A stretch of DNA of 37,311 nt from Thermoplasmatota archaeon. GTDB lineage: Archaea; Thermoplasmatota; Thermoplasmata; SG8-5; JACRNV01. Made by a program: the position numbers and the translations under genes. Positions 1-37,311 of this stretch are shown piece after piece. The stretch lies in contig JBFMEL010000002.1 in assembly GCA_040753455.1 (NCBI GenBank), positions 1-37,311 of the forward strand, in the 5' to 3' direction. The notes below the pieces were generated by a model. It was given only the letters and a program-made list of their open reading frames with translations, did no database searches and had not been told where the DNA came from. How positions within the stretch are numbered: position 1 is the first letter of the stretch; each line of letters opens with the position of its first letter.

Positions 1-1
1 G

Positions 2-202
2 CATCAGGTCATTGCCGGGATGACCGCGCCCTTGGACGCATCAGCCACCGTCATATTCGGTGCCAGGACAGACCCGGACTACGAGGGCAGCATCAGGGTT
101 ACGGCGATCGTCACGGGCGTGAAATCGCCCCATTTGCTCGGTCCAGCGCTGGAGGTTGAGGACTGTGCACTGGTGAACCTCCTTGCGCCCGTAACAGCAT
201 GA
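2..202 (+). CDS. ftsZ: FtsZ/tubulin-family cell-division GTPase, C-terminal fragment (5' end outside window)
   Basis: The frame is open from the window edge to TGA at 200-202. The translation ...ATVIFGARTDPDYEGSIRVTAIVTGVKSP resembles the conserved end of the FtsZ C-terminal domain (IIfGa..d......irVt.I.TGv). Confidence 0.55.
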   Translation, partial: HQVIAGMTAPLDASATVIFGARTDPDYEGSIRVTAIVTGVKSPHLLGPALEVEDCALVNLLAPVTA

Positions 203-219
203 GGATGACCTTCCTCCCC

Positions 220-225
220 TTTTTT
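220..225 (+). terminator. oligo-T tract downstream of the ftsZ fragment
   Basis: A TTTTTT run lies 18 nt after the TGA stop. Archaeal terminators are typically oligo-T tracts. It overlaps the stop codon of the convergent HAD gene. Confidence 0.25.
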
Positions 226-889
226 AGGGGTCAGGATTAATCCCCCCTCCTTTTTTTTTATTTGTCAGCCCAGCTATGGCACTCTCCAGGTCCTTGAAGC
301 TCCCGACGAGGATGTCCGCATCCTTGAGCTCTTCCATGGAACCATAGCCCCACAGCACTCCGATCGTGGTGCATCCTACGCCCTTCCCGCAGAGGATGTC
401 ATAGCGGGTGTCCCCCACGAAGACCGCGTCCTCGGGCGGCACCCCTATCGCTTGGCATGCTGCGAGCGCTGCGCCCGGCGATGGCTTCCCCTCCTGTAGA
501 TCATCTTCCCCTAAGATAGCGCTCAATAGCCTCGACATATCCAGACGATCCAGGATATGCTTTGCGACATATGTTCGGCGCATCGTGAGCACGGCTGCCG
601 GCAGGCGCCGGGTATGCAACCACTCCAGGAAACCCAGCGCCCCCTCGAAGGGTTTCATGTCCAGATGTAATGTAGCCACCTGCAGGTCCCTGTACTCCCT
701 TGCCGCGCGCTCCACGTCCTTTATGCGGAGCGCTAAGATATCGTGCAGTGGGGATCCGATCAGCTCAGTGATCTCGCCCTCTGTGAACAGCGGCGCTCCC
801 CTCGCATCGAGCACAGTGTTCAGGCAGCGGAGAATCGTCGCTCTGGAGTCTATCAAGGTGCCGTCGAGGTCAAGGAGGATTCCTCTCAT
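224..889 (-). CDS. HAD-superfamily hydrolase (phosphoglycolate phosphatase-like)
   Basis: HAD motif I is present at the N-terminus (LLDLDGTLIDS). GKPSP supplies the motif III Lys and VGDTRYD supplies motif IV. The length (221 aa) is typical. Confidence 0.85.
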   Translation of the reverse strand: MRGILLDLDGTLIDSRATILRCLNTVLDARGAPLFTEGEITELIGSPLHDILALRIKDVERAAREYRDLQVATLHLDMKPFEGALGFLEWLHTRRLPAAVLTMRRTYVAKHILDRLDMSRLLSAILGEDDLQEGKPSPGAALAACQAIGVPPEDAVFVGDTRYDILCGKGVGCTTIGVLWGYGSMEELKDADILVGSFKDLESAIAGLTNKKKGGGINPDP

Positions 890-1236
890 CTGGAGCAGTA
901 TCCCTCTCGCTGGTAAGAGCGTTTCTGTTTAGTCTCTGCGAAGTGGGTTTCTCCAAACAGAGGTGGGCACTCGCAGGAGGGGATTCAAAAGGGGAGTCCT
1001 ATAGGCAAGGACAGGGGTGCATTGGGAACAAAGCTGACGTAATGGGACGAAAAGAGCCCACGTTAGGATATTTGCTGTCTACTCACCCCTCTATGCACCT
1101 CTACCGACTAAGTGATAGTCTCTGCGCTGTCGTGTTTCATACGCTCCTATCTGACCATGTAGGCGGTCAAAGGGAGCACATCTTCTGAGTGAAAAAGAGG
1201 TATCTCCTCGCCCCGATATATACAACCTTGCAAGAC

Positions 1237-1244
1237 TATTTAAA
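1237..1244 (+). promoter_or_regulatory. TATA-like box upstream of the surface-protein gene
   Basis: TATTTAAA lies about 30 nt upstream of ATG 1273. A second AT-rich box, GATATATAC, is at 1215-1223. Confidence 0.35.
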
Positions 1245-1272
1245 CCAAAATAGAGATGCAGGTAGAGATCCT

Positions 1273-4200
1273 ATGGCCTCTCAAGGATGTGGTAGAATGG
1301 CAGAAAAAAGCAAGTCTTTGATGCTGGCGTTAGTGATGACCGGCGCGATATTTGCAGGATCGCTTGCAGCCGCGGACGTGTTTGGTGGAGAAGGGTCAGC
1401 GGCTGGCGGTGGATCTGCTAAAAACCCGGGTATCATCGAGGATGTGGATGACCTGGAGAACATGAGCGTTGTGAATACCCCTGATTATAACGGCATCTCT
1501 TCGGTCATGCCAACGGATGATAAGATGGTTGGCCGATCGAACGAGGTGCCTGAGGGGCTTTCCGAGGATGAATGGGGCGCGATACAGGGCTCGATCCAAA
1601 AGGCCAGGTACTATCTGACCTGGCACGAGCCTAGCAATGGGTATGTGGCATCGAATCCTGCACACGGCTGGGGCGTCACGTTCAATGGGGGCGGGGTTGT
1701 GGTAAACCCCACCTCAGAGGATGGCTGGTCATGGCGTCTTGTCCCGTCAAACTGGGGATACCTGGGCCATATGGTTTCTTTCAATTCCATTCCAGAAGCT
1801 GTGGTGGACGACGGTCGTTTGGAGTACAGGTATAGCGAGGAGATTGTGGGCTGGTATGTGAACGACAAAAATGGTATCGAGCACGGGTTCACTATCACTG
1901 CACCGCCCCAACCTCGGATAGATGATCCTCTAGTAATCGAGATGAGCCTTGACACCTCCCTCACGCCCAAGATGGTGAGCGATGGGGGGGAGATCGTGTT
2001 CCTTGACACATCAGGGGATGCTGTCCTCAGCTACAGCAAGCTCCTGGTCACAGATGCTGCAGGTCGGATCATCCCAGCAAAGATACACCTCTCCGAGCAG
2101 CCACAAGCCATAACTATAACTATAGGGGAAGCGAGCGCAGTGTACCCGCTCACCATAGACCTACTTCTCACAAGTGAGGTGAAGAAGCTCACAGCCAGCG
2201 ACGGCGCGGCCGATGACTGGTTCGGCGTGTCTGTTTCTGTCAGTGGGGACACCATCGCAGTCGGAGCAAACGGTGATGATGTGGGCGCGAACATTAATCA
2301 GGGTTCGGCGTATGTCTTTGTGCGGAATCAGGGCGGTGCAGACAACTGGGGCGAGGTGAAGAAGCTCACAGCTAGCGATGGCACAGCCGGTGACCAGTTC
2401 GGCATGTTTGTTTCTGTCAGCGGGGACACCATCGCAGTCGGAGCATCCTATGATGATGTGGGCGCGAACACTAATCAGGGTTCGGCATATGTCTTTGTGA
2501 GGAATCAGGGCGGAGCGGACAACTGGGGCGAGGTGAAGAAGCTCACAGCGAGTGACGGCGCAGGCATTGACGAGTTCGGCAGGTCTGTTTCTGTGAGTGG
2601 AGACACTATCATAGTTGGAGCACCCTATGATAATGTGGGCGCAAACACTGATCAGGGTTCGGCATATGTCTTTGTGAGGAACCGGGGCGGAGCAGACAAC
2701 TGGGGCGAGGTGAAGAAGCTCACAGCTAGCGACGGCGCGGCCCATAACCGGTTCGGCGAGTCTGTTTCTGTCAGCGGGGACACAATCGTAGTCGGAGCAT
2801 ACTATGATGATGTGGGTCCGAACCCATATCAAGGTTCGGCGTATGTCTTTGTGCGGAACCAGGGTGGAGCAGACAACTGGGGGGAGGTGAAGAAGCTCAC
2901 AGCCAGCGACGGCGCAGCCGATGACTGGTTCGGTTGGTCTGTTTCTGTCAGCGGGGACACCATCGTAGTCGGAGCCTACGGTGATGATGTGGCTCCGAAC
3001 ACTGATCAGGGTTCGGCATATGTCTTTGTGAGGAACCAGGGCGGAGCAGATAACTGGGGCGAGGTGAAGAAGCTCACAGCCAGCGACGGCGCAACCGATG
3101 ACCGGTTCGGCGCGTCTGTTTCTGTCAGCGGGGACACCATCGTAGTCGGAGCATACTTTGATGATGTGGGCGCAAACACTGATCAGGGCTCTGCGTACAC
3201 CTTTATCAGAATAGGGAACACATGGGTGGAGGAGAGCCATCCCACAGCTAGCGATGGTGCAGCCGATGACAACTTCGGCGTGTCTGTTTCTGTCAGCGGA
3301 GACGCCATCGTAGTCGGAGCATACTTTGATGATGTGGGCGCGAACCTTAATCAGGGTTCGGCGTATGTCTATTATCTTGAGTATGTGAACAACCCTCCAA
3401 CGATAACCACAACTGACGTAACCACAGCTACTGAGGACGTACCGTACAGCGTCGATTACAATGCTGCCGATATAGACGGAGATACATTGACTTGGTCTAT
3501 TTCGTATACAGATACAGATGGCTGGCTTACGATCAATCCGGGCACGGGTGTTTTGTCTGGTACGCCGGATAATAGTGATGTTGGGACTTGGATTGTGAAT
3601 GTGACGGTGGATGATGGCAACGGAGGCATTGACTGGAGCAACTTCACGCTAGTGATCAAACCAGACACGGACGGCGACGGAGTGCCCGATGATGAGGATG
3701 CCTTCCCGAACGACCCTGAGGAGTGGGAGGACACGGACAGCGATGGCGTCGGCGACAATTCGGATGCCTTCCCCGACGACCCTGCTGCTTCCGTGGACAC
3801 CGATGGCGACGGCAAACCAGATGACTGGAACACTGGATACACTGTGGGCGACTCCACGACCGGACTGGTGCTGGATGACGACGATGACAACGACAGCGTA
3901 CCAGACGCTGAGGACCCAGACACGCTCGACCCTAATGTCACAGGAAAAGGTGGCTTGAGGGATTACTGGTGGATAATATTGATAATCATCATCGCGGTGA
4001 TTGTTGCACTCCTACTAGCAATGAAACTGAAGGGCAAGAAGGCGCATGAATCCGCCGTGGAGGAGCCTGCGCCCTTAGCGAAGGAAGAATCGCCACCTGC
4101 GGAAGAGCCCGCAGACAATCCTGCACTTCCGTCGCCGAAGCCAGCGGCTCCGATTCCACAACCCGCAAAACCCGCGCCGCCACTCCCGACTGACGAGCGC

Positions 4201-4290
4201 ATCGCCCGACTGAAAAAAGCCTACGATGAAGGCAGAATAACGAAGGAGATGTACGAGAAGAATCTGAAGAGGTTCACGGGAGGAAAATAA
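1273..4290 (+). CDS. Large secreted/membrane-anchored adhesin-like protein: signal peptide, 7 FG-GAP beta-propeller blades, cadherin-like Ig domain, thrombospondin type-3-like Ca-binding repeats, TM helix, Pro-rich tail, SHOCT-like C-terminus
   Basis: The ORF 1189-4290 opens with GTG. ATG 1273 and ATG 1297 are more plausible starts because they precede a signal-like segment (KSLMLALVMTGAIFAGSLAA). Seven repeats read KKLTASDG..D.FG.SVSVSGDTI.VGA..DDVG.N..QGSAYVF (FG-GAP-like). PPTITT...DGDTLTWSI...LTINPGTGVLSGTP..DVGTW is a cadherin/dystroglycan-like putative Ig domain. DTDGDGVPDDEDAFPNDP, DTDSDGVGDNSDAFPDDP and DTDGDGKPDDW are TSP3-like. The TM segment is WWIILIIIIAVIVALLLAM. The C-terminal RIARLKKAYDEGRITKEMYEKNLKRF is SHOCT-like. 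Confidence 0.85.
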   Translation: MASQGCGRMAEKSKSLMLALVMTGAIFAGSLAAADVFGGEGSAAGGGSAKNPGIIEDVDDLENMSVVNTPDYNGISSVMPTDDKMVGRSNEVPEGLSEDEWGAIQGSIQKARYYLTWHEPSNGYVASNPAHGWGVTFNGGGVVVNPTSEDGWSWRLVPSNWGYLGHMVSFNSIPEAVVDDGRLEYRYSEEIVGWYVNDKNGIEHGFTITAPPQPRIDDPLVIEMSLDTSLTPKMVSDGGEIVFLDTSGDAVLSYSKLLVTDAAGRIIPAKIHLSEQPQAITITIGEASAVYPLTIDLLLTSEVKKLTASDGAADDWFGVSVSVSGDTIAVGANGDDVGANINQGSAYVFVRNQGGADNWGEVKKLTASDGTAGDQFGMFVSVSGDTIAVGASYDDVGANTNQGSAYVFVRNQGGADNWGEVKKLTASDGAGIDEFGRSVSVSGDTIIVGAPYDNVGANTDQGSAYVFVRNRGGADNWGEVKKLTASDGAAHNRFGESVSVSGDTIVVGAYYDDVGPNPYQGSAYVFVRNQGGADNWGEVKKLTASDGAADDWFGWSVSVSGDTIVVGAYGDDVAPNTDQGSAYVFVRNQGGADNWGEVKKLTASDGATDDRFGASVSVSGDTIVVGAYFDDVGANTDQGSAYTFIRIGNTWVEESHPTASDGAADDNFGVSVSVSGDAIVVGAYFDDVGANLNQGSAYVYYLEYVNNPPTITTTDVTTATEDVPYSVDYNAADIDGDTLTWSISYTDTDGWLTINPGTGVLSGTPDNSDVGTWIVNVTVDDGNGGIDWSNFTLVIKPDTDGDGVPDDEDAFPNDPEEWEDTDSDGVGDNSDAFPDDPAASVDTDGDGKPDDWNTGYTVGDSTTGLVLDDDDDNDSVPDAEDPDTLDPNVTGKGGLRDYWWIILIIIIAVIVALLLAMKLKGKKAHESAVEEPAPLAKEESPPAEEPADNPALPSPKPAAPIPQPAKPAPPLPTDERIARLKKAYDEGRITKEMYEKNLKRFTGGK
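2176..3237 (+). repeat. Six near-identical 177-nt (59-codon) tandem repeats inside the adhesin gene; a seventh, diverged copy extends to about 3390
   Basis: The string GAGGTGAAGAAGCTCACAGC recurs at 2176, 2353, 2530, 2707, 2884 and 3061, an exact 177-nt period. Confidence 0.9.
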
Positions 4291-4391
4291 ATGGGTTTTC
4301 ATGCAGCGCAGCATAATCCGCGCTCAACCGTGCGCCCCGCTCATCCTGCCAACAACCACCGCCACGCGGGCGCGAGGACGAGGACTTTATT

Positions 4392-5774
4392 CTAAGTCTT
4401 ACGAACTGTTTGCTCCACGTCCCTCCAGTCCAGCAGGAGGAACAGGGGCGCAGGGATTGCCCATATATCCCCGAGGTCTTCCAGGAGGGACTTGGTGGCT
4501 ACCACCCCCTGTTCGATACCCTGCTTCCTCATGAACAGGCGCAGCTCCCGCAGCTCTCTGTCCTGCAGGCGCGCGGAGAACTTCACCTCCACCGGGAGGA
4601 GGGCGCGGGGATATCTGACGACGATGTCCACCTCGTTCTTGTGCTCGTCCCGCCAGAAATAGCAATCCGCTAACCTATGCAGGTGATTTCGTATCAGGGA
4701 TTCTACAAGCGGTCCGACCTCCTCGGGATGTGTAAACACATCGTCGCTCAGTGGGGCTAGGGCTGTTATCAGTCCAGTGTCGGTCAGGTACACTTTCCTC
4801 GATGTCCGAACCTGCTTTGCACGGCTCTTTGTGTAATTGTATGAGAAGTCCACCAGATACCCCTGCTCCAGGTAAGAGAGGTATTTGGATATAGTCTTCG
4901 GGCTGAGGTTCAGAGTCTGTGCGAGGTTCTGGGCCGTCATGAGCTTAGAACTCTGCCAGGCGAGAATTCGGAGCATCTCGACGAGGGTCTTTGGGCTTTC
5001 CACAGGAAAGTAGCGGGTCAGATCTCTCAAGACTGTTTTCTCGATAACATATGTCCAAATGTAATTGCGATGCTTATCCGGCGAAGTGTCACCGATAGCT
5101 AGCTCCGGAAATCCTCCATACAACAGGAAACGAGTGAACTCGTGCCAGATCGTCTCCCATATCCCAATAGTCTCTCTCCAAAACTGCTCGATATCTCCAA
5201 ACTTTACAGGGCGAACGGGCGCTGGCACGTTCACACCCCTGAAAGCCAGGAACTCCCTGAACGACAGCGGCCACACCATGAAGTCATAGGCGCGTCCTGC
5301 GAGGCTCTCCCTAGACCTGCGCTTTATCCAGAGACTGGAAGACCCAGTAACCACGAACTTCACATCCGGATGCAGGATGTCGTAATGTCTCTTCAGTATC
5401 GCCTGCCAGTAGTCCACGTTCTGGATCTCATCCAAGAAGATGTATTTCCTGTCCCCTCTGCTTCGTACCACCTGGTTTAGGTAATATTCGATAATCTCAT
5501 CGAGCACATCAGGCTCGGCACCCAGAAGCTCGTCGAAGGAGAAGTATAAAACACTTTTAGGGGATACCCCTGACCCTATAAGATGGGAAAGCAGGATCCT
5601 CAGCAAAGTAGTCTTTCCAGTTCTTCGCGGACCGATCAGGCAGAGAATCTGTCTCTCGTCCAGATATTGGAACACGCTTGCTTGAACTTCCCTCGAATAG
5701 TGCTCCCATTTCTGAGGTTGTCCGGACCAATGTGGATTGTAGGCGAATATCAAGCGCTCGCAGTTCGGATCCAT
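4392..5774 (-). CDS. AAA-type ATPase with C-terminal wHTH and PD-(D/E)xK-like module (AAA_14/DUF4143-like family)
   Basis: Walker A is GPRRTGKTTL and Walker B is IFLDEIQ. A central wHTH-like segment reads PKTISKYLSYLEQGYLV. The C-terminal EVDIVV...LLPVEVKFS matches the D..ExK nuclease-like signature. The stop codon is TAG. Confidence 0.75.
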   Translation of the reverse strand: MDPNCERLIFAYNPHWSGQPQKWEHYSREVQASVFQYLDERQILCLIGPRRTGKTTLLRILLSHLIGSGVSPKSVLYFSFDELLGAEPDVLDEIIEYYLNQVVRSRGDRKYIFLDEIQNVDYWQAILKRHYDILHPDVKFVVTGSSSLWIKRRSRESLAGRAYDFMVWPLSFREFLAFRGVNVPAPVRPVKFGDIEQFWRETIGIWETIWHEFTRFLLYGGFPELAIGDTSPDKHRNYIWTYVIEKTVLRDLTRYFPVESPKTLVEMLRILAWQSSKLMTAQNLAQTLNLSPKTISKYLSYLEQGYLVDFSYNYTKSRAKQVRTSRKVYLTDTGLITALAPLSDDVFTHPEEVGPLVESLIRNHLHRLADCYFWRDEHKNEVDIVVRYPRALLPVEVKFSARLQDRELRELRLFMRKQGIEQGVVATKSLLEDLGDIWAIPAPLFLLLDWRDVEQTVRKT

Positions 5775-5796
5775 GACCGCAGGATATGATTTGCAG

Positions 5797-5805
5797 TATT
5801 TATAA
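5797..5805 (-). promoter_or_regulatory. TATA-like box for the 4392-5774 ATPase gene
   Basis: The minus strand reads GTTATAAATAC 23-31 nt upstream of ATG 5774, within an AT-rich intergenic region. Confidence 0.4.
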
Positions 5806-5976
5806 CTTATTACTTACACTAAAATGCATTTTATAGGAAATATAAAGGGCACTAAACTGCAACGGATCGAGTTTTTTCAGGGGGAAAATAATTGAAGTGA
5901 TGTCTCCCCGTGGCTCGCTCACGACTCTGCGGACACTTTGTGCCACGCCTCAGCCCTCTGGTAAATTAGCAGGAAC

Positions 5977-7191
5977 CTACGTAATGTCAGATACATCCCA
6001 AACTGTCATGCCATCCACTTGGATTTTTTCTTTGTCCGGGACGAACAGCACAGCCTTCACTTCCTTGAGCCTTGAGAGCGCCTGCGCTGCTTTGAAGAGA
6101 TCCGATTTTGTGACAGCGCCCCACTTGATCTCTATCGCCAGTGCTGGTCTCTTGAACCTGAGCATCAGGATGTCCACATCGAAATCCTTTTCCTCGACCA
6201 TGACCGCGGTCAACCCCATCCTCTGCGCAAGGAAATCCCTCAAAGAGTCCTCCACAAGCCTCGGCATAAGATCGTCTATTATCCTGGCGATCTCCGCATT
6301 CCCCGGCGTGCGCTCGGAGATGTGATACTTCTCATCCGCGTAGTAGAACAGCTTGGCTAAAGGGGAGGCGTGTTTGTAGACGACCCTTTTCTTGCCGTGC
6401 ACGCGGATCTTCTTTATCAGTCCGAACTCCACCATGTTGCGGAGATACTGGCTCAAAAGGCTCGGGTCGTCCTTCTTTATCAGTTTGTTTGAGAACAAAT
6501 GGCTGGATATCTCCCCTGACTTCTCCTTGCCGTTCGCTATCGCCCTGAGGATCCCCTCGTACACCGCCGAAACGCTCCGCTCCTCTTCAGTGAAGACCTC
6601 GCCAACGAGCGCGGGCACGGTCCTGACCGAACCCAGCACGATCCTAGCTAAGATATCCCTTGGATTCTCTTTTTTCTCGAAATAGTCTATTGCCAGCGGC
6701 TCCCTGAGTATGACCGAGAATTCCACGAGCTCTTTCTTGCCGAGGTCGTACTTGGACAGTGCCCTCAGGCAGTCCTCCATGGATATGAGTCCTACAGGGA
6801 CCTCGGTGAAGAGCCCCAGCAGTGAAGAGCGGCTGGACAACAGGCGCTTGGAAAGGTACAGGGTCGAAGTGATGAGTATCAGCTTCCCTCCCTTCTCTGT
6901 CTGGTGCAAGAGATCGAAGAAATCGTCACCGAGGCGCTGGAACTCGTCCACCACCACAGTCTTGTCATCAGCAAGGGCGCGTGTGAGCACCGATAGGAAC
7001 GCGTCGTAGGTCAGCGTTTTGCCGTCCTTCTTGGAAACTATCCCCCTGTCACGCCTCACGAAGAAGAACTCGTCGTACTCTGCGAACCGCTCCACAAGGA
7101 AGGTCTTCCCTGTCTTGCGCCGCCCATAGACGAGGACCCATTTCTTCGACTGGATGATGCGCTTCAGCTCATCGGGTCTTTCTATAATCAT
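5977..7191 (-). CDS. Archaeal ATPase family protein (Arch_ATPase/DUF234-like) with PD-(D/E)xK-like C-terminus
   Basis: Walker A is YGRRKTGKTFL and Walker B is VVVDEFQ. The C-terminal DVDILMLRFKRPALAIEIKWG matches the D..ExK signature. The stop codon is TAG. Confidence 0.75.
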   Translation of the reverse strand: MIIERPDELKRIIQSKKWVLVYGRRKTGKTFLVERFAEYDEFFFVRRDRGIVSKKDGKTLTYDAFLSVLTRALADDKTVVVDEFQRLGDDFFDLLHQTEKGGKLILITSTLYLSKRLLSSRSSLLGLFTEVPVGLISMEDCLRALSKYDLGKKELVEFSVILREPLAIDYFEKKENPRDILARIVLGSVRTVPALVGEVFTEEERSVSAVYEGILRAIANGKEKSGEISSHLFSNKLIKKDDPSLLSQYLRNMVEFGLIKKIRVHGKKRVVYKHASPLAKLFYYADEKYHISERTPGNAEIARIIDDLMPRLVEDSLRDFLAQRMGLTAVMVEEKDFDVDILMLRFKRPALAIEIKWGAVTKSDLFKAAQALSRLKEVKAVLFVPDKEKIQVDGMTVWDVSDIT

Positions 7192-7212
7192 GGTTAGTAT
7201 AATGGTGGTTAT

Positions 7213-7222
7213 AGTAAATAAA
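7213..7222 (-). promoter_or_regulatory. TATA-like box for the 5977-7191 ATPase gene
   Basis: The minus strand reads CCTTTATTTACTAT about 24-31 nt upstream of ATG 7191. Confidence 0.35.
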
Positions 7223-7348
7223 GGTTATCCTATGCTCTTCTGAGACAGGGTGCAGGTTTCGATCTCCAGTGCTTCAAGAAGCGGATGGTGGACAAGAGGA
7301 TGGGTGCTGGCTGAGGAGATGGGGCACATCATCGGTGCGCTCGAAGGC

Positions 7349-9733
7349 TCATATGAAGTCCTCCAGGGTGGGGGCTTTCGTGGCTCTTTTCACCCCTCCT
7401 TCCTTCTTCTCTGCGGTGCCTTTCCGCTCCTTGAACCTTCCGCTGAAGAGTGCTGCCTGCTGTGTGCCGCTCATCAGGTCTTTCACGTCCCAGCCATAGA
7501 GGTCTGTCACCCTGGCCAGGGTCATCGCTGTCCTGCGCGCATAGTACTCATAGTCTGGGGTGTAGGTGAAGGGTCTGCCGCTCACGTAGGGCTCGACCTC
7601 TTGAGGGGTCTTGCGCCCGTCCACCACGATCCATGAGACCTTCATCCCGGGCACGAACTCGTAGCCCAGCTTCATCAACTTCTTCGCAGCCTGGACTGTC
7701 ACCTGTGATCCCGCGTCCTTATACGCCTTGAACTCCCGACAGGTGCGTGAGACGACCAGCTTTTCCAGTGCTACCTTGCCCTCTGCGCAGTCGCGCACCG
7801 CGCTCTTCGCAGCATCCACAGCGCCCTGCGGATCGTTGCTCAGTATCCTTTCGAATACGATGTCCAAGCTTTCACTCTGATAATCAAAGGCGTCCGTGCG
7901 CCTGGTCTCGTACCCCCTCACCACTACGGTCTCCTCTGGCCAGACCACGCGCCCCACGTACCTCTTCTTCACCCCGTGGGAGAACATGGGGTTGAGCAGG
8001 CGCTCGAATTCCAGCACGGCTCCTTCCTTAGAGTAGCGCTTGGAGAGCGCTTTTCCGAACTCCACGGAACCGTCCAGGGTCTCCGCTGGCGACTGCACGA
8101 AAACAGAATCCGTGTCCCCGTAGACGACCTTCAGACCTTCGCTCTCCAGCTGGGCGATGATCCCTGTGGTGTGCTCCCTGGCGAAGGTGGTGATGCTCTC
8201 CCCTATCTTCGGGTTCGTGAAGCGGTAGAACGCGGATGCGAAGACCCCATAGAAGGCGTTCATCAGCGTCTTTATGGCGTTCTGCAGCCCGTCATAGTAG
8301 CGGCGTTCTTCCTCGCTCCTCGCAGCGCGCATCTTTGCCTTCGTCTCGTCCCTCCATACCATCAGCTCCCTGAGTATCTTAGGGAGTATCCCTCCATGCA
8401 CATCGGGTGAGAGGAACCTGACACCGATCGGGCTCTCGATGCTCCCCTCCTTGTCGAGGGTCGTGAAGCAGATGTTCTTCGCGATGATGAGGTTCGGATA
8501 CATGCTCCTGAAATCCAGCACGATGACCCATGGGTATATGCCGGGTTCGATGCTGTGCACATATCCACCCTCGATCTGCTTCGTGCGCTTCTCGTGCCGC
8601 ATCATAGGCACGGCAACCCCCTGCCTGTCAGCCTCCCTGATCAGGATGGAGTCTATGAGCGTGGAGGTGCGGCCGTTGAGCACATCGTCCAGCGGCAGCT
8701 TTGACACCGTAGCAAGGTCCATGGCTTTCTCGAGCACCGCGATGCGCTCCAGTATCCTGAGGGAGAGCTCGGCGTCCTTGATGCAGTACTCGATCACCCT
8801 CTCCCTGCTGCGCGCCCATTCCTCGTCGATGTTCGATGGGTCGATCTCCCCCTTCCCCTCGCCCAGCACCTGCTTTGCCACAGCATCCAGCGTCTCCTGC
8901 TTTGGTCTCAGCTCCATCTTCGCGGACCACCAGGCATCGGCAAAGATGCGGCCGTGGGCGCGCCAGAACCGCTCCCCTGCTGATCTCACCTCCCCGCCGT
9001 CCCTTGCCAGTCTCAACCCCTTGATCTTGTGATGCTCTGCACGCTTCAGGAGGATCGGGATGTCATAGCCGTCTATGTTGTAGCCTGTGATTATGTCTGG
9101 ATCTTCCTTGCGCACCAGGGTCTCGAACCACTCGATGATCTCCTTCTCCTCCCCCTCCATATGATAGGTGCGCATCTCGCCGCTTGCATCCTTGACCACT
9201 ATCCCCAGGGTGAGGATATGCCCGTCCTTGATGCTGTTCTCGATATCGAAGCTCAGGATCTTGAGGGCGGGTTTGAACGCGTCAATGTTCTCAAAACCCT
9301 CTGCCTCCACTGTGATCTCCGTGGCATATGAACCATGTTCCACCTCCCTGCCCTTGACGCGCACGCAGCCGCCGAGGTCCATATCATAATAGAACCTCTG
9401 GGCAAAGGGTATGTCTGCCGCTAGGAACTCCCGCTCCCTGTACATCTCCCTGTAGCTAGGCACCTTCCAGGGACTGCGCAAGGTGACCTTCGTGCACCTC
9501 TTCATCTCCCTGTTCTTGGGGATATGCACCTCCCGGAGATCAAGGATCTCTGGATCGTTCCCCAGGCGCTTCAGGATCCCCTCGCCTGGCTCGACGATAT
9601 AGAAGTATGGTTTGAAGCCGTGGTAGAGGATGGTGATGCTCCTGCCTTCCCTTGTCCTGCCGAAAAGCTGCACCGTGACATCCTCGTCCTTCGTGTACGA
9701 GGCGCTCAGCACCCTGACGTCCCATGTGTCCAT
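7349..9733 (-). CDS. polB: Family B DNA polymerase
   Basis: All conserved motifs are present: Exo I LSFDIEN, Exo II GYNIDGYDIP, Exo III YCIKDAEL, Pol A DFRSMYPNLI, Pol B KTLMNAFYG and Pol C VYGDTDS. The 794-aa length suggests no intein. Confidence 0.95.
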   Translation of the reverse strand: MDTWDVRVLSASYTKDEDVTVQLFGRTREGRSITILYHGFKPYFYIVEPGEGILKRLGNDPEILDLREVHIPKNREMKRCTKVTLRSPWKVPSYREMYREREFLAADIPFAQRFYYDMDLGGCVRVKGREVEHGSYATEITVEAEGFENIDAFKPALKILSFDIENSIKDGHILTLGIVVKDASGEMRTYHMEGEEKEIIEWFETLVRKEDPDIITGYNIDGYDIPILLKRAEHHKIKGLRLARDGGEVRSAGERFWRAHGRIFADAWWSAKMELRPKQETLDAVAKQVLGEGKGEIDPSNIDEEWARSRERVIEYCIKDAELSLRILERIAVLEKAMDLATVSKLPLDDVLNGRTSTLIDSILIREADRQGVAVPMMRHEKRTKQIEGGYVHSIEPGIYPWVIVLDFRSMYPNLIIAKNICFTTLDKEGSIESPIGVRFLSPDVHGGILPKILRELMVWRDETKAKMRAARSEEERRYYDGLQNAIKTLMNAFYGVFASAFYRFTNPKIGESITTFAREHTTGIIAQLESEGLKVVYGDTDSVFVQSPAETLDGSVEFGKALSKRYSKEGAVLEFERLLNPMFSHGVKKRYVGRVVWPEETVVVRGYETRRTDAFDYQSESLDIVFERILSNDPQGAVDAAKSAVRDCAEGKVALEKLVVSRTCREFKAYKDAGSQVTVQAAKKLMKLGYEFVPGMKVSWIVVDGRKTPQEVEPYVSGRPFTYTPDYEYYARRTAMTLARVTDLYGWDVKDLMSGTQQAALFSGRFKERKGTAEKKEGGVKRATKAPTLEDFI

Positions 9734-10100
9734 CGCCAGCCCCTATGGGGTTCAAGCATCTAAAGCCTTACTGCCGTGCGTGGAGGGTGGTGTATGCACC
9801 TTCCACGGTGTCTCACCACCCGCCCGAGCGAGCGGTCCAGAAGTGGTGGGGGGTGTGGTATAGCGAGCGAAAGGTTGCGACACCCACCAGCGATGTTGGC
9901 TTGACACATCCCGAGCTTTGCATCGTAGCGAATGCCCAGATATTGGGAACGGGACCACAGGAGCAGTCTGAGGTCCAACGCAAGGACGGGGTCTTAGATT
10001 TTATATAGGAGCAGCTCTATAGCGTAGCCTATGAAATGGGCGATTCGGAACAGTCACTTAGGGATGAGCGTTTGAAAGCAAAGGCTGGAGGCATGAATGT

Positions 10101-10667
10101 ATGCCAGTCGCTATAAACGAAATAAAAGCACAATTATCTAGATTAGGGGATTTGAGTTGGGAACAAAATAATTTTAAAAAAGAGTTCGCTTATTTACCTG
10201 AAGTTATACAACAAGGGGAAATAATCCAAGCCATTGCAAGCGGTGCCTGGAATGGCAAATTAAGTATTATTGTTGTCACTCAGAGACGGGTATTGTTCAT
10301 TTATAAAGGCATATTGTACGGATTAGAACAATCTGAATGCCCCATGCGAGAAATTAGTAAAATACATCATAAAATAGGTCTTATAGCTGGTGAGATTCAA
10401 ATATCTACATCTGGTGGAAATTTATTATTTACTAATATTCCTAAACATAAAGTACCTGGCTTAGTAAGGACCCTTGAGCAACTTATACATGATTCGGAGA
10501 AGACGAATATAGTGGCAACACCATCATTTCAATCCTCTACAGCCCCAACGACAGTTCGAGAAAAAGAAACGATAATTAAAGAAATAGTCTATATTAGGTG
10601 TAGCCACTGTGGAAGTTTATCTAATCAAACTGATAAGAAATGTTCTAATTGTGGTGCATCACTATAA
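10101..10667 (+). CDS. Bacterial-type PH (YokE-like) domain protein with C-terminal zinc ribbon
   Basis: The core GEIIQAIASGAWNGKLSIIVVTQRRVLFIYKG...EISKIHHKIGLIAGEIQIS resembles bPH/YokE-like PH domains. The C-terminus CSHCGS...CSNCG forms a Cx2C-x12-Cx2C ribbon. GGAGG lies 8 nt upstream of the ATG. The gene sits in an AT-rich island. Confidence 0.55.
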   Translation: MPVAINEIKAQLSRLGDLSWEQNNFKKEFAYLPEVIQQGEIIQAIASGAWNGKLSIIVVTQRRVLFIYKGILYGLEQSECPMREISKIHHKIGLIAGEIQISTSGGNLLFTNIPKHKVPGLVRTLEQLIHDSEKTNIVATPSFQSSTAPTTVREKETIIKEIVYIRCSHCGSLSNQTDKKCSNCGASL

Positions 10668-10797
10668 TCGCCAGGTTTGAATTACCCCTCTTTGTGATTG
10701 TTGCAAGGAATTCGAAAAATGACTGCCTATAGATCGCGCATGTCAAAAATCTTGATAGGAATGAGTTATTCAAAGTCCTCTTAACTGGAGAAAGGTT

Positions 10798-11319
10798 ATG
10801 GCTCATAAAATTACAGTGAAAAAAACTAACAAAGAGGAAACACTACCTGAAATCTCACTGGCTGAACTCAATAGGCACCTGGATGTGCCTGTTGCGCCTG
10901 AGAAACCAGATTCAAAAAAGGAGATTATTATTCTCTTCGTCTTAATACTGGTTATCGTCGGTTTGATTGCTATACCTTTATTGATTAACCTATCTGATAA
11001 CACTGATGGCGAGGGAGGAATCCAACAACCCCAACCTCAGCCGAGTAATGTCCGCTATATTGAAATTGAGGTAAATTACACTGGGCATTGGTCAGGTTCT
11101 ATTCTGGTGGGAACAGATTATTCAAGTTTTGATAGTTATGGATATCAACGAGCAGGATTAAATCTCACAAAAGGCACTGTTTGTTCTTTCTCAGCTCAAA
11201 AAATGGAGGGAGGATATGACAAATTAGAGTTACGAATTTACTCTGATGGTAAACAAATAAAATATGCTTTTACTAATTCAGAATATGGTATAGCAAGTGT
11301 TGCGTGGATAGTAGAATAA
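10798..11319 (+). CDS. Hypothetical single-pass membrane protein
   Basis: A 173-aa ORF with one TM helix (IIILFVLILVIVGLIAIPLLI) followed by a beta-rich ectodomain. I recognise no family. It lies in the AT-rich island. Confidence 0.5.
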   Translation: MAHKITVKKTNKEETLPEISLAELNRHLDVPVAPEKPDSKKEIIILFVLILVIVGLIAIPLLINLSDNTDGEGGIQQPQPQPSNVRYIEIEVNYTGHWSGSILVGTDYSSFDSYGYQRAGLNLTKGTVCSFSAQKMEGGYDKLELRIYSDGKQIKYAFTNSEYGIASVAWIVE

Positions 11320-11485
11320 TATTGTAGCCTTCTGAGCTTGTAGAGAACGACCAGCGTAGGGACGCAAAGTTAGAGGGGGATGAGAGCAAGAGCAATCTCC
11401 TGTCAAAAAGGCACATCTCCGATACTCCATAGGGGGCGCATTTTTAAATTCACACAGTGATGTGGTTAGCGCATAGGGTATTGCG

Positions 11486-12364
11486 ATGGCTGCGATGCAC
11501 GATGCAGTAGAGAGGCACGGGCAGTTCGCCGTGGCTGTGGCTATAGTCTCAGTTTCCACCTCATCCATACTGATCCGCTGGTCTGCTTCCGGACCCCTGA
11601 CCATCGCCTTCTACAGGCTGCTGTTCACTACATGTCTCCTGCTACCCTGGGTCGCTGCTCATAACATGGGGGAGATTCGCGCCATCGACCGCGGCACCCT
11701 TGCAAGGCTGGCAGGAGTGGGCTTGGTCCTCGCAGCGCACTTCTCGCTCTGGGTGACCTCTCTGGGATACACGAGCGTGGCGAACAGTGTAGTGCTTGTC
11801 ACGATCCATCCCCTCTTTGTGGCAGCGATATCAAGGATCCTCCTGAGGGAGCACACGGGCAGATGGGCGTTGGCTGGTGGTATGCTGGCATCGGCAGGTG
11901 TGGTGGTCATGTTTATAGGGGGCTTCAGCCTGGGAACATGGCTCGGAGACCTCCTCGCCTTGGGAGGAGCGGTCGCCGCGGGAACATACATCGTTGCAGG
12001 GAGGTCAGAGCGTAGGAGGATGTCCACTGGTGCATACTGCTTAGGGGTGTATGGGTTCACCACTCTGTTCCTCGCACCCATGGCATACCTTGAGTCAGGG
12101 CTGGTGCCAGAGACTCCCGGGGACTGGTATCTATTCCTGGCAATGGCGGCAGTGCCTGGGATCATGGGACACACAATGTACAATTATGCCCTGGGAAGGG
12201 TGAGCGCGTTCTTCGTATCCACATCCCTCTTGGGTGAGCCTATCATCTCCTCGGTATTGGCTTGGCTGCTGCTCAGCGAGGTGCCCGGCCCCCTGACGTT
12301 CTTGGGCGCGCCCTTAGTGATGATGGGGATCATCCTATCGGCATGCAGAGCAGATCGGGATTGA
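11486..12364 (+). CDS. EamA/DMT-superfamily transporter
   Basis: A 292-aa protein with about 10 hydrophobic helices and a two-fold internal repeat typical of EamA domains. Confidence 0.75.
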   Translation: MAAMHDAVERHGQFAVAVAIVSVSTSSILIRWSASGPLTIAFYRLLFTTCLLLPWVAAHNMGEIRAIDRGTLARLAGVGLVLAAHFSLWVTSLGYTSVANSVVLVTIHPLFVAAISRILLREHTGRWALAGGMLASAGVVVMFIGGFSLGTWLGDLLALGGAVAAGTYIVAGRSERRRMSTGAYCLGVYGFTTLFLAPMAYLESGLVPETPGDWYLFLAMAAVPGIMGHTMYNYALGRVSAFFVSTSLLGEPIISSVLAWLLLSEVPGPLTFLGAPLVMMGIILSACRADRD

Positions 12365-12665
12365 TACTGGCATGTGGGCATTGAGCTATGCATACGATAG
12401 ATTCCGCGACAAAATATTCCCTTTCCCTGGATAAATAGCCCGAACGTCGTGCCAGTTTTTGCGCAGCATCATGGAAAGGACTCAATGAAATCTCCTTAGA
12501 AATGCGTCCTTCAGCGCATCGTAGGTGGCGTTGGTCCTTAAGCCCGTGGGGGAGAGATACGTGCGCTGGGCGGGGGAGTTCCTTACCCCCATTCTCGAGA
12601 GCCTCGGCGGATACTCAGACTTTTATATTAGTGCTCTATTATCCTGCCTTCCTCAGTGAGGGACG

Positions 12666-13697
12666 ATGATAAGATACGGACCTGCTGGTATACCGCTCTC
12701 GTGCAAGGGAAGGACGCTCCGTGATGGCATCGAGGACGCCCACATCCTTGGACTGAACGCGCTGGAGGTTCAGTTAGTGAGGACGAATGTGATCGAGCGC
12801 GTGGCATCGGACGAGGAGGCGGGCTTGAGCCCCAGGGAGATACGCGATGAGCTGATCATAGAGTTTGTGAGGAAGCCCGGTACGAAGGGCGAGGAGCGTT
12901 TGTACACGGAGGACGAGATAAAAGGAGGGGACGTGCTGCGGGTCATGTCTCCAGGGATTGCCAAGGACTGGGAGCATCTGAAACAGTTGGGGGTACTGGC
13001 GAGGGACCTCGATGTGCAGGTATCGCTTCACTGCCCATACTACATCGATTTCACGAGCGAGGATGACATCACCCGCAGAAGCATCGAGAGCATCAAGTGG
13101 GGCGGGCTGTTGACCAAAGGGATGGGTGGTACGATCACCGTCACCCATCTTGGGCTTTATGGGGATCTGTCTAAGAGGTCTGCACTCAACAGGTGTGAGA
13201 AGCATCTCCGGGAGATTGCCGCGTGGTACAAGGAGCAGAATATCAGGACTCAGGTGGGGATAGAGACGAGCGGGCGTCAGGAGGTCGCAGGGAGCCCGGA
13301 GGAGATCATCAGCCTGGCGAGGAAAGTGCCTGGGTGCATCCCTGTGCTGAACTTTGCCCACATCCATTCAAGGGGGAACGGCTCGCTCAAGACAAAAGAA
13401 GACTTTCAGAAGGTCTTCGACGCGGTCGCTCCGCTGGTGAGAAGACATTACCACACTCATTTTTCAGGTGTGGAGCATGAGGGCGGGAACGAGATCCGCT
13501 ATACCCCCATAAAGAAGGGGGACCTGCGGTTCGAGCCGCTCTCGGAGTGCATCCTCGACAACGACTTCGAGATCACGATCATCTCCGATTCCCCGCTGTT
13601 AGAGCATGATGCCATGTACATGAAGGTGATACTGGAGCGCGTGCTGACGCGGCGCGAGGCGAAATACAGGCGCGAGATGGAGAGGAAGAAGAAATGA
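12666..13697 (+). CDS. Xylose-isomerase-like TIM-barrel protein (AP endonuclease 2/endonuclease IV-related fold)
   Basis: The N-terminus IRYGPAGIPLSCKG...GLNALEVQLVR and later motifs (SLHCPYYIDF, VTHLG, GIETSG, NFAHIHSRG) resemble the metal-binding strands of AP_endonuc_2 TIM barrels. It overlaps the next gene by ATGA. Confidence 0.55.
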   Translation: MIRYGPAGIPLSCKGRTLRDGIEDAHILGLNALEVQLVRTNVIERVASDEEAGLSPREIRDELIIEFVRKPGTKGEERLYTEDEIKGGDVLRVMSPGIAKDWEHLKQLGVLARDLDVQVSLHCPYYIDFTSEDDITRRSIESIKWGGLLTKGMGGTITVTHLGLYGDLSKRSALNRCEKHLREIAAWYKEQNIRTQVGIETSGRQEVAGSPEEIISLARKVPGCIPVLNFAHIHSRGNGSLKTKEDFQKVFDAVAPLVRRHYHTHFSGVEHEGGNEIRYTPIKKGDLRFEPLSECILDNDFEITIISDSPLLEHDAMYMKVILERVLTRREAKYRREMERKKK

Positions 13698-14233
13698 AAG
13701 AGACGCTGAGGTATCTCATAGACTCCCTGGGCAGTGCTGTGGACCAGGTGGATGTGGAGATGGCAGAAGCGCTCGTGAGCCGCCTGCTGGACGCGAAGCG
13801 CGTTTTCGTGTACGGTGTGGGGCGCTCGGGTTTGGTCGCCAAGATGCTCGCCGTGCGCCTGGTGCAGCTCGGGATGGACGTGCACTTCGTGGGGGATTCC
13901 ACGACCCCTATCGTCACTGCCGATGATCTGGTGCTCGTGGTCTCGAGTACGGGGGGCACGATGTCCGCCGTCCAGACCGCGAACATCGCCGGAAGGGTTG
14001 GTGCGTGCGTGGTCGGCATAACCTCGAACAGGAATTCCAAGCTGGCGCACGCAGCCGATCTTCTCATCACTATAAAGATCGAGGAGAGCGCAGAGAGACC
14101 GATCCATGCTCCGCTGGGCACCCTCTTTGAGATTGCGAGTTTGACATTCCTGGATTCACTCGTCCCCCTTTTAATGTCCCGCCTGGGGCAGGACGAGAGC
14201 GCTATGAAGTCAAGGCATGCGATCTGGGTCTGA
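13694..14233 (+). CDS. hxlB: 6-phospho-3-hexuloisomerase (SIS domain)
   Basis: SIS motifs are present: VFVYGVGRSGLVAKMLAVRLVQLGMDVHFVGDSTTP and DLVLVVSSTGGT. The size (179 aa) is typical of PHI. Confidence 0.75.
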   Translation: MKETLRYLIDSLGSAVDQVDVEMAEALVSRLLDAKRVFVYGVGRSGLVAKMLAVRLVQLGMDVHFVGDSTTPIVTADDLVLVVSSTGGTMSAVQTANIAGRVGACVVGITSNRNSKLAHAADLLITIKIEESAERPIHAPLGTLFEIASLTFLDSLVPLLMSRLGQDESAMKSRHAIWV

Positions 14234-14825
14234 GGTCCCGTATCTTCTCCATAGGGCCATAGGGGTCCTCGTACTCTTCCCAGAAGACCGCGAATTTCAC
14301 TGGGATGTAACCTTGCCCATCCAGCTTGAACGCTGCGATCTCCATGGCGATCGGGTCTATCACGATGGCTGAGTGATACGGTTCCGGGAAAAGGGTTCTC
14401 TGGGTCTGGATATCGGTAGGGGAGAGGAAGCAGCCGTGTCCGGGGTGCGAGTGGTACCAGCCCACGATCAGGTAGTCCCACCTCAGGTCGTCCAATCTAA
14501 CAGCCAGGTCATCCAAGCGCTTTCTATCGAACCTCACGCTGACGCTGCTCGCCTCCAATCCGGAGGAGACCACGTCGTTCACAATTGAATATAAATATCC
14601 ATCAGGAGCTTGGAATGCATCGCCCACCATCAGCCCCATCACTTCCAGCTGCTCATCCCTGTAGGCGATGGCATGGTTCCTGATCTTCTCCTCCGCGCGC
14701 TTGGACAGGAAGACCTCTGGTCCCTCGTTATGTGGATGGCGCTTCCGCCACATGTGCTCCGCGCAGAGCCTCGGGGGTTCAGCTTTGGCGATCCCCCTTT
14801 TGGACTCACCTATCACCTTAGGCAT
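14202..14825 (-). CDS. JAMM/MPN+ metalloisopeptidase (Rpn11/HvJAMM-like deubiquitinase/Ubl-processing protease)
   Basis: The JAMM motif is complete: the conserved Glu in QLEVMGLMVG, then GWYHSHPGHGCFLSPTD (HxH-x7-S-x2-D). The start overlaps the end of the E2 gene by 8 nt. Confidence 0.85.
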   Translation of the reverse strand: MPKVIGESKRGIAKAEPPRLCAEHMWRKRHPHNEGPEVFLSKRAEEKIRNHAIAYRDEQLEVMGLMVGDAFQAPDGYLYSIVNDVVSSGLEASSVSVRFDRKRLDDLAVRLDDLRWDYLIVGWYHSHPGHGCFLSPTDIQTQRTLFPEPYHSAIVIDPIAMEIAAFKLDGQGYIPVKFAVFWEEYEDPYGPMEKIRDLRPRSHALTS

Positions 14826-15348
14826 CCTGCCCCCCTTGCACGATTCTGGGCTTGGCAGCGCTCTCCACGATCACAGGTGGGGCATAGCTGTGCATCCTGA
14901 AGTACTCCGCAGCCAGCATACAGCTCTCGCTGCCGTACGGATTGCCGGGGTTCGGGTTCATCAGCAGGGTTTCGATCCCCTTTATAAAAGTGACGAGCGT
15001 GGAGTGGAACGCCCAGTCATCGAGCAGTTTGGTGCACACATATCCCCCATCCCTGGGGATCATGATGTTCGGATGAAAGATCGGGCTCTGCCAGCGCACG
15101 ATCGGTTTTTCATACGGGTAGTGCTCGGTCACGATGATCTTCAGTTTGTGGGTGTAGGCGTGCGTGACGCTCCCTGCCCGCAACACAGGTCCAGGGGACT
15201 TGAGGAGGGTCACATCGATCTCCACGGGGAATCTCGAGAAGCTGGAATCCGAGACAGAGATCTCATGGCGGAGTTGCGCCTTGCACATATTCACCTCGTT
15301 GCGCACGCGCGCGCTGAGGATGTCTCTGGGCAGTCCCAACCCGAGCAC
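14818..15348 (-). CDS. UBC-fold ubiquitin-conjugating enzyme (E2), eukaryote-like
   Basis: HYPYEKPIVRWQSPIFHPNIMIPRDGGYVCTKLLDDW parallels the canonical E2 signature YPFKPPKV.F.T.IYHPNI...G.ICLDIL...W, including the HPN triad and catalytic Cys. GAGGAGG lies just upstream. The start is GTG 15348 or possibly TTG 15339. Confidence 0.8.
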   Translation of the reverse strand: MLGLGLPRDILSARVRNEVNMCKAQLRHEISVSDSSFSRFPVEIDVTLLKSPGPVLRAGSVTHAYTHKLKIIVTEHYPYEKPIVRWQSPIFHPNIMIPRDGGYVCTKLLDDWAFHSTLVTFIKGIETLLMNPNPGNPYGSESCMLAAEYFRMHSYAPPVIVESAAKPRIVQGGQDA

Positions 15349-15371
15349 GCCTCCTCAAACTATGCGGGGGG

Positions 15372-15614
15372 CTATATCCCTCCCTCAGGGTCGGGGATGA
15401 GCTCGAGCACGTCTCCATCTCTCACGCCCGCCATCTCAGCCCCAGCCTGCCCGCGCAGTATCCCCTTTCCCCGCCTCAGCACGTATGCGCCAGCGCTCTT
15501 GTTCCAGTAAGTGGCTGCACTCTCTATGAGCTCGTCCACCATGTTCGTGGGCTCTATCTCCATGTCTATGGTGTCTCCGGTCTCCGCGTTTCTAATCTTG
15601 ACCCTCATTGGCAT
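15372..15614 (-). CDS. Ubiquitin-like beta-grasp modifier precursor (C-terminus ...PEGG-I)
   Basis: The 80-aa protein MRVKIRNAETGDTIDMEIEPTNMVDELIE...VRDGDVLELIPDPEGGI has ubiquitin-like length and pattern (compare ubiquitin ITLEVEPSDTIENVK...LRLRGG). A diglycine is followed by one extra residue. It is the first gene of the Ubl-E2-JAMM operon. Confidence 0.7.
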   Translation of the reverse strand: MPMRVKIRNAETGDTIDMEIEPTNMVDELIESAATYWNKSAGAYVLRRGKGILRGQAGAEMAGVRDGDVLELIPDPEGGI

Positions 15615-15640
15615 GTCATCGCCTCGATGGATGATGGCAC

Positions 15641-15653
15641 TATATCACATAAA
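15641..15653 (-). promoter_or_regulatory. TATA-like box for the Ubl-E2-JAMM operon
   Basis: The minus strand reads TTTATGTGATATA 27-39 nt upstream of ATG 15614. Confidence 0.4.
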
Positions 15654-15816
15654 CCTTGCGCGCCTCTGCTCCTGTTCACGAGGTAGGGTGATAGTACACT
15701 TCTAGCCAGCGTATCGCATTCTTTTTATAGTGCGAAACTTTGGATTAGTAAAGAAATTGCTGGCTCGGCAATTGGATTGATTTAGATTTTTCTTCGGGGT
15801 AATATGTGGGTTTGCC

Positions 15817-16557
15817 TCATTCGGGTTTCTGCCTTTCCTTCTTTCGTATCAGAGCATGGAGAGCATTCCGGCGCCTTCGGTTGTAGAATTCGATTTTGAT
15901 GTCGTATTCGTCGTGGCTGATGGTTTTTATCCTTTCACATGCATCGAGTACCTTTGACACGTTGTTATCCTTCAATGCGAAAATGGCTACCTCAGGCACG
16001 CGGCGTATGAAGCGCTCCCGAACATCAATAAGTATCTCTTCAATCGTGGTTTTATTAATCACCCAGATGGCGTATGGACAGAACCGCAGTATGCTGTTGA
16101 CGAACGCCTGGAATTGAACTCCCGCCTCTCGGGATTTGTCTTCCTTGATAATCTCCCTGAAATAGGCATAAAGGTAGTCGAAGCCATCGATGTTACCGGG
16201 CAAGCCGGCTGGAAGAGGGCTGCTAACGATGTTGTAGAGCTTCGTTAGTGGATATCCAAACCCTTCAATGAAATCTTCGTACATCTTTTGGGCTTTCTTT
16301 GGATTGGTCTGATCCAGGTACTTAATACAAAGCGCCACCCTAAGGGCGCCTAGCGTTTTAGAATCTAAGTATGGCTGCATCTCTTTGAGCTTCGCTTTTA
16401 TCTCCTTTGGCAACTTGGTGAGCTCTATTTCATTCTGGGTGATATCCGTCCGTGAGATGATGCCATTCCTGGCAATGAATGATGCAAGCCTCTCCTTGAA
16501 ACTCTTCTTGTAGGGCGTTATCTCGATGGGTTTTTTGTCAGATGGCATGACTGTCAA
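15817..16557 (-). CDS. Hypothetical protein (246 aa), no recognisable family
   Basis: A clean ORF that is visibly lower in GC than its surroundings. It overlaps the upstream 80-aa gene by 4 nt. I found no catalytic motif. Confidence 0.55.
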   Translation of the reverse strand: MTVMPSDKKPIEITPYKKSFKERLASFIARNGIISRTDITQNEIELTKLPKEIKAKLKEMQPYLDSKTLGALRVALCIKYLDQTNPKKAQKMYEDFIEGFGYPLTKLYNIVSSPLPAGLPGNIDGFDYLYAYFREIIKEDKSREAGVQFQAFVNSILRFCPYAIWVINKTTIEEILIDVRERFIRRVPEVAIFALKDNNVSKVLDACERIKTISHDEYDIKIEFYNRRRRNALHALIRKKERQKPE

Positions 16558-16796
16558 GCGTCGATTTTGTTAAGGTGTACGGCGAAGCAAGTTGGGTTGT
16601 CGCAGTAGAACTCCAGCGACCCCTTGACGACGTTGCCCAGGGTGTCCTTGGATACTATCTTGCCACAGCCGGGGCATACGGCGGGGCTCTTGTCAACGAG
16701 TATGGTGCCCTCTGCGTTGACCTCCGCTCCGACCCCCTCGATAATCTCTACCGCCTGGTCTTTCTTGAACGTTACGAACTTCAGCGCATCACCCAT
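16554..16796 (-). CDS. Small zinc-ribbon protein (80 aa), hypothetical
   Basis: CPGCGKIV-x-...-YCDNPTC forms a Cx2C...Cx4C pattern. It is translationally coupled (4-nt overlap) to the 246-aa ORF. Confidence 0.5.
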   Translation of the reverse strand: MGDALKFVTFKKDQAVEIIEGVGAEVNAEGTILVDKSPAVCPGCGKIVSKDTLGNVVKGSLEFYCDNPTCFAVHLNKIDA

Positions 16797-17300
16797 AGCG
16801 CATCCCCTTGCCTATCTCCCGGCCCTCCAACCAGGCCGTCCTCCTGCTTCATAGCATCCACCGTCTGTTATGCAGGTTGCATATAGACAATCCTGTACTT
16901 AAGCGTTGCCCCGGTGTTGTCGCCGCTGTACGATCAGGGGCCCTCGTGAGCACTTGCGCTAGGGGCGTAGTCCCCGGGGATTATAGCATCACCTGTAAAT
17001 ACAAATGCCATGAGGGTCCTCATTATCTGCCTGATCTTTCTACACATCGTTGCGCGCTGGTCATCTGCTCACGATGTGGGTTGATGATACAATGGAGCTC
17101 TCGAAATCCCATTGCAGAGGTTTACTCCTCACCTGCGTTATGAGCACAGTATTCGCATATGTTGCCGAGGGTCGGCTGGGAGGTCATTCCCTTGACGCCC
17201 ACCCAGGAAGGGCAGCGTCCATGCTCGTAGGGCTGCATGCCCAGCTTGCAACTCATGGTATCCGATGGGTGATGGCGCCGTGGTATATGAACATTGACAC

Positions 17301-19115
17301 TCACATCATTCCATTCTCCTTTGCCAGGCGCTCGGCTTCGATCACCATCTGCTCGATCTGATCCATCCCTCCCTCCCAGAACTTCGGGTCTGAGATATCG
17401 AGACCGAGGCGCGCCACCAGCTCTTTGGGGGAGGCAGAGCCCCCTGCCCCGAGGAGTGCTATGTATTTGTCCACGAACCCGCTGCCCTCCTTCTGGTATT
17501 GCGCATACAGTGCTAACACCAGCAGCTCCCCGAAGGCATAGGCATAGGTGTAGAAGTGATAGTGGAAGAAGTGCAGGACGTATATCCACCACCAGGCATA
17601 TTCCTCTGTCATGACCACCGAGCCATTGAACATTCTCTGATTCTCCTCTTTCCACATCTGGTTGATCGCCTCTGTGCCCTGCTCCCCTTTGGTTCTTCGG
17701 GCTTCGTGCACGCGGCGCTCGAACTGCGTCATCATCACCTGTCTGAACACAGTGGCAAAGGTGTCCTCGATCTTGCTGCAGAGGAGCGCGAGCTTCACCC
17801 TGGGATCCATCTGCTCTGCCAGCAGTTTGTGGAAGACGAGCATCTCCCCGAAGACGCTGGCGGTCTCTGCGGTGGTGAGCGAGGTGTGCATCTGCAGGAA
17901 GCCCTGCTTCCTTGCCAGGTACTGGTGGATGCCGTGTCCGAGCTCGTGAGCCATCGTCATCACGTCTCTAATGTTGTCCGTGTGGTTCAGCTTGATGTAA
18001 GGGTGGAGATCAGGGGTGGTGGAGGCACTGAACGCCCCTCCTTCCTTCCCAGGGCGGATCTCGGCATCGATCCAGTGCTTTTCAAAGAACTCCGCAGCCA
18101 CTGCGTGCATCTTAGGCGAGAACGCAAGGTACGTGTCGAGCACGATCCTCTTGGACGCTAGATAATCACAGGTCGGCATTGTGATACCGACCGGGGCATA
18201 CCTGTCGTAGTCGTACAGCACCCTGAGCCGCAGCAGTCGGCGCTTGAGCGCGTAGTATCGTGCTACTAGGTCCATCTTACTGTTCACGACCCTCAGCAGT
18301 GTCTCGACCACCTCATCCTCCACCTCGTTGGTGAGGTTGCGCTCGCTCATCATGTCAGGATATTTTCGCAGGCGATCCTCCATTGCATGGTCCTGGACGA
18401 TGATGTTCAGGATGTATGTGATGCTTCTAGCGTTTTCTTTCATCCCCTTCGTCACCGCTTTCCACGCAGCGCGGCGCTTCTTCCTGTCTGGATCATACAG
18501 AAGAGCGAGCGCGGCATCCAGGGGGACAGCCTTCTTCTTGCCCTCCATCCTCAGCTCGTACTGTGTGCGGTTCAGCACCTCGTCGAAGAGGCGCACGAAC
18601 GCCTTCTTGCCTGTGTTAGCCATCACTTCCAGCATCTGCTCCTCCGGCTCGCTCAGCTTGTGAGGCTTGAACCTGCGCTCTGCTTCCAAGTAGTGGCGGT
18701 AGTGAGCGAGGAGATCTGACTCGATCGATCTCCGGGCTTTCTCGTCGTCGAGAGCGCACCACTCAAGCTCGAAGAAGAGCAGGTGTTTCCTGAGTTCTGA
18801 GAACTGCTCCTGCGCTCTTGCAAGGAGGGCTCCATGCTCCTGCCTGCTGGTGTCAGAGGCGAAGAGGAGCTCGGCATAGATGAGGGGCTTGTATCCTCTG
18901 ATATATGTATCTTCGTATTCCTGGAGAGCGCCGAGCATCTCCTCGGGACTCAGCCCTGCGATTATTCGCCCCTTGTACCTTGCCTTGAACCCCTGGGCAT
19001 CTGCGAGTGCTCCCTTCATCTCCGCATCCAACCTGGGATCGTCGTAGCCCTCGAAAAGGTCCTCTAACCTCCATCTCACGCCGTCCGCGCTGCTGCGCTT
19101 CTCGATCATCTGCAT
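17301..19115 (-). CDS. pepF: Oligoendopeptidase F (M3B metallopeptidase)
   Basis: The HELGHGIH zinc motif and overall PepF-like length are present. The ORF extends to 19214, but ATG 19115 (MQMIEKRSS...) is the more likely start. Confidence 0.85.
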   Translation of the reverse strand: MQMIEKRSSADGVRWRLEDLFEGYDDPRLDAEMKGALADAQGFKARYKGRIIAGLSPEEMLGALQEYEDTYIRGYKPLIYAELLFASDTSRQEHGALLARAQEQFSELRKHLLFFELEWCALDDEKARRSIESDLLAHYRHYLEAERRFKPHKLSEPEEQMLEVMANTGKKAFVRLFDEVLNRTQYELRMEGKKKAVPLDAALALLYDPDRKKRRAAWKAVTKGMKENARSITYILNIIVQDHAMEDRLRKYPDMMSERNLTNEVEDEVVETLLRVVNSKMDLVARYYALKRRLLRLRVLYDYDRYAPVGITMPTCDYLASKRIVLDTYLAFSPKMHAVAAEFFEKHWIDAEIRPGKEGGAFSASTTPDLHPYIKLNHTDNIRDVMTMAHELGHGIHQYLARKQGFLQMHTSLTTAETASVFGEMLVFHKLLAEQMDPRVKLALLCSKIEDTFATVFRQVMMTQFERRVHEARRTKGEQGTEAINQMWKEENQRMFNGSVVMTEEYAWWWIYVLHFFHYHFYTYAYAFGELLVLALYAQYQKEGSGFVDKYIALLGAGGSASPKELVARLGLDISDPKFWEGGMDQIEQMVIEAERLAKENGMM

Positions 19116-19218
19116 CGCCTGAGGGTAAGCTATTGCCCTATTTCTCCTTTTGCTGTGCGCTATTCTCCTAAAGGTGTAGGCGCTTCCCACACTGCCCAAA
19201 CTGTGTATCGGCAACCGC

Positions 19219-19929
19219 TCATCTCAGGAAGGACAGCGGGTTCGTGTCCAGCCTCACCACCGCCCTCTCTGCGCCCTGATCCACCTCCACGAAGAGCAGC
19301 CCTTTCTTTCTGCGTCTCATCACGGGCATCACGCCGTCCCTGCGCAGGAGTGACAGCATGCTCTGTTTAAACCCATCAGCCCTCTCTGCGTAGAAGCGGA
19401 TCATCGCCTCCAGTTCCATGGACTGGGTGTAATATGTTTCCCCGCGAGCTCGCTGTGCCTCCACGAATCCATGGGCTTCCAGGCGCCTCATCACGAGGGC
19501 TGCCGCCTGCTGTGATATTTTCATCTCTTGGATGGCTGCACTCTGCCTTACCTTGCCAACCCTCACCACCATGAGGAGCGCCTGTCTTGCCTTCTCCTCT
19601 GCTAACAGCGCGAACCGCTCGCGGTCCGATGGAGCGATCATCTCCAGCACGAAGTAGCGCTGCGAGCGCCCGTATGCGAAGCTGTTGAGATACTCCATCT
19701 CCCCAAGGAGGCGCAGGTGCCGTGCAGCAGACGGTGCGCTCAACCCCACTGCCCTGCCTGTCACGCGCTGGGAGCTGCAGGGGCGCATGGTGAGATGAGA
19801 AAATATCTCCATTCTATCTCTGGACATGAGCAGCGATCTTTTCCCCTCTCCCCTGGTCACAGCCCTCTTGAAGAGATGGTCATGTCCAAACGCTGTCCTG
19901 AGCGCAGTGCCGAGGGTTCTTTTCTTCAT
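19219..19929 (-). CDS. Double winged-helix (ArsR/MarR-like) DNA-binding protein
   Basis: There are two wHTH-like units: RMEIFSHLTMRPCSSQRVTGRAVGLSAPSAARHLRLLGEMEYL and RQSAAIQEMKISQQAAALVMRRLEAHGFV. Its ATG overlaps the GTPase stop (ATGA). Confidence 0.6.
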   Translation of the reverse strand: MKKRTLGTALRTAFGHDHLFKRAVTRGEGKRSLLMSRDRMEIFSHLTMRPCSSQRVTGRAVGLSAPSAARHLRLLGEMEYLNSFAYGRSQRYFVLEMIAPSDRERFALLAEEKARQALLMVVRVGKVRQSAAIQEMKISQQAAALVMRRLEAHGFVEAQRARGETYYTQSMELEAMIRFYAERADGFKQSMLSLLRRDGVMPVMRRRKKGLLFVEVDQGAERAVVRLDTNPLSFLR

Positions 19930-20510
19930 TCCACTACCCTTCGTCCGATCTCCTCGAAGGCTTGCTCGACATTCAGCCCTGTCTTGGCGCTGGTGAGGTA
20001 GTAGGGCATGCCGAGCCTGCGCGAGATCTTGTCTATGGCATCCTCCCCGAAATCGTACTGCTCCACGAGATCAGCCTTGTTCACCACCAGCACCATTGGA
20101 ATCTCCCCTGCCTCCTCCTTCATCGCCTCGACCCAGCTGCGCAGGCTCAGCATCGTGGATTCCCTCGTGAAGTCGCAGACCACCAGTGCCCCTGAGGCTC
20201 CTTGATAATACAATCTGTGAACGCTCTCGAACCTCACCTGTCCTGCGATATCATGGATCATCATCGTCAGGTGCACGGGCGTGCCCTCCCTCTTTCTGGT
20301 CTCGAGCACCTTCTTCGTCACCTTCGCGCCTATGGTCTCCAGGTACTTGTCCCGAAAATCATCGTACACGTACCTGCGGATGAGCGAGGTCTTGCCCACT
20401 GCTCCATCGCCCACCATACAGACCTTTTTGATGATGCCGCGCATGCGCCTCGATCGCCGATATGCGAGATCCATATATAAATTCCAGGGTTCACTGCGCC
20501 ATGAGGTCAC
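19926..20510 (-). CDS. Ras-superfamily small GTPase (Rab/Ras-like)
   Basis: All five G boxes are present: G1 GDGAVGKTS, switch I Thr in YLETIGAKV, G3 DIAGQ, G4 NKAD, G5 TSAK. It also has the Rab-like YYQGASGALVVCD. There is no C-terminal Cys for lipidation. The longest ORF starts at GTG 20510 (GTGA overlap with the upstream gene). ATG alternatives are at 20474 and 20444; the latter has GAGG upstream and gives MRGIIKKVCMVGDG. Confidence 0.85.
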   Translation of the reverse strand: MTSWRSEPWNLYMDLAYRRSRRMRGIIKKVCMVGDGAVGKTSLIRRYVYDDFRDKYLETIGAKVTKKVLETRKREGTPVHLTMMIHDIAGQVRFESVHRLYYQGASGALVVCDFTRESTMLSLRSWVEAMKEEAGEIPMVLVVNKADLVEQYDFGEDAIDKISRRLGMPYYLTSAKTGLNVEQAFEEIGRRVVE

Positions 20511-21664
20511 AGGAGCCTTTTCTCCCCTTCGATCCTCTTGATCTCAGTGATGTCCTGTGTCACCTCTAAGCAGCCGATGTACTCGCCCTTCCTGCGCACC
20601 GCGAAGTACCTGATATGTATCAGCCGTCCCTTCATCTCCAGCCAGAACTCAGCGACATCGCGCTTGCCGCTCCTGAACTCCCCCAGTATCTGATTCACCA
20701 GATGCACGCTCTTCTGCGGATGACAGTTCTGGACCTTGCGTCCTATCACGGCTTTGGTCCTGGGAAAGATCCGCTCCTTGGACTGGTTGAAGTACCTCAC
20801 CGTGTCCTCGCTGTCCACGAAGGTGATGTCCACAGGCAGGGTATCGAGCAGCGCCTCCACCTCTTCCTTTGAAAGGGCACCGGTTTCCATCCGCACCGCC
20901 CCTTCCTGAGCAGCATCACCCCTTTCCTTTTCATACCTGGGCTGCTCGGGTGTGAAGCAGCAGTATCCGATCTCATCGAACCCTTCTCTGATCTCCCTCC
21001 ATTCATGTGCTGGGATGACCTGCAGCGCCGTTGGGAAGAGGATCTTGTTCTCCTTCGTGAAGTGGCTCGAGAGGCTCTCTGACAGGCTGATGGCAATCTC
21101 CCGCAGCGTTTTCGAGATCTCGCTTCGTGCCCTTTGCTCCCCGACCAGCTGATACAAGGACTTCTTCACCAGCCGTATGCTGTCGTGCTCCATCCACATG
21201 ATCTTTGGGGGCTGCGTCACCCCATGCCTCTCCAGGTATGGGAAGAGCACGTTCTCCTCGCGCAGGTAATGGCTCTCAGATTCCTTGAAATGTTCCACTA
21301 TGTGGGCGAGGTGATCCGCGTCATAGTCCTCCCCTTTTGCGAGCTCCTGGAGCTTGGCTGCGAACTCCAGCATGATCCTGTGCTCCTCCATAAGGGTGTG
21401 AACTGGGTGTCCTGGGGGAGCCAGTGCTGTCTCCTTTTCGAGCGCCTCCTTGAACAGCGATAGATGAACGTCGCACAGGCTGCGAATCTCCTCCGCAGGC
21501 AGCCCTTCATTGATCAGCTCCTCCTCGATCCTTGCTATGTCCGCAGGGGTGGCGTCCTTCACCACCTCCTTGAACTCTGCCTTCACCTTCTCGATGCTGG
21601 CACCCTCGTGCAGCATCCTAATCATCCTCTTCATCGCCTCTTTCTTATCAGGCATGCCGCTCAT
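20507..21664 (-). CDS. DUF438 / hemerythrin-like / PAS-domain sensor protein
   Basis: The N-terminus LHEGASIEKVKAEFKEVVKDATPADIARIEEELINEG is DUF438-like. The central H/E-rich helices (LMEEHRIMLEF, HYLREENVLFPYLERHG, MWMEHD) are hemerythrin-like. The C-terminus ITFVDSEDTVRYFN...RKVQNCHP is PAS-like. Confidence 0.7.
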   Translation of the reverse strand: MSGMPDKKEAMKRMIRMLHEGASIEKVKAEFKEVVKDATPADIARIEEELINEGLPAEEIRSLCDVHLSLFKEALEKETALAPPGHPVHTLMEEHRIMLEFAAKLQELAKGEDYDADHLAHIVEHFKESESHYLREENVLFPYLERHGVTQPPKIMWMEHDSIRLVKKSLYQLVGEQRARSEISKTLREIAISLSESLSSHFTKENKILFPTALQVIPAHEWREIREGFDEIGYCCFTPEQPRYEKERGDAAQEGAVRMETGALSKEEVEALLDTLPVDITFVDSEDTVRYFNQSKERIFPRTKAVIGRKVQNCHPQKSVHLVNQILGEFRSGKRDVAEFWLEMKGRLIHIRYFAVRRKGEYIGCLEVTQDITEIKRIEGEKRLL

Positions 21665-21717
21665 TCTGCGACCTCCATGTTGTGAGGTATTCTATCCCCC
21701 CATATATCTCTTTCACC

Positions 21718-22776
21718 TCACAATCTTAGGGTGCGCAGGAATCCGCGCATGACCTCAGCAGTCAGTTGAATGGAATGGATCTCCACGTGCTCCTCATCTG
21801 TGTGCCATCCACCGCCCTTTGGACCATAGATGAGGGTTGGCATCCTTGCACCCAGGGCGTTGTAGTCCCCCACGGACGCGGCATAGCCCTCCTCAGCGCC
21901 CGACAGCGTTAAAAACCGCTTCACGAGCGCGCTCTTACTCGTGATATACGCTTCAAGGAACGGTGTGGGGCGCGGCATCCATCTGAGTGCGTAGCGCAAT
22001 CCAGCGCCTGAGAGGCACTGCTGCACCTCCTTCCATACATCCTCCTTCGATTCTCCAGGTACCACGTGCCTATCGAGCCTGATCATGCACTCGCCTGGGA
22101 CGGTCAGGCTATCACCACCACCCTCGATCTTCAGTATGCATTTCGAGCCTTCGCCCAGCAGCCTGTGCCTCCTCGGCTTCAAACCCCTGAGCCTTTCGAT
22201 AACTCTTCCAGCCTCCTCGATCGCATTGATCCCTTCCTCGGGTCTGGCTCCATGCGCGGCCCTGCCATGAACCACGATCTCGAGCACGTACCTTCCCCTG
22301 GCACCCAAGAGGGCTTTTGCGCCTGTGGGCTCCAGGACGATGCAGAGGTCATGTCTGGGATCGTCCTCCAAGTACCTGAACACACCCCTGCATTGCCCCT
22401 CCTCGTCCGCAGTGGCAAGGAAGGCGATCGGGAGCGCATCTACATGCTCATTGTAGAGCGCGATAGCGCATGCCAGCCCTGCCTTCATGTCCGCAGCCCC
22501 CAGACCATGGAGGCGATCGTGCACCACCAGCGGCGTGAACGGGTCGCGCTCGCAACCCTGGGTAGGCGGCACGGTGTCCATGTGCCCGCATAAGAGCAAG
22601 CCCGCTCGCTCGCTCCATCCTCTGGCGAGCACGTTGGGACCTGCACCTTCCACATGCTGCATCTCCACACTCCCCTTGAGCTTCGAGGCGATGAACTCTG
22701 CTATTTCATCCTCGTGACCGCATATGCTTGGGATCTGGATGAGGCGCTTGGTCAGCTCAAGGAGGTCCGTGGGCAT
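21718..22776 (-). CDS. M20-family metallopeptidase (ArgE/DapE/LysK-like deacylase)
   Basis: LLCGHMDTVPP, GAADMKAGLA and ATADEE are typical M20 metal-ligand motifs. It overlaps the upstream synthase gene by 20 nt. Confidence 0.75.
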   Translation of the reverse strand: MPTDLLELTKRLIQIPSICGHEDEIAEFIASKLKGSVEMQHVEGAGPNVLARGWSERAGLLLCGHMDTVPPTQGCERDPFTPLVVHDRLHGLGAADMKAGLACAIALYNEHVDALPIAFLATADEEGQCRGVFRYLEDDPRHDLCIVLEPTGAKALLGARGRYVLEIVVHGRAAHGARPEEGINAIEEAGRVIERLRGLKPRRHRLLGEGSKCILKIEGGGDSLTVPGECMIRLDRHVVPGESKEDVWKEVQQCLSGAGLRYALRWMPRPTPFLEAYITSKSALVKRFLTLSGAEEGYAASVGDYNALGARMPTLIYGPKGGGWHTDEEHVEIHSIQLTAEVMRGFLRTLRL

Positions 22777-23944
22777 TGCGCACCCTCTCTATGATCTGCC
22801 AGAACTCCCTCTCGCTCACGGAGCCGTTCTCCTCGCCCAGCGCCTTGATCTCTGAGAGGACAGCATCCATCTCCTGGGTGGGAAGAGAGAGCCCATGCTC
22901 CTCTATCTGCCGGAGCACCAGCGCGCGCCCCGTGTGCTTCCCCATGAGGAGCCTTCGCCTGTTGCCCACTATCCCCGGGGCGACCGGTTCATAGGTGAGC
23001 GGGCAGCGCAGCACCGCCCCCACGTGTATCCCTGATTCATGGGCAAAGGCGTTCTCCCCCACCAGGGGCTTCGTGGGCGGCACAGGTATCCTGGAGATCC
23101 TGGATACAAGCTCGGAGAGGGCGCACATCTTCGAAAGCTCTATGCCATGCACAGCGCCCATCACGAAGGAGGAGGCAAAGGCGAATTCTGCCAATGAGAG
23201 GTTGCCAGCGCGCTCCCCGATGCCGTTCACGGTCGTGGCGAACGCGGTCGCGCCAGCTCCGAGGGCATTGAGGGCGTTGGCGAGTGCAAGCCCAAGGTCG
23301 TTATGCAGGTGCACTGAGATCGGCTTCGAGGTGCATCGCCGCACCTCACTGACAAGATAGGCAACAGCCTCAGGGGTGGCGCAGCCCACGGTGTCTGTGA
23401 GCCCTATCCGCTCCGCGCCCAAACCATCTGCCACCTTAGCGAGCTCGATGAGCAGGTCCAGCCGGCTGCGGGTGCTGTCCTCGGTGCTGAAGCTGTACCT
23501 CACCCCACGCTCCCTCGCGTATTCCATAGCCTCCACAGAGCGCTGGATCACCTCCTCCCTGCTCCAGCCGTACTTGTGCTTCATGTGAAGATCCGATGTG
23601 GCTACGAACAGCAGCGCCATATCCACGTCGCAGTCTGCGCATCTATCTACGTCCTCCATGCACACCCTGCAGAGCGCCAGCACCTTAGCGCCAGTTCTCA
23701 TCCCTGCGATCGTCTTGACTGCGCTCGCCTCGCGCTCGGACACAGCAGGAAACCCTGCCTCGATCTCCGGGAGACCAGCATCGCACAGCGCCTGGGCGAT
23801 CTTCACCTTGTCTTCCAGGGAGAAGGAGAGCCCGGGCATCTGCTCCCCATCGCGCAGCGTGGTGTCGTATACCGTGATCCTCTGCCCTTTCTGGCGATCC
23901 CCGATGGAGAGGGTGTTGTACGGACTGAGGCATGCATCCTGCAC
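22757..23944 (-). CDS. Homocitrate/2-isopropylmalate/citramalate synthase family enzyme (short form without LeuA regulatory domain)
   Basis: ITVYDTTLRDGEQ and HLHNDLGLALANAL are HMGL-like signatures. The ORF extends to ATG 24076, but that start would overlap the TPR gene by 88 nt. GTG at 23944 is a plausible start. Confidence 0.8.
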   Translation of the reverse strand: MQDACLSPYNTLSIGDRQKGQRITVYDTTLRDGEQMPGLSFSLEDKVKIAQALCDAGLPEIEAGFPAVSEREASAVKTIAGMRTGAKVLALCRVCMEDVDRCADCDVDMALLFVATSDLHMKHKYGWSREEVIQRSVEAMEYARERGVRYSFSTEDSTRSRLDLLIELAKVADGLGAERIGLTDTVGCATPEAVAYLVSEVRRCTSKPISVHLHNDLGLALANALNALGAGATAFATTVNGIGERAGNLSLAEFAFASSFVMGAVHGIELSKMCALSELVSRISRIPVPPTKPLVGENAFAHESGIHVGAVLRCPLTYEPVAPGIVGNRRRLLMGKHTGRALVLRQIEEHGLSLPTQEMDAVLSEIKALGEENGSVSEREFWQIIERVRNAHGPP

Positions 23945-23988
23945 GAAGGAGCATATCTTGGGAGGTATAAGAGGGATGTGCTCGGTAA

Positions 23989-24480
23989 CTACCCCAGCAT
24001 CTCCTTCGCCTGCTCGGCGCTCGTGTCGATCGCCCTCAGGAGGTACTCCAGGCTCTTGCGCTTGATCATCCTCCATGTGGTCTGGTCCAGGAACTTCTCC
24101 ATCACCACGGGCGCGCGCATGTAGTATCCGATCCCGAACTCCGAGAGATAGAGGGGGGCGTTCTCCTCATCGAGCTCTGTGGCGCGGTTGTAGCACTCCT
24201 CAGCCTCGCTGAACCATCCCATCTCGAGGCAGAAGGAGCCCATGGTGGTCAGGTAAAAGGTGTTCTGAGGGTCCAGCTCCACAGCCTTCTTGTACCATGC
24301 TAGGATATCCTCTGCAGGGGTCCTCGGGATCCCGAGCGCAGCCTCCGCCTTTCCAAAGTATGCCCTCGCTGCGTTGGGATCGCTCTTCAGCGCTTTATCG
24401 AAGCACTGCATCGCGCCTTGGAAGTCCTGCTTGGCCAGCAGTGCCTCGCCCCCCGCCAGCTCCTCCTCGATGCTGTCCAT
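23989..24480 (-). CDS. TPR-repeat protein
   Basis: It contains A..Y..A/G..P-type 34-aa repeats (AMQCFDKALKSDPNAARAYFGKAEA, AWYKKAVELDPQN, AEECYNRATELDEENA). ATG 24480 is chosen because the longer ORF would run into the divergent pyrG start. Confidence 0.7.
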   Translation of the reverse strand: MDSIEEELAGGEALLAKQDFQGAMQCFDKALKSDPNAARAYFGKAEAALGIPRTPAEDILAWYKKAVELDPQNTFYLTTMGSFCLEMGWFSEAEECYNRATELDEENAPLYLSEFGIGYYMRAPVVMEKFLDQTTWRMIKRKSLEYLLRAIDTSAEQAKEMLG

Positions 24481-24586
24481 AGGATCGCACGTGCATGACG
24501 ACCTAAGATTAAAGTTTTCGGCAGGGATGGCTTGAGAATGCGAACCTTTAAGCATGTTGGGCATATTCTCCCATCCCCGTGATGCT

Positions 24587-26176
24587 ATGAAGTACGTTAT
24601 CGTCACGGGCGGAGTGATGTCTGGCTTAGGGAAGGGCATCACGGCTGCATCCATAGGGTTGCTGCTGCAGGCGCGCGGCTACTCTGTGTCTGCGATCAAG
24701 ATCGACCCATACCTGAACTGCGATGCGGGGACGATGAACCCGTACCAGCACGGCGAGGTCTATGTGCTTGAAGATGGAGGAGAGGTAGACCTGGACCTGG
24801 GGACATACGAGCGCTTCCTCTCTGCCACGCTGACGAGCGAGCACAACATCACCACAGGCAAGGTCTACAAGGCTGTGATCGAGAAAGAGCGCAGGGGGGA
24901 GTACCTGGGCAGGACCGTGCAGATCATCCCGCACATCACGAACGAGATCAAGACGAGGATACAGCAGGTGGGTGAGGGGGCGGATATCCTCCTCGTCGAG
25001 ATCGGCGGCACGGTGGGGGATATAGAGTCCATGCCCTTTCTGGAGGCAGTGAGGCAGCTGCGAAGGGAGACAGGGGGCGAGGGGAACACGGTCTTCGTGC
25101 ACACCACCCTGGTGGTGGAAATGGGGGTGGTGAAGGAGCAGAAGACGAAGCCCACACAGCATTCAGTGGGGAAGCTCCGGGAGGCTGGGATCGTCCCGGA
25201 TGCGATCGTTGCCCGCGCTGCAAGACCTTTGGAGTACGAGATCAAGCGCAAGATATCGCTCTTCTGCGACGTGCCCCTGGAGGCTGTGATCAGCGCCCCG
25301 GATGTCAAGTCGATATACTTCGTGCCGCTCATCCTCGAAGAGCAGGGGCTCACAGACTATCTCCTCAGGCGCCTGCAGCTCCCGCAGCAGGAGGGGAGGA
25401 TAGACAGATGGCGGGCATTCACAGCCAAACTCTCCCAGCCAAAGACCAAGGTGAAGATCGCGCTCGTGGGCAAGTACACCGGGCTGATGGACTCGTACCT
25501 GAGCCACATCGAGGCGTTCAGGCACGCGGGCGCTGCCGAGGAGGCAGAGGTGGAGCTGCTCTGGGTGGACAGCGAGGGGATAGAGAAGAACGGGATACCC
25601 GATGCCCTGAGAAAGGCTGATGGGATCATAGTGCCCGGCGGCTTCGGGGACAGGGGGATCGAGGGGAAGATCGCAGCGATCAGGTATGCCAGGGAGAACC
25701 GCGTGCCGTTCCAGGGCACATGTCTGGGCTTCCAGCTGGCGACGATCGAATACAGCAGATCTGTGCTGAATCTGAGCAATGCAAACAGCAGCGAGTTCAA
25801 CCCGCGCACTCCACACCCTGTCATAGATCTGCTGCCTGAGCAGCGCGGCGTGAAGGATATGGGCGCAACGATGCGCCTGGGCTCCCATGAGATCATTGTG
25901 AAGGAGGGCTCGCTGGCTCACAAGCTCTACGGCGCACTGCGCATCCATGAGCGCCACAGGCACAGATACGAGGTCAATCCCAGCTATGTGCAGCGCCTGG
26001 AGGCAGCAGGGCTGAGATACACAGGGCGCTCGAACGATGGCCTGAGGATGGAGATTCTGGAGATCAGCGATCATCCATACTTCATAGCCTCGCAGTTCCA
26101 TCCCGAATTCAAGTCCAGACCCAATGCCCCCTCCCCTCTGCATCACGGACTGGTCAGGGCAGCGCTGGAGCGTTAG
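24587..26176 (+). CDS. pyrG: CTP synthase
   Basis: [18 protein letters not shown] matches the PyrG N-terminus. The glutaminase Cys is in GTCLGFQ, and HRHRYEVN is present. The full length is about 530 aa. Confidence 0.95.
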
Positions 26177-26688
26177 GAGATCCTCTTCGCATACTCGAAG
26201 ATATCCCCGGCACTTAGGATATCCCGCTGCACCCTGGGCATGGGGAGGATGCTGCCCGCCCTCTCCTTCCCCTTGAGGATCGCGCAGGCATCGGCGTCCA
26301 CGAGGATCATATCCCCCCTCTTTACCTTTGAGGGTTCAAGGCTCTCCAGCACTAGGATGGGGAAGCCAGAGTTGATCGCGTTGCGCTTGTATATCGCGCC
26401 GTATGAATGTGAAAGAATGCAGCCGATCCCGAGGGAGCGGAAGCAGTCCACAGCCTGCTGCCTCGATGATCCAGAGCCGAAGTTGCGCCCTGCGATCACG
26501 ATATCCCCTGCCTTCGCCTCAGAAGCGAACTGCTCGTAGCCCTTCAGGTTCCCCAGCGCATACTGCCCCATCTGCGATATCTCTGTGATCGCCAGGTGGC
26601 TGTTGTGGTAGATCATGTCTGTGTCGATGTCGTCTATGAGCGCTCCGTGCCTTTCGAGGAGCCATGCCCTGCCCTCCCATCGCATCAC
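26173..26688 (-). CDS. Aconitase-family dehydratase small subunit (3-isopropylmalate dehydratase/homoaconitase, LeuD/HacB-like)
   Basis: [13 protein letters not shown] and [15 protein letters not shown] are small-subunit swivel-domain motifs. It has an ATGA overlap with the large subunit gene. Confidence 0.85.
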
Positions 26689-27890
26689 ACCACCTCCTCC
26701 ATCGTGGCGATCCTGCCCAGGAGCGCGGAGGCTGCAGCGGTCTCAGGGGACGCAAGGTATGTGTAGCCATCTCCCTGCTTTCCCGCGAAGTTTCTGTTGG
26801 AGGTCGAGACCTGAACCTCGTCCTTGCCGGTCATCCCTATCTGACCTGAGGCGCAGCCCCCGCAGCCTGGATTCGATACAAGGAAGCCTGCGTCCACAAG
26901 GGCTTCGATCCATCCCTCCTTCAGAAGACGCTTGTATCCCTTCATCGTTGCCGGAACTACGGAAGCCAGCACCCCATCCCTCACCTTTCTGCCCTTCACG
27001 AGCCCCGCCACCCTCGATATATCCTCGTACGTGCCGTTCGTGCATGATCCTATGAAGACCGAGTCCACCCTCACATGCCTCAGGGTCTCGACATCCACAA
27101 CAGCATCGGGTCTCGGAGGCTTGGCGATCTGCGGCTTCAACTCCGAGATATCTATCGAGCCCTCTTTGGCGTAGCGGGCGTCAGGGTCTGCGCTGATGCC
27201 CTCCACGGAGGGCATGAAAGCAGTGATCGCCCCCATCTCCGTCGCCATCGAGGCTAAGGTGATGCGCCCTGGCAGATCCAGCGCCTCTATCGCCTCTCCA
27301 TAGAACTCCACAGCCATTCCCAGCGCGCCCTTCGTGCCCAGCGTCCCGCAGACCTTCAGGGTGAGATCCTTGGCACTGCACACACTCGGCAGGCTCCCAT
27401 GGATAGGCACCCTCATCGTCTCTGGCACCTCGAACCATGTCTTCCCTGCCTTGAACACGAATGCGATGTCCTGGTCCCCCATCCCCTGACCGAACGCGCC
27501 CACTGCTCCAAGGATGTTCAGGTGGGAATCTGTGCCCACCACCGTGCTTCCCGGGCGTGCGATGCCCTCCTCGATCATCACATGGGAACCGATGCCAGCG
27601 TTGCAGTCATAGACCCTGATCCCATGCTCTCTGGCGAACCTTCGGCACAGCTGCTGGTTCGTGGCATAGGCGATGGTATTCGCAGGGGCGTTGCAGTCGA
27701 AGGTGAAGAAGGTCTTCGACGGGTCATGCACCCTTGCCCCAGGATAATGATGCTGAAAGTGCTTCACCACGCTCGCGCCGCCGAAGTCCCTCGCGCTGCG
27801 CACGTCTATGTCGATCCAGACGATTTTACCAGGTGCGACTTCTTCCTCTGTGTGCGCCTGCAGTATCTTCTCTACCATCGTCTGAGGCAT
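26685..27890 (-). CDS. Aconitase-family dehydratase large subunit (LeuC/HacA-like)
   Basis: MVEKIL is a typical N-terminus. DSH, GSCTNG and NPGCGGC supply the Fe-S cluster ligand motifs. Confidence 0.85.
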   Translation of the reverse strand: MPQTMVEKILQAHTEEEVAPGKIVWIDIDVRSARDFGGASVVKHFQHHYPGARVHDPSKTFFTFDCNAPANTIAYATNQQLCRRFAREHGIRVYDCNAGIGSHVMIEEGIARPGSTVVGTDSHLNILGAVGAFGQGMGDQDIAFVFKAGKTWFEVPETMRVPIHGSLPSVCSAKDLTLKVCGTLGTKGALGMAVEFYGEAIEALDLPGRITLASMATEMGAITAFMPSVEGISADPDARYAKEGSIDISELKPQIAKPPRPDAVVDVETLRHVRVDSVFIGSCTNGTYEDISRVAGLVKGRKVRDGVLASVVPATMKGYKRLLKEGWIEALVDAGFLVSNPGCGGCASGQIGMTGKDEVQVSTSNRNFAGKQGDGYTYLASPETAAASALLGRIATMEEVV

Positions 27891-27901
27891 AGCAACACCG
27901 A

Positions 27902-28000
27902 GGACGCATCACCTCGCACATAATTAACCTATGGGACGGGCAGCCGAGGTCTCCTGGGCAAGGGACGTATCACCTCGCACATAATTAGCCAATGGGATGG
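27902..28000. repeat. Imperfect 38-nt direct repeat (27902-27939 and 27963-28000, 34/38 identical), each carrying a TATA-like ATAATTA box, in a divergent promoter region
   Basis: GGACGCATCACCTCGCACATAATTAACCTATGGGACGG aligns with GGACGTATCACCTCGCACATAATTAGCCAATGGGATGG at an offset of 61 nt. Confidence 0.85.
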
Positions 28001-28031
28001 CTTTTTCTACTCAAACAGGGATGCATGGACG

Positions 28032-28577
28032 ATGTGGCGCGAGATCGCAGCCATAGGAAGGCAAATGGTGGCGCTGGGGATTACGCACTCCACGATGGGG
28101 AACATCAGCGCGCGAGTAGGGGATATGATGCTCATCACCCGAAAGGGCGCGGACCTCGGGAAGATACGTGAGGATAGCGTGCTCCACATCCCGATAAATG
28201 GAACGGAGAAGCACGAGTGCGCCTCCGTGGAGGCACCTGTGCACAGGAGGATATACCAGCTCACGGATGCAAAGGCAGTGGTTCACGCACATCCGGCGCA
28301 TGCAGTCGCACTCTCGATCTCGATGCGCGGGCAGATCAAGCCGTTGGACATCGAAGGGGCGCTCTACCTGGGCGAGGTTCCTGTGACCGCGGGGGAACCA
28401 GGCTCCGAAACGCTCGCGGAGAATGTTGCCCTCGCGCTCAAGGCGAGACCGGCGGTGATCGTGAGGGGGCATGGAGCGTTCACAAAGGGCTCGGACCTGG
28501 CGAGCGCCTTTAACCTCCAGGTGCTGCTGGAGCACTCCTGCAGGGTGAGATGGCTGACCGCCACCCTCCGGCGATAG
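28032..28577 (+). CDS. Class II aldolase/adducin-domain protein (fuculose-1-phosphate aldolase-like)
   Basis: GNISAR...LITRKGADLG and the metal ligands in HAHPAHAVALS are typical. The size is 181 aa. Confidence 0.75.
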   Translation: MWREIAAIGRQMVALGITHSTMGNISARVGDMMLITRKGADLGKIREDSVLHIPINGTEKHECASVEAPVHRRIYQLTDAKAVVHAHPAHAVALSISMRGQIKPLDIEGALYLGEVPVTAGEPGSETLAENVALALKARPAVIVRGHGAFTKGSDLASAFNLQVLLEHSCRVRWLTATLRR

Positions 28578-28580
28578 CCA

Positions 28581-29375
28581 CTATCCCTCTTCCAGCATCT
28601 CCCTCGGCGCGCGCGCGAAGATCTCCAATGCCTCCGCCTCCATGAAGTGGAGCTTGCCCGGGATCACAATGGAGTGCGGCGGAGGACCGAAATCCTCCCC
28701 TCTCATCCCTGCAAGATCCCCTGCCCTCAGCAGGGCATCTGGAGCGCATGCCCTTGCCACGACGCATACCAACCTCTCAGGCACAAAGATACCGCCCCTT
28801 CTGCTCCTCTCCACCTCCACCAGAATATCGAATCCCTCCCCCGCGCTCATCCACCTTCCCTGCTCCGCCTGCACGTCAAGGAGAAGGAGGCTGTGCATCC
28901 CCATCTCTAAGTTCGAGCGCACGACATCGTAGAAGCTGGTGGGCCTGTAGTGCTCAGCCCAGAAGGGTACCGTGGCTACCCTGCCGAACTTGTAGTGCTG
29001 CAGCCCGAGCAGCGAAGGGACAGCAGTGAGCGCCGAGACTCCGGGCACCACCCATGTGCGAATCCCGAGCCTCTCAGCCCTCAGGCGCATATCTATGTGC
29101 GTCGTGGCGCTCATCGGGTCCCCTGGGATCAAAAGCCCCACCTCCTTATCCTTCGCAGCATCGAGGATCGCCGCGCCATCCTCGACCGCAGACCTGCTCA
29201 GCATCTCTATCCCTTTGCCATAGAGAGATTCCATCCGCTGGGCATCCGCCCCTGGCATCAGGGAGGTGTACGTCTCCATGAAGAGCAGGTCGCACTCCTT
29301 GGCAGCCTCAAGCCCCTGAAGGGCGATCCCGCGCTCGTCATGCAGTCCCATGCCTATGAAGATCAGCTTTCCCAT
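28581..29375 (-). CDS. dphB: Diphthine synthase
   Basis: MGKLIFIGMGLHDERGIALQGLEAAKECDLLFMETYTS and LIPGDPMSATTH match the diphthine synthase tetrapyrrole-methylase fold. The start is set at ATG 29375 rather than the longer ORF start at 29522. Confidence 0.85.
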   Translation of the reverse strand: MGKLIFIGMGLHDERGIALQGLEAAKECDLLFMETYTSLMPGADAQRMESLYGKGIEMLSRSAVEDGAAILDAAKDKEVGLLIPGDPMSATTHIDMRLRAERLGIRTWVVPGVSALTAVPSLLGLQHYKFGRVATVPFWAEHYRPTSFYDVVRSNLEMGMHSLLLLDVQAEQGRWMSAGEGFDILVEVERSRRGGIFVPERLVCVVARACAPDALLRAGDLAGMRGEDFGPPPHSIVIPGKLHFMEAEALEIFARAPREMLEEG

Positions 29376-29520
29376 GCGAGCCCTGAGTGCACGGAGGAGT
29401 AAAAAAAGATTTGCGCACGGCAGGGACGCAGAGAACTCGCAGTACGATGCCCATGCAGCGCTAAAAATCAAGGACGCCGCATCGCATTCCTCGGATGCGC
29501 AGCAGTCATCAGCAAGGCTC

Positions 29521-29595
29521 ACATATATTATGATCGTTACTATAGAATTATAATTATAATTAATTTAATATATTTATACAAATATGATAATCACT
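29521..29595. promoter_or_regulatory. Extremely AT-rich tract with ATTATA-type reiterations in a divergent intergenic region
   Basis: The sequence is ACATATATTATGATCGTTACTATAGAATTATAATTATAATTAATTTAATATATTTATACAAATATGATAA. It probably holds multiple TATA boxes or a DNA-unwinding-prone region. Confidence 0.3.
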
Positions 29596-29680
29596 CGTGC
29601 AGACCGATCGTCGAGAGGGCAAAGATTATAAACGATAACAGCATTACCCTTGGCGAGGCAAAGACCTCATGGAGGTATCA

Positions 29681-29740
29681 AATGCCACCGAAGAAGAAAA
29701 AGGCAAAGAAGACCACAAAGAAGAAAACCAAAAAGAGATA
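29681..29740 (+). CDS. Possible 19-aa polybasic micro-ORF (MPPKKKKAKKTTKKKTKKR)
   Basis: ATG 29681 is preceded by GGAGGT at 29670-29675 (5-nt spacer), and the stop is TAG at 29738-29740. An overlapping acidic 28-aa frame (29668-29754) also exists. The region is a low-complexity A/G-rich run, so coding is uncertain. Confidence 0.2.
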
Positions 29741-29969
29741 GTGCGGCTCGAATGAGCTGGCAAGGGGGAGTCATTCACTATTTTTAGGATCAACGCATCC
29801 ATGAGTGCATGGGGTCATGTGCCGAGGCTGAGATTGCTTATAGCCTCGAGATGCTGCCGTGTTTTGCATATGCTCTCACCAAAGCAGGGCACAACTACTG
29901 CTCGATGTGCTGCTCGCGCTATGAGCGGAGAGGACATACGGAACAGCGATCATATCCGCTGCCAATAAT

Positions 29970-29977
29970 CTTTTTAT
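29970..29977 (+). promoter_or_regulatory. TATA-like box upstream of the folC-nth fusion gene
   Basis: CTTTTTAT lies 23-30 nt upstream of ATG 30000. Confidence 0.35.
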
Positions 29978-29999
29978 CGCCAACCATGATATCTCTTCG

Positions 30000-31913
30000 A
30001 TGGATTATCACGATGCCCTGCGGTACATCTACGGGCTTCAATATCTAGGGGTGAAGTTCGGGCTGGAGAACACGCTCGAGCTCCTGCGCCGTCTGGGCAA
30101 TCCCCACCAGAGGTACATGAGCGTGCATGTGGCAGGCACCAACGGCAAGGGCTCTGTGTGCGCCTTCATCGAACGTGTGTTGCGGGAGGCTGGGTTTCGC
30201 ACAGGGCTCTACACCTCTCCGCACCTCATCGATTACACGGAGCGCATGCAGGTCAACGGAGTACCAGCAGGAAGGGAGGAGATCGCCACGCTCTTCGAGG
30301 AGGTTAAAGGGCATATCGAGGAGATGCGCCCTGATATGCGATGCACCTTCTTCGAGACCACGACAGCCCTTGCGTTCAGGTATTTCGAGGAGAAGGGCGT
30401 GGAGATAGCGGTCGTCGAGACAGGGATGGGGGGGAGATTGGATTCCACGAACGTGATCATGCCTAAGGTGGCGGTGATTACTGATATAGGGATGGAGCAC
30501 ACCAAGCACCTGGGTTCCACGATATCGCAGATCGCGCGCGAGAAGGCGGGGATCATAAAACCAGGGGTGGATGCGGTCACCTCCGAGCAGGAGGAGGGTG
30601 CAATGACCGAGCTCTCCATGAGGGCGAGAGGTTGCGGCAGCACGCTGTACGCCCTCGGAAAGGAGTTCGATGCGGAGCGCATGTCTGTGAAGGACAGGGG
30701 GCAGCGATTATTATACAAAGGGCTATATGATAATATGACGATAGAGATCAGGCTTCTGGGAAAACATCAGGTAAGGAACGCTGCCGTTGCGCTCTGCGCG
30801 CTCGAACTTTTGAGAGAGGGTGGATTGAAGATATCGGGCCGGGCGATCAAGGGGGGGATGAAGATGGCGAAATGGCCTGCACGCCTTCAGATCATCAGGC
30901 GCAGTCCGGTGATCGTGATCGACGGGGCGCACAACCCTGCAGGTGCCGGGGCGCTCGCGGATAGCTGGGATGAGGTCTTCAGAGATCGAAGGGTCTTCGT
31001 TGTGATGGGTATCCTTGCAGACAAGGATTGCATGAGCACTGCCGCTCCACTGGTGGACAGGGCATGCGAGCTCATAGCCACCGCACCGAGGAATGAAAGG
31101 GCGCTGGCTGCATCTCGTTTTGCAGAGGTTGTGGGTGCAAGGGAATATCATGACTGCTCTGCGGATGCGATCATCGCTGCGCTGCGCAAAGCGAAAAATA
31201 GGGATGCGGTGTTAGTGGTCGGTTCGCTCTATCTTGCGGGGGAAGCCTTGTTCTTCTTCAGCGCGCTGCCCCCTGATCCGAGCGAGGTGTGCAGCAGGCT
31301 GAGAGCCGAGTACGATGTGGGAGGGGAGGAGAGGGGGGAGCGGGACCCGTTTCACGTGCTGGTCGCTACGATCCTCTCGCACCGGACGAAGGACGAGCAC
31401 ACCCATAGGGCGGCGGAGGCGCTGCTGGAGCGCTATCCCACGCCAGGGCAGCTCGCATCTGCACCCCATGAGGATATAGAGCATCTGATCCGTCCGGCAG
31501 GGTTCTACAGGGTAAAGGCGAGGTATCTCAAGGATGCGGCTAAGAAGATTGTGGAGGAGTTTGGAGGAGCCGTGCCTGGAGATATAAACAAACTGATGAG
31601 CATCCCCGCAGTCGGTCGAAAGACCGCAAACTGCGTGTTGGTCTATGGCTTTGGCATGCCTGCGATCCCTGTGGATGTGCACGTGCATCGCGTCTCGAAC
31701 AGGCTGGGGCTCGTGAGCACCACCCATCCCCATGACACAGAAGAAAGGCTCAGCGCCCTCGTGCCCAGGCAGTACTGGATCGAGATCAATCGCCTGATGG
31801 TGCGCCATGGTCAGGAGACGTGCCATCCTCTAAGGCCCAGATGCCCTGTCTGCGTGCTGCGCGATCTCTGCATGCACTGGCGTAGAACCTTTTCAGCCCC
31901 TACATCGTTGTGA
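30000..31913 (+). CDS. Fusion protein: folylpolyglutamate synthase/dihydrofolate synthase-like Mur ligase (N-terminal) + endonuclease III HhH-GPD DNA glycosylase (C-terminal)
   Basis: The N-terminal part has VAGTNGKGS (P-loop), the Mur-ligase middle domain and GSLYLAGEA at about 31221-31250. The C-terminal part starts at 31344 with DPFHVLVATILSHRTKD, the HhH motif IPAVGRKTANCVL (catalytic Lys), VDVHVHRVSNRLG (Asp) and the 4Fe-4S motif CHPLRPRCPVCVLRDLC (C-x6-C-x2-C-x5-C). A single uninterrupted frame of 637 codons covers both. Confidence 0.8.
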   Translation: MDYHDALRYIYGLQYLGVKFGLENTLELLRRLGNPHQRYMSVHVAGTNGKGSVCAFIERVLREAGFRTGLYTSPHLIDYTERMQVNGVPAGREEIATLFEEVKGHIEEMRPDMRCTFFETTTALAFRYFEEKGVEIAVVETGMGGRLDSTNVIMPKVAVITDIGMEHTKHLGSTISQIAREKAGIIKPGVDAVTSEQEEGAMTELSMRARGCGSTLYALGKEFDAERMSVKDRGQRLLYKGLYDNMTIEIRLLGKHQVRNAAVALCALELLREGGLKISGRAIKGGMKMAKWPARLQIIRRSPVIVIDGAHNPAGAGALADSWDEVFRDRRVFVVMGILADKDCMSTAAPLVDRACELIATAPRNERALAASRFAEVVGAREYHDCSADAIIAALRKAKNRDAVLVVGSLYLAGEALFFFSALPPDPSEVCSRLRAEYDVGGEERGERDPFHVLVATILSHRTKDEHTHRAAEALLERYPTPGQLASAPHEDIEHLIRPAGFYRVKARYLKDAAKKIVEEFGGAVPGDINKLMSIPAVGRKTANCVLVYGFGMPAIPVDVHVHRVSNRLGLVSTTHPHDTEERLSALVPRQYWIEINRLMVRHGQETCHPLRPRCPVCVLRDLCMHWRRTFSAPTSL

Positions 31914-31945
31914 TAGCAGTCTCATCTCCATACAGGAACGATGAA

Positions 31946-32857
31946 CTACTCAAACTCGGCGCCGCATCTGGGGCAGAATGCATCGCTTTCGCTCACCATG
32001 GTGCCGCAGCTTGGGCACTCGAAGATCGTGCCCTCCTCCATCCTCCTGTCGAAGATCGCACCGCATGTGCACCGCTCCGCCCCCTCTGGGATCACCCTGT
32101 CGCATGCAGGGCAGCGGTACTCTATCTCCTCCAGATCCTCCGAGAACTCCGCGCCGCAGCCTGCGCAACGCCTCGCCTCCATGCTCTGGACCGCGCCGCA
32201 GAGCGGGCATGAGACCTCCTGCTCAGAGTCCACGAAGACCACACCGCAGCTGCACTTCCGTGCCGAGGATTCGAGGACTGCACCGCACTCTGGGCAGGTG
32301 AACCTCATCTCCTCTATAAATCTAACACCGCACCTGGAGCATGCGCTCGCATCGGCATCCAGGGCTGCGCCGCACTCCGGGCACTCGAACTCCAGAGCTG
32401 CATCCTTCTCTGGTGGGGGGGCTGTGCGCCTCAGCGCATCCTCGTACTTTGCCTTCAGCTCCAGGTATGTGGCCTCGGAGATGTGCCCTGTGAGCAGCCT
32501 TTCCTCCAGGAGCTCCAACTTATCCCTGGGCGTTAACCCATCCTTAGGCGGCAGTGGGGCGGGCGCCCGATCACCGTTCGGCACAGCAGGTGGCGCTCCA
32601 TCCCTGGGCATCCGTGGATGAGATGGTGCTGGCGCTGGAGGATCCACACGCATCCTATCCTCTATCTGGGCGCTGCAGGAGACGCATACTCCCACTCTGA
32701 AGCCGCAGGTGACATGGTAGAGCTTTCCGCAGTCGCAGAGTGCGAAGGGCAGCCCTTCCTTGATCTCGCCCAGACAGATCCCGCACAGGCGCACCACGTC
32801 CGCCCTGCGGCTCACCACGCTCGGCTTTTTGTAGGTGTGCGCCACAGGCCTATGCAT
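31946..32857 (-). CDS. Multi-zinc-finger protein: N-terminal C4HC3 RING/PHD-like finger, Pro-rich linker, SHOCT-like helix, five tandem zinc ribbons
   Basis: CGICLGEIKEGLPFALCDCGKLYHVTCGFRVGVCVSC gives C-x2-C-x12-C-x-C-x4-H-x2-C-x6-C-x2-C. KLELLEERLLTGHISEATYLELKAKYEDAL is SHOCT-like. Five CP.CG...C..CG ribbons follow. ATG 32857 is chosen as the start because the longer ORF (to 33169) overlaps the upstream gene. Confidence 0.65.
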   Translation of the reverse strand: MHRPVAHTYKKPSVVSRRADVVRLCGICLGEIKEGLPFALCDCGKLYHVTCGFRVGVCVSCSAQIEDRMRVDPPAPAPSHPRMPRDGAPPAVPNGDRAPAPLPPKDGLTPRDKLELLEERLLTGHISEATYLELKAKYEDALRRTAPPPEKDAALEFECPECGAALDADASACSRCGVRFIEEMRFTCPECGAVLESSARKCSCGVVFVDSEQEVSCPLCGAVQSMEARRCAGCGAEFSEDLEEIEYRCPACDRVIPEGAERCTCGAIFDRRMEEGTIFECPSCGTMVSESDAFCPRCGAEFE

Positions 32858-32952
32858 CACACGTGCATCGAAGGGAGGGAGAAAAAGGTTGCTCTGTGGA
32901 GGATGGAGTAGAGCGCTCGGACGACCTGTGGTTGAGATAGCAGATCCTGCGC

Positions 32953-34794
32953 TTATCCCGTCGGTGGGTATTGTGGGGGCTGCGGCGGTTGCCAGGGTTC
33001 CTGCGGTGGTGGGGGCTGTGGCTGCTGCGGTGGGTACTGGGGTGGTGGGGGAGGCATCTCGTACGGCTGCGGACCATGCGGGACAGCCTTCTTGCGCATC
33101 ATCACCATCCCTACGACGACGAGCACCACCACTATCACTACTACCACTGTGATCAGAATGTAGAGCCAAGTGCTGTCCTTTGGGGCTGCGCCAGGCATCA
33201 TCACCCCTTCAGAGGACAGGTATGCCTCTGGGTTCTCCTGGAAGGACTGAGCATCCTCCTCGGGCACCTTTCCCAGCTGGAAGTCCTCCGCCGCGCTGGT
33301 GGGATCGATCGGCACTGGCATGTAGCCCACATCCCCGAGCTCGCCGAGATAGGGTGAGTAGGATTCGTAGAAGCCTGTATCTGGATCGTAGACCGCCTGT
33401 GTTTCAAAGCCATAGGAGTATCTGGTTCCAGGCAGGCTTGGGAAATCCTCGATATTCATCAGGAGCCCATAGAATCCCGTGATAATGGGGGGTGCGGTGG
33501 CTGTGTTCGTACCCGCATCGTAGGAGAGAGAGAAAAAGTCGCTGAAGCTGCCGCTGATGTCTTGGTCGATGGACTCATGGATATCCTCCATAGGGGTGGG
33601 CATGCCGCTGAAGTTGCCTGTAGTGGTCACATCCATGTCTATATTCGCGGTCGCGTGACCTGAGTAAGCGCACGTCACCACCTGGTACACGTATATGTCC
33701 TCGTCCTCCGCGGGCAGGAACGGGATGCCTAGATCACAGTCCAGGGTGAGGTTCATGTCCGCGCTGCCGCTGCCTGCGATTTCCATTGAGTCGTGCCTCT
33801 CCTGCAGCCCGCCGCTCACATCCATGCTCATGTCCATATTCACATTCATCGTTCCATCTACTGTGACAGTCATCTTGCTGACTGCGTAGTATGCACTTCC
33901 TGCACCATCCTCATAGTATTCAAGCCAGATGCTTCCTGAGTACTGGAAGTCCAAGAAGAGGTCTAAGTTTGCGCTCATCGTGCCTGTGGTGCCCTGCGCC
34001 GTGCCTGACACATGCATGTTGCCCTCGACGCTCGCGTATATCCTGCCTGTGTAATCGAACTTGTACATTCCGCTGTCCTCGCCTTTGTACTCGATCGTGA
34101 CATACTGCCCGATCCCACCAACAGCGTTCACGCTCACGCTGATGCCGCTCGGCGCTGTCTGGGTGAGGTTCTGCTTCAAATCCTCTGCCAGGGCGCTCAC
34201 ATCGATGTAGCCGCCAGAAGACCATGTAGCGCCCACCGTCCACGGGACGCTCGCAGGGGTGCCTGGATGGAAATCGCCGCTATCTCCGCCGCCTCCACCA
34301 CCGCCGCTCGCCCACTTCTCTCCGCCCGCGGTATCGGTATCGTGTACCGCATCGGTGGAGTAAGCTGCTACTGCAGCGATATCGAATTCCGCCTCAGGTC
34401 CGGCATAAGTGGAAGGGAAGATTATTGACAATGTATCTCCGCTCACCGTGTACGTGCTGAATGATCCGGAAGTCGAGGGAGTGCTGTATGCGCCATAGAA
34501 GTAACCGCTGGTATACCCGGCAGTGACGGAATAGACGTCATTGTCTCCAGCGATTATCGAGTAAACGTAACCGCTCTCGCTCGATATCGTCCCATAGACC
34601 TCGAGCTCTATGATAATTTCGCTCCCGGATTGGTATGATCTTAACGATTTGATGTCAGCGTTCGGTCTTGCAGGATACTCCTGTGCATCGTTGTATGTCA
34701 GGACATACCCTGCTCCCAGCGCTGAAAGCGCTGTGCCGACGAGCAGCGCGATCCCAAGCATGGCTCCAATGGTGATTACCTTATGATTACTCAT
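32953..34794 (-). CDS. Hypothetical type-I membrane protein with large ectodomain and Pro/Gln-rich cytoplasmic tail
   Basis: The N-terminal signal/anchor is ITIGAMLGIALLVGTALSALGAG and the C-terminal TM is WLYILITVVVVIVVVLVVVGMVMM. The tail reads PPPPPQYPPQQPQPPPPQEPWQPPQPPQYPPTG. I recognise no family for the ectodomain. Confidence 0.65.
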   Translation of the reverse strand: MSNHKVITIGAMLGIALLVGTALSALGAGYVLTYNDAQEYPARPNADIKSLRSYQSGSEIIIELEVYGTISSESGYVYSIIAGDNDVYSVTAGYTSGYFYGAYSTPSTSGSFSTYTVSGDTLSIIFPSTYAGPEAEFDIAAVAAYSTDAVHDTDTAGGEKWASGGGGGGGDSGDFHPGTPASVPWTVGATWSSGGYIDVSALAEDLKQNLTQTAPSGISVSVNAVGGIGQYVTIEYKGEDSGMYKFDYTGRIYASVEGNMHVSGTAQGTTGTMSANLDLFLDFQYSGSIWLEYYEDGAGSAYYAVSKMTVTVDGTMNVNMDMSMDVSGGLQERHDSMEIAGSGSADMNLTLDCDLGIPFLPAEDEDIYVYQVVTCAYSGHATANIDMDVTTTGNFSGMPTPMEDIHESIDQDISGSFSDFFSLSYDAGTNTATAPPIITGFYGLLMNIEDFPSLPGTRYSYGFETQAVYDPDTGFYESYSPYLGELGDVGYMPVPIDPTSAAEDFQLGKVPEEDAQSFQENPEAYLSSEGVMMPGAAPKDSTWLYILITVVVVIVVVLVVVGMVMMRKKAVPHGPQPYEMPPPPPQYPPQQPQPPPPQEPWQPPQPPQYPPTG

Positions 34795-35041
34795 AGGACA
34801 CCTCTAGCAGGGGATACCTATCCCTCTATATATATGTGTGCCCTCGTCGAGTTGGTAACATTTGGGGAAAAGATGGGCTCCTTCTATTTAAAAACCGATG
34901 TTTAAATCGAGAAGCGTGCAATCCTCAAAGTAGGGTGACATCTTAGGGATGAACTGCAATGTGCGCCGGAGGATCAGGACGCCTCCTCCACTCCCGCGAC
35001 TCGAAGGGTGCACTTTATATTCTCCACCTCTATCTGCCTTC

Positions 35042-36016
35042 ATGCCCGAAAAGATGGATGCCATGGATGATGAGCGATGCAGGAAGATATTCCAGATCGA
35101 GCGGAGGTTCAGGGCTGATCTGGCGAAAGCTATCGGGGATGCGATCGGAAGCTCCCTGAAGGACAGGGTGATGTGTCATATAGATACCTCGCTCATCCCG
35201 TCGAGGGAGGAGGTGGTGGATATCCTGCACGACCTGGAGGACATCCTCTTTCCAGGGTTCTTCGGCAAGCAGGAGCTGGACGAGAACTACCTGCGCTACC
35301 ACCTCGGCAACGAGATGAACATCCTCTTCGAGAAGCTGGCATACCAGATCACGAAGGCGTACATCTATGGATGCTCCAAGCACGGCCTCGCCTGCCCTGA
35401 CTGCGGTGTGCTCGGACAGCAGCAGGCGATCGATTTCATCAAGAGGATTCCAAAGCTGAGGGAACTGCTGAGAGGGGATGTGGAGGCAGCATACAGGAAC
35501 GATCCTGCTGCCAAGAGCTACGACGAGGTGATCATCAGCTATCCAGCGATCAAGGCGATCATGATCTACCGGATAGCGCACGAGCTCCACGAGATGGGGG
35601 TGCCGATCATACCGCGGGTGATGACGGAGCATGCCCACGCCATCACCGGGATAGACATACATCCTGGTGCGAAGATAGGCAGGAAATTCTTCATCGACCA
35701 CGGCACAGGGGTGGTGATCGGCGAGACCACGGAGATAGGAAACAACGTGGTGATATACCAGGGCGTCACCCTGGGCGCCCTGCACTTCGCGAGGGACGAG
35801 AAGGGCGAGGTGGTGCGGGGGAAGAAGAGGCATCCGAGGGTCGAGGACAACGTCACGATCTACGCCAATGCCACGATCCTGGGAGGGGACACAGTGATCG
35901 GCGCGAACTCAGTCATAGGGGGCAATGTGTGGCTCGTAGAATCCGTGCCTGCGAACTGCAAGATCGTCACGGAGTACAAAGCGCTGAGGATCACCCCTCT
36001 CCCCAAGGAGGATTGA
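35042..36016 (+). CDS. cysE: Serine O-acetyltransferase (hexapeptide-repeat)
   Basis: DIHPGAKIGRKFFIDHGTGVVIGETTEIGNNVVIYQGVTLG is the CysE left-handed beta-helix signature. The ORF begins at 34949, with in-frame ATGs at 35042, 35054 and 35063, so the start is uncertain. Confidence 0.8.
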   Translation: MPEKMDAMDDERCRKIFQIERRFRADLAKAIGDAIGSSLKDRVMCHIDTSLIPSREEVVDILHDLEDILFPGFFGKQELDENYLRYHLGNEMNILFEKLAYQITKAYIYGCSKHGLACPDCGVLGQQQAIDFIKRIPKLRELLRGDVEAAYRNDPAAKSYDEVIISYPAIKAIMIYRIAHELHEMGVPIIPRVMTEHAHAITGIDIHPGAKIGRKFFIDHGTGVVIGETTEIGNNVVIYQGVTLGALHFARDEKGEVVRGKKRHPRVEDNVTIYANATILGGDTVIGANSVIGGNVWLVESVPANCKIVTEYKALRITPLPKED

Positions 36017-36074
36017 AGATCGCAGTGCTGAGGTGGCAGCCTCGGAACCGAGCACCATCCCCACCACCGCCATC

Positions 36075-36998
36075 CTAAGGAGGATCGAACATCCCAGTGC
36101 TGAGGTAGCGCTCCCCTGTGTCTGGAAGGATGACGACCAGCAACCAGTCCTCGTGCTCCGGGCGCTTCGCGACCTCTACCGCTGCGCAGAGCGCTGCGCC
36201 GGAGGAGATGCCGCACAGTATCCCCTCCTCCCTCGCCAACCGCGATGCCATCGCCATTGCGTCCCAGCTCTTCACCCTCACGATCTCATCGATCAGGTCG
36301 AGTCTGAGGATCTCAGGCACGAACCCAGCCCCGATCCCCTGGATCTTGTGGGGACCAGGTGTTCCTCCAGAAAGCACGGGCGATTCTTGAGGCTCGACAG
36401 CCACCAGCCTGAGCCCTGACTTCCTTGGCTTCAGCGCCTCTCCGATCCCGGTGATGGTGCCGCCTGTGCCCACCCCTGCCACGATGATATCCACAGCCCC
36501 CTGTGTATCTCTCCATATCTCCTCGGCTGTAGTCTCCCGATGCACCTTCGGGTTCGCAGGGTTCCTGAATTGCTGGGGCATGAACCCCTTCTCGGTGCTG
36601 GCTAAGAGCTCTTCCGCCTTCCTGACTGCACCGCGCATCCCCTCGCTTCCTGGGGTGAGAACGATCTCCGCCCCCAGTGCTCTGAGCAGCGCACGGCGCT
36701 CTGCGCTCATCGTCTCTGGCATGGTGAGCACGCACCTGTAGCCCCTGGAAGCGCATACCATGGCAAGGGCGATCCCGGTATTGCCGGAGGTGGGCTCAAT
36801 GATGATAGTATCTGGGGCGATCAGCCCTGCATCCTCTGCCTCCTTGATCATGCTCCAGCCGATGCGGTCCTTGACGCTCCCCATCGGATTGAACATCTCC
36901 AGCTTCGCCACCACGTTCGCCTTGCAGCCGCTGACCACCCTGCGCAGGCGCACCAGCGGCGTGTGCCCGATAGCATCGAGTATGCTGTCGTGTATCAT
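36075..36998 (-). CDS. cysK: Cysteine synthase (O-acetylserine sulfhydrylase, PLP-dependent)
   Basis: [18 protein letters not shown] matches the N-terminus. The PLP Lys is in GSVKDR, and [10 protein letters not shown] and [10 protein letters not shown] are present. The start is set at ATG 36998 within the longer ORF. Confidence 0.9.
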
Positions 36999-37103
36999 GA
37001 GGGGCGAATCGCGCGGGAGGTATAATAAGGGCAGTATTCTCATCGAGCGCACCCTCGATCGGAGAGCGCCATCTTTATATCGGCAGGTGTCCTTTCCTCT
37101 CTC

Positions 37104-37311
37104 ATGTCCTCCGGTGCGCTCCTGGGGCGCTTCCAGCCGATCCATAAGGGACACCTGTGGGTGCTGCGCAAGCTCCTCGCAGAATGTGATGAGGCGATAG
37201 TGGTGATAGGCAGCGCGCAGGCAAGCCATGAGCCTGACAATCCCTTCTCCGCAGGGGAGCGCTACGAGATGGTGAGGGCATGCCTCTCCAAAGAGGAGAT
37301 GGCAAGGGTTG
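37104..37311 (+). CDS. nadM: Nicotinamide-nucleotide adenylyltransferase, archaeal type (3' end outside window)
   Basis: An open frame from ATG 37104 to the window edge translates [25 protein letters not shown]...[26 protein letters not shown] is the nucleotidyltransferase signature of archaeal NMNAT. It is absent from the ORF track because no stop codon is in the window. Confidence 0.75.

Follow-up and report, generated by a model that had tools for sequence, protein, structure and literature searches.

A Ubl-E2-JAMM gene trio of a Thermoplasmatota archaeon belongs to a widespread ubiquitin-type conjugation family and probably relies on an E1 encoded elsewhere

Ubiquitin-type conjugation normally starts with an E1, and a locus that encodes a ubiquitin-like modifier (Ubl), an E2 and a JAMM protease with no E1 in sight therefore raises the question of how the modifier is activated. 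Such a trio lies in the 37,311-nt stretch of Thermoplasmatota DNA analyzed here (the window). From the sequence alone it had been read as a novel, minimal E1-less module that would either borrow an E1 or work by a different chemistry. The features that bear on this question are the following:

12666-13697, downstream of the JAMM gene: AP_endonuc_2 gene (Pfam, synteny)
13694-14233, downstream of and convergent to the JAMM gene: SIS gene (Pfam, synteny)
14202-14825, minus strand: JAMM/MPN+ metalloprotease, Rpn11/CSN5-like, 207 aa (JAB and PDB matches, motif)
14818-15348, minus strand: E2, UBC-fold conjugating enzyme, 176-aa ORF (UQ_con, UBE2A, AF2/Foldseek)
15340-15371, minus strand: Ubl-E2 spacer with a Shine-Dalgarno-like GAGGAGG at 15356-15350
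15372-15614, minus strand: Ubl, ubiquitin-like modifier, 80 aa (ORF, AF2, Foldseek, family profile)
15615-15816, minus strand: region upstream of the Ubl gene, presumed promoter of the trio (sequence only)
15817-16557, minus strand: near-orphan gene, 246 aa, a boundary feature outside the system (GC, homologue searches)
31946-32857, minus strand: candidate E3, RING-like, 303 aa from ATG 32857 (domain match, ligand pattern)

Modelling confirmed the Ubl of about 80 aa as a ubiquitin-fold (beta-grasp) protein, as the single-sequence AF2 model (pLDDT 86, pTM 0.75) had a beta-beta-alpha-beta-beta-beta topology and matched SUMO, ubiquitin, NEDD8, ISG15 and Caldiarchaeum Ub in Foldseek with TM values of ~0.8. 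Ubiquitin and NEDD8 were also the top PDB matches of the Ubl family profile, with end-to-end alignment, and Pfam gave a weak match to YukD (2.4e-4). The translated ORF ends in ...ELIPDPEGG-I. The ELIPDPEGG tail is invariant among 76 Ubl orthologues, 55 of which end exactly at GG, and the window Ubl, 82% identical to the Ubl of the related locus L009, carries one additional Ile. Since the precursor ends in GG-I, removal of one residue is needed to expose the Gly-Gly. Upstream of the gene, GAGG sits 8-11 nt 5' of the ATG, and two TATA-like sequences can be read directly, CTATAAAAAG at 15730-15721 and TTTATGTGATATA at 15653-15641, in what we presume to be the promoter of the trio.

The E2 scored well above the gathering cut-off of Pfam UQ_con (1.7e-12, 47.5 bits; GA 27), and in the PDB its sequence was closest to UBE2A (2.9e-11), whose catalytic Cys lines up with the Cys of the window protein. 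Its AF2 model (pLDDT 88) had canonical E2s as all of its top 50 Foldseek matches. The HPN motif (residues 92-94) and the catalytic Cys (residue 105, counted along the 176-aa ORF) do not vary among all 83 family members compared, and the window protein is 51-77% identical to members of the family. The start codon is better placed at TTG 15339 than at GTG 15348, because the GAGGAGG ends 10 nt before the former and only 1 nt before the latter, homologues begin with MGLP or MPLP, and the database gene call (P0001) is 173 aa. The E2 would then more likely be a 173-aa protein (14818-15339) behind a spacer of 32 nt, as compared to 23 nt with the GTG start.

The JAMM protein matched Pfam JAB (1.8e-11) and, among PDB entries, was closest to Rpn11 (2.7e-14), CSN5 (1.7e-11) and CsRpn11 (7e-11). 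It fell far below the cut-off of the haloarchaeal desampylase equivalog (25.9 bits vs. 130) and is not a match to it. All five catalytic residues (E61, H125, H127, S135 and D138) are intact, and the E...HxH-x7-S-x2-D motif is found in 75 of 76 orthologues, that of the window included. The first 8 nt of the gene overlap the end of the E2 gene, and at its 3' end it shares 32 nt with the convergent SIS gene. Most of the sequence-only reading of the trio agrees with these data, i.e. an 80-aa beta-grasp Ubl ending in PEGG-I, a JAMM protease with a complete motif, the 8-nt overlap and a TATA-like box in front of the trio. Its E2 also keeps the UBC fold and the eukaryote-type active site, and the spacer its GAGGAGG; the proposed lengths of 176 aa and 23 nt are likely to be 173 aa and 32 nt.

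No ThiF domain was detected by Pfam among the about 30 long ORFs of the window, and an unfiltered search of all 985 six-frame segments of the window with a ThiF profile gave a best E of 5, which reveals neither a gene nor a remnant. The absence of an E1 from the 37 kb, as first noted from the sequence alone, was thereby borne out: the search covered 21.7 kb on the upstream side of the trio and 14.2 kb on the downstream side, and neither yielded a ThiF. The position that ThiF takes in relatives is occupied by the 246-aa near-orphan gene, which had no Pfam, PADLOC or PHROG match, returned only itself in a search of 5.8 billion proteins, and in an exhaustive search gave one homologue with 48% identity and ~20 weak ones. 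We considered this gene as a hidden activating enzyme and rejected it, since it matches no family, has nearly no homologues and is missing from all other E1-less loci. The lower-GC cassette described earlier is real (GC ~0.46 vs. ~0.57 on either side) but small, covering only ~1 kb (about 15600-16650). A near-orphan gene within a low-GC patch, lying where ThiF would formerly have been, has the appearance of an insertion.

On the other side of the trio, the convergent SIS and AP_endonuc_2 pair follows JAMM in the window and in most family loci, and ribosomal-protein genes come next in those relatives for which the context was examined. There is no RING gene beside the window trio; the adjoining 80-aa protein has only a C4 zinc ribbon by Pfam. 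A nearby Ras-type GTPase gene was dismissed as an associated gene, being present in only 3 of 83 loci.

The picture changed when the family was examined. Genes for this E2 occur in no fewer than 267 Thermoplasmatota genomes at species level, and their products make up more than 328 protein clusters. All listed loci come from Thermoplasmatota MAGs, and the cassette is almost universal across a large clade of archaea. In 74 informative loci, ThiF lies directly upstream of Ubl in 45 and 0.9-3.9 kb away in 6, while in the remaining 23, which include the window clade, none is nearby, meaning that it is missing from the fetched locus. The usual gene order is thus ThiF(E1)-Ubl-E2-JAMM, with an adjacent E1 being typical and not universal. 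The rule invoked in the sequence-only reading, that known prokaryotic cassettes include an E1, is one that the Thermoplasmatota family fits.

On the E2 tree the E1-less loci group into coherent clades, showing that E1 linkage has been broken repeatedly, in several clades including that of the window. With midpoint rooting these clades branch deep, and judging from this tree a trio without an E1 neighbour may be the ancestral state. In the window clade, no ThiF was seen in the available sequence of the six other loci, which extends 2 to 10 kb upstream of Ubl for L003, L009 (JACRNV01), L010 (JAZDNO01), L172 and L174 and not at all for L022; the 441-aa and 365-aa upstream proteins of the L003 subclade are nothing E1-like. 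Among the NCBI accessions of ThiF matches, none is a neighbour of MBI5001108.1, the accession of the nearest E2 relative (P0002). The dN/dS ratios within E1-less clades were 0.00-0.15 for Ubl, 0.02-0.14 for E2 and 0.03-0.19 for JAMM, comparable to those of ThiF-adjacent pairs, which shows that the unlinked trios are under strong purifying selection. Concurrently, the ELIPDPEGG tail is the same in E1-linked and E1-unlinked clades, and none of the 17 invariant Ubl positions differs between them.

A census from the ThiF side gave the complementary view. About 47 ThiF loci adjoin a trio, and nine have no E2 or JAMM gene in the 1.5-10 kb of downstream sequence available. Unlinked E1 orthologues share 64-66% identity with a cassette E1, and none of the invariant motifs (GxGxxGNE, SNLNRC, GCLDN, CxxC, SCTG and CPHH) is missing from them. 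On the L094 contig the E1 and Ubl genes are 9.6 kb apart, separated by an ORF of 3,198 aa. The family E1 is a minimal ThiF-type protein of ~260 aa without an inserted domain, too short for either an inserted Cys domain or a ubiquitin-fold domain. Its adenylation domain scores nearer to eukaryotic UBA2/UBA3 than to MoeB or ThiF, and the protein is a distinct subfamily that reaches none of the equivalog cut-offs for MoeB, ThiF or UbaA (UbaA, 89.8 bits vs. 450), which suggests a specificity of its own.

Taken together, we consider it probable that the trio supplies the Ubl, the E2 and the deconjugase of a Thermoplasmatota conjugation system that is chromosomal and vertically inherited, and whose E1 is encoded elsewhere and acts in trans. 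As the cassette is widespread and normally starts with an E1 gene, the lack of E1 at this locus most likely reflects a broken gene order and not a new chemistry, and we infer that the window genome carries a cognate E1. A novel E1-less module, or a different chemistry, is not supported in a family in which the E1 is usually linked (45/74, and 6 more within 4 kb) and in which unlinked E1 orthologues exist. In the lineage of the window the ThiF-Ubl junction would have been broken, with the low-GC near-orphan gene now in its place.

The biochemistry of the whole Ubl-E2-JAMM set can be inferred along the following lines. The Rpn11-like JAMM would cut off the C-terminal Ile and expose the Gly-Gly, by analogy with CsRpn11 acting on CsUb (PMC6043591). 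The dedicated ThiF-type E1 of ~260 aa would then adenylate the Gly-Gly end, with the Cys of its invariant SCTG motif as the probable thioester site, and the Ubl would be handed to Cys105 of the UBC-fold E2. From there it could be transferred to target lysines by the E2 alone or, more speculatively, with a RING-like E3 such as the 31946-32857 protein, and the JAMM would presumably also undo the conjugation.

The latter protein is encoded 16.3 kb upstream of Ubl on the same strand, and has an N-terminal C4HC3 RING-like finger (nt 32675-32785, CGICLGEIKEGLPFALCDCGKLYHVTCGFRVGVCVSC) followed by several zinc ribbons. RING-finger proteins, some of more than 3,000 aa, are encoded beside the E1 in some relatives, and the window domain matches the C-terminal RING of the 3,198-aa L094 protein encoded between ThiF and Ubl (domain E 1.2e-9). 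A strict cross-brace pattern was found in 16 of 172 loci, in all but the window beside ThiF, Ubl, E2 or JAMM genes. In profile searches of the PDB, the best matches were RING-H2 E3 domains at marginal scores (EL5 0.0011, RNF24, Pirh2, AMFR and HRD1), and the Pfam matches were below cut-off (zf-RING_2 0.0017, Prok-RING_1 0.011). Because the domain matches RING proteins encoded next to E1, Ubl, E2 and JAMM in related loci, we tentatively regard the protein as a candidate E3. The 613-aa membrane protein (32953-34794) was examined as a relative of the giant RING proteins and discarded, having weak similarity only to the C-terminal ends of unrelated ORFs of ~300 aa.

Possibly, though we think it unlikely, the window lineage has lost its dedicated E1, and a housekeeping MoeB/UbaA-type E1 that activates SAMPs or sulfur carriers charges the Ubl in trans. 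Archaeal UbaA is known to act on several Ubls, the E1-less clades are old and coherent, and none of the seven window-clade loci shows a ThiF in the sequence available. Such a switch would, however, be expected to relax or shift the Ubl tail and the 17 invariant positions, which are unchanged; moreover, close orthologues of the cassette E1 exist unlinked with all motifs kept, and the subfamily status of this E1 suggests specificity. The family context of UbaA has been described (PMC2948915). We likewise give little credence to the broader proposal that the E1 is truly lost in roughly a quarter of trio lineages, that of the window among them, with the trio charged by a UbaA/MoeB-type E1 or by a ThiF-free activation route. 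If true, these lineages would show that a UBC-type E2 can function in nature with no E1 of its own.

That the trio is a decaying, non-functional remnant left after E1 loss, or that it works by an E1-free chemistry, is very improbable. The E1 is not in the window and the JAMM is far more diverged than its neighbours (46% identity to L009 vs. 77-82% for Ubl and E2), but every catalytic residue is intact, all three genes have dN/dS values far under 1 in each of the E1-less pairs tested, comparable to linked pairs, and the unlinked arrangement persists in many species-level genomes. As for the chemistry, charging an E2 Cys with a Gly-Gly carboxylate needs ATP-dependent activation in every known UBC system.

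Nor is there much to recommend an antiviral defence module of the Bil, Bub or CBASS-Cap2/Cap3 kind, a role the sequence-only reading had left open as one option. The general parts list (E1, E2, Ubl, JAB protease) is shared with these systems, in which the Bil DUB pre-processes its Ubl (PMC10557695), and a low-GC patch adjoins the trio; against this, no PADLOC model (BilA, BilB, Cap2) matches the window Ubl or E2 and the JAMM has only weak generic JAB matches, the E2 is of the canonical HPN type (UQ_con) and not the CEHH type of Bil (PMC11354881), E1 and E2 are not fused, viral contigs carry no relatives of the E2, and the locus lies in a conserved, syntenic chromosomal context, fixed next to the SIS/AP-endonuclease-fold genes across a near-universal family, where defence islands are less stable.

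Compared to known systems, the E1-in-trans trio is closest to the Thermoplasmatota cassette itself, with orthologous Ubl (up to 82%), E2 and JAMM genes in the same order, the same tight packing and the same neighbours. It differs in that its E1 is neither adjacent nor within 37 kb and in the residue after the Gly-Gly, as most orthologues end in GG. The cassette is probably the 'JAMM-3' group of Fuchs et al. 2018 (PMC6043591), described without a named taxon from operons with Ub, E1 and E2 homologues, and bioRxiv 10.1101/2023.07.25.550441 includes a 'Ca. Thermoplasmatota E2' clade. Beyond these two passing mentions we found no dedicated description of it in the literature, and no paper testing any of its biochemical steps. 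The group is not uncatalogued: public annotations already read 'ubiquitin-conjugating enzyme E2' and both papers allude to it.

The ubiquitin operon of Caldiarchaeum subterraneum and Asgard archaea comprises Ub, E1, E2, a small RING E3 and Rpn11 (PMC3082918, PMC5654768, PMC6043591). It shares with the window a ubiquitin-fold modifier with a processed GG end, a UBC-fold E2 and an Rpn11-like JAMM, and the window proteins have CsUb and CsRpn11 among their closest matches in structure and sequence. The mechanism is probably the same, from precursor processing through E1 to E2 transfer to deconjugation. In contrast, the window belongs to a different phylum, has its RING-like candidate at a distance and not beside the trio, and has no E1, and the ~260-aa family E1 lacks the inserted catalytic-Cys domain of the Caldiarchaeum enzyme (PMC11354881).

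The Thermoplasmatota cassette also resembles sampylation in its beta-grasp modifier ending in GG, ThiF/MoeB-fold E1 and JAMM deconjugase. Sampylation (SAMP, UbaA, JAMM1) uses an E1 and a JAMM with no E2, whereas a canonical UBC E2 is present and conserved in the cassette, the window JAMM is nearer to Rpn11/CSN5 than to the desampylase, and the family E1 is not a UbaA equivalog.

The window locus is therefore no new kind of system but a member of a family already known, and it illustrates that E1-less claims call for caution, as a gene missing on a 37-kb contig is not the same as a gene missing from the genome. The family is large, apparently vertically inherited and experimentally uncharacterised, and it places a ubiquitin-type cascade with an HPN-type E2 and an Rpn11-like protease in Thermoplasmatota, a lineage that is neither Asgard nor TACK. 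The family appears to stand at an intermediate grade, with sampylation and its E1 only on one side and the E1-E2-E3 operons of Caldiarchaeum and Asgard archaea on the other. The recurrent split between an E1 locus, with or without a RING gene, and a Ubl-E2-JAMM locus offers a natural test of which components must co-evolve.

Three minus-strand ORFs of the window, which the sequence-only reading had taken as a minimal ubiquitin-type module without an E1, were found where it had placed them:

14202-14825, minus strand, JAMM/MPN+ protease
14818-15348, minus strand, E2 (176-aa ORF)
15372-15614, minus strand, ubiquitin-like protein (Ubl), 80 aa, C-terminus ELIPDPEGG-I

The Ubl gives a weak Pfam signal, to YukD (2.4e-4). 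Its single-sequence AlphaFold2 model was confident (pLDDT 86, pTM 0.75), showed the order beta-beta-alpha-beta-beta-beta and superposed at TM ~0.8 on SUMO, ubiquitin, NEDD8, ISG15 and Caldiarchaeum ubiquitin. When 18 orthologues were combined in a profile, its top PDB matches were ubiquitin and NEDD8, aligned end to end, with E-values of ~0.01-0.1 for single-domain entries; polyubiquitin chains gave far lower values, an inflation caused by their repeats. The proposed ubiquitin-like beta-grasp identity is confirmed. The E2 scored 47.5 bits against Pfam UQ_con (cut-off 27) and aligned with UBE2A at 2.9e-11; its HPN motif is intact and its Cys falls on the catalytic residue. Its model is a UBC fold (pLDDT 88) and canonical E2s make up all of its top 50 structural neighbours, which bears out the description as a eukaryote-like UBC enzyme. 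The GAGGAGG element of the spacer is also present, but the start at GTG 15348 had to be corrected: the element ends 1 nt before that codon but 10 nt before TTG 15339, homologues begin MGLP or MPLP and the gene is annotated publicly with 173 aa, so translation probably starts at 15339. The third protein matches JAB at 1.8e-11 and has Rpn11, PSMD14, CSN5 and the Caldiarchaeum Rpn11 homologue as its nearest solved relatives. It keeps every catalytic residue (Glu, His-x-His, Ser and Asp), and the 8-nt overlap with the E2 gene was seen in the sequence. JAMM diverges fastest of the three (46% identity to the relative L009, vs 77% for E2 and 82% for Ubl), with purifying selection retained.

More than 328 protein clusters are homologous to the E2; uncultured Thermoplasmatota account for nearly all of them, and several already carry the annotation ubiquitin-conjugating enzyme E2. 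With one genome scanned per species, relatives occurred in 267 genomes, and every listed locus is from a Thermoplasmatota MAG. The order in relatives is a ~260-aa ThiF-family gene (the cassette E1), Ubl, E2 and JAMM, with ThiF and Ubl on the same strand and separated by a few to ~60 nt. Behind JAMM come a SIS gene in convergent orientation and a gene of the AP-endonuclease fold, both shared with the window, and in many genomes ribosomal-protein genes. Seven loci (L058, L060, L062, L069, L082, L087 and L031) form a separate clade of E2 paralogues that no Ubl adjoins; L062 has two in tandem, and larger JAMM-like proteins adjoin those of L082 and L087. L060 and L069 come from one MAG, so some genomes hold more than one such E2.

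The absence of an E1 from the 37 kb, which is the entire contig, held up. None of the ~30 long ORFs matched ThiF, and when an unfiltered ThiF profile was searched against all six-frame segments of at least 20 aa, the best E was 5, so the window has no pseudogene remnant of it either. Among 74 informative E2 loci ThiF adjoins in 45, lies 0.9-3.9 kb upstream in 6 and is missing in 23 as far as the fetched locus reaches; for 16 of the latter, the window among them, the upstream sequence amounts to 5 kb or more, and 5 of the 23 carry solo or Ubl-less E2 paralogues. A nearby ThiF is missing from roughly a quarter of the loci where Ubl is next to E2. In the E2 tree the E1-less loci group in coherent clades. 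One comprises the window, L009, L003, L010 and L022, with L068, L080 and L083 as neighbours, and two further loci of this clade also showed no ThiF in the sequence available; a second is nested within ThiF-adjacent loci. Across the E1-less loci there is no conserved replacement for ThiF upstream of Ubl. In the L003 subclade, nearest to the window (L003:4397-9449, minus strand; L172:18-2443), divergent genes precede the trio, two of them for unannotated proteins of ~440 and ~365 aa. Next to these, L003 encodes an 878-aa Cdc48-like ATPase of the double-AAA type and a small membrane protein; such an unfoldase beside a ubiquitin-like system could matter functionally.

At the E1 position the window has a ~1-kb patch (GC 46% vs 57% on both flanks) with a 246-aa gene that matched no family. 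This gene matched only itself in a search of 5.8 billion proteins, and an exhaustive search gave one homologue at 48% and ~20 weak ones. The patch has the look of an insertion at the ThiF-Ubl junction. A search started from one cassette ThiF gave 762 proteins at E <= 1e-20. The three closest beyond the query's own clade (P0133, P0134 and P0136; ~262 aa, 64-66% identical) are on contigs without the trio nearby, and they retain all invariant cassette-E1 features (nucleotide loop, SNLNRC and GCLDN motifs, zinc ligands and the cysteine of SCTG among them). When metagenomes were scanned with the ThiF alignment, ~47 close orthologues lay next to the trio and 2 in rearranged yet linked positions; for 9, the downstream sequence at hand (1.5-10 kb) had no E2 or JAMM gene, and 8 more were not assigned to a class. 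One of the nine, L094, has ThiF, then a single 3,198-aa ORF, then Ubl 9.6 kb downstream on the same contig, and very large same-strand genes also follow the unlinked ThiFs of L089, L091 and L111. The ThiF-Ubl junction is therefore a recurrent insertion point, with separations from 0.9 kb to ~10 kb. Trios without a linked E1 show no decay: in pairs inside E1-less clades with unsaturated dS, dN/dS was 0.00-0.15 for Ubl, 0.02-0.14 for E2 and 0.03-0.19 for JAMM, comparable to ThiF-adjacent pairs. With ThiF usual in the family and unlinked E1 orthologues in existence, the idea of an E1-less minimal module found no support; the locus is a family member carrying a gene-order break that recurs among its relatives.

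A Bil-like defence role had been left open from the sequence; a defence cassette of the Bil/CBASS type is very unlikely, as Ubl and E2 matched no PADLOC model, the E2 had no relatives on viral contigs and the chromosomal synteny is stable. Sampylation is not the answer either, because the trio has an E2 and neither the JAMM nor the family E1 is a sampylation equivalog. The module probably functions in the manner of the Caldiarchaeum/Asgard ubiquitin operon; unlike that operon, it has no in-operon RING and a minimal E1. The cassette E1 falls short of the curated cut-off for each ThiF, MoeB and UbaA equivalog, and its profile, built from relatives, gave ~121 bits against the adenylation domains of eukaryotic UBA2/UBA3, vs 101 for MoeB and 84 for ThiF. 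By these scores it is a distinct subfamily, and at ~260 aa it has no room for an inserted Cys domain or a ubiquitin-fold domain.

Most likely, the trio would work as a standard cascade with its cognate E1 encoded in trans. JAMM would remove the Ile after Gly-Gly, the E1 would adenylate the Ubl, Cys105 of the E2 (176-aa numbering) would take the thioester, a target would be modified and JAMM would reverse the modification. The E1 must recognise the C-terminal tail of the Ubl, and ELIPDPEGG is the same in ThiF-linked and unlinked clades. What follows Gly-Gly (in the window, region 15372-15374) differs by clade: the Ubl ends exactly there in 55 of 76 orthologues and carries 1-10 residues in the others (I, Q, H, RR, QAA, FAW and others). 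Trimming of the Ile, and JAMM-mediated maturation at large, would thus be needed in certain lineages only, and deconjugation is probably the general role of JAMM.

A possible E3 was met elsewhere in the window by a strict RING cross-brace pattern and a domain profile HMM:

31946-33169, minus strand, likely start ATG 32857, RING-like protein

The finger occurs in just 16-17 of 172 loci, and all cases outside the window adjoin ThiF, Ubl, E2 or JAMM genes, e.g. RING-ThiF-Ubl-E2 in L150 and, in L111, a 3,025-aa RING protein encoded after ThiF. Among the E2-side loci (1.2 Mb) the window's protein is the sole match. Its finger matches that of L094 at a domain E of 1.2e-9; RING-H2 E3 domains are the top PDB matches of the finger profile, at marginal E-values, and RING families the top Pfam matches, under their cut-offs. 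The remainder of the protein is zinc ribbons. The product of 31946-32857 is a lead as a candidate E3, resting on one short domain in a gene 16 kb from the trio. The giant ORFs right behind cassette-type ThiFs in L094 (10678-20271, plus strand, 3,198 aa) and L111 (7327-16401, plus strand, 3,025 aa) both end in a RING-like C4HC3 finger, which in L094 weakly matches Prok-RING_1 and zf-RING_2, and no transmembrane-like segment was found in the L094 protein; these could be very large E3-like proteins. On the more distantly related metagenome contigs L155-L164 (e.g. L157:11-3246) ThiF (~40% identical), a ~250-360-aa RING-like protein, JAMM, Ubl and E2 occur together, some on opposite strands, as a five-part cassette resembling the Caldiarchaeum operon.

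Other features of the window were noted. A eukaryote-like Ras/Roc-family small GTPase (19926-20510, minus strand; Ras 9e-38) has an HTH protein and a hemerythrin-PAS sensor for neighbours. L001 and L023 likewise have a GTPase like it a few kb away from the trio, and a tie to the trio was dropped, with presence at just 3 of 83 loci. GC falls sharply to 0.37 at 10001-11000 (~0.57 elsewhere), where a bacterial-PH and zinc-ribbon protein (10101-10667) matches the phage family phrog_2700 at 2.6e-26 beside an unannotated 173-aa ORF; this may be a mobile or viral remnant. An unusual fusion of 637 aa (30000-31913, plus strand) joins Mur-ligase middle and C-terminal domains to an HhH-GPD base-excision glycosylase domain.

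The Thermoplasmatota group was noticed earlier just in passing. Fuchs et al. (2018; PMC6043591) described a 'JAMM-3' cluster, probably this group, near Rpn11 and CSN5 and sharing operons with homologues of Ub, E1 and E2, and in a 2023 preprint (bioRxiv 10.1101/2023.07.25.550441) the archaeal E2/UEV tree has a deep-lying 'Ca. Thermoplasmatota E2' clade; in the literature we found no experimental work on the Ubl-E2-JAMM group. The interest of the locus lies mainly in the family as a whole and in the RING lead, rather than in the missing E1.

Follow-up and report, generated by a model that had tools for sequence, protein, structure and literature searches.

Genes and features of the locus

Three open reading frames were confirmed on the minus strand of the analysed Thermoplasmatota sequence (37,311 nt, referred to as the window). 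They encode a DUF438-hemerythrin-PAS_10 sensor protein (20507-21664, (-); 385 aa; Pfam), a Rab-like small GTPase (19926-20444, (-); 172 aa plus stop) and a protein with two winged-helix domains (dWH; 19219-19929, (-); 236 aa, pI 10.9). The stop codon of the GTPase gene overlaps the ATG of the dWH gene in the sequence ATGA (19926-19929, (-)). A spacer of 62 nt (20445-20506, (-)) separates the sensor stop from the GTPase start and contains an archaeal TATA-box-like element, TTTATATA (20474-20481, (-)), which lies 30 nt ahead of the ATG of the GTPase gene. Coordinates, Pfam matches, structural model and sequence thus bear out an earlier note on this DNA in its description of the three minus-strand genes, their domains and the ATGA overlap.

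The mechanically called GTPase reading frame spans 19926-20510 and starts with GTG. Homologues of the protein are 171-176 aa long and their conservation starts at an R-x-x-IKK motif; this places the true start at the ATG of position 20444 and gives 172 aa. The GTG at 20510, a start that would be coupled to the sensor stop, was rejected on the basis of the homologue lengths, the lack of conservation of the resulting extension and the position of the TATA box inside it.

A Rab-like GTPase with canonical motifs

Pfam searches with the GTPase returned Ras (9e-38; 129.8 bits against a cut-off of 21.6) and Roc (1e-30), so two of the profiles proposed for checking in the earlier note (Ras PF00071 and Roc) match. 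The translation contains the five canonical G boxes that had been read from it before: G1 GDGAVGKT (20388-20411), G2 with threonine (T) 37 (20334-20336), G3 DIAGQ (20238-20252), G4 NKAD (20070-20081) and G5 SAK (19983-19991), all on the (-) strand. An alignment of 33 GTPase sequences showed that the key residues of G1 to G5, including the glutamine (Q) of G3, are invariant. Judged by these residues, the GTPase looks catalytically competent.

The sequence also contains Rab-like YYxGA and TIG segments. Its best sequence match in the PDB is the Asgard 'Thorarchaeota Rab' (PDB: 7ezb; 1.4e-28), and the best 60 matches are Rab, Ypt or Sec4 proteins plus this Thorarchaeota Rab. Similarly, the best 50 Foldseek PDB matches of an AF2 model (pLDDT 86.7) were all Rabs, with a TM of about 0.83. 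The canonical G1-G5 motifs and the catalytic glutamine are common to the window GTPase and these best matches, the eukaryotic Rabs and 7ezb. In contrast to Rabs, it has neither a C-terminal prenylation cysteine nor a hypervariable tail: the protein ends in EEIGRRVVE and its last 80 residues contain no cysteine, in line with the earlier remark that a lipidation cysteine is missing. Because the prenylation motif and the hypervariable tail are absent, we refer to the protein as Rab-like and not as a Rab. Its gene context differs as well, with no membrane-traffic partners nearby and a gene for a DNA-binding-type protein in the same putative operon.

MglA proteins are characterised by a TxxGQ sequence in G3 and an associated MglB/Roadblock gene, and neither was found for the window GTPase. 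Its G3 motif DIAGQ is a true DxxGQ and Rabs are its nearest sequences in the PDB, so its original description as Rab-like and not MglA-type stands. A search for Roadblock/MglB gave no match at the window locus, and none occurs among the annotated conserved neighbour types of related loci, as the earlier note had already read the locus itself. The GTPase fits the operational definition of Rup (Ras superfamily GTPases of unknown function in prokaryotes; PMC4316618), lying outside MglA and without MglB, in a comparison made by definition and context only; neither of the two Rup groups described there has the gene context of the window.

Conservation of the GTPase-dWH pair

The neighbourhood survey that had been suggested for the GTPase and its winged-helix partner revealed that the pairing is conserved. 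A dWH gene directly follows the GTPase gene in ten distinct loci from Thermoplasmatota-type MAGs and metagenomes (window, L001, L002/L003, L004, L005, L006, L009, L011, L092 and L093/L094). The gaps between both genes range from -19 to +43 nt, and the 4-bp overlap is found in six of these loci (window, L001, L002, L004, L006 and L093). This ATGA overlap probably couples the translation of GTPase and dWH, as far as the sequence can tell. The flanking genes are unlike in every paired locus, and an adjacency that recurs in ten loci with unrelated flanks is therefore more than chance. No GEF, GAP or sensor gene is conserved near the pair; the neighbours of the GTPase in the window are the dWH, the sensor and peptidases.

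Simple neighbour-joining trees, drawn without support values, unite the paired GTPases in a single clade among archaeal relatives (112 Thermoplasmatota sequences, with H-Ras as the single outgroup) and likewise group the paired dWH proteins in a single clade inside the dWH family. For two dWH proteins of unknown context, P0143 and P0135, the dWH tree blindly predicted a GTPase gene upstream and was right in both cases. Pairwise identities of GTPase and dWH co-vary across 36 locus pairs (r = 0.91). Across the paired clade they drop to 47% for the GTPase and 25% for the dWH, with both reading frames intact. Only three positions are particular to the dWH-paired GTPases, among them glutamate (E) 73 in switch II, a suggestive but weak signal. 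With the two genes kept together across loci and their translation probably coupled, a functional link between the GTPase and the winged-helix protein is plausible.

A small GTPase next to a predicted winged helix-turn-helix (wHTH) protein has been described for group 3 MglA on computational grounds, with a proposed role in the regulation of transcription (Wuichet and Sogaard-Andersen 2015, PMC4316618). In this respect, a prokaryotic small GTPase adjoining a predicted wHTH protein, the group resembles the window pair. However, it consists of an MglA-family GTPase and one or two GAP genes of the MglB (Roadblock) type, of which none was identified for the window pair. Its partner protein combines a REC-like domain with a single wHTH; the window partner lacks the former and has two wHTH domains.

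Relation to KaiC-like ATPases and V4R-DUF835 proteins

Outside the paired clade, dWH genes follow a gene for a KaiC-like ATPase (PF06745) in four distinct loci (L085, L086/L087, L088 and L096/L097), the gene of a CobA-like P-loop protein in one case and a peptidase M29 gene in another; given this last exception, the rule that an NTPase precedes the dWH is not absolute. In one MAG, a KaiC-dWH module coexists with a GTPase-dWH module. The dWH proteins paired with KaiC-like ATPases belong to the same family and share architecture and length (about 235-260 aa), and the gene order is alike, the P-loop NTPase preceding the dWH, frequently at a distance of 1-4 nt. The NTPases differ: the window encodes a 172-aa Ras-superfamily GTPase, the KaiC-dWH pairs an ATPase of RecA/KaiC fold of roughly 290 aa. 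The switch would likely be a monomeric GTP/GDP switch in the window, in contrast to a hexameric ATPase or autokinase in the KaiC-like pairs. If an NTPase-dWH module is defined by a dWH immediately downstream of a P-loop NTPase, the window pair has this arrangement; since its NTPase has a Ras fold and not a KaiC/RecA fold, it is a variant and not a strict member.

Most sister GTPases are followed immediately by a V4R-DUF835 protein, DUF835 being an inactivated KaiC, and their neighbours also include other GTPases. The GTPases of these V4R-DUF835 modules belong to the same family as the window GTPase (44-55% identity) and likewise have their partner right next to them; in the tree, the clade with dWH partners sits nested among theirs. 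Their partner, however, combines a small-molecule-binding V4R domain with the inactivated KaiC domain and lacks a winged helix, and the modules often hold a second, longer GTPase. Bet3, a subunit of TRAPP, is proposed to descend from V4R, and TRAPP is a Rab GEF; the pairing of most sister GTPases with V4R-domain proteins may matter more for eukaryogenesis.

A KaiC 'signal transduction hub' network, to which the KaiC-dWH pairs would belong, was reportedly proposed for archaea by Makarova, Galperin and Koonin in 2017 (cited in PMC5847659). With KaiC-like ATPases as partners of the dWH relatives and V4R-DUF835 proteins as partners of the sister GTPases, the window pair looks like a module of such a KaiC-type network, namely an NTPase plus winged-helix regulator module of archaeal KaiC-type signalling whose ATPase has given way to a Rab-like GTPase.

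The same gene arrangement could arise from mere co-expression: the dWH would be an autoregulator of its operon that does not respond to the nucleotide state, and the GTPase would act on unrelated targets, for instance membrane, cytoskeleton or ribosome. Self-repressing operons are widespread, and the partners of the sister GTPases would fit, as these are V4R-DUF835 proteins and other GTPases instead of a dWH. Against this, the NTPase-first order and the tight overlap have been kept over deep divergence, in the KaiC-like versions too, GTPase and dWH co-diverge as single clades, and a local autoregulator is not expected to track P-loop NTPases so consistently. We consider mere co-expression unlikely and favour a functional connection of the two proteins.

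Domain structure of the dWH protein

The dWH comprises a conserved N-terminal tail (19840-19929), a first winged-helix domain (WH1; 19648-19833), a second one (WH2; 19423-19632) and a C-terminal long helix with a three-stranded sheet (19246-19419), all on the (-) strand. An AF2 model of high confidence (pLDDT 92.5, pTM 0.84) predicts these two winged-helix domains, each as a helix-helix-helix-hairpin unit, together with the long helix and the three-stranded sheet, and so agrees with the two winged helices that had been recognised earlier in the downstream protein.

The window dWH stays below every Pfam HTH cut-off (best HVO_A0261_N with 23 bits against 35, and MarR_2 with 20 against 27). Distant members of its family exceed the Pfam cut-offs for HTH_24, HTH_20, HTH_5 and MarR. 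A family profile of 60 sequences detected a putative small DNA-binding protein in the PDB (6e-11) and ArsR itself (1e-8), and also matched ArsR/SmtB, MarR and Lrs14-type regulators. The family is large: a word-indexed search gave only two relatives, but an exhaustive HMM search revealed at least 221 representative clusters at E<=1e-10, so we rejected the classification of the dWH as an orphan. No natural fusions of NTPase and dWH were found; in the longer family members, only HTH domains were detected. A reading as defence system was likewise discarded, as PADLOC gave only generic wHTH (Csa3) matches for the dWH and none for the GTPase and the sensor.

Both winged-helix domains match ArsR/SmtB profiles, a group of regulators compared here together with SurR (PF0095; PDB: 2qlz) and Phr (PDB: 2p4w), and the overall size of the dWH is similar to that of P. 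furiosus SurR. It differs from ArsR, SurR and Phr in its domain order, its distinctive C-terminal helix-sheet domain and its obligatory link to an NTPase gene. No metal-site or CxxC motif was recognised in it, and a single cysteine (C51) is conserved in the paired clade. Taken together, profile matches and model make the dWH look like a DNA-binding-type regulator.

The dWH might instead be a protein-protein module, that is a GAP, a GEF, a GDI-like regulator or an effector scaffold, and not a transcription factor. Its best whole-chain Foldseek matches are RPC62, ScpB, ESCRT-II EAP30 and TFIIIC, which have non-classical tandem winged-helix roles, and some proteins with such tandem folds, e.g. 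ScpB and ESCRT-II, do not bind DNA. The conserved N-terminal peptide and the C-terminal helix-sheet domain also count in favour of this reading, as does the absence of MglB or another GAP nearby. These whole-chain matches, however, have a low TM of only 0.15-0.30, whereas the single winged-helix domains superpose on ArsR, HlyU and NolR with a TM of about 0.65. The sequence profiles match DNA-binding regulators of the ArsR/SmtB and MarR types, recognition-helix-like motifs (WHL..L and QQ) are conserved in the family, and the pI of 10.9 also speaks against this reading. A protein-protein module thus appears quite improbable, and we prefer the interpretation of the dWH as a transcription factor.

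The sensor gene and the probable promoter of the pair

The upstream hemerythrin/PAS protein described before was confirmed by its Pfam domains, all above their thresholds (DUF438, 4e-24; Hemerythrin, 3e-18; PAS_10, 1e-29), and by the spacer of 62 nt between 20507 and the GTPase start at 20444. It is homologous along its length to P. furiosus PF0695 (PDB: 3cax; 2e-57). A search of 83 related loci, which took in the other paired loci known at that stage, revealed no sensor homologue closer than about 6 kb to the GTPase. Upstream of the GTPase, the relatives have unrelated genes (purA, primase and others), often in divergent orientation. The sensor is a neighbour and not a member of the conserved module.

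The TATA-box-like TTTATATA is rare, with two occurrences in 37 kb against 0.16 expected, and the relatives show A/T-rich TATA-like elements at comparable distances upstream of the GTPase when their printed sequences are inspected by eye. As this element lies between the sensor gene and the GTPase ATG, the GTPase-dWH pair is probably transcribed from a promoter of its own at 20474-20481. The promoter region of the GTPase shows no operator-like inverted repeat and only one direct repeat, at chance level. The grouping of all three genes into one cassette is not borne out, given the missing sensor homologues, the unrelated upstream genes and the promoter element in the spacer.

A three-component pathway, with the DUF438-hemerythrin-PAS protein as a sensor of O2, NO or iron that acts on the GTPase (as GEF, as GAP or by binding) and thereby on the winged-helix protein, would suit the common orientation of the genes, the short spacing of 62 nt, the bona fide hemerythrin and PAS domains and a GTPase module without other visible input, but it is very unlikely in view of the upstream regions of the relatives, the separate promoter suggested by TTTATATA and a sensor family that is stand-alone and includes PF0695.

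Discussion

Our preferred interpretation, which we hold to be somewhat more probable than its negation, is a two-gene operon with its own promoter in which the nucleotide state of the GTPase switches the dWH transcription factor, as a variant of the NTPase-dWH module. The unit would consist of the Rab-like GTPase and, translationally coupled to it, the very basic dWH with its two predicted winged-helix domains of ArsR/MarR type. We infer that both proteins interact physically, that the dWH binds DNA and that control runs from the GTPase to the dWH. The GTPase would bind the dWH in a GTP- or GDP-dependent manner, and this binding would alter DNA binding or the oligomeric state of the dWH; DNA binding by the dWH may thus be under GTP-dependent control. 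The altered dWH would in turn change how target genes are transcribed, its own operon possibly among them. As to its evolution, the NTPase of the module is a KaiC-like ATPase in more distant relatives, and a Rab-like GTPase may have taken over this slot in one Thermoplasmatota clade. The more specific proposal, that a Rab-like GTPase directly gates an archaeal transcription factor via a dedicated dWH, with a Ras fold swapped into a KaiC-like slot, is put forward tentatively.

Of the signal route from sensor via GTPase to DNA binding that the earlier note had suggested, the link between GTPase and wHTH protein remains plausible with the conserved pair, whereas the sensor input is not conserved and drops out. 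The same note knew of no description of such a pathway. Rab-like GTPases of Thermoplasmata-type archaea, however, were already on record (PMC4915359) and are named as such by NCBI, and the MglA-wHTH link (PMC4316618) and the KaiC-dWH pairs precede it as well. As the dWH family normally partners KaiC-like ATPases, the pair represents a known module type and not a wholly new pathway.

The conserved and coupled partner opens a functional assignment for one clade of archaeal Rab-like GTPases. It also implies that archaeal regulatory modules can swap their NTPase 'engine', a KaiC-like ATPase or a Ras-like GTPase, while the output protein is kept, and this exchange bears on the wiring of the proposed KaiC-centred signalling network of archaea. 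To our knowledge, next to nothing has been established on what archaeal Ras/Rab-like GTPases do in the cell, and their usual framing is only that of forerunners of eukaryotic membrane traffic. If the GTPase indeed gates the dWH, the pair would be the first prokaryotic switch of such a kind from a small GTPase to DNA, and Rab-like proteins outside Asgard archaea and eukaryotes would serve transcription control and not membrane traffic.

Gene order in the window

ORF calling in the window revealed three consecutive genes, all on the minus strand. The first encodes a 385-aa putative sensor with the Pfam domains DUF438, Hemerythrin and PAS_10 (20507-21664), the second a small GTPase (19926-20510; 194 aa from a GTG start) and the third a 236-aa double winged-helix protein (dWH; 19219-19929), whose Pfam HTH matches were all sub-threshold. 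An NCBIfam search of the three proteins gave nothing specific beyond Pfam. Homologues of the GTPase measure 171-176 aa and are conserved from R-x-x-IKK onwards, and we therefore take its true start to be the ATG at 20444 (172 aa). With this start, a spacer of 62 nt separates the sensor stop from the GTPase ATG, and the GTPase stop overlaps the dWH start in an ATGA (19926-19929). The earlier note had described this arrangement correctly in all particulars.

Elsewhere in the window, the middle and C-terminal domains of a Mur ligase and an HhH-GPD base-excision glycosylase domain are joined in one 637-aa ORF (30000-31913, plus strand), an unusual fusion. Two adjacent AAA_14-type ATPase genes (4392-5774 and 5977-7191, both minus strand), one with DUF4143, adjoin a family B DNA polymerase gene (7349-9733). 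The G+C content is 44-47% at 9000-12000 versus 55-61% elsewhere; possible explanations are an island and an intergenic zone rich in promoters.

Identity of the GTPase

Profile searches assigned the GTPase to Pfam Ras (9e-38) and also to Roc. Translation confirmed the five G boxes (G1 GDGAVGKT, G2 T37, G3 DIAGQ, G4 NKAD, G5 SAK) and the lack of a lipidation Cys, the C-terminus being RRVVE. Among proteins of solved structure, the Asgard 'Thorarchaeota Rab' 7ezb matches its sequence best (1.4e-28), ahead of Rab23, Rab21 and Ypt7, and a Foldseek search with the AF2 model (pLDDT 86.7) returned only Rabs among the top 50 (TM about 0.83). The protein is thus Rab-like, without a prenylation tail.

The family is large in Thermoplasmatota-type MAGs (6,467 proteins at E<=1e-10), and some relatives are named 'Rab family GTPase [Thermoplasmata archaeon]' by NCBI. 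The genome collection held 581 confirmed relatives, the best 80 of which came nearly all from MAGs labelled Methanomassiliicoccales, Thermoplasmata, Poseidoniia or 'Methanobacteriota'. Three of these 80 loci carry bacterial labels (L016, Omnitrophota; L072, Anaerolineaceae; L083, Chloroflexota); mis-binning is one possible cause, horizontal transfer of the archaeal GTPase another. Some Thermoplasmata MAGs contain tandem arrays of three to four paralogous Rab-like genes on one strand (L053:4026-6519, L055:2095-4545, L070:4069-6519, L076:4407-6519).

The dWH protein

The AF2 model of dWH (pLDDT 92.5, pTM 0.84) comprises a conserved N-terminal tail of low confidence (residues 1-30), two winged-helix domains (WH1, 33-94; WH2, 100-169), a long helix (171-198) and a three-stranded sheet (203-228). 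Foldseek matched the whole protein at low TM to the tandem-WH proteins RPC62, ScpB and ESCRT-II, and its single domains to ArsR-type HlyU/NolR (TM about 0.65). A 60-sequence family profile searched against the PDB detected ArsR/SmtB, MarR and Lrs14-type regulators, with best E-values of 1e-8 for ArsR and 6e-11 for a small putative DNA-binding protein; distant family members exceed the Pfam cut-offs for HTH_24, HTH_20, HTH_5 and MarR. The pI is 10.9. That dWH constitutes a genuine family is clear from an exhaustive HMM search, in which 1,737 representatives reached E<=1e-3 and 221 reached E<=1e-10; almost all measure 230-260 aa and align from end to end.

Conservation of the GTPase-dWH pair

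Two close dWH homologues from an indexed search each lie directly downstream of an orthologous GTPase with a 4-bp overlap (L001, L002/L003). The 80 genome loci retrieved with the GTPase include five, L004, L005, L006, L009 and L011, in which the very next gene encodes a dWH homologue. The gene upstream varies: it is a divergently transcribed adenylosuccinate synthetase in L002-L004, and a primase or another unrelated gene in further paired loci, so that no third gene is conserved. In L001, the GTPase fragment (2-247) that precedes the closest dWH homologue lacks about 32 residues in frame between G3 and G4 (...GASGALV|NKADL...); the cause is either degeneration of this copy or misassembly of the Logan contig.

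In a neighbour-joining (NJ) tree of 112 GTPase domains from the loci, dWH-paired GTPases form a single clade nested among clades with other downstream partners. The NJ tree of the dWH family likewise unites all GTPase-linked members in a single clade, which comprises about 19 representative clusters. This grouping was put to a blind test with P0143 and P0135, picked from the clade without knowledge of their context: in both cases the gene immediately upstream proved to be a Ras-family GTPase (L092, L093/L094). In total, the pair occurs in 10 distinct loci, with 47-70% identity to the window for the GTPase and 25-60% for dWH. The two genes are co-inherited, and their pairwise identities co-vary (Pearson r = 0.91), a value that is descriptive only, as the 36 locus pairs are mutually non-independent. 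E73 in switch II is present in 90% of dWH-paired GTPases versus 3% of others, a weak hint of partner-specific recognition.

Partners of related GTPases and dWH proteins

Outside this clade, dWH proteins follow a KaiC-like ATPase of about 290 aa (PF06745) with gaps of 1-113 nt (L085, L086/L087, L088, L096/L097), a CobA/CobO/BtuR-type P-loop protein (L095:22-910, gap 37 nt) or a peptidase M29 gene (L091:870-2694, gap 1 nt); two more lie on contigs too short for upstream context. The MAG CSMAG_1135 (Methanomassiliicoccales, DAOVGM01) contains both a KaiC-like ATPase-dWH pair (L096:2520-4116) and a GTPase-dWH pair (L006:5992-7232), so that a single genome can house the two module types side by side as paralogues.

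Many Thermoplasmatota Rab-like GTPases have a V4R (PF02830) and DUF835 protein immediately 3' (L012, L014, L018, L032, L034, L036, L039, L041, L043, L046-L048, L052, L056-L058, L064, L067, L073, L074, L077, L078 and L081; e.g. L014:5055-7496). A V4R-DUF835 model matched the protein directly after 48 of the 114 GTPase ORFs in the loci. In full-length partners (about 310-370 aa), Pfam detected DUF835 in 7/7 and V4R in 6/7. Often a second GTPase of about 275-290 aa with a C-terminal extension stands in front, giving a three-gene module. In Poseidoniia-type (MGII/III) MAGs, a conserved 149-aa protein follows the GTPase after 14-17 nt (L013, L020, L022-L026, L033, L037, L038, L040, L042; e.g. L022:2-999); its similarity to the model's N-terminal, V4R-like portion is only weak (Pfam V4R E = 0.009). 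TRAPP is a Rab GEF. V4R has been proposed as the ancestor of its subunit Bet3 (PMC2253512), and a conserved link between Rab-like GTPases and V4R proteins beyond the Asgard archaea could prove truly interesting.

DUF835 counts as a KaiC-like domain that has been inactivated (PMC5847659, which also cites the KaiC-hub proposal of Makarova et al. 2017). Given the KaiC-like ATPase-dWH and GTPase-V4R-DUF835 pairs, both GTPase and dWH have relatives wired to KaiC-type proteins. Partner exchange inside one archaeal signalling toolkit is the simplest reading.

A model for the pair and the place of the sensor

The best-supported model is a GTPase switch controlling DNA binding by dWH. The GTPase, with its catalytic Gln intact, would act as a monomeric GTP/GDP switch, and would be produced in fixed proportion with the basic, ArsR/MarR-like dWH. 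The data establish the identity of the domains, the conserved gene order and overlap, the joint inheritance of both genes, a probable promoter of their own and the absence of a conserved third gene; a physical complex, DNA binding, its dependence on the nucleotide, the target genes and the input signal are inferred. As rivals, dWH may be a regulator or scaffold that does not bind DNA, or the two proteins may merely be co-expressed, with dWH as an autoregulator.

Poorly supported is the pathway from sensor through GTPase to dWH proposed in the earlier note: when the sensor, which is homologous over its full length to the uncharacterised P. furiosus PF0695 (PDB 3cax, 2e-57), was compared by phmmer with all ORFs of 83 related loci, only the window's own copy was detected, so the sensor lies outside the conserved unit. 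Of the proposed three-gene cassette the GTPase-dWH pair holds, whereas the triple does not. The sensor-GTPase spacer moreover contains a candidate TATA box, TTTATATA (20474-20481, minus strand), 30 nt upstream of the GTPase ATG, the geometry expected of an archaeal TATA box driving a short-leader mRNA. This motif occurs twice in the 37-kb window versus 0.16 times expected, and A/T-rich TATA-like elements were read by eye at comparable positions upstream of the GTPase in relatives. From this geometry, the pair is probably transcribed separately from its own promoter. The second TTTATATA (10000-10007, plus strand) precedes a bacterial-PH/zinc-ribbon ORF (10101-10667) by about 94 nt.

Rab-like proteins have been reported in Thermoplasmatales and Aciduliprofundum without context analysis (PMC4915359). 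Wuichet and Sogaard-Andersen, who defined the MglA and Rup families, predicted a link to transcription for the MglA group 3 system, which contains MglB and a REC-like-wHTH protein; for Rup they saw no comparable context (PMC4316618). A limited literature search revealed no description of an operon of a Rab-like GTPase and a double-wHTH protein. In its logic the module resembles prokaryotic small-GTPase signalling modules and archaeal NTPase-wHTH modules and is not categorically new. Conserved and compact, it lends itself to direct testing and would give an archaeal Rab-like clade a first function.
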